Shown: piece by piece, positions 1 to 21,220 of the stretch
How the letters are laid out: the number at the start of each line of letters is the position of its first letter
How positions within the stretch are numbered: position 1 is the stretch's first letter
Source of the DNA: Delftia acidovorans NBRC 14950
GTDB taxonomy: Bacteria > Pseudomonadota > Gammaproteobacteria > Burkholderiales > Burkholderiaceae_C
Direction of reading: 5' to 3'
Assembly: GCF_001598795.1 (NCBI RefSeq)
Contig: NZ_BCZP01000046.1
Span: forward strand, 1 to 21,220
Length of the DNA stretch: 21,220 nucleotides
Position numbers and translations under genes: made by a program
The notes under the pieces: model-generated
What the model was told of the DNA's origin: nothing
Databases searched by the model: none
Seen by the model: the letters and a program-made list of their open reading frames with translations, nothing else

Positions 1-260
1 GCCATGTGTTGGAGCAGGGCGCCCTGGTGCTGCTGGGCCCTGACGATGCTCGGCCGTCCGACAACCTGCTGGCGCGCGTGCTGATGTGGCGGGACGCTTT
101 GCCCCCCGGCGAATTGCTGGACCGGGTAGACGCCGTACTCAACGATGCCAAAGACTGGCTGCGCTACAGTGAGACCGTGGCGGCGGTGGCTGCAGTGCTG
201 GGCCTGACTGCAGAGCAGATAGACGCGCTGTTCGTCTGGGCAGCAGCGCAGCGCGCCTAG
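1..260 (+). CDS. 3' end of a phage gene truncated by the window edge (unknown function)
   Basis: The frame is open from nt 3 to the TAG at 258-260. It lies directly upstream of the lysis cassette on the same strand. No family recognised. Confidence 0.45.
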   Translation, partial: HVLEQGALVLLGPDDARPSDNLLARVLMWRDALPPGELLDRVDAVLNDAKDWLRYSETVAAVAAVLGLTAEQIDALFVWAAAQRA

Positions 261-310
261 CCCCCGTGTAGGGTTCGCCAGCGCGGCCCGGCCCCGGAAT
301 CATCGGGGCC

Positions 311-622
311 ATGAAGAAATACCTCGTATCCCTACTCGCGCTGATGGGCATCCACCAGCACCTGAGCGCCGAGCAGCGGCAGGACATTGCCGGCGCCATC
401 ATGCAGGCCACGCCGGGCGCCGCCGCGACTGGGGTGTTCAAGGTTTGGGGCTTGCCGTTGAGCGACTGGCTCGTCGTCGCGTCCCTGGCCTTCATTGCGC
501 TGCAGGCCGGTTATCTGGTCTGGAAGTGGCGCCAGGACTATCAGCGCGCCCAGCAGCGGCAGCGCCTCGCGCGCCTGGCAGGCCTGAAGCCTGAGGCCGA
601 GACCGACTGGGGGCCGCTGTGA
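311..622 (+). CDS. Putative phage holin
   Basis: 103 aa with three hydrophobic segments (YLVSLLALMGI, AIMQATPGAAATGVFKVWGL, WLVVASLAFIALQAGYLVW) and a strongly charged C-tail (KWRQDYQRAQQRQRLARL). Its stop overlaps the endolysin GTG start (GTGA at 619-622). Called from position and topology, not from a family match. Confidence 0.6.
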   Translation: MKKYLVSLLALMGIHQHLSAEQRQDIAGAIMQATPGAAATGVFKVWGLPLSDWLVVASLAFIALQAGYLVWKWRQDYQRAQQRQRLARLAGLKPEAETDWGPL

Positions 623-1203
623 GCAAGGCCCCGCGCACCGCCGTCGCGGCGCTCACCATCTCGGCCGCCGGCCTGCTGGCCACGCTGGGCGCAGAGGGCT
701 TCCGGTCTGACCCGCACATCCCGACGCAGGGCGACCGGCCAACCATCGGCCACGGCTCCACGGTCTACGAGGACGGCACGCCCGTGCAGCTGTCGGACCC
801 ACCGATCACCCGCGAGCGGGCGCTGCAGCTGGTGCGCAGCCACTCATCGAAGGACGAGGCCATGTTCCGCAGCAGCCTGCCGGGAGTGGCCCTGTACCAG
901 GCGGAATACGACCTCTACCTGGACTTCACCTACCAGTACGGCATAGGCGCCTGGCGCACCAGTCCCATGCGCACGCGCCTGCTGGCTGGACAGTTCGCGC
1001 CCGCCTGCCAGGCTCTGCTGGGATATCGCTTCATGACCAGTCCCAAACGCGAGGGGCCGGGCTGGGAGCCATACCAGTGGAATGTGGTAGGCCGCCCCAT
1101 GCGCTGGCGGTTCGATTGCAGCACGCCAGGCAATCGCATCTGCCGGGGTGTCTGGACCCGTCAACAGGCGCGGCATGCCGCGTGCATGGAGGCTCAGCCA
1201 TGA
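619..1203 (+). CDS. Phage lysozyme (GH24 / PF00959-type endolysin) with an N-terminal SAR-like anchor
   Basis: 194 aa with a GTG start. It has the catalytic-region block AEGFRSDPHIPTQGDRPTIGHGST and the later block LYQAEYDLYLDFTYQYGIGAWRTSPMRTRLLAGQF typical of T4/P21-type lysozymes. The Ala/Gly/Thr-rich weakly hydrophobic N-terminus (TAVAALTISAAGLLATLGA) sits immediately before the catalytic Glu, as in signal-arrest-release endolysins. Confidence 0.85.
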   Translation: MSKAPRTAVAALTISAAGLLATLGAEGFRSDPHIPTQGDRPTIGHGSTVYEDGTPVQLSDPPITRERALQLVRSHSSKDEAMFRSSLPGVALYQAEYDLYLDFTYQYGIGAWRTSPMRTRLLAGQFAPACQALLGYRFMTSPKREGPGWEPYQWNVVGRPMRWRFDCSTPGNRICRGVWTRQQARHAACMEAQP

Positions 1204-1762
1204 ACGCCCTGTGGATCGCAATGTGGTGGTACTGGTGGAGGGGCGGCCGGTGATCCCCGCGCTCTACACCCACCTGGCCGCCGCCGCCGTGGCCGCCGCG
1301 CTGGCATGGCAGTTCCAGGGCGCACGTCTGGACGCCGAGCTAGCCGAGGCCCGGCTGGAAACCACCACTCAGCAACTGGCCACCAGCACCGCCCAGCGCG
1401 CGGCCGACGCCCGCGTGCGTCAGGCCGAGAAGGCCATGAACACGAAATACCAAGGAGCTCTCAATGCCGCCCGTGACCGCGAGGCGCTGCTGCGCCGTGA
1501 TCGTGACCATCTGCTCGCTGTTGCTGACGGCCTGCGCGAGCAATCCGCAGATGCCGCCCGCCGACTTGCCAGCGCTCCCCCCGCTGCCGTCCTTGAGTAC
1601 GCCACTGCCCTCGGAGTCGTATTTGAAGACTGCCGCGCAGCGTATGGGGACATGGCAGCAAAGGCTGCAGGGCACGCAGCTGATGTCCAAACCCTCGGTG
1701 CCGCTTGGCCCGTGATCCCGAGCCTGCCGGCCGCAGGCACCACCACAGAGAGCCACCCATGA
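1175..1762 (+). CDS. Rz-like i-spanin
   Basis: Follows the endolysin. It has one TM segment (IPALYTHLAAAAVAAALAWQF) followed by a long Ala/Arg/Glu-rich helical region, and it contains the o-spanin gene in the +1 frame. The start is uncertain: ATG 1175 is the only ATG, with alternative GTGs at 1148 and 1223. Confidence 0.7.
   Translation: MPRAWRLSHERPVDRNVVVLVEGRPVIPALYTHLAAAAVAAALAWQFQGARLDAELAEARLETTTQQLATSTAQRAADARVRQAEKAMNTKYQGALNAARDREALLRRDRDHLLAVADGLREQSADAARRLASAPPAAVLEYATALGVVFEDCRAAYGDMAAKAAGHAADVQTLGAAWPVIPSLPAAGTTTESHP
1464..1715 (+). CDS. Rz1-like o-spanin (outer-membrane lipoprotein), fully embedded in the i-spanin gene
   Basis: 83 aa in the +1 frame inside 1175-1762. It has a signal peptide ending in the lipobox L-T-A-C (Cys24) and a short proline-rich mature part (PQMPPADLPALPPLPSLSTPLPSE). 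This is the classic embedded Rz/Rz1 architecture. Confidence 0.75.
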   Translation: MPPVTARRCCAVIVTICSLLLTACASNPQMPPADLPALPPLPSLSTPLPSESYLKTAAQRMGTWQQRLQGTQLMSKPSVPLGP

Positions 1763-2415
1763 CACAACACACCTGCGGCAGCAATGGCTGCGGCCACGCC
1801 TCCGACTGCGCCCCGCGCGCGCCAGGCGCGCTGGAGTCCAAGACCTACGCCGACGGCACAACAGCCACCGGCCCAGGCCCTCTGCCCGACCTATCTCCGA
1901 CCGAACAGTCCATCGAGGCCGAGATCCAGGCCAAGGGCAAGACCGCGCCGCGCGTCACCCCGGATGACATCCAGCGGGAGATCGTGGAGGAGACCTACTT
2001 CACTGCTGCCGAAGGCCGGCATGGCCACTCGCACAAGAACCACGGCTTCGATTACGACGAACCCGCCGACAGCCCGCTCAATCTGCTGACCTTCTGCGTG
2101 CTACGCCTGCGCAACGGCTTCACTGTGACAGGCGAAAGCGCGTGCGCCAGCCCCGAGAACTTCGATGCCGAGATCGGCCGCCGCATCGCGCGCGAAAATG
2201 CTGTGCAGAAGATCTGGCCGCTGCTGGGCTTCCGGCTGCGCGACAAGCTTGCGGGCATCAATGACCCCAGCAAGGCGGCGCAGGTCCTGGGCGAGGTGCT
2301 TTCTGTGGTGCAGCACTACCTGCCGCCGGACGGAGGCACGGTGCACGAGGCGATGGACAAGATCATCGGGCTTGTGGACCCCTGGCCGTTGAGCAATCGT
2401 CCGGTTGGAGCCTAG
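1759..2415 (+). CDS. Phage Gp49-like protein (N4 gp49 / Sf6 gp66 family)
   Basis: The ATG at 1759 overlaps the Rz stop (ATGA). The C-terminal block LTFCVLRLRNGFTVTGESACASPENFDAEIGRRIARENAVQKIWPLLGFRLRDKL matches my memory of the Phage_gp49_66 family. Confidence 0.7.
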   Translation: MTQHTCGSNGCGHASDCAPRAPGALESKTYADGTTATGPGPLPDLSPTEQSIEAEIQAKGKTAPRVTPDDIQREIVEETYFTAAEGRHGHSHKNHGFDYDEPADSPLNLLTFCVLRLRNGFTVTGESACASPENFDAEIGRRIARENAVQKIWPLLGFRLRDKLAGINDPSKAAQVLGEVLSVVQHYLPPDGGTVHEAMDKIIGLVDPWPLSNRPVGA

Positions 2416-2699
2416 GCCGCAGGCGCCGGGTCAGCCGGCGCTATCGACACGACCGTGCCGTCGATTGCGATCATTTCACCCTTGGTGCTGGGGTCCGCAT
2501 CGAGCGGCACGCCCCACATCGTCCCGGGGTGCTCGCCCTTGTGCATCACATGGTCCAGGTGATACAGCTCCTCGGGCGGCAACCTGAACCGCTGGGGGTA
2601 CTTGTCGCCGTGGGCCTTCCAATGTCCAGCGAAACCTGCAACGACGCGCTGGTGGACTGTGTGCTTGGGATGTGTCGGATCTATTGCCATGCGCGGCAT
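2412..2699 (-). CDS. Hypothetical phage protein (95 aa), last gene of a four-gene leftward operon
   Basis: The ATG at 2699 lies 11 nt after the stop of the upstream ORF (2710). The sequence is protein-like (MPRMAIDPTHPKHTVHQRVVAGFAGHWKAHGDKYPQRF...). The longer upstream extension in the ORF track looks like non-coding read-through. Confidence 0.5.
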   Translation of the reverse strand: MPRMAIDPTHPKHTVHQRVVAGFAGHWKAHGDKYPQRFRLPPEELYHLDHVMHKGEHPGTMWGVPLDADPSTKGEMIAIDGTVVSIAPADPAPAA

Positions 2700-2709
2700 T
2701 GTGCCGTGC

Positions 2710-2919
2710 TCAGCCCTCGGGGCAGCGCTCCATAGCCCAGTCCAGTGCCGCCTCGGCCGTGTCGTGCGGCCCGTCGAACGCGCGGATGCCGCGCTCATCG
2801 TCCCAGAGGCTGCCAGTCCAGCGCCTGGCAGCAGGGAAGGGCAGGCGGCCATAGTCCACGACGACCGCGTACCAGCCTGGCGCCGTGGGCGTGCAGCCCC
2901 AGGTCAGGCCATCAGCCAT
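2710..2919 (-). CDS. Hypothetical phage protein (69 aa)
   Basis: Its start overlaps the stop of the upstream ORF (ATGGCTGA at 2919-2912), indicating translational coupling. Confidence 0.5.
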   Translation of the reverse strand: MADGLTWGCTPTAPGWYAVVVDYGRLPFPAARRWTGSLWDDERGIRAFDGPHDTAEAALDWAMERCPEG

Positions 2920-3115
2920 GGCGCGCTGGCAGCACCTGCACCGGCCCGAGCCCGCTGTGCACGACCTTGCCGCCTGGGCCTCGCACCACGAACCAGTCCC
3001 TGTCCTCCTGCTCGATGCGGTAATCTTCTGGCCGCCCCGGAAGCAACTCTTCCTCTGGCTGGCCGAACCAGGGGTGCATGCGCAAGATGGTTGGGTAGAT
3101 CAGCGGCGGGTGCAT
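2912..3115 (-). CDS. Hypothetical phage protein (67 aa)
   Basis: The ATG at 3115 is preceded by AGGAGG and lies 12 nt after the stop of the 151-aa ORF. Confidence 0.55.
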   Translation of the reverse strand: MHPPLIYPTILRMHPWFGQPEEELLPGRPEDYRIEQEDRDWFVVRGPGGKVVHSGLGPVQVLPARHG

Positions 3116-3127
3116 GACTGCCTCCTA

Positions 3128-3583
3128 TCAACGTGTGAATGGCATCTCGCGCCCTTGCTCTGCATGCCACTGTCTTGCAACGCTGGGCGTCTCGGAACGA
3201 GGAGGCAGTGTCTCGGGTAGCTTCGGAGTGAAACGGGCGGCATCGAATTTCTTCAGCGGCGCGGCGTCGAGGGAGGCAATGGGGCGGATGAGCCACATCT
3301 GCTCGTATTCTGCAATGCCCTCCTCGATTCGGGCGCAGACGTGGCCGCGCCAAAGCATGGCATCGCCAAGTACGTCCAGCAGGACGGGCTCGAACATGCG
3401 GGGACCTGGTATGTCATGGCCGCTCCACCTGACCCAAAGGGACGCGGTGCGCATGTTGCGCCTGCTGTTGTTTGTCTTGCCATCGTCGTATGCAATGCGC
3501 AGGTCTCCTCGGACGGGGGCTGGCCAGTCCTTGGGCGCTAGGCGGAGGCCGGCGCGGCGGAGTTCGATGAGTTCGCAAAACAC
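3128..3583 (-). CDS. Hypothetical phage protein (151 aa), first gene of the leftward operon next to a LexA box
   Basis: This is the longest ORF on this strand and leads three coupled downstream genes. It uses a GTG start at 3583 with no SD, and that start abuts the SOS box, so the start is uncertain. No family recognised. Confidence 0.5.
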   Translation of the reverse strand: MFCELIELRRAGLRLAPKDWPAPVRGDLRIAYDDGKTNNSRRNMRTASLWVRWSGHDIPGPRMFEPVLLDVLGDAMLWRGHVCARIEEGIAEYEQMWLIRPIASLDAAPLKKFDAARFTPKLPETLPPRSETPSVARQWHAEQGREMPFTR

Positions 3584-3598
3584 TGTGTAAATATACAG
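3583..3598. promoter_or_regulatory. LexA (SOS) box, CTGT-N8-ACAG
   Basis: CTGTGTAAATATACAG is a perfect CTGT-N8-ACAG palindrome with an AT-rich spacer. It lies in the 51-bp divergent intergenic region between the 151-aa ORF (minus) and the SRAP gene (plus, ATG at 3635). Confidence 0.65.
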
Positions 3599-3634
3599 CT
3601 ATAGGATTGACGCCGGAAAAGTTAGCATCCACTT

Positions 3635-4297
3635 ATGTGCAATCGATATAAGTCACCCCGGGAAGATGAGATCGAACGCATTTGGCGCGTGGGATCGCAG
3701 AGCCCGAACCGATGGTGGGATGTCGAGGTGTTCCCGCGCGGCACTGGCGCGTTCGTGCGCCGCGCGCAGGAAGACACGGGCTACAGCCGCGAACTCGTGG
3801 CGGGGCAGTGGGGCCTGATCCCCTGGTTTGCGAAAGAGCCGAAGCTCAAGTACCCGACGAACAACGCGCGCTCCGAAGAACTGGCGGCCAAGGCCAGTTA
3901 CAAGCACCCGTGGGCTCGGGGACAGCGCTGCATCATCCCAGCGAGCAGCTTTGACGAACCCAACTGGGAAACTGGCAAAAACGTTTGGTGGAGGTTCGCC
4001 CGCGCGGATGGTGACCCGTGGGGTCTCGCTGGGCTCTGGAATGTGTGGACCGACCCTGTCACGGGGCAGATCCATGAAAGCTACACGATGCTCACAATCA
4101 ATGCCGATGCGCACCCGCTCATGTCGAGGATGCACAAGCCGGACCCGAAGCTGCCAGCGGATCGGCAGGACAAGCGGAGCGTGATCCCCATCGAGCTCGC
4201 GGACGTGGACCAGTGGCTTGCGGGGACAGTGGTCGAGGCCTCTGAGCTGCTGCGTGTGGCTCCGGTCGAAGTGTTCAACGCCGGCCCTGTTGCCTAA
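3635..4297 (+). CDS. SOS-response-associated peptidase (SRAP / YedK / HMCES family)
   Basis: 220 aa starting MCNRY (catalytic Cys2 after Met removal). The family-typical length and blocks are present (WGLIPWFAK, ARSEELAAKASY, RCIIPASSFDE). Confidence 0.9.
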   Translation: MCNRYKSPREDEIERIWRVGSQSPNRWWDVEVFPRGTGAFVRRAQEDTGYSRELVAGQWGLIPWFAKEPKLKYPTNNARSEELAAKASYKHPWARGQRCIIPASSFDEPNWETGKNVWWRFARADGDPWGLAGLWNVWTDPVTGQIHESYTMLTINADAHPLMSRMHKPDPKLPADRQDKRSVIPIELADVDQWLAGTVVEASELLRVAPVEVFNAGPVA

Positions 4298-4763
4298 GAT
4301 TCGCGCGCCAGTCCCATGGCGCCACTGGATCGGTATCTGCCCACAGGCCCACGCGCTTGGCCTTGGCTTCCTGCTCGGCGAATTCGTACTGCCCGCGCTC
4401 CTGGGCAGACTGCTCGCGGGAGTAGTGGCGATACCACCAGGCCATCCCCTGGGTGACCATGGCCAGGCCAGCGTCAAGCGTGCGCTGGCCATTGGGCGAC
4501 GATGCCGGCGCGACCCAAACGCTGCAGACGTGGCGCTTGTACCTGTCGATCTTGTTGCAGCGCAGCTCGGCTTCCTGGCGGTATGTGAGGTCGCTCAGGG
4601 CCTGCTTGGCACGCGCTCCGTAGGGCTGCCGGCTCTCCGGCGCATCGATCCCGCCGATGCGGACCTTGACCTGCTGATATTCGCCCGGCTGACCGCAGCG
4701 CGCAGTGATGGTATCGCCGTCGCTGATGCCGACGACAAGGCAAAGGAGGGTAGCTGCGAGCAT
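4275..4763 (-). CDS. Thermonuclease (staphylococcal nuclease / SNase-like)
   Basis: 162 aa with the SNase blocks DGDTITARC...VRIGGIDAPE...YG..AK and a C-terminal EAKAKRVGLW. A short hydrophobic N-terminus is present. The 3' end overlaps the SRAP 3' end by 23 nt (convergent). Confidence 0.88.
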   Translation of the reverse strand: MLAATLLCLVVGISDGDTITARCGQPGEYQQVKVRIGGIDAPESRQPYGARAKQALSDLTYRQEAELRCNKIDRYKRHVCSVWVAPASSPNGQRTLDAGLAMVTQGMAWWYRHYSREQSAQERGQYEFAEQEAKAKRVGLWADTDPVAPWDWRANLRQQGRR

Positions 4764-4911
4764 GCTGAATTCTGGGATGAATGGCGTTTACAAAATGATG
4801 CAATAAACCCGTAATTTCTGCAGCGCCGAGCAGATTGCCATAGGTTGCCACGGCTTGTTTTTAGAAATTGGGAAATTCACACCGGATTCACGCAGCCCAG
4901 CCACAAGGCGC

Positions 4912-4957
4912 GTGGATATTGGGTCGGACGCGGGTTCAATTCCCGCCAGCTCCACCA
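4912..4957 (+). ncRNA. ssrA: tmRNA (ssrA) 3'-terminal fragment (T-arm + acceptor 3' strand + CCA); probable prophage att remnant
   Basis: GGACGCGGGTTCAATTCCCGCCAGCTCCACCA is near-identical to the conserved 3' end of one-piece tmRNA. No GGGGCTG 5' end, tag ORF or CTAAGCATGTAG block is found upstream, where the nuclease CDS lies. The 5' limit of homology is uncertain. Confidence 0.75.
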
Positions 4958-4966
4958 TCCAAGACA

Positions 4967-5007
4967 CCGCCACACACTGATGACCTCAGCGTGTGGCGGT
5001 TTTTTTT
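4967..5007 (+). terminator. Rho-independent terminator downstream of the ssrA 3' end
   Basis: A 9-bp stem (CCGCCACAC / GTGTGGCGG at 4967-4975 and 4991-4999) is followed by T8. Confidence 0.85.
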
Positions 5008-5099
5008 GCCTTCAATTGTCCTGCGGTGTCGTCAGAATCGCACGGATTTCGCACGGGCTGCGGGAGCGGGCTCGGCGAGGAGGCTGGCCCAGGGTTGAT

Positions 5100-5318
5100 T
5101 CAGCTGCTGCCCATGTCGGGCATGGGCTGTTGCGACAGTTCCTGGATCAGCGTGAGGCGGAAATGCGCCAGGGCCTTGGCTCCATGCTGTATGTGGTGCA
5201 GGTCTGCCACCCCGCCGATGCCCGAGACCAGCAGCTCTGGTTTGTTGGACAGGATGACTTCTATGAAGTGGTCAGCCAGTTCTGCTGCCAACAGGGTTTC
5301 TGTGCTCTGTTTGCTCAT
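5100..5318 (-). CDS. Hypothetical small protein (72 aa)
   Basis: The ATG at 5318 is preceded by AAGGAGG. It lies downstream of the H-NS-like gene on the same strand. No family recognised. Confidence 0.5.
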   Translation of the reverse strand: MSKQSTETLLAAELADHFIEVILSNKPELLVSGIGGVADLHHIQHGAKALAHFRLTLIQELSQQPMPDMGSS

Positions 5319-5415
5319 GTGCGTTTCCTCCTTGTGTTGGAAATCGCATGGTATGGCAACGCGGCGAAATAGGGGGCGCCGACTGGGAGGCATGGCCGGC
5401 GCCCGGTGTCGATTC

Positions 5416-5712
5416 TCAGATGGCGAGGCTTGCGCGGTCCTTGCTTTCTATCCACTTGGGCGGCTTGCCGCGGCCTGTCCAGGTGGCGCCGGTTTCTGGG
5501 TTGCGGAATTTGGGCTCTCCCACGCTGTGCTTGCTGGCCTTGCCGGGTTTGCTCTTGGCGGAGGGGAAGACATCCTCCTTCGCCAGGCCATATAGCTGCA
5601 CCATCGCCTTTGCTTCAGCGATCGCATCGGTTTTCGCATTCTGGATGAGTGCGTCGATTTTTTTCTCAAGCTCGGCTTTTTGTTGCAGCAGGGCCTTGTA
5701 GTCGGATGTCAT
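5416..5712 (-). CDS. H-NS family nucleoid-associated protein
   Basis: 98 aa. It has an N-terminal coiled-coil (LLQQKAELEKKIDALIQNAK) and the C-terminal DNA-binding block KFRNPETGATWTGRGKPPKW typical of H-NS/BpH3-like proteins. An AT-rich upstream region lies at 5713-5800. Confidence 0.85.
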   Translation of the reverse strand: MTSDYKALLQQKAELEKKIDALIQNAKTDAIAEAKAMVQLYGLAKEDVFPSAKSKPGKASKHSVGEPKFRNPETGATWTGRGKPPKWIESKDRASLAI

Positions 5713-5874
5713 GGCAATGATGATTTTCAGTGGGAGATGCGCGTGTATATCACGGGTATGAATATTTTGTAAGTTATCAGTAAGAAAAAGAGTGTGCGGA
5801 TGCGGGAATGGTCACCAGCGACGTAGCGCGTTCAGAACAGGTGATGGTGATGGTTGGGGCGATGAGGTGCGCCC

Positions 5875-5903
5875 AAGAAAAAGGCCAGCGGCTTGCGCTG
5901 GCC
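5875..5903 (-). terminator. Rho-independent terminator (minus strand) with no obvious gene upstream of it
   Basis: GGCCAGCG-caagc-CGCTGGCC followed by TTTTTCTT when read on the minus strand. Confidence 0.6.
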
Positions 5904-6220
5904 TGGGAAGAAAGAGCCGGTGCTTTTTGAAAGCTTCCTGGGGGAATGAGAGGGAGGGAGGAGGAAATGCCCCAGACCCGGCAATGAAACGGTGCAGAAA
6001 CTGATGGCGATGATGCCTGCCGTGCGCAGGCCGGCCGATGGGTGAGAGGCGAGTCTGCACGTAGGACGGGGGAGCATCTGTCGAGTCACAGGCTGGTCAT
6101 CTCCATGCGCGATAAACCGGGAGTTGCGCAACCATGGGGGGGAGCGCATTGTTTTTTTATTGCGCATCCATGTCCATTGCTGCCACGCTGATTCCATTTG
6201 TTTTCAACCCGGCCAATCCG

Positions 6221-9200
6221 ATGAGTGCGCCATTGCAGCGCCATCGTTGGCGCCTGTATGGTGCGGGCCTGCTTCTTTCGGCATCTGCCGGGGTATGGGC
6301 GCAGGTTCCCTTCAACGGCACCTACACGCAGGATTTCGACACCCTGGCCACGTCCGGGACGGGGCTGGCCTGGGCCAATAACAGCACCTTGCCGGGCTGG
6401 TTTCTCTTCAACAAGAACCTGGCATCCATCACCTCTTACGTCGCTGGCAATGGGGCCTCCAACACCGGCAGCTTCTACAGCCTGGGGCTGAGCACGGACC
6501 GCGCCTTGGGGGGCGTGGCATCTGGCGGGGCCTACTTTGGCAGCCCGGCCCAGGGCGCTGTAGCGGGTTGGATTGCGCTGGCGGTGCGCAATGACACGGG
6601 TGGCTCGGTCGATGGCATCACCTTGCGATTCAACGGCGAGCAATGGCGCAACGGTGGCAATACGGAACGGCAGCCCATGGTGCTGGAGTACGGCATGGGA
6701 GCCAGCTTTGCCGACGTGCCTGAATGGCTGCCTGCCGGTGCGAACTTCAATTGGCAATCGCCTGTTGCCACCGGCACTGCTGCCGCCGTGGACGGCAATG
6801 TGGCCGGCCGGGTGAACAATGTGGGCGGTGATCTGCGCGGCCTGGGCTGGGCGCCAGGTGCCACGCTGTGGCTGCGTTGGGTAGAGCTCAATGATGTGGG
6901 CAACGACCACGGCCTGGCCATTGATGACGTCTCCATCACGCTGGCGCTGCCCGACACCACGGCGCCCACGCTGCAGGCAAGCATTCCCGCAGCGGCGGCG
7001 ACCGGGGTGGCGCTGAATCCCGAAATCAAGCTGAGTTTCGATGAGGCGGTGAAGCCCGGTAGCGGCAGCTTCGAACTGCGCCAGGGCGCCACGGTGGTGG
7101 CAACGCTGCAGGCTGGCGATGCGGCGCAGGTGAAATTCAGTGGCTCGACCATCACGCTCAACGCGGGTGTGCGGCTGGCGGTCAATACGCCCTATAGCCT
7201 GGTTTCCGTGGGCGAGCCGGTGTTGGATACCTCGGGCAATGCGTGGACCGGCACAACGCTGGGCTTCACGACAGGAGACGAGCCGCCGGTCACCAGGATT
7301 TCTGCGGTCCAGGGCTCTGGCGATCAGTCTCCTCTGGTGGGGCAGAAGGTGACGGTGAGTGCCGTGGTGACGGCCTATATGCCTGGACTGAGCGGCTTTT
7401 TCGTGCAGGAAGAGGCGGCAGACTCCGATGGCGATGCTGCTACCTCGGAGGGCGTCTTTGTCTACTACGGCAACGCCAATCCTGGCGTGGACGAGAGCAC
7501 GGTGGGCAAGCTGGTGCAGATTTCCGCCTCGGTGAGCGAGTTCCGCAATCAGACCCAGCTCAGCTCCATCACGGACTTCGTGGTCCGCGGCGCGGCGGCC
7601 TTGCCGGAGCCGGTGCGCATCGCACTGCCTGTCAGCGACATGGGGCAATGGGAACGTCTGGAAGGCATGCGTGTGGAGGTGGCATCCGCCACCGCAGGCG
7701 GCAAGCTGGTGGTGAGCGACAACCGCACGCTGGGCCGCTACGGCAATGTCACGCTGTCTGCCGATACGCCGTTGGCGCAGTACACCGAAGTCAACGCTCC
7801 CAGCGTGGCGGGCTATGCAGCCTACGTGCAGACGCTGCAGCGCAGCCAGATCATTCTCGATGATCGCTCGGGGGCCCAGAATCCCGAGTTCGTGCCGGGT
7901 CGTGGCGGCTTGCCGCTGTCGGCGTCCAACACGCTGCGCGCTGGCGATGGCGTGGACCGCGTCATCGGCGTGCTCGACCAGTTCTTTGATGCTGCCGCCA
8001 GCGAGCCCTATCTGACCAGCTACCGCGTGCAGCCCACGCAGACGCCGCAGTTCACGGGAGCCGCGCGACCTTCAGCCGCCGAATTGCAGCAGGCCGTGGG
8101 AGCGGCCACGCTCAAGATCGCATCGGCCAACGTTCTCAATTTCTTCAACCTGACCGGCGCCACAAGCGGCTCTTCCCAGGTGATGTTCAACACGCCGCTG
8201 GGCAACCAGCAGGGCATTCGCGGCGCCAACAGCATTGCCGAGCTGGACAGGCAGCGCGCCAAGATCGTGGCCAATCTGCTGGGGCTGGGCGCCGATGTGT
8301 ACGGCCTGATGGAGGTGCAGAACAATGGCTTTGGCCCGGGCAGCGCCATCCAGGATCTGGCCGACGCCTTGAATGCGAGTGCCGACAAGCCTGCCGGTGC
8401 CGTGTATGCGGTGGTCAAGGCGCCCTTCAGTGAGGCTGCAGGCACGGTGCCAGGTGCGGGCACGGTGCCAGGTGCGGGCACGGATGCCATTACCGTGGCC
8501 ATCGTCTATCGCAGCGACCGCGTCACGCCGATGGGCAGCGCAGCGGCACCCAATGTCTCTACCTACGATGCCTTCAACGGAAGCATCGGCGGAGCCCGGG
8601 TGCCGATTGCGCAGACCTTTGCCGTGGGCGGCAGCACGGAGCAGTTCACGCTGGTGGTGAACCATTTCAAATCCAAGGGCAGCGTGCTCGGTGGCGCAGG
8701 CAATGCGGACGTGCTCGACGGCCAGGGCGCCAACAACGCGGCGCGCGTGAAGACGGCCCAGCAACTGAGCAACTGGCTGGCAACCCGGCCCACAGGCGCG
8801 ACCAGCCCCCACGTGGTGCTGGTGGGCGATTTCAACGCCTATGCGAAGGAAGACCCCATCACCACGTTGGAGACCGGCGGCTATGTCAAGGTCTCCCAGG
8901 GGCTGTCCTATGCATTCGACGGAATGTGGGGTTCGCTGGACCATGTGCTGGTGAGCACCAGTCTGCAGCCCAGCGTGGGGCGTGCGGTCAAGTGGGCCAT
9001 CAATGCCGAGGAGCCCGAGGTGCTCGACTACAACGTCGAGTTCAAGTCGCTCGATCAGCAGGCCAGCTTCTATGCGCCCACTGCCTATCGTTCCAGTGAC
9101 CACAACCCCATTCTCCTGGGCCTGAATTTCGGTGGCCGGGCGCCCTCGTTCAGTGGCGTGCCTGCCAATGCGCAGGCGGTGGTGGTGGGGCAGGCGGCCG

Positions 9201-10006
9201 ATCTGGCGGACGTGGTGGTGGCCGATGCCGACAGCCCCGTCGTCACACTGTCCATCGTCGCCAGCGGCGGACAGGTGCTGGGCCTGGAGGATGCAGATGC
9301 TGCACAGCCCGGCATACAACTGCGCGGCAGCCCCGAACAGGTGTCGCAGCAATTGCGCGCCGCCATGTACATGGCTTCGGTAGCCGGCCCGGCCAGCCTG
9401 CAACTGAGCGTGAGCGATGGTGTCCATGCGGCTGTGACTGCCAGCTATCCGCTGCTGGCGACCGCAGCGGGCGCGGTGGACCCGGCCAATCGATTCAACA
9501 TCACCGGAGCAAGCCAGATTGCGGTTGCGGGCGAGGTCGTGGGCGGTGGCGCCAACTGCCGCTTGGCCGAGCCGCCGCAGGTCGTGGCGGCGCCGGGTAC
9601 TCCACGTCCTGGGGCGATGGTGCCACACGGGCTGTTGAAGCTCAATACCGATGGCTGTGATGCGGGTGCGCTCGTGACGGTCAGGCTGACCTATCCGAAC
9701 GATTTGCCCAGTGGTGCTGAATACTGGAAGTGGGGCCGCACGGCAGATAACACCACGCAGCACTGGTACCGCATACCTGCAACGCTGCAGGGTCGCGTCG
9801 TCTCCTTCGTGCTGCGCGATGGCGGCCTGGGCGATGACGATCTTCTGGCCAATGGCCGTGTGGAAGATCCTTCGGCTCTGGTGCTGCCTGCAGCGGTCGG
9901 TGGCGGCACGCCGGCGGCGATTCCGTCACTGAGCGAGTGGGCGGTCGCGCTGCTGAGCCTGATGATGGGTGGACTGGCCATCCGTCTGCGCCGCCGCAAA
10001 CCTTGA
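6221..10006 (+). CDS. ExeM/NucH-family extracellular endonuclease (EEP domain) with Ig-like domain, choice-of-anchor-type domain and IPTL-CTERM sorting tail
   Basis: The signal peptide from ATG 6221 is MSAPLQRHRWRLYGAGLLLSASAGVWAQ. The ExeM-type block is ISAVQGSGDQSPLVGQKVTV...GFFVQEE...VSEFRNQTQL. EEP motifs are present (IASANVLNFF, GLMEVQN, VVNHFKSKG, LVGDFNAY, SLDHVLVS, SDHNPILLGL). The C-terminus IPSLSEWAVALLSLMMGGLAIRLRRRKP is an IPTL-type motif, a TM segment and a basic tail. Alternative upstream starts lie at 6134 and 6170. Confidence 0.85.
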   Translation: MSAPLQRHRWRLYGAGLLLSASAGVWAQVPFNGTYTQDFDTLATSGTGLAWANNSTLPGWFLFNKNLASITSYVAGNGASNTGSFYSLGLSTDRALGGVASGGAYFGSPAQGAVAGWIALAVRNDTGGSVDGITLRFNGEQWRNGGNTERQPMVLEYGMGASFADVPEWLPAGANFNWQSPVATGTAAAVDGNVAGRVNNVGGDLRGLGWAPGATLWLRWVELNDVGNDHGLAIDDVSITLALPDTTAPTLQASIPAAAATGVALNPEIKLSFDEAVKPGSGSFELRQGATVVATLQAGDAAQVKFSGSTITLNAGVRLAVNTPYSLVSVGEPVLDTSGNAWTGTTLGFTTGDEPPVTRISAVQGSGDQSPLVGQKVTVSAVVTAYMPGLSGFFVQEEAADSDGDAATSEGVFVYYGNANPGVDESTVGKLVQISASVSEFRNQTQLSSITDFVVRGAAALPEPVRIALPVSDMGQWERLEGMRVEVASATAGGKLVVSDNRTLGRYGNVTLSADTPLAQYTEVNAPSVAGYAAYVQTLQRSQIILDDRSGAQNPEFVPGRGGLPLSASNTLRAGDGVDRVIGVLDQFFDAAASEPYLTSYRVQPTQTPQFTGAARPSAAELQQAVGAATLKIASANVLNFFNLTGATSGSSQVMFNTPLGNQQGIRGANSIAELDRQRAKIVANLLGLGADVYGLMEVQNNGFGPGSAIQDLADALNASADKPAGAVYAVVKAPFSEAAGTVPGAGTVPGAGTDAITVAIVYRSDRVTPMGSAAAPNVSTYDAFNGSIGGARVPIAQTFAVGGSTEQFTLVVNHFKSKGSVLGGAGNADVLDGQGANNAARVKTAQQLSNWLATRPTGATSPHVVLVGDFNAYAKEDPITTLETGGYVKVSQGLSYAFDGMWGSLDHVLVSTSLQPSVGRAVKWAINAEEPEVLDYNVEFKSLDQQASFYAPTAYRSSDHNPILLGLNFGGRAPSFSGVPANAQAVVVGQAADLADVVVADADSPVVTLSIVASGGQVLGLEDADAAQPGIQLRGSPEQVSQQLRAAMYMASVAGPASLQLSVSDGVHAAVTASYPLLATAAGAVDPANRFNITGASQIAVAGEVVGGGANCRLAEPPQVVAAPGTPRPGAMVPHGLLKLNTDGCDAGALVTVRLTYPNDLPSGAEYWKWGRTADNTTQHWYRIPATLQGRVVSFVLRDGGLGDDDLLANGRVEDPSALVLPAAVGGGTPAAIPSLSEWAVALLSLMMGGLAIRLRRRKP
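8441..8483 (+). repeat. 18-bp in-frame tandem repeat (2.4 copies) inside the nuclease gene
   Basis: GGCACGGTGCCAGGTGCG occurs twice, followed by GGCACGG, and encodes GTVPGA-GTVPGA-GT. Confidence 0.9.
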
Positions 10007-10017
10007 TGCTGCTGTGA

Positions 10018-10054
10018 AAGCCCGGTCCGCACCACGTGCAGGCCGGGCTTTTTG
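10018..10054 (+). terminator. Rho-independent terminator of the nuclease gene
   Basis: The stem AGCCCGG...CCGGGCT is followed by TTTTG, about 12 nt after the stop codon. Confidence 0.7.
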
Positions 10055-10287
10055 CATTGGGGCAGGGGAAACTGCGGACAGGCATTTGCCCGACTGCGTG
10101 CAAGAGGGATAGGTGGGAGAGGATCTTGGTGTGCAACCGCAGGCCGATGCCTGATGATGGCCGGGCTGGGTGCGAAAGTGGCGCGTCTGCTGCTGCGGGC
10201 GCCGTCTCGGTGCAAGGAATGAGAGAGATATCCAGAAACGATCGTGCTTGAAAAAGAGCCTGGCTAACCGGCATACCGCTGGCTGGC

Positions 10288-10323
10288 AAAAACGACTGCA
10301 GGCTGAACTGGCCTGACGAGTCG
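10288..10323 (-). terminator. Candidate rho-independent terminator (minus strand) of an unannotated short transcript
   Basis: On the minus strand it reads CGACT-CGT-CAGGC-cagttca-GCCTG-C-AGTCG followed by TTTTT. Confidence 0.5.
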
Positions 10324-10494
10324 CCCCACGATGAAACTGAACTGCTGCAACACCATGAATGCTGCAGCATGGATTGAATGATATACGCAAACAAGAATCA
10401 TTCTCAAATAAACCTAGAACTTTCTCTGGAATTAGAAAAAGCTTGTGTTTTGCGGTTTTCGCCTGGTGGGCTGGTATCTGGCGTGGTGCCGCTC

Positions 10495-10531
10495 AAGAAA
10501 AAACGCCCCGGCTGCGGAGGCGGCCGGGGCG
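10495..10531 (-). terminator. Rho-independent terminator (minus strand), no CDS assigned
   Basis: On the minus strand, the stem CGCCCCGGC...GCCGGGGCG is followed by TTTTTTCTT. Confidence 0.65.
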
Positions 10532-10754
10532 CTGAATGGAGCGTTCCATGCGATCAATCCAGGAAGGACACATGCTAGGGGTTTTGAATGAGAGCGCTTG
10601 CGTCTGCGTCTCCGGTCCTTCCTGGTTGTCAAGTGTAAATTGAAACAAGGTGCTTGATGGGGTCAAAGCAGCCGAAGTTGCATGCATCTGAGCCGTAAAG
10701 CTGTTTTTTTGTACTCCGATGCAACCTCCTCAAGCCAAATGCGCCGTGCAATGC

Positions 10755-10784
10755 AAAAAGCCCGCTGTGGAGCGGGCTTTTTTT
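10755..10784. terminator. Bidirectional rho-independent terminator
   Basis: AAAAA-GCCCGCT-gtgg-AGCGGGC-TTTTTTT: a perfect 7-bp stem flanked by an A-run and a T-run. Confidence 0.75.
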
Positions 10785-10989
10785 CTGGGAATGTGGACGA
10801 TGGCTCTTACGCGACCATCGTTTTACGGCAGAACGTCTCTGCGGCTGTCACCGTTGTTTTTTTCGTCGTAGTGCACGACGCGCCGGCGTGAGATACAGCA
10901 TTGCCTGCGCAGACAACCACGGGATTATAGCAGAGGCAGAATTTGCCGCTGGAGCCATGGGCCTGTGTTGCCGCAGAAGGGGTTTGAAG

Positions 10990-11316
10990 ATGAATGAAAT
11001 GACGCAAAGGCTTGAGGGCCTGCTCGCATCCGGCAAGGACTCGGCCCTGCTGCGCTGTACCTTGGGCAAGACCTATCTTGAAAACGAGGCGCCTGAGGTG
11101 GCTCATTCACACCTGGAGCGGGCCATTGAACTCGATCCCGGCTATTCGGTGGCGTGGAAGCTGCTGGGCCGGGCATTGCTGGCGCTGGGCGACGCTGCTG
11201 GAGCGCGGCGGGCGTGGAATACGGGATTGGCCTGCGCGCAGCAGAAGGGGGACGCCCAGGTCGTAAAGGAGATTGGGGTGTTCCTCAAGCGCCTGGACAG
11301 GCAGCAGGCGGCCTGA
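10990..11316 (+). CDS. Small tetratricopeptide-repeat (TPR) protein
   Basis: 108 aa from the ATG at 10990, with GAAGGGG upstream. TPR-like helices are visible (LGKTYLENEAPEVAHSHLERAIELDPGYSVAWKLLGRALLALGDAAGARRAWNTGL). Confidence 0.7.
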   Translation: MNEMTQRLEGLLASGKDSALLRCTLGKTYLENEAPEVAHSHLERAIELDPGYSVAWKLLGRALLALGDAAGARRAWNTGLACAQQKGDAQVVKEIGVFLKRLDRQQAA

Positions 11317-11359
11317 GTCGAGACCCTGCGCAAGTGTGGTTGCGGGTGCGGAGCGGGAT

Positions 11360-11824
11360 TCACGCTTGCAAAAGAGCTTCCCTGGCCAAGGCGTCTGCCT
11401 CGGTGTTGCGGTGGCGGGGTATCCAGCGCAGTTGCACGTGCTCGAACCCGGTCAGCATGGTGCGGGCCTCGTCAAAGAGGTCTGCCAGGCGCGCGATGGG
11501 CTTGATGGGGCGTGGCGATGGAGTCAACTGCTCCACCAGGATGCTGCTGTCCGTGAAGATGGTCAGGCGGCGCGCCTGCAGGCCTTGTAGGGCCTGCAGC
11601 GCGGTCATCAGGGCGCGCAGTTCGGCTTCGTTGTTGCAGCCTCGCTCGGGGCAGGGCTCGGACAGAAGGTGGCGGCGTCCGTCGGGTGCGGTGATGACGG
11701 CGCCCATGGCCATGCGTCCGGGGTTGGGTACGGCGCTTGCATCAATGTAGGCAGTCCAGAGGTCTGCATCTGAGAGCGCGGGGGCGCAGGCGCTTGGGCG
11801 TAATGAGGGCTTTTCCAGAGGCAT
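11360..11824 (-). CDS. Ribonuclease H family protein
   Basis: 154 aa from the ATG at 11824. RNase H-like blocks are present: YIDASAV...[40 protein letters not shown] (a DEDD-type pattern). Confidence 0.8.
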
Positions 11825-11925
11825 GCCTGCATCATGCGGCAGCGGTGGAGGTTCGGTCGCATTTCTTGTCGGATGGCGCGGGACAATGCAGGTCTGCAAA
11901 TCACCGAAACCGAAGAAGGCGGCGA

Positions 11926-12548
11926 ATGATCAGGATTCTGGGCAAGTCATCGTCCATCAATGTGCGCAAGGTGCTGTGGCTTTGCGTGGAGTTGGGAATT
12001 TCGTTCGACCAGGAGGAATGGGGTTCAGGCTATCGATCGACGCAGGAGCCTGGATTTCTGGCGCTCAATCCGAATGCGATGGTTCCCGTGCTGCTTGATG
12101 GACCGCTGGTGCTGTGGGAGTCCAATACCATCTGCCGCTACCTGGCGGCCCGCCATGACCGGTAGGACCTGCTGCCGGCAGCGCCCGCCGAGCGCGCGCT
12201 TGTCGAGCAGTGGATGGACTGGCAGGCCACCGAGCTGAACAATGCGTGGCGCTATGCCTTCATGGGGTTGGTGAGAAAAAGTCCGGAGCACCAAGACCCC
12301 GCGCAACTGGCTGGCAGCATGGCGAACTGGCATCGCCACATGCGCATTCTGGAAGACCAGTTGTCGCGCACCGGCGCCTTTGCTGCTGGCACGCAATTGA
12401 GCCTGGCCGATATCGTGCTGGGTCTGTCCACGCACCGCTGGATGTCGGCGCCTATGGAGCGCCCTGAATTGCCTGCAGTCCGCGCTACTACGAACGGCTT
12501 TGCGAGCGGCCGGGCTTTCGCCTGCATGGCGCCAACGGCATGCCTTGA
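11926..12548 (+). pseudogene. Glutathione S-transferase gene disrupted by an in-frame TAG (12163-12165) and a probable 1-nt deletion (~12484-12486)
   Basis: The N-terminal thioredoxin-like half ([18 protein letters not shown]...[15 protein letters not shown]) and the C-terminal half (DLLPAAPAERALVEQWMDWQATELNN...) are in the same frame, separated only by TAG. Near the end, shifting frame restores a GST-like tail (YYERLCERPGFRLHGANGMP*) that stops at 12546-12548. Confidence 0.7.
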
Positions 12549-12619
12549 TGGCGGTCTGGCGCCCTGCGTGACAAAGCCCGCCAGGTTTCCTGCGAGCTTT
12601 GGTTGTTGAAGGACTGGGG

Positions 12620-13054
12620 TCAGGGGGCGACGCGCACCAGCATCATGTCGGCCTTCGAGCCTGCACCACGGGTCAGGACCGGGTGGACGGTGTCATTGAT
12701 GAAGATGAGTTGGTTGCCCTGGGTAATGCGTGAGGTGACCGTGTACTGCGAGGCAGGATTCAGGCGGCTGGGCTCGACGGGCAGCTTGAAGCTGTAGGGC
12801 GGCTTGAGGCCTTCGAGCCGCATGGACTGCTGGGATATCACCGGGGCGGGAGCATCGGCGCGCGAGGTGTCCTGCAATTCGACGACCAGCACGGCATCGG
12901 GCGCAAGCGGAGCGGGCTCCCTCAGGTCAACCGTTCCCATGACCGCAGTGACGGGCGCATTGGGCGCCGGCTGGGTCTGGGCGCATGCACCCAACAGTGC
13001 TGCGGACATCACGAGGGCCAAGGCTGTGCGGCGCTGAAGGCTGTTGGAATTCAT
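12620..13054 (-). CDS. YbaY-like lipoprotein
   Basis: 144 aa from the ATG at 13054, preceded by AAGGAG. The signal peptide carries the lipobox LLGAC. YbaY-type blocks are present (VTAVMGTVDLREPAPLAPDAVLVVELQDTSRADAP..., YSFKLPVEPSRLNPASQYTVTSRI..GNQLIFINDT). Confidence 0.75.
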   Translation of the reverse strand: MNSNSLQRRTALALVMSAALLGACAQTQPAPNAPVTAVMGTVDLREPAPLAPDAVLVVELQDTSRADAPAPVISQQSMRLEGLKPPYSFKLPVEPSRLNPASQYTVTSRITQGNQLIFINDTVHPVLTRGAGSKADMMLVRVAP

Positions 13055-13270
13055 TGGAGCTCCTTCTTGATTTGGGAGTTCTAGTCTGGCCTGACGCGGC
13101 TTGAGGGGCTGTAGGAGCAGGCTCAACGCAAGCTGCTGCCATTTCCCAAAGTCGCATGGGCCGATCTGCTGGCTGGTTGCCAGTCTTGGAGGCAAGGGTG
13201 TGAAAGGTTTGTGCTCGTGCTGCGGGCGCTGCGCCGGCGACGCTCGGTTGAACACTTGCGATCTGCACAG

Positions 13271-13304
13271 ACAAAAGCCCCTGGCTCTTTCGAACCAGGG
13301 GCTT
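13271..13304 (-). terminator. Rho-independent terminator downstream of the tRNA-Pro 3' end
   Basis: On the minus strand, AAGCCCCTGG-ttcgaaagag-CCAGGGGCTT is followed by TTGT. It begins 9 nt beyond the CCA end. Confidence 0.75.
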
Positions 13305-13312
13305 GAATCATT

Positions 13313-13361
13313 TGGTCGGAGCGGCGGGATTCGAACTCGCGACCCTCTGCTCCCAAAGCAG
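13313..13361 (-). tRNA. tRNA-Pro(UGG) 3' fragment (anticodon stem to CCA); att remnant, not a complete gene
   Basis: The minus strand reads CTGC-TTTGGGA-GCAGA-GGGTC-GCGAG-TTCGAAT-CCCGC-CGCTCCG-A-CCA, giving a UGG anticodon loop, a T-arm and the acceptor 3' strand. No matching CGGAGCG 5' acceptor strand or D-arm is found upstream. One A-C mismatch occurs in the T-stem. Confidence 0.75.
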
Positions 13362-13467
13362 CCGGGCGAATTACTGAAATCAACGACTTGCACCGTTTTC
13401 TTCTAACGCACGCATCTGCAGATGTTGCTGTACGCCATAGGCAGCGCAGAGGCGCGTTAGAAGAATT

Positions 13468-14496
13468 TCAGCGTGTCGCATCAACCTTCAACGCGCGTTT
13501 GTGGCGCACATAGTCGGCGGTCTGGGACTGGGTGGAATGAGCGCCCATGCGCTGCGCCTCCATGATCCCGCGCCCACGGTCCACATCGGTCAGGGCCTTG
13601 CCGCGCAGGTCATGGAAATGGCAGTCCATCACGCCGGCCCGCTTCACTGCCCGCTTCCAGGCGGTTGATGCGCCCGAGTAGGTGTAGGGCTGGCCCTGCA
13701 GCGTGCAGAACACGAAAGCGGGGCTCTGGTTGGGCAGGGCCCGCAGGCGGTCCACCACATCGCGCAGGCGCTGCGTCCATGCGATCAGGACCTGGGCGCC
13801 AGTCGAGCCCTCGGTTTTGGCCGGCTGGAACGCGATGCCCTGCTTGCCCACATCGCTCCACCGCAAGGTCAGTAGGTCGCCAATGCGCTGCCCGGTCAGG
13901 TAGGCCATGTCGATCAGCGCGCAGATCGTGTGGCCGGAGCGCGTGCGCTTGCCGTCGTCCCCGTACATCACGGCCACCTTGATGCGGCGCACCTCGGAAT
14001 CCGTGATGTACCGCGTGCGCGCCTTCACAGACATGGTCTTGAGGCTGTCCACCGGGTTCGTGCCTGGCGGCCGGTAGCCTTTCTCTTCGGCGAACCGCAT
14101 CAGCTCTCGCAGCATGGAGCGGTAGGCGTTATAGGTGCGCGGCTTGTCGCTGAAGTGTTTCAGGAACTCCACGATGGCCGGCGCGGTGACCTCCTGCGCG
14201 CGAAACTCCTGGAACGATTCGGAGATGGTGCGCGTTTGGTAGGCATCGTTAGCCTGCGTTTTCACGCTGTGCCTGCTGCCTACCTCAGCGAGCCAGTCCG
14301 CGATCAGCGCGGGCATGCTGTCCCGGGCCATGTCTGCCTGCTCCATATCGGCCAGGGCGCGGTATAGAGCAGGTAGGCCGTCACGGATGGTGGATAGGCG
14401 CGTCCAGATCCGCCTTTTCCCTTCGGCGCGGACATGCCAATAGGCGCCCCCCTTTTCGTAGACACGCTTCGGTAGGTCGCTGCGGCGCTTGCTCAT
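13468..14496 (-). CDS. int: Tyrosine-type phage integrase
   Basis: 342 aa from the ATG at 14496, with GGAGG upstream and an ATGA overlap with the upstream gene's stop. Catalytic-core blocks are present: LTGQRIGDLLTLRWSDV (Arg), HFHDLRGKALT (H-x-x-R), AHSTQSQTADYVRH (Tyr). It lies adjacent to the tRNA fragment. Confidence 0.9.
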   Translation of the reverse strand: MSKRRSDLPKRVYEKGGAYWHVRAEGKRRIWTRLSTIRDGLPALYRALADMEQADMARDSMPALIADWLAEVGSRHSVKTQANDAYQTRTISESFQEFRAQEVTAPAIVEFLKHFSDKPRTYNAYRSMLRELMRFAEEKGYRPPGTNPVDSLKTMSVKARTRYITDSEVRRIKVAVMYGDDGKRTRSGHTICALIDMAYLTGQRIGDLLTLRWSDVGKQGIAFQPAKTEGSTGAQVLIAWTQRLRDVVDRLRALPNQSPAFVFCTLQGQPYTYSGASTAWKRAVKRAGVMDCHFHDLRGKALTDVDRGRGIMEAQRMGAHSTQSQTADYVRHKRALKVDATR

Positions 14497-14723
14497 GCTG
14501 GCCTCCGCATCTGCGGCGGCCGCACGCGCGGCGCGGTGGACGGAGCTGGCCCAGCGCAGACGGCCAGATAGTGGTCGCGCTCCAGAAGTACCTTCCCCGT
14601 GCGCTCGCTGATGCGGGCGCGGAAGAATCCGCGCTTGTGCAGCGCCTTGAGCTGCATGGACGGCCATTGGTAGTGGGTGAGCTCCCTGATCTCTTCTTCA
14701 GAGAGGGTGAGGCTGATGCTCAT
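14493..14723 (-). CDS. DUF4224-like small protein (excisionase/recombination-directionality position)
   Basis: 76 aa from the ATG at 14723. The block LTLSEEEIRELTHYQWPSMQLKALHKRGFFRARISERTGKVLLERDHY resembles DUF4224 proteins, which commonly precede phage integrases. It is translationally coupled to int. Confidence 0.65.
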   Translation of the reverse strand: MSISLTLSEEEIRELTHYQWPSMQLKALHKRGFFRARISERTGKVLLERDHYLAVCAGPAPSTAPRVRPPQMRRPA

Positions 14724-14736
14724 GGTAGGCACCTTT

Positions 14737-14764
14737 CAAAAACAAGGGCCAGCGGGTGCTGGCC
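14737..14764 (-). terminator. Rho-independent terminator after the methyltransferase gene
   Basis: On the minus strand, GGCCAGC-accc-GCTGGCC is followed by CTTGTTTTTGA. It lies 19 nt after the MTase stop and about 14 nt before the DUF4224 start. Confidence 0.7.
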
Positions 14765-14782
14765 ATGTGGGTGGGTTCGGAG

Positions 14783-16810
14783 TCAAGCGGCGACTTCGTA
14801 GATCAGCGCCTCATGGGCGAAGTTGGCGCGGGCCAGGGCCTCGGCCAGCGGCGGGCAGACGCTGTTGCCGCACATGCGGACTTGGGCGGTGGTGCTCAGG
14901 TCGATGAGGGGCACGTCACGCGGGTCGCTGGCCTGCTTGCCGTCGCGGAACAGCAGGGCCGGGTCGGGCACGCGCTCGAAGTGGTAGTCGCGTGGAAATC
15001 CTTGGGCGCGGAACAGCTCGCGTGGCTTGAGCATGCGCAGCGTGATGTCCACCAGCACCCACCACTGCCCGGCATGCCACATGAGCACCAGCTCGGCTGG
15101 GTCGGGGAAGTGCTCGGGCAAGTGCTTGTGCAGCAACTCGGCGCAGAGCCGGGCGCGCTCAGCATGCTCGGGCGCCAGTGTTGCGGCCGGCACCTGGATG
15201 GTCTGCACCAGACCCATGCGCGCCTTGGTGGGCACGGTGTGCATGGGCTCGCTGCAGGCGCTGTCCTGGCCGCCCTCGCTGTAGTACTTCACCAGGTAGG
15301 CCGTGATCAGGCGCTGCTGGGTGCCGCTGGATGTGACCGTGGACAAGGGGTCGTCCGCCGCGCGCCCGTCGCCGTTGTAGAACCCGCCGTTGGCCTGCTC
15401 CAGGCATGCGGCCACCATGGCCTGCTCGCCCCGGTTGGCGCCGGTGACGGTGCGCGGGGGCTCGCGCGGATCGTTGCCGCTGCGCTCGCCGTGGTGGGTG
15501 AGGTGCGTCAGTTGTGCCGAGACAATGCCCATCTGGATGCCGGTGCTGGGCCGCTTGGGCGTACCGCCAGCTGTTACCGTTGGCAGCGGCGCGTCTACCG
15601 CGCTGCCCACGCTTCCGGTGTTGAACTTCGTGATGTGGGCCATGGCCAGGGCGCTTTTGACTCCGCCGGCCACCACGGTCCCCAGTGGGGCCTCGATGTC
15701 CTGCACGCGCGGCTGCTGGCCCTCGCGCTCGCCGTAGCCGATGGTGACCAGGTTGGCGCCCACCAGGGCGTGGTGTGTGCCGCTGGCCGCCACGGTGGAC
15801 AGCGGAGCATCCACGGCGTGGCCGACCAGATGCTGCTCGGACGTGCCTTGCAGCGGGGCCAGCGTGGGCGCCACGACCGAGAAGTGCCCGCCCTTGACTT
15901 GGGCACAGATCGTGCGCAGGGGCGCGTCAGCGGGCATGGTGCGCTGGTTGCTGGCGTTGGCGTGCTCGTTCAGATACGGCGCCTGGGCGCCGACGATGTA
16001 CGGGCTGTCACTGGTGAGGACATGCTTCCAAAGGCCCTTCGCCACCCGGCGCATGGTGTTGTCCACCAGGGCACGCTTGCGCCCGAATACGCTTTCGGCT
16101 GGCAAATCGAAGTCGATGCACTCGGCGGCCGTGCGGTGCGCAGCCAGCTTGCCAGCGATCACACGGCGGTCGGTTGGCTCGGCATGAGTCTGCTCGGGCC
16201 ATACGATGGGCAGGCCATCCCGGCGTGCCACGAGGAACAGGCGCTTGCGGATCGTGGGCGTGCCGTGATCGCTGGCGCGCAGCTCGCGCCAGTCCACCTG
16301 GTAGCCGTGCATGCGCAGCTGGCGCACGAACGACTGGAAGGTCTTACCCCGTCGTGCGGGGTCCGGCCGGGCCTGGCCATCGGGGCCGACGAGGATCGGC
16401 CCCCAGGTCTGGAACTCCTCCACGTTCTCAAGCATGAGCACGCGGGGCTTGCACATTGCCACCCAGCGCATGCCCACCCAGGCCAGGCCCCGGATGTGCT
16501 TCGAGACGGGTGTGCCGCCTTTGGCCTTCGAGAAATGCTTGCAGTCTGGAGACAGCCAGACCAGTGCCACGGGCTGATTGCGCGTGACCTCAATGGGGTT
16601 TACGTCCCACACGCTCTCGCACAGGTGCAGCGTGTGCGGGTGGTTCGCTGCGTGCATTGCCAGCGCCTCGGGGTCGTGGTTGATGGCGATGTCCACGGGC
16701 CGGCCGAATGCAGCTTCGAGACCGGTACTGGTGCCGCCTCCTCCTGCAAAGTTATCGATGATCAACTCGCCAGGGAATGCGAGTGGCAATGTAAAGGCAT
16801 CACGCTTCAT
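14783..16810 (-). CDS. DNA (cytosine-5)-methyltransferase, large phage type with reiterated putative target-recognition modules
   Basis: 675 aa from the ATG at 16810. Motifs: I IIDNFAGGGG, IV LSPDCKHFSKAKGG, VI LMLENVEEF, VIII TIRKRLFLVA, IX RELFRAQGFPRDY, X MCGNSVCPPLAEAL. Between motifs VIII and IX lie seven degenerate modules, each with P-x-x-T-V/I. Confidence 0.9.
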   Translation of the reverse strand: MKRDAFTLPLAFPGELIIDNFAGGGGTSTGLEAAFGRPVDIAINHDPEALAMHAANHPHTLHLCESVWDVNPIEVTRNQPVALVWLSPDCKHFSKAKGGTPVSKHIRGLAWVGMRWVAMCKPRVLMLENVEEFQTWGPILVGPDGQARPDPARRGKTFQSFVRQLRMHGYQVDWRELRASDHGTPTIRKRLFLVARRDGLPIVWPEQTHAEPTDRRVIAGKLAAHRTAAECIDFDLPAESVFGRKRALVDNTMRRVAKGLWKHVLTSDSPYIVGAQAPYLNEHANASNQRTMPADAPLRTICAQVKGGHFSVVAPTLAPLQGTSEQHLVGHAVDAPLSTVAASGTHHALVGANLVTIGYGEREGQQPRVQDIEAPLGTVVAGGVKSALAMAHITKFNTGSVGSAVDAPLPTVTAGGTPKRPSTGIQMGIVSAQLTHLTHHGERSGNDPREPPRTVTGANRGEQAMVAACLEQANGGFYNGDGRAADDPLSTVTSSGTQQRLITAYLVKYYSEGGQDSACSEPMHTVPTKARMGLVQTIQVPAATLAPEHAERARLCAELLHKHLPEHFPDPAELVLMWHAGQWWVLVDITLRMLKPRELFRAQGFPRDYHFERVPDPALLFRDGKQASDPRDVPLIDLSTTAQVRMCGNSVCPPLAEALARANFAHEALIYEVAA

Positions 16811-16835
16811 GTGCGAGTTCCTGTGGTGGAAATGC

Positions 16836-16867
16836 AAAAAGCCCGAGAGGCGACTGCCAAGCGGGCT
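16836..16867 (-). terminator. Terminator-like hairpin (minus strand) immediately upstream of the methyltransferase start
   Basis: On the minus strand, AGCCCG-cttggcagtcgcctct-CGGGCT is followed by TTTTTG, about 25 nt before the MTase ATG. It lies in the 97-bp gap between the MTase and the AT-rich cassette. Confidence 0.5.
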
Positions 16868-16907
16868 ATGGGGGGTTAGGATTCGCCACTCATGAAAGGA
16901 GAGGGCG

Positions 16908-17567
16908 ATGGATGTTGATCAATTGATTGCTGGTATTGGTTCTGCGGTTGTCCTGGCCGAGTCTCAGAACAACTGCTCATTCCCGTGCATGACTAAATCG
17001 GAGTGGGCGAGTTGGGCTCAGGCTATAACAGCAATATTGGGTATATTGGTTGCGGTTATTACATTTGTTGTATCTTCATATCATCGGAGAAAAGAGAGAT
17101 ATGTAGACAATATTATGGTGTGGGACAGAGACAGAAGAATTGCAGAGGAAATGATCACCCAATTTTCTGGATCTCTTAAGTCTGTTTATAACTGGCTGAA
17201 TCCGAAGAATGGTGGGGGTAGAGAGTTGCTGGATTTACTATATAGGAAAGCCCTCCTGGAGGGCCAGTGTGAGAAAATAAAACAATTGCCACTGTACGTT
17301 CTGACGCAATCGGAGTGTCAATATTCATTTCTAATTCAAGCGCACGCGCAAAATTTGATTGCTGCAATGTCTATGATTGATGGTGAATATTTTGAAAATG
17401 CAGAACATGATATTATTATAAAAGAGGATAGGTTTCTAATTCTAGATAAAATATTTATGGATAAATCAAATGGCGCGATAAATGCAATGAGTAATATTGA
17501 AAGTGGATTTAATAAAGAGCGAATTTTATCTAGGGACGGATTTTTGCAATTGCGTGGAGATAAATAG
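16908..17567 (+). CDS. Membrane-anchored protein of unknown function (cassette gene A)
   Basis: 219 aa. The ATG at 16908 is preceded by AAGGAG, and an alternative ATG lies at 16989. One strong TM helix (WAQAITAILGILVAVITFVVSSY) is followed by a basic stop-transfer (HRRKER) and a soluble domain of about 150 aa that looks helical. Codon usage is AT-rich and matches the rest of the cassette. Confidence 0.65.
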   Translation: MDVDQLIAGIGSAVVLAESQNNCSFPCMTKSEWASWAQAITAILGILVAVITFVVSSYHRRKERYVDNIMVWDRDRRIAEEMITQFSGSLKSVYNWLNPKNGGGRELLDLLYRKALLEGQCEKIKQLPLYVLTQSECQYSFLIQAHAQNLIAAMSMIDGEYFENAEHDIIIKEDRFLILDKIFMDKSNGAINAMSNIESGFNKERILSRDGFLQLRGDK

Positions 17568-17618
17568 TTTCAGTGCGATGGCTAGTGAATCAATGGTTAA
17601 CGAAACCCTAGATTTGCC

Positions 17619-17822
17619 GTGAATCCCGTTCATCAGGTTGCTACGGTCAGTGTCGATGAGTTAGGCACTATCAGAATTGAATCTATCGAAGCGCCTCCAC
17701 GCTTGCGCATGTCCAAGGAATTTAGGCTAGTTCAGCCTATTAATAAGCCGTCTGAACAATTGCTTGCTGATTGGGAAATATGCATTTCATGGATTTCCAA
17801 AGAAAAACAACAGGTTAAATAA
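17619..17822 (+). CDS. Small protein of unknown function (cassette gene B)
   Basis: 67 aa with a GTG start and no clear SD. It lies 51 nt after gene A and ends 27 nt before gene C. The sequence is protein-like (MNPVHQVATVSVDELGTIRIESIEAPPRLRMSKEFRLVQPINKPSEQLLADWEICISWISKEKQQVK). Confidence 0.45.
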   Translation: MNPVHQVATVSVDELGTIRIESIEAPPRLRMSKEFRLVQPINKPSEQLLADWEICISWISKEKQQVK

Positions 17823-17849
17823 CTGCAATTTAATACTTAGGAGATAGCC

Positions 17850-19097
17850 TTGACTCTAAATGCAACCCTTCAATTGTCCGACAGCATAGGACTTGGTCGC
17901 TTCATATATTTCAGTGGACTCGAATATCCAGTTTTACTGACTCCGACAGTACACGGTGAACCACTTTTGACGGCGCAGAGTATTTACTACATCGATCGTT
18001 TGGAATCAGTTGCAAACATTCGAGGTAAAAGTAATGATGATATGCTGCCAGAAGATAAAATCGAATATCTAATGGATAATTATTTATTCGAATTTAGTAA
18101 ACTTCATCCTGAATCTCGAGTGACATTCAAGGTTGCAGACTATGTATTCTGGAGGGACGATCCAGACTCAAAATATTCGCTGGCTGATCATCGTTGTACA
18201 AGCACATTAACGCTTGATCAGAGCAATGATTCCGCCGTTTTAAGCATCGAAGCTATCGACGAGGCAGATGACGTCGACCTCGGTGACTGGGATATTGGAA
18301 GGAACTATAGCTTCTCGTGTATTAGCGAATTTATTGCAGGGACGGCGTCTTTGCTTGAAAAGAAGGTTCTAGTAAAAATGCTTCCAGATGAACATAGAGA
18401 TGGATATTTTGGAAAATTAAGAGTTGTTAAAGCAGAGGGTTCCTACATCGACTTCTTTCAAGCGCGTGCGTTAGAGTATATAAGTGTAAGAAATATAACG
18501 AGTGATACGAAACATATTTCCTTAAATAAAAGTCAAATGCCGGGTGCCGAATCATCTCTTCCGGTCGAGCACATCGTAACAACCAGGATGCATAATCCTG
18601 TACTGTTATCTCATTTCTTTTCTGGAATTAAAGAATTGAATCCCCTGAAGGGGTACCTTAGTTACTATAACGTTCTCGAGTACTACTTTGAAGAAGCCCC
18701 TTTAATGCTTGATCGCTCAGCGAGGACGGAGCTAGAGCAGTTGAAATGCACCCTTGAAATACTGGTATCCGACGCCGATGTGAAGGAAATGCTGACGACG
18801 CTAACCGTGCAATCGAAGACTAAGGTTTTTGAGGATTTGCCAACTTCGTCTGGAGTGCCGCTTAAGCGTCTTGATGATCAGGCGGCCAGTATTCGCAGCG
18901 AGCTTGCCAGATGGCTGTACGACATCCGTTGTGCGGTAGTGCACTCGAAGAAGACACGAAGGGGTGTCGCAGTCGCGTCATTTGAACCGTACTCAACTAC
19001 AACCAAGAATTTGGATGTCGCTGTTTTTCTTGTTAGGAATCTCGCCATAAAATGCATCGAAAAGGATACGGATCTGCAAAATATGATACCAACTTAG
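17850..19097 (+). CDS. HEPN-like (R-x4-H) domain protein with an uncharacterised N-terminal domain (cassette gene C)
   Basis: 415 aa. The TTG start at 17850 is preceded by AGGAG. The C-terminal roughly 170 aa look helical, with LSYYNVLEYYFEEAP early and WLYDIRCAVVHSKK (R360-x4-H365, nt 18927-18944) about 50 aa from the end. That is the usual position of the HEPN RNase motif. The N-terminal roughly 240 aa look beta-rich and are unrecognised. Confidence 0.7.
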   Translation: MTLNATLQLSDSIGLGRFIYFSGLEYPVLLTPTVHGEPLLTAQSIYYIDRLESVANIRGKSNDDMLPEDKIEYLMDNYLFEFSKLHPESRVTFKVADYVFWRDDPDSKYSLADHRCTSTLTLDQSNDSAVLSIEAIDEADDVDLGDWDIGRNYSFSCISEFIAGTASLLEKKVLVKMLPDEHRDGYFGKLRVVKAEGSYIDFFQARALEYISVRNITSDTKHISLNKSQMPGAESSLPVEHIVTTRMHNPVLLSHFFSGIKELNPLKGYLSYYNVLEYYFEEAPLMLDRSARTELEQLKCTLEILVSDADVKEMLTTLTVQSKTKVFEDLPTSSGVPLKRLDDQAASIRSELARWLYDIRCAVVHSKKTRRGVAVASFEPYSTTTKNLDVAVFLVRNLAIKCIEKDTDLQNMIPT

Positions 19098-19495
19098 GGC
19101 GTGGTTTTGAACTTTAGGTTTATCACGAGTATGTACGTTTCCAAGGAAAATATTAGCGTAATGCAGTTGATAAAGTGCTATAAGAATAGGGCTTCTAACG
19201 CTTCCCTGTGCTCGTGCTTCTCACTGGCAGTTGGGATGATACGAAGGATTTGCCGGTCTTTGTCTACGATCAAGTTTAGCAGTTGGCTTGAAAGAAGCAG
19301 TCCCTAGAGGTTTCGTATCCAGGGGCTTGAGGCACCGCCTGGACTTGGCGTGCACCCTCTTACTTGGTGTATCTGCAATGCGTTGCTTAACTGTTAGCCA
19401 TTTCGATCAGGAATTGATCTCGGCCCTTTCCGTTGATCCAGTTCGGGAGGCTTGCCCCGGCCAATTAAGTCTTGGAGCCCTCTGAAGCATGTCGA

Positions 19496-19717
19496 TTAGT
19501 GGCCGCAGGGCACGCCTTGGCCCTTATTCAGCTGAGCGGGGCCTTCGCGCCAAAGCTCAGGCAGCGCCACGATGGCGCGCGGACAGCCGGCTGGTGGGCG
19601 CTGCACTTCACCGCCTTGACGCCGTCCGGATATGCCTTGATGACGGGCATGGAGGAAAAGGGCAGTGCGGCGCAGGCACGTCTGGCACATGGAGCCTTTG
19701 CAATGATGCTGTTTCAT
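19496..19717 (-). CDS. Possible small phage protein (73 aa), low confidence
   Basis: Its ATG overlaps the upstream gene's stop (ATGA at 19717-19714), suggesting coupling. It has an N-terminal Cys cluster (CKGSMCQTC), but the remainder is Arg/Gly/Pro-rich and looks only weakly protein-like. Confidence 0.3.
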   Translation of the reverse strand: MKQHHCKGSMCQTCLRRTALFLHARHQGISGRRQGGEVQRPPAGCPRAIVALPELWREGPAQLNKGQGVPCGH

Positions 19718-20067
19718 CGCGTGGGCTCCTCGTCGCTGGTGCGGTGGACCAGGCCCTGCCAGTGCTGGCCCGGCGGCAGTGGGGTGGTGTGGCCGGACCC
19801 GTCTGCCGTGGGCTTGGGCAATGCGCCTTGCAGCGCTGGCGAGTCAAGAAATCCCACGCGCGAAGCCTTTGTGATCCGCGCGAACTCGATCTCTGCGCGG
19901 GAACTGGCCACCAGGGTCTGGCCGATGTCGGTGATGGCGCGGGCGATCTGCGGCGACGTAGCGCCGCTGCGCAGATCCTTGATGGTCTGGAGCAGCAGCG
20001 ATTGCAGCTGGCCCATGCCGCTGGTTTCAGGCGGCGTGGGCTGGATGTCGGTTGTGGTGGTGGTCAT
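19714..20067 (-). CDS. Hypothetical phage protein (117 aa)
   Basis: The ATG at 20067 gives MTTTTTDIQPTPPETSGMGQLQSLLLQTIKDLRSG.... An alternative ATG at 20016 would remove the 41-nt overlap with the HNH gene. GC-rich, on the same strand as the neighbouring phage genes. Confidence 0.5.
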   Translation of the reverse strand: MTTTTTDIQPTPPETSGMGQLQSLLLQTIKDLRSGATSPQIARAITDIGQTLVASSRAEIEFARITKASRVGFLDSPALQGALPKPTADGSGHTTPLPPGQHWQGLVHRTSDEEPTR

Positions 20068-20866
20068 GCTCGGCTTTCTCAATTTCCTTGATGTCTTGGT
20101 CCAGCTGGCGTGTGAGTTGCCACACGGGCAGCAGGTCGATGGGTACGGCGGCCCCGTTGCTGCGGGACAGGTCTGTGCGTGAGATGCAGCGCAGGTTGTT
20201 GATGTCGAAATTGGAGGTGTCGCCGTCATGGAAGATGACGGCATGTCCCTCCGGAATAGGGCCGTGGTGCTGCTCCCAGACGATGCGGTGCACCAGCGCC
20301 CAGCGGTTTGGCTCTGCCACCTTGCGCTTGAGGTAGCGGGCTGCATGTGGCAGCGCGCGTGGCGGCGTGGTCCAACGCTCGGTGCCCACCGGCACCCAGG
20401 TCGGCGGCCTGTTGCCGGCCTTGAAATGGCTTTTTCCCTGCTCCACGCTGTACCCGTGCTTCCCCTTGTTCCAGGGTTTGAGCCCTGCAGTGAACTGCCC
20501 CTGCCGCTGGCCCTGGCGCAGCATGGAGGCGCGATAGGTCTGGGCCATCACGGCAGGGGTCTTGTGCAGTCCCAGGCGGCTGGCCCTTGTGGCGATGTCT
20601 CGCATGGGCATGCCCAGCAGCTCGCCCAGGTCCTCGTTGAGCATGTCGGCATACAGCAGCTGCAGCAGGTCATCTAGGTCCGTCCAGCGGCCGGTGCGCG
20701 CGGTCTTGGCCCCGGGGGCCTTCTTCACACCCAGGTCATGGGCGCGCTGCTGCACATGCCTGGCCGAGCGCTGCAGGTGCGCAGCGACGGCCGCTGTGGG
20801 CTGGGAGGGGTACTGCGCCCGCAGGTAGGCGTCATCCTCGGGCCGCCATGGCGTGTTCTTGCTCAT
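20027..20866 (-). CDS. Phage HNH endonuclease with N-terminal helix-turn-helix/SANT-like repeats
   Basis: 279 aa. The HNH_3-type block is ALVHRIVWEQHHGPIPEGHAVIFHDGDTSNFDINNLRCISR. The N-terminus has W-x-PEDDAYLRAQY-type repeats. Its start overlaps the upstream gene's stop (ATGA). Confidence 0.85.
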   Translation of the reverse strand: MSKNTPWRPEDDAYLRAQYPSQPTAAVAAHLQRSARHVQQRAHDLGVKKAPGAKTARTGRWTDLDDLLQLLYADMLNEDLGELLGMPMRDIATRASRLGLHKTPAVMAQTYRASMLRQGQRQGQFTAGLKPWNKGKHGYSVEQGKSHFKAGNRPPTWVPVGTERWTTPPRALPHAARYLKRKVAEPNRWALVHRIVWEQHHGPIPEGHAVIFHDGDTSNFDINNLRCISRTDLSRSNGAAVPIDLLPVWQLTRQLDQDIKEIEKAEHDHHHNRHPAHAA

Positions 20867-21192
20867 ACCGGGAGACCGACCTGCTGCCCCTTGATCTGCA
20901 GCACGCGGCGCGCGGCGTTGCCGACCTCGGCGGTGACCGAGTAGCCGAAGCCATCGGGGTTGATCAGCTCGCGGAGCAGGTCGAAGGCCTCGGCAGCATC
21001 CGGCGCCAGATGGCTGGCGTCGTAGGTGGTGGTTTCGAGGTTGGGCAGGTGCTGGGCCATGCGAAGCAGCTCCAGGGCGGCCGCGTCCTCGGTGTGCAGG
21101 CCGCGCCCAGGCACCGGGCGGGGCAGGTTGGTGGTCAGGGCAACACGGCCCTCGTCGTCGGCGGAAATGGCAATGATGATTTGGCGGGCCAT
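20863..21192 (-). CDS. Hypothetical phage protein (109 aa)
   Basis: The ATG at 21192 is preceded by AGGAGA. It is coupled to the HNH gene downstream. No family recognised. Confidence 0.55.
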   Translation of the reverse strand: MARQIIIAISADDEGRVALTTNLPRPVPGRGLHTEDAAALELLRMAQHLPNLETTTYDASHLAPDAAEAFDLLRELINPDGFGYSVTAEVGNAARRVLQIKGQQVGLPV

Positions 21193-21220
21193 GGTGGTCT
21201 CCTGTGAAGTGGCGGGGATC

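Follow-up and report, generated by a model that had tools for sequence, protein, structure and literature searches.

A candidate single-protein HEPN defence gene and an independent membrane-protein gene in an AT-rich prophage slot of Delftia acidovorans

The AT-rich block and its prophage setting

The window analysed here, that is, the whole stretch of 21,220 nucleotides from Delftia acidovorans NBRC 14950 (NZ_BCZP01000046.1), carries a prophage whose left end is marked by an integrase, with the host chromosome to its left. In 400-nt windows, the G+C content was found to lie at 0.36–0.48 between about 16800 and 19400 and at 0.63–0.71 in both flanks, which bears out the abrupt compositional break at about 16.85–19.4 kb claimed in the original prediction. 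Three open reading frames, here called A, B and C, lie in this block on the + strand, separated by gaps of exactly 51 and 27 nt, and every neighbouring gene is on the − strand; both the spacing and the opposed orientation had been read correctly. The prophage host and the cargo position that had been proposed were also confirmed. The − strand neighbours are, in order, the integrase, a 76-aa gene and a C5 methyltransferase, followed past the slot by the early genes, with a 73-aa gene, a 117-aa gene and an HNH endonuclease. The features are as follows.

13468 to 14496, − strand: prophage integrase (PF00589 in the called gene of the identical Delftia loci L035–L037)
14783 to 16837, − strand: phage C5 cytosine DNA methyltransferase, left backbone flank of the slot (PF00145, 1.5e-25; phrog_116, 1.5e-95)
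16832 to 16907, no strand: conserved divergent intergenic region upstream of A, left slot anchor (blastn, 75–97% identity to L034, L045, L047–L049, L052 and L053)
16908 to 17567, + strand: gene A, 219-aa single-pass membrane protein, ATG start (ORF scan, homologues, AF2 model)
17619 to 17822, + strand: ORF B, 67 aa, GTG start (ORF scan)
17850 to 19097, + strand: gene C, 415-aa protein with a predicted MauJ/DzbB-type HEPN domain, TTG start (265 homologues, AF2 model)
17850 to 18584, + strand: N-terminal alpha/beta domain of C, aa 1–245 (AF2 secondary structure)
18597 to 19085, + strand: C-terminal helical domain of C with MauJ-type HEPN-like fold, aa 250–412 (Pfam MauJ, PADLOC DzbB, AF2 model)
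18678 to 18680, + strand: codon of E277, the predicted helix-2 acidic residue (residue invariance)
18927 to 18944, + strand: predicted catalytic Rx4H motif, R360-C-A-V-V-H365 (residue invariance)
19098 to 19404, no strand: non-coding AT-rich tail of the insertion, following C (unmatched in sister prophages and at loci with C homologues)
19405 to 19462, no strand: conserved right slot anchor (42–58-nt block, 79–90% identical in L045, L047–L049, L052 and L053)
20027 to 20866, − strand: HNH endonuclease of the prophage early region, right backbone flank (PF13392, 2.1e-19; phrog_1891, 2.2e-50)

The methyltransferase, which has 684 aa when read from a TTG start (the NCBI call, starting at 16810, has 675 aa), is 96–97% identical in the sister prophages L031–L033 and L047, and the HNH endonuclease is conserved in L034 and L048. 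A megablast comparison of the block with 50,697 phage records returned no match, and no tRNA was found in a scan for an attachment site. Promoter and terminator matches in the block were at or below shuffle expectation, and the RNA folds of the A–B spacer, the 3′ tail of C and the right anchor were unremarkable. A 21-nt inverted pair (17529–17549 and 19288–19308) brackets B and C; the repeats around the block are short and two-copy, and all of them, this pair included, were judged by a rough estimate to be due to chance.

Edges and occupants of the slot

Comparison with sister prophages places the left edge of the variable slot inside A, where backbone homology stops at 16910–17069 depending on the relative, and the right edge at 19405–19425, where it restarts. 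The AT-rich block first delimited at 16871–19480 thus stands, with its limits replaced by these more exact edges. The divergent intergenic region that anchors the slot on the left presumably carries the promoter and ribosome-binding site of A; no consensus sigma-70 site was found in it by the promoter scan. The AT-rich tail downstream of C shows no terminator-like fold. The block that forms the right anchor lies 12 to about 780 nt past the stop codon of the A-like gene in the prophages listed for it (L045, L047–L049, L052 and L053), and full backbone homology to L034 and L048 begins there. On this same backbone, an A-like gene is alone in the slot in L034, L045, L048, L052 and L053. The slot of L031–L033 holds an A-like gene together with a 200-aa protein and a putAbiC-domain protein, and the L031 prophage has a genuine ApeA in a nearby slot.

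Cargo and defence hotspots have been published for P2/P4-like phages, and the present slot may be compared with them. It resembles prophage cargo (moron) and defence hotspots in being a fixed slot with conserved flanks that is filled, in related prophages, with differing AT-rich cargo, Abi- and HEPN-type genes included; a further likeness is that C homologues are found at the ends of 186/P2-like prophages. Unlike such hotspots, the slot has a resident hypervariable gene, A, and its left recombination boundary falls inside the A coding sequence.

Gene A

The ATG of gene A is preceded by AAGGAG, the Shine-Dalgarno site that had been claimed for it. The N-terminal module of the protein (about aa 1–60), consisting of the motif C..CM[TS]KSEW[AS]xWxQA and a transmembrane helix, is conserved. 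Conservation in the family extends over about 50 N-terminal residues, and no alignment of the C-terminal domains is possible; only two full-length homologues were found among 5.8 billion proteins, and nine further prophage loci match A only over its first 50–67 residues. The AF2 model (pLDDT 78.5) consists of a long helix and a four-helix bundle, with no significant match among PDB structures, and searches of NCBIfam and PHROGs returned nothing beyond transmembrane-only holin matches. A is a member of a prophage-lineage family of membrane proteins with a lineage-variable helical-bundle C-terminal domain, and is an independent cargo gene that in most of its relatives is alone in the AT-rich slot. 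It would be a small inner-membrane protein in which the N-terminal module and transmembrane helix stay fixed and the C-terminal domain, which is probably cytoplasmic, changes completely between prophages. A role in superinfection exclusion or in another phage-directed function is a guess.

ORF B

ORF B has no Shine-Dalgarno site before its start codon. A search of 5.8 billion proteins returned no homologue but B itself, and searches of NCBIfam and PHROGs gave no match. When the A–C spacer was shuffled with dinucleotide composition preserved, a + strand ORF of at least 67 codons appeared in 2.6% of the shuffles, and B is therefore only weakly above chance; its G+C by codon position is similar to that of A and C. 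B is not conserved upstream of the closest homologues of C, whose nucleotide similarity spans only 17838–19082 and leaves B outside. B is doubtful as a gene, may be the leader sequence of the C insertion and is probably not a functional partner of A or C.

Gene C and its predicted HEPN domain

Gene C has 265 homologues, the 100% match being D. acidovorans DR66_5987. Its TTG start is supported because the homologues begin at the same aligned residue, and the Shine-Dalgarno site claimed for it is present (AGGAG, 6 nt before the TTG). The AF2 model has a pLDDT of 82 and a pTM of 0.78. For the N-terminal alpha/beta domain, no match was found in Pfam, PADLOC, PHROG or NCBIfam, nor by Foldseek in PDB or BFVD, and superfamily members carry other N-termini in its place. 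This region is a putative sensor or regulatory domain.

The C-terminal domain is matched by Pfam MauJ (PF17419) in 24 of 25 C-family members at E ≤ 0.1 (best 9.6e-7) and by the PADLOC model DzbB in all 25 (best 1.1e-8). C itself scores 20.8 bits against MauJ, for which the gathering threshold is 28 bits; four of eight distant relatives with a MauJ match are above this threshold (31.2–35.1 bits). The DzbB match of C (E = 8.1e-7) covers only aa 254–368 of the protein and positions 191–308 of the 341-position model.

In the published description of HEPN domains (PMC3710099), core helix 3 ends with an Rx4-6H motif and helix 2 bears an acidic residue. The AF2 model of C agrees with this in its helix order, namely H1, H2, an insert, H3 with the motif at its end, and H4: E277 sits in the YNVLEYYFEEA motif of helix 265–277, and the R360/H365 motif closes helix 348–364, with the long helix 383–412 next. 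Within the C family, R360 is invariant and H365 is at least 90% conserved. Across 18 diverse superfamily members sharing 20–57% identity, E277, Y357, R360, H365 and K367 are all invariant, and the motif reads R[NC]xxxH[ST]K in 22 of 22 relatives inspected. The Rx4H motif originally proposed (R360/H365), set in a HEPN-like helical domain, is thus upheld by residue conservation and by the model, and from these two lines we infer that the C-terminal domain has the HEPN fold. Foldseek of the C model against the PDB returned only 2hsb, a HEPN protein, at rank 23 with a probability of 0.11, and sequence-profile searches of the PDB with the full-length family and C-terminal superfamily profiles gave nothing meaningful. 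The residue after the predicted catalytic arginine is a cysteine in the C family, where N, D or H is typical.

Genomic settings of C homologues

Homologues of C were observed to be sporadic, across several phyla, on prophages, in defence islands and on Tn7-like elements, where they ride as cargo; in nearly all cases their G+C content is below that of the surrounding locus. In 186/P2-like prophages of E. coli and Klebsiella, the homologue lies directly after cI-int at the prophage end. Neighbouring genes include Shedu SduA_C, putAbiC, BrxE, reverse transcriptase, DUF3800, TIR/SEFIR and Pnkp-Hen1 RNA repair genes, and PADLOC identified GajA, DpdF, JukB, PsyrT, PD-T4-6, MkoA and AriA among the neighbours. 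This association with defence islands is qualitative, several loci having housekeeping neighbours. In 22 genomic C loci, the neighbouring ORFs share no family, and no Pfam family, DUF262 included, recurs in more than two of them. No match to C was found in plasmids by tblastn.

Comparison of C with known systems

A relationship of C to ApeA had been suggested, and is not detectable by Pfam or hhalign. C gave no match to ApeA_NTD1 (PF18862) at E ≤ 1 and no Pfam match to HEPN_Apea (PF18739); hhalign of the C-family profile against genuine ApeA gave a probability of 0.1, and the superfamily C-terminal profile gave no significant alignment to the ApeA HEPN region, with only the Rx4H residues aligning. 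C and ApeA are alike in that each is a stand-alone protein of a few hundred residues with an apparently non-catalytic N-terminal region and a C-terminal HEPN-type domain bearing Rx4H. Each is a single gene, which for C is indicated by the genomic evidence of solo homologues in 44 loci without a conserved neighbour, and both occur in defence and prophage cargo positions. The action proposed for C, infection-activated RNA (tRNA) cleavage and abortive infection, is also alike. However, ApeA is mostly alpha-helical with three domains, whereas the N-terminal half of C is alpha/beta, and by sequence the putative HEPN domain of C falls in the MauJ/DzbB family. C was rejected as an ApeA on the Pfam and hhalign results and the different N-terminal fold class.

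DzbB of Dazbog is the only defence-database model that matches C, over a part including the YNVLEYYF...RxxxxH region. However, only some 115 residues of the C-terminal domain are covered, and C is solo with an unlike N-terminal half. DzbB, the only named relative, works with DzbA, and a DzbB deletion could not be transformed, possibly owing to toxicity. Dazbog reportedly uses DUF262 to respond to methylated phage DNA (PMC10952713), and nothing suggests the same for C. No DzbA/DUF262 partner was found in the window, where A and B have no DUF262 match, or near the C homologues scanned; C is therefore not Dazbog and was rejected as such. As for Pfam MauJ, the C-terminal domain of C and its relatives matches the model, but the namesake of the family lies in a methylamine-utilisation cluster, and no such genes lie near C. 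In the literature searched, nothing was found linking MauJ or PF17419 to phage, defence or HEPN, and neither the C family nor the DzbB fold was described.

DARNA/PD-T7-3, PrrC, RloC and HepS resemble the proposed C in being single-protein infection-activated HEPN RNases that cause abortive infection. The ApeA and DARNA preprints describe cleavage of tRNA anticodon loops by solo HEPN defences; DARNA/PD-T7-3 and other solo HEPN tRNases are oligomeric, with active sites occluded until triggered. DARNA differs in its opposite domain order, with an N-terminal HEPN domain and a C-terminal helical ssDNA sensor, and C matched none of the PADLOC models PD-T7-3, PD-T4-2 and PD-T4-5. C was rejected as a DARNA on the reversed domain order and the lack of a PD-T7-3 match. 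Profile searching with PADLOC and Pfam, which had been recommended at the outset, yielded the MauJ/DzbB matches for C and no assignment to a described system.

One system or separate units?

Sixty-two related loci were surveyed. C occurs without A and B in 44 of them, A without B and C in 13, and all three together in five. These five are copies of a single D. acidovorans element with 98.7–100% nucleotide identity, and their agreement therefore counts as one observation. A and C are thus independently distributed, and the three-gene architecture of the original prediction, with the co-occurrence of the trio expected from it in unrelated genomes, did not hold up. The accompanying sensor/neutraliser/RNase logic lacks comparative support because the trio does not co-occur, B is an ORFan and no relationship to ApeA is detectable. 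On balance, and with moderate confidence, the AT-rich block is read as a variable prophage cargo slot with two unrelated, independently acquired units, in which C is a solo HEPN-type candidate defence gene. The first unit would be gene A, the slot's resident in this prophage lineage, and the second an approximately 1.85-kb stretch (17568–19404), inserted downstream of A and bearing C. Since no terminator was found between A, B and C, which share strand, close spacing and composition, the three may be co-transcribed in this particular prophage. Tight spacing and shared composition within a prophage slot do not make a system, and independent cargo genes appear to be stacked here.

It is quite improbable that the three genes make up a single defence or toxin-antitoxin-like system of three components, with A as membrane sensor or effector, B as neutraliser or adaptor and C as HEPN RNase. 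The common strand, the short gaps, the alike AT-richness, the absence of a terminator-like site between the genes, the resemblance of B to A and C in G+C by codon position and the intact trio in several D. acidovorans genomes and read sets are all what such a system would show; yet A or B accompanies C in 0 of 44 other loci and B or C accompanies A in 0 of 13, every locus with the trio is the same element, A-like genes are normally sole occupants of the slot, and B has neither a homologue nor a Shine-Dalgarno site. Reducing the system to B and C, as a toxin-antitoxin or addiction module of two genes by which the prophage is stabilised, with C as HEPN toxin, B as antitoxin and A unrelated, is highly improbable. 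No B-like ORF was found beside any other C homologue, the similarity of the closest relatives reaches back just 12 nt from the start codon of C, C homologues are monocistronic and have upstream intergenic regions of their own, and B has no homologue, ribosome-binding site or MNT-like domain, even though it lies directly upstream of C (27 nt) on the same strand, toxin-antitoxin-like behaviour among relatives is hinted at by the phenotype of the DzbB deletion, and HEPN toxins with small partner antitoxins are known, such as HEPN-MNT (PMC3710099). B was rejected as an antitoxin on its lack of homologues and the lack of a conserved small neighbour beside C homologues. That A is a holin or other lysis protein, the block then belonging to lysis or lysogenic-conversion functions, is scarcely credible. 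The matches behind this idea are weak matches to a transmembrane segment (Phage_holin_2_3 of Pfam, E = 0.0044; phrog_20, E = 0.0013), but they cover only 23–28 residues of the transmembrane helix and fall below curated cut-offs; A is flanked by the integrase/methyltransferase on one side and the early genes on the other, outside any lysis cassette, and consists of one transmembrane helix followed by a helical-bundle domain of about 155 residues. As a holin, A was rejected on a Phage_holin_2_3 score of 17.4 bits, where the cut-off is 28.8, from a match confined to the transmembrane helix.

A different kind of alternative concerns C itself, which could be a MauJ-like regulatory, metabolic or phage-lifecycle protein whose Rx4H is non-catalytic or serves no defence, the block then being ordinary prophage cargo. 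Its sole curated family match is MauJ, named after a gene of unknown function in a methylamine-utilisation cluster, no significant match to characterised HEPN nucleases was found, and some C loci lie among housekeeping genes or T6SS/CDI toxin genes. The failure to transform a DzbB deletion, possibly due to toxicity, counts against our main reading, since DzbB-type domains may therefore be regulators or antitoxins and not effectors. Against the alternative, neither the window nor the other loci examined showed methylamine-utilisation genes close to C, and C is a sporadic, low-G+C gene of mobile elements and defence islands in several phyla. In addition, the strict invariance of the E, R, H and K residues across a superfamily sharing 20–30% identity argues for catalysis. 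This alternative is considered unlikely.

Proposed role of C and wider reading

On our best reading, C, inserted downstream of an independent cargo gene, is a new candidate for abortive infection by a single HEPN protein; RNase activity, a defence role and sensing by the N-terminal domain are what we infer for it. By analogy with ApeA, DARNA/PD-T7-3 and PrrC, C would be made in the lysogen in an auto-inhibited form, and its N-terminal domain would sense an infection cue. The HEPN domains of a dimer or oligomer would then provide a composite E277/R360/H365/K367 active site for the cutting of cellular RNA, most likely tRNA or mRNA, whereupon translation would stop and the infection would abort.

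About 584 clusters at 50% identity carry a MauJ-type domain, fused to many different N-terminal domains, and DzbB of Dazbog may be among them. A broader and tentative proposal, possible though short of probable, joins two statements: that the MauJ-type domain is an unrecognised, widespread branch of HEPN nucleases, and that the C family is a new single-protein Abi system. The various N-termini would then be sensor domains, the sensor fold of C being one without a known relative, and the C family would be carried by prophages, including 186-like ones of E. coli and Klebsiella, and by Tn7-like elements. A bolder addition sees in A one example of a class of prophage membrane proteins that combine a constant N-terminal anchor with interchangeable C-terminal specificity domains; the conserved 5′ end of the A coding sequence would then also serve the cargo slot as its recombination anchor.

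If C were confirmed as a defence gene, it would add a new family to the single-protein HEPN immune nucleases, and would provide a function for the Pfam MauJ domain and a handle on the uncharacterised DzbB of Dazbog. It would also bring a new sensor domain, the trigger of which could be mapped through phage escape mutants. Since C homologues lie directly after cI-int in prophages of E. coli and Klebsiella, the proposal is easy to test in standard hosts.

A GC-poor block within the prophage

Host chromosome makes up the first 13 kb of the window. About 3.4 kb inward from the integrase end of the adjoining prophage, at ~16.8-19.4 kb, G+C falls to 0.36-0.48, versus 0.63-0.71 outside. This block contains three open reading frames:

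16908-17567, + strand: gene A, 219 aa
17619-17822, + strand: ORF B, 67 aa, GTG start
17850-19097, + strand: gene C, 415 aa, TTG start

A and B are separated by 51 nt, B and C by 27 nt. The neighbours are all on the - strand: an integrase, a 76-aa gene and a C5 DNA methyltransferase and, beyond the block, small early genes and an HNH endonuclease. Good Shine-Dalgarno sites precede A and C, and the TTG start of C is backed by alignment with its homologues. In Delftia acidovorans, DR66_5988 and DR66_5987 match the proteins encoded by A and C, respectively, with 100% identity. The compositional break, the three closely spaced same-strand ORFs, their orientation opposite to the neighbours and the ribosome-binding sites of A and C, all listed in the original prediction of an anti-phage cassette at 16871-19480, were confirmed.

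Do A, B and C form one system?

C homologues number 265. Outside the Delftia element, 44 C loci were compared, drawn from 22 species genomes, contigs of the closest relatives (58-74% identity), Pseudomonas and Paraburkholderia genomes, Klebsiella and E. coli prophages, and IMG/VR prophages. No homologue of A or B was found in any of these 44 loci. An all-against-all comparison of neighbouring ORFs revealed no conserved neighbour of C, and a scan of 121 C-locus neighbours revealed no Pfam family in more than two loci. C was observed alone at 44 loci and A alone at 13, and all three together at five, which are copies of one Delftia element with 98.7-100% nucleotide identity. A novel three-gene system had been put forward as a candidate; this part of the original prediction is not supported, whereas its underlying observations were correct and its HEPN-like gene and cargo position in a prophage are supported.

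ORF B has no homologues. An ORF of its length was reached in 2.6% of shuffles, weakly above chance, and its G+C by codon position is similar to that of A and C. Because no Shine-Dalgarno site was found upstream of B and no homologue exists, its status as a gene is regarded as doubtful.

Anatomy of the cargo slot

Nucleotide comparison with relatives placed the left anchor of the slot in the intergenic region and 5' end of A (16832 to 16910-17069); the left recombination boundary falls within the A coding sequence. The right anchor is a conserved block of 42-58 nt (19405-19462), which in relatives lies 12 to ~780 nt past the stop of the A-like gene. With the anchors so fixed, B, C and a 307-nt tail (17568-19404) constitute a Delftia addition 3' of a resident gene A. 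Between C and its closest relatives, similarity is limited to 17838-19082, with B excluded. The right-edge block is 79-90% conserved in at least eight related prophages regardless of cargo, has no notable RNA fold or terminator features, and may serve as an anchor for recombination or in regulation. A 21-nt inverted pair (17529-17549/19288-19308, 81% complementary, core TCTAGGGAC/GTCCCTAGA) flanks the B-C insertion and, given its length, is probably due to chance. Of the sigma-70-like sites in the region, the best (17392-17419; TTGAAA, 16-nt spacer, TATTAT; 10/12 matches) lies within the 3' part of A and could start transcription of B and C independently of A; the count of such sites in the region was not above shuffle expectation.

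The methyltransferase position beside the slot (14783-16837) also varies among sister prophages: the C5 methyltransferase is 96% identical in some and 35-38% identical in others (a comparison covering L045 and L053), and in the sister prophage L034 (281-1264) it is replaced by a DUF5131 protein. This prophage lineage has a second cargo slot, which in a metagenomic relative (L031, 5344-6957) holds a genuine ApeA (ApeA_NTD1 and HEPN_Apea); the equivalent position in the Delftia prophage carries a 126-aa + strand gene (15750-16130 of the identical Delftia locus L035, outside the window).

Gene A, a hypervariable resident of the slot

Full-length homologues of A number two among 5.8 billion proteins, both encoded by sister prophages that share the backbone of this one. 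In place of B and C, one of these lineages has genes for a 200-aa protein and a putAbiC-domain protein after its A-like gene; in the other, nothing follows the A-like gene. In nine further prophages, similarity to A is confined to its first 50-67 residues. In this shared module of ~50 strongly conserved residues with two Cys, the motif C..CM[TS]KSEW[AS]xWxQA runs into a transmembrane helix, and beyond it the proteins, of 174-239 aa, cannot be aligned. This conserved-N/variable-C pattern resembles the layout of polymorphic proteins. In most of these nine prophages the A-like gene is a single-gene AT-rich island, with the backbone G+C level resuming directly 3'. The structural model of A consists of a long helix and a four-helix bundle, and no significant structural relatives were found for it. 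This independent membrane protein, with its hypervariable domain, is a curious resident gene of the slot. Positive residues follow the transmembrane helix, so this domain is probably cytoplasmic; a role in superinfection exclusion is a guess.

Gene C as a probable HEPN-type protein

Pfam gave C a sub-threshold match to MauJ (PF17419), a model that matches 24 of 25 family members, and the PADLOC model of DzbB, the second gene of Dazbog, matches all 25 over the C-terminal 115 residues only. An exhaustive HMMER search delimited a full-length family of 38 clusters (E<=1e-30). The wider superfamily comprises 584 clusters, most of which have the C-terminal domain alone in common, preceded by differing N-termini; MauJ matched eight of ten scanned relatives, four of them above the Pfam threshold. 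Residues E277, Y357, R360, H365 and K367 are invariant across the superfamily, in which the motif reads R[NC]xxxH[ST]K. The relatives P0146 and P0147 (600-658 aa) match the N-terminal domain of C over query residues 3-290, keep R[CN]GVIH near residue 403 and continue at the C-terminus for ~200 further residues that gave no Pfam match; they represent an extended architecture of the family. RefSeq labels a C homologue as a hypothetical protein.

In the AlphaFold model of C (pLDDT 82, pTM 0.78), the N-terminal half is alpha/beta and the C-terminal half helical. The motif ends helix 348-364, after which come a hairpin and a long final helix. This agrees with the published description of HEPN domains, in which helix 3 ends with Rx4-6H, helix 2 carries an acidic residue and inserts occur between these two helices (PMC3710099). 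Since solved structures and viral models gave no significant match to C, we infer, on good grounds, a HEPN domain in the C-terminal half rather than claim a demonstrated fold match, in support of the HEPN-like call.

Two named systems were considered. A relationship to ApeA had been suggested for C. However, C matches neither ApeA_NTD1 nor HEPN_Apea, hhalign of the C family against real ApeA aligned the motif residues only, and ApeA is mostly helical, unlike the alpha/beta N-terminal half of C; an ApeA identity was ruled out. Dazbog was likewise ruled out, because the DUF262 partner (DzbA) that belongs to this system was found neither in the window nor at the C loci scanned. Dazbog lacking dzbB could not be transformed, perhaps because it is toxic (Millman et al., preprint, 10.1101/2022.05.11.491447), and therefore the DzbB/MauJ-type domain may restrain its partner instead of acting as the effector, which bears on C-type domains. 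In the literature searched, neither phage nor defence was connected with MauJ or PF17419.

Genomic contexts and proposed mechanism of C

C occurs sporadically in Proteobacteria, Acidobacteriota, Chlorobium and Bacteroidota, usually at a G+C below its surroundings, and as cargo of Tn7-like elements. It adjoins Shedu, putAbiC, BrxE, reverse-transcriptase, DUF3800 and TIR/SEFIR genes, as well as a Pnkp-Hen1-RlaP RNA-repair operon, and PADLOC detected Gabija GajA, DpdF, JukB, PsyrT, PD-T4-6, MkoA and AriA among the 121 neighbours. C is a credible candidate for a new single-gene HEPN defence; we infer the RNase from the motif and the defence role from the context. C is proposed to act as a stand-alone, prophage-borne abortive-infection nuclease, in which the N-terminal domain would sense an infection cue and the HEPN domains of an oligomer would build a composite active site cleaving cellular RNA, probably tRNA or mRNA. 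Such a mode of action has already been demonstrated for two solo HEPN defences, ApeA and DARNA.

Of 5426 complete E. coli genomes, only 2 carry the C homologue WP_047674709.1. In 186/P2-like prophages of E. coli and Klebsiella, the C homologue lies at the prophage end directly after cI-int on the same strand, and would then be expected to be expressed in lysogens. This protein is encoded at the prophage-host junction in E. coli A15 (L063, 3405-6248) and Klebsiella phage Kp4882-2 (L044). In three loci (L028-L030), a 59%-identical homologue (L028, 6001-7230) is convergent to the RlaP/Pnkp/Hen1 operon, 255 nt apart. The RlaP/Pnkp/Hen1 system repairs ribotoxin-cut tRNA, and this neighbour, in a single lineage, hints that the C family targets RNA.

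What the first reader, a model, noticed from the sequence alone, without database searches (positions are those of the whole stretch)
17850..19097. 415-aa protein with a C-terminal R-x4-H HEPN signature and an unrecognised beta-rich N-terminal domain, using a TTG start
- The motif YDIRCAVVHSKK (R360, H365) lies about 50 aa from the C-terminus of a region that looks helical. That region opens with LSYYNVLEYYFEE.
- This placement and spacing match the catalytic R-x4-6-H motif of HEPN RNases (Abi, toxin and Cas13-type families).
- The first roughly 240 aa show no motif I recognise. They could be a phage-sensing or regulatory domain.
- The overall architecture (N-terminal domain plus C-terminal HEPN) recalls ApeA-type proteins, but I cannot verify homology without a profile search.
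- G+C rises in the last roughly 250 nt of the gene, which hints at a mosaic origin.
Basis: partly seen in the sequence, partly recalled or inferred. Interest (0 to 1): 0.72.

Follow-up and report, generated by a model that had tools for sequence, protein, structure and literature searches.

The report
Prophage-borne stand-alone HEPN-like defence candidate
The 415-aa gene is real and is AT-rich cargo in a variable slot of a Delftia prophage; its C-terminal domain belongs to the uncharacterised MauJ/DzbB domain family and looks like a HEPN RNase domain, so it is a plausible but untested single-gene anti-phage toxin, not an ApeA.

Summary
ORF 17850-19097 is a real gene with a TTG start, an AGGAG Shine-Dalgarno 6 nt upstream and in-frame stops just upstream. 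Homologue N-termini line up with this start.

R360 is invariant and H365 is 35/36 in the family. In a wider superfamily (686 hits) the R, H and K of the R-[C/N]-x3-H-x-K motif and a helix-2 Y-x3-E motif are at least 90% conserved.

The C-terminal 170 aa is a Pfam MauJ / Dazbog DzbB-type domain. HEPN features:
- Met: motif at the end of helix 3, invariant acidic residue in helix 2, variable H2-H3 insert.
- Weak: fold search (top PDB hit is HEPN 2hsb, E=0.72) and profile comparison with real ApeA (motif aligns on motif, E=0.006, beats 299/300 shuffles).

It is not an ApeA: no ApeA_NTD1, and the N-terminal domain is alpha/beta and unrecognised.

No neighbouring gene is conserved. The gene is low-GC cargo in a prophage slot that holds a putAbiC gene in related prophages or nothing. 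In P2-like phages its homologues sit directly after the integrase.

The "mosaic origin" idea is not supported.

Best reading: a stand-alone abortive-infection-type RNase with a new sensor domain. This is a new variant of a known kind and is untested experimentally.

The parts
17839..17843 (+). Shine-Dalgarno AGGAG, 6 nt upstream of the TTG start
   Evidence: Read directly from the sequence.
17850..19097 (+). CDS for the 415-aa two-domain protein (TTG start, TAG stop). It is 100% identical to a Delftia acidovorans hypothetical protein, DR66_5987.
17850..18581 (+). N-terminal family-specific alpha/beta domain (aa 1-244). Conserved motifs are EYxxDNYLFE, LxxDxxNDxxV, DWDIGxNY and RDGYxGKLRV. No known family or fold was found. 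Proposed sensor or regulatory domain (inference).
   Evidence: - AF2 secondary structure.
- Conservation.
- No hits.
- It does not align with the N-terminal regions of the wider superfamily.
- It is retained in distant RN-type relatives P0138, P0143 and P0148.
18582..19094 (+). C-terminal MauJ/DzbB-type, HEPN-like helical domain (aa 245-415). Helices: H1 250-260, H2 265-277, insert 282-347, H3 348-364, H4 383-411.
   Evidence: - Domain model pLDDT 93.7.
- Pfam MauJ hit in 36/36 family members and PADLOC DzbB hit in 36/36.
- hhalign probability 99.9% to the superfamily.
- Top Foldseek hit is HEPN 2hsb, not significant.
18666..18689 (+). Helix-2 motif YNVLEYYF (Y273-F280). N274 and E277 are invariant. 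E277 is the candidate for the HEPN helix-2 acidic residue.
   Evidence: Criterion taken from PMC3710099.
18927..18950 (+). [quoted passage not shown]
   Evidence: -.
- It aligns with ApeA R456-N457-x3-H461.
17568..19424 (+). Low-GC cargo module of the prophage slot: the 67-aa ORF, the 415-aa gene and about 330 nt of 3' flank. It is absent from related prophage L041 and replaced by other genes in L038/L045.
   Evidence: - blastn breakpoints.
- GC profile.
- Gene maps.
16908..17567 (+). 219-aa single-TM protein at the left edge of the slot. It is present in related prophages with or without cargo, so it is context and not a dedicated partner.
17619..17822 (+). 67-aa GTG ORF of doubtful reality. 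It has no homologues next to any family member and no family hits. It is in the same frame as the 415-aa ORF but separated from it by two stops.
14783..16837 (-). Phage-type C5 DNA methyltransferase. This is the conserved left flank of the variable slot.
13468..14667 (-). Tyrosine integrase marking the prophage end.
20027..20866 (-). HNH endonuclease gene of the prophage backbone. Backbone homology to L041 resumes at 19425.

Best explanation
The 415-aa ORF is a genuine, stand-alone accessory gene (a 'moron') carried in a variable slot of a Delftia acidovorans prophage.

It has two domains:
- A family-specific N-terminal alpha/beta domain of unknown fold.
- A C-terminal ~170-aa helical domain of the MauJ (PF17419) / Dazbog DzbB type.

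I infer that the C-terminal domain is a divergent HEPN domain. Its features are a helix-2 N-x2-E motif, a poorly conserved insert, and an R-C-x3-H-x-K motif at the end of helix 3.

By analogy with characterised HEPN defence proteins (ApeA, DARNA, PrrC, HepT), the likely mechanism is as follows. The protein is kept inactive in the lysogen. An infection cue sensed by the N-terminal domain, probably with dimerisation or oligomerisation, brings two R-x4-H motifs together. Metal-independent cleavage of RNA (tRNA or mRNA) then stops growth and blocks superinfecting phages, which is abortive infection.

Shown here: the gene and its start, conservation, domain family, stand-alone status, and prophage-slot or moron location in at least three phage lineages.
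Inferred: HEPN homology (moderate support), RNase activity, the sensor role of the N-terminal domain, and the defence phenotype.
For: Gene and start.

Conservation:
- R360, C361, K367, N274 and E277 are 36/36; H365 is 35/36.
- The superfamily has 686 hits at E<=1e-3 in the exhaustive search.
- Y and E are invariant in 98 members; R is invariant; H and K are at least 90%.
- Asn replaces Cys after the Arg in 12/60, which gives the canonical HEPN RNxxxH.

Domain family:
- Pfam MauJ hits 36/36 family members (best 9.6e-7). PADLOC DzbB hits 36/36 (best 1.1e-8).
- hhalign gives 99.9% probability to MauJ-positive proteins.

HEPN features (criteria from PMC3710099):
- H3 is 348-364 with R360, H365 is the first loop residue, and H4 is 383-411.
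- The H2-H3 insert is the least conserved region (0.40, against 0.76 and 0.74 for the flanking helices).
- The top PDB hit of the domain model is HEPN 2hsb. MtlR/YggD and Csx1 also appear in the weak list.
- HEPN_Apea is the only Pfam family besides MauJ hit by more than two members (5/98).
- hhalign against 44 real ApeA proteins aligns motif on motif: E=0.026 full length, 0.0056 domain-trimmed, score 24.8 against null means of 14-16. It was exceeded by 0/150 column shuffles and 1/150 block shuffles.

Defence and mobile context:
- The island is ~40% GC in ~68-70% GC DNA and sits between the integrase/MTase and backbone genes.
- The same slot in related prophages holds a putAbiC gene (28.6 bits, cutoff 22) or nothing.
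- In Klebsiella P2-like phages and 8 IMG/VR contigs the homologue lies about 20-50 nt after the integrase, with a GC drop.
- No neighbour is conserved across 27 loci.
- Gabija, DpdF, JukB, PsyrT, Shedu, integrases and transposases occur near homologues.
- The DzbB-containing Dazbog system is an experimentally shown abortive-infection system.
Against: - No PDB sequence or profile hit to a HEPN chain.
- The window protein itself scores below Pfam's MauJ threshold (20.8 against 28 bits) and has no HEPN_Apea hit.
- hhalign probability is low (2-6%) and the aligned stretch is only 35 columns.
- The residue after the Arg is Cys, not the usual N/D/H.
- Millman et al. could not obtain a dzbB deletion, 'possibly due to toxicity'. 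That suggests DzbB may restrain DzbA rather than act as the killing effector.
- Many homologue neighbourhoods are ordinary housekeeping genes.
- No member of the family has been tested experimentally.
Confidence: 0.55

Rival explanations
1. The C-terminal domain has a HEPN-like or MauJ fold but is not a nuclease effector. It would act as a regulatory, ligand-binding or neutralising module, as DzbB may do for DzbA. The protein's output would then reside elsewhere, for example in the acid-rich N-terminal domain.
For: - A dzbB deletion could not be transformed, as for the antitoxins psyrA, shosA and rmrA.
- Non-catalytic HEPN domains exist, such as MtlR and the nucleotidyltransferase-associated forms.
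- The N-terminal domain has many invariant Asp/Asn residues: D76, N77, D113, D123, N126, D127, D140.
Against: - Non-catalytic HEPN families typically lose the R-x4-H motif. Here R, H, K and the helix-2 E are nearly invariant across hundreds of proteins.
- The gene has no conserved partner to regulate.
Confidence: 0.15
2. The domain is not HEPN at all. MauJ/DzbB would be an independent helical fold whose R-C-x3-H-x-K motif serves another chemistry, such as a Cys-His or metal site, or a DNA or nucleotide target. The similarity to ApeA would be convergent or due to chance.
For: - No significant fold or PDB profile hit.
- hhalign probability is 2-6% over 35 columns.
- C361 and C402 are invariant and C300 is nearly invariant in the family.
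- R-x4-6-H on its own is expected by chance.
Against: - Cys is replaced by Asn in 12/60 superfamily members, while R, H and K stay fixed.
- The motif position, helix order, variable insert and helix-2 acidic residue all match the HEPN description.
- HEPN proteins head the weak fold list.
- HEPN_Apea is the only recurrent secondary Pfam hit.
- The hhalign score exceeds 299/300 shuffles.
Confidence: 0.2
3. The three same-strand ORFs of the island (219-aa TM protein, 67-aa ORF, 415-aa protein) form one multi-gene system. This could be a toxin-antitoxin pair or a membrane effector plus sensor.
For: - Same strand, same low-GC island and short gaps of 51 and 27 nt.
- The TM protein weakly resembles a holin and a PADLOC '1TM effector'.
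Against: - The TM protein's homologues occur with different cargo (putAbiC) or with none.
- None of 27 other loci has a homologue of either ORF next to the 415-aa gene.
- In P2-like phages the gene follows the integrase directly.
- The 67-aa ORF has no homologues or family hits.
- No repeat RNA or Rfam element was found.
Confidence: 0.08
4. It is a divergent ApeA or a methylamine-utilisation protein (the database name 'MauJ').
For: - Sub-threshold HEPN_Apea hits in 5/98 superfamily members, and motif-on-motif hhalign.
- One homologue is named MauJ in NCBI.
Against: - No ApeA_NTD1, and a different fold class and length.
- No mau genes near any homologue examined, including Roseateles. The Paracoccus hit is an 80-aa remnant next to a methyltransferase.
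- The gene is prophage cargo.
Confidence: 0.02

Closest known systems
DzbB of the Dazbog defence system (Millman et al. 2022; PADLOC PDLC03836)
   Same: - The C-terminal domain is homologous. The window protein's residues 254-368 match HMM positions 191-308 at E=8e-7, and all 36 family members hit (best 1.1e-8).
- Dazbog is an experimentally supported abortive-infection system.
   Different: - Only the C-terminal third of the 341-position DzbB model is matched, and the N-terminal 244 aa is unrelated.
- There is no DzbA/DUF262 partner here or as a conserved neighbour.
- This protein works alone, if it works at all.
- DzbB's own biochemical role is unknown, and its deletion was not obtainable.
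Pfam MauJ domain (PF17419)
   Same: Same domain family. 36/36 family members and 95/98 superfamily members hit it. Some relatives pass the threshold (P0153, 33.1 bits).
   Different: - The window protein is below the gathering score (20.8 against 28 bits).
- No methylamine-utilisation context was seen.
- The family has an extra N-terminal domain.
- In the library searched here I found no paper that describes MauJ as a HEPN domain.
ApeA (Gao et al. 2020; ApeA_NTD1 + HEPN_Apea; tRNA anticodon nuclease, bioRxiv 10.64898/2026.01.26.701840)
   Same: - Single-protein architecture with a non-catalytic N-terminal part and a C-terminal R-x4-H domain.
- HEPN_Apea is the nearest established HEPN family by profile.
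- An ApeA gene sits in another variable slot of a related prophage.
   Different: - No ApeA_NTD1 or Mid domain.
- The N-terminal domain is alpha/beta, whereas ApeA is mostly helical.
- 415 aa against about 500-580 aa.
- Cys follows the Arg instead of Asn.
- All HEPN_Apea hits are below threshold.
Other HEPN abortive-infection RNases (DARNA/PD-T7-3, PrrC, HepT, AbiF/Abi_2)
   Same: The proposed chemistry (R-x4-H, metal-independent RNA cleavage, dimeric composite site) and the abortive-infection logic.
   Different: - DARNA has its HEPN domain at the N-terminus.
- HepT and AbiF need a protein or RNA antitoxin. No partner or repeat RNA is present here.
- No sequence hit to those families.
putAbiC (PF16872) gene in the same slot of related prophages
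   Same: It occupies the equivalent position between the TM-protein gene and the backbone. It is a positional analogue, which suggests defence cargo.
   Different: No sequence similarity (BLASTP E=0.65).

Membership tests
HEPN superfamily (criteria of Anantharaman et al. 2013, PMC3710099) | Conserved R-x4-6-H motif | tested here: met
   R360 is 36/36 and H365 is 35/36. In 98 superfamily members R is invariant and H is at least 90%.
HEPN superfamily (criteria of Anantharaman et al. 2013, PMC3710099) | [quoted passage not shown] | tested here: met
   AF2 gives helix 348-364, H365 as the first non-helical residue, a loop, then helix 383-411. The domain model has pLDDT 93.7. This rests on a predicted structure only.
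HEPN superfamily (criteria of Anantharaman et al. 2013, PMC3710099) | Four-helix up-down core with a poorly conserved insert between helices 2 and 3, shown by 3D similarity to solved HEPN domains | tested here: inconclusive
   - The helix order and the variable insert fit (identity 0.40 against 0.74-0.76 for the flanking helices).
- The top Foldseek hit is HEPN 2hsb, but with E=0.72 and TM 0.31/0.39. MtlR/YggD and Csx1 appear further down the weak list.
HEPN superfamily (criteria of Anantharaman et al. 2013, PMC3710099) | Conserved acidic residue in helix 2 | tested here: met
   E277 lies in helix 265-277. It is invariant in the 36 family members and in the 98 superfamily members. Its spatial proximity to R360/H365 was not checked.
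HEPN superfamily (criteria of Anantharaman et al. 2013, PMC3710099) | Polar residue (N, D or H) immediately after the Arg | tested here: not met
   Cys in 36/36 of this family. Asn in 12/60 of the wider superfamily. This feature is typical of HEPN domains but not obligatory.
HEPN superfamily (criteria of Anantharaman et al. 2013, PMC3710099) | Profile-level homology to an established HEPN family | tested here: inconclusive
   - hhalign against 44 ApeA proteins gives E=0.0056-0.026 and probability 2-6%, with motif aligned on motif. The score exceeds 299/300 shuffles.
- HEPN_Apea hits are sub-threshold in 5/98 members.
HEPN superfamily (criteria of Anantharaman et al. 2013, PMC3710099) | Dimeric composite active site and metal-independent RNase activity | not testable with these tools
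   No multimer modelling or biochemistry was available.
ApeA | ApeA_NTD1 (PF18862) N-terminal domain | tested here: not met
   No hit, even at E<=10. Real ApeA proteins do carry it.
ApeA | HEPN_Apea (PF18739) above threshold | tested here: not met
   The window protein has no hit. One of 36 family members hits at E=0.13.
ApeA | Mostly alpha-helical three-domain architecture of about 500-580 aa | tested here: not met
   This protein is 415 aa with a strand-rich N-terminal half.
Dazbog (DzbA + DzbB) | Adjacent DzbA with a DUF262 domain | tested here: not met
   The neighbours here are a 1-TM protein, a 67-aa ORF, a C5 MTase and an HNH gene. No neighbour is conserved across 27 loci.
Dazbog (DzbA + DzbB) | Full-length match to the DzbB model | tested here: not met
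   Only HMM positions 191-308 of 341 are matched.
Pfam MauJ (PF17419) | Score at or above the gathering threshold (28 bits) | tested here: not met
   The window protein scores 20.8 bits.
Pfam MauJ (PF17419) | Homology of the domain to proteins that pass the threshold | tested here: met
   hhalign probability is 99.9%, E=1.6e-32, to alignment A2. In A2, 54/60 members hit MauJ, and P0153 scores 33.1 bits.
Type III toxin-antitoxin (AbiF-like HEPN with a repeat RNA antitoxin) | Tandem repeat array next to the toxin gene | tested here: not met
   No tandem repeats and no Rfam hit in 16700-19700.
Prophage variable-slot (hotspot) cargo | Conserved flanking genes with alternative or absent cargo in related prophages | tested here: met
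   - The MTase and TM gene on the left and the backbone on the right are conserved at 74-95% nucleotide identity.
- The cargo is the 415-aa gene, or a 200-aa protein plus putAbiC, or nothing.

The most novel reading that the evidence does not exclude
The MauJ/DzbB-type domain is a previously unrecognised clade of catalytic HEPN RNases with the signature R-[C/N]-x3-H-x-K plus a helix-2 Y-x3-E. The 415-aa family is a new single-gene, prophage-borne abortive-infection system whose N-terminal domain is a novel sensor fold. This would also assign an effector chemistry to Dazbog's DzbB.
Probability: 0.4. Interest if true: 0.7.

Novelty: new variant of a known kind. Interest (0 to 1): 0.55.

Why it matters
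- If confirmed, this adds a compact single-gene defence candidate carried by temperate phages of Delftia, Klebsiella and other hosts.
- It would give a testable catalytic hypothesis (R360, H365, K367, E277) for the whole MauJ/DzbB domain superfamily, which has hundreds of members. That includes the mechanistically uncharacterised Dazbog system.
- It would correct the misleading 'methylamine utilization protein MauJ' annotation that is spreading through databases.
- The N-terminal domain has no recognisable relatives and could represent a new infection-sensing module.
- The prophage slot defined here, and a second slot that holds ApeA in a related prophage, is a useful place to look for further defence cargo.

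Tried and rejected
Searches that found nothing useful:
- phmmer and profile searches against PDB sequences gave no relevant hits. The only hits were spurious MamA matches at E>0.2.
- Foldseek of the full-length model against PDB and BFVD gave nothing significant.
- NCBIfam and PHROGs gave no hits.
- There were no nucleotide matches in phages and no protein matches in plasmids.
- Literature searches for a MauJ-HEPN or DzbB-HEPN link found nothing.
- No tRNA gene lies near the integrase.

Ideas rejected:
- Neighbour clustering found no conserved partner, which rejects the operon and 'gene B' idea.
- Mosaic origin is rejected. Identity to the closest homologues is even along the protein, and the GC3 difference is within sampling noise for 83 codons.
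- The putAbiC protein in the same slot is unrelated.
- A type III RNA antitoxin is rejected.
- The Paracoccus 'MauJ' lead was a truncated remnant, not a mau-cluster gene.

Partial result:
- hhalign of the narrow family alone (A1) against ApeA gave nothing (E=0.24-0.37). Only the diverse superfamily profile shows the motif-on-motif alignment.
Full report
**The observation**

The window matches Delftia acidovorans: the protein is 100% identical to hypothetical protein DR66_5987. ORF 17850-19097 (+) encodes 415 aa from a TTG. The start is well supported. AGGAG lies at 17839-17843 with a 6-nt spacer, and in-frame stops at 17820 and 17838 prevent any extension. The N-termini of 35 homologues align with it ('MAxNxxLQL'). 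A Klebsiella phage homologue begins with ATG at the same position.

RCAVVHSK is encoded at 18927-18950 and YNVLEYYF at 18666-18689. R-x4-6-H occurs only once in the protein, and about 1.35 occurrences are expected by chance, so the motif alone proves nothing. Its weight comes from conservation. R360, C361, K367, N274 and E277 are 36/36, and H365 is 35/36.

**What family it belongs to**

Pfam gives only a sub-threshold MauJ hit (PF17419, 20.8 bits against a cutoff of 28, residues 256-383). PADLOC gives DzbB, the second protein of the Dazbog system (E=8e-7, residues 254-368 on HMM positions 191-308 of 341). NCBIfam and PHROGs give nothing. Every one of 36 family members hits both MauJ and DzbB.

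An exhaustive profile search of 1.84 billion representatives found 686 proteins at E<=1e-3. The full-length family is small, with 38 hits at E<=1e-30. Hundreds of proteins of 400-470 aa share only the C-terminal ~115-170 residues. hhalign joins the two sets over window residues ~235-406 with probability 99.9%, while the N-terminal parts do not align.

Across 98 superfamily members, the helix-2 Y and E and the Arg are invariant, and the His and Lys are at least 90% conserved. The residue after the Arg is Cys in 47/60 and Asn in 12/60, and the Asn form is the classical HEPN RNxxxH. More distant relatives such as P0138 and P0143 keep both the N-terminal 'DNYLF' domain and an RN-type motif.

**Is the C-terminal domain HEPN?**

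I took the criteria from Anantharaman et al. 2013: a four-helix up-down core, a poorly conserved insert between helices 2 and 3, Rx4-6H at the end of helix 3 running into the loop, an acidic residue in helix 2, and usually a polar residue after the Arg.

The AF2 models have pLDDT 86.6 for the full length and 93.7 for the domain alone. They give H1 250-260, H2 265-277 (N274, E277), a helical and loop insert at 282-347, H3 348-364 (R360, with H365 as the first loop residue) and H4 383-411. Conservation follows the HEPN pattern: 0.76 for H1-H2, 0.40 for the insert and 0.74 for H3 plus its loop.

At the profile level, HEPN_Apea is the only Pfam family other than MauJ that more than two of the 98 members hit. 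It is hit by 5 members, best E=0.041, all sub-threshold.

I then recovered a genuine ApeA gene from a related prophage contig (L045:5344-6957, ApeA_NTD1 + HEPN_Apea) and built a 44-sequence ApeA alignment. Comparing the profiles, the single top hit aligns 'RIYdIRCrIVHsK...llPfS.Ea' with ApeA's invariant 'AVkcRNyFVHGss...PFLTDa'. The E-value is 0.026 for full-length profiles and 0.0056 for domain-trimmed ones. The score of 24.8 exceeds 150/150 column shuffles and 149/150 block shuffles of the ApeA profile, whose means are 14-16 with sd about 3.

I conclude that a HEPN assignment is likely, at roughly 70%, but not proven. The Cys after the Arg is atypical.

**It is not an ApeA**

ApeA proteins carry ApeA_NTD1, a Mid domain and HEPN_Apea, and they are mostly helical. 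Ec2ApeA has at least 583 residues, and the homologues collected here are about 500-540 aa. The window protein has none of these domains above threshold, is 415 aa long, and has a strand-rich N-terminal half.

It is not a Dazbog system either. There is no DzbA/DUF262 partner, and only the C-terminal part of DzbB is shared. The database name 'MauJ' is misleading. No mau genes were seen near homologues, and the hit in a Paracoccus contig is an 80-aa remnant next to a methyltransferase.

**Genomic context**

The gene lies in a ~40% GC island within ~68-70% GC DNA. The surroundings are a prophage: integrase 13468-14667, phage-type C5 methyltransferase 14783-16837 and an HNH gene at 20027-20866.

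Related prophage contigs share the MTase and a homologue of the 219-aa single-TM protein, but differ in what follows:
- Delftia has the 67-aa ORF plus the 415-aa gene.
- L038, L039, L045, L046 and L047 have a 200-aa protein plus a 423-aa putAbiC protein (28.6 bits against a cutoff of 22).
- L041 has nothing.

The blastn breakpoints place the Delftia cargo at about 17568-19424. The TM protein therefore belongs to the slot's edge and is not a partner.

Clustering all ORFs within 3.5 kb of the homologue in 27 other loci found no conserved neighbour. Neighbourhoods include Shedu, Gabija, DpdF, JukB, PsyrT, integrases and transposases, but also housekeeping genes.

Independently, five Klebsiella P2-like phages and eight IMG/VR contigs carry a 415-aa homologue (38-39% identity) about 20-50 nt downstream of the integrase, at the prophage end, with GC 31-36% against 42-53% for the phage. 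A ninth viral contig of another lineage shows the same GC drop. The family is spread patchily over Proteobacteria, Acidobacteriota, Chlorobium and Bacteroidetes, with one Bathyarchaeota contig. All of this fits a horizontally mobile, stand-alone accessory gene of the kind temperate phages carry for defence.

The GC rise in the last 250 nt is small: 0.484 against 0.416, and the GC3 difference is within sampling noise for 83 codons. Identity to the closest homologues is even along the protein. There is therefore no evidence of a mosaic origin. No tandem repeats or Rfam families occur in the island, so a type III RNA antitoxin is unlikely.

**Mechanism proposed (inference)**

By analogy with ApeA, DARNA, PrrC and HepT, the protein would dimerise or oligomerise through the C-terminal domain to form a composite R-x4-H site. 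It would cleave RNA, perhaps tRNA anticodon loops, once the N-terminal domain senses an infection cue, and this would abort superinfection of the lysogen.

A caveat comes from Dazbog. A dzbB deletion could not be made, 'possibly due to toxicity', which leaves open that this domain restrains rather than kills in that system.

**Verdict**

Noticed in passing
L045:5344-6957 and L045:2082-3353 (related prophage contig): A bona fide ApeA gene (ApeA_NTD1 + HEPN_Apea) sits in a second variable slot, between the 113-aa early gene and the S24 repressor region. A putAbiC gene occupies the slot that holds the 415-aa gene in Delftia. This prophage lineage appears to have at least two defence-cargo hotspots.
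   Followed up: partly
window 16908-17567 (+): A 219-aa single-TM protein with a good RBS. It is nearly an orphan, with only two metagenomic relatives at 40-43% identity. It is always at the left edge of the slot, next to the MTase or a DUF5131 gene, with or without cargo. It has weak hits to an HP1-type holin (E=0.004) and a PADLOC '1TM effector' (E=0.03). It may be a superinfection-exclusion or membrane protein in its own right.
   Followed up: partly
window 17619-17822 (+): A 67-aa GTG ORF with no obvious RBS and no homologues or family hits. It is in the same reading frame as the 415-aa ORF but cut off from it by TAA (17820) and TAG (17838). Some pipelines call it as a gene and NCBI does not.
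   Followed up: partly
window 17529-17549 and 19288-19308: An imperfect 21-nt inverted repeat (81% complementary) brackets the cargo module almost exactly. It could be a relic of the mobilisation mechanism, or chance.
   Followed up: no
window 14783-16837 (-); L035:2877-4571: A C5 DNA methyltransferase lies next to family members twice: in the window, and beside a truncated 80-aa remnant in a Paracoccus contig. Dazbog, whose DzbB shares the C-terminal domain, is triggered by a phage C5 methylase. The association does not recur in the other ~25 loci, so it may be coincidence.
   Followed up: partly
window 6134-10006 (+): A 1290-aa ORF upstream of the prophage integrase, on the host side, has no PHROG hit and no precomputed Pfam domain in the NCBI record. 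It was not examined further.
   Followed up: no
L037 (Klebsiella phage Kp4882-2) 5983-7230; L049-L056: P2-like (Peduoviridae) phages of Klebsiella and related IMG/VR contigs carry the family directly after the integrase, as the last gene before the prophage end. This int-proximal position may be a general cargo site in these phages.
   Followed up: partly
P0142 (658 aa), P0143 (600 aa): Distant relatives with both domains plus an extra C-terminal extension of about 170-200 aa that has no Pfam hit. This is a possible additional module in some family members.
   Followed up: no
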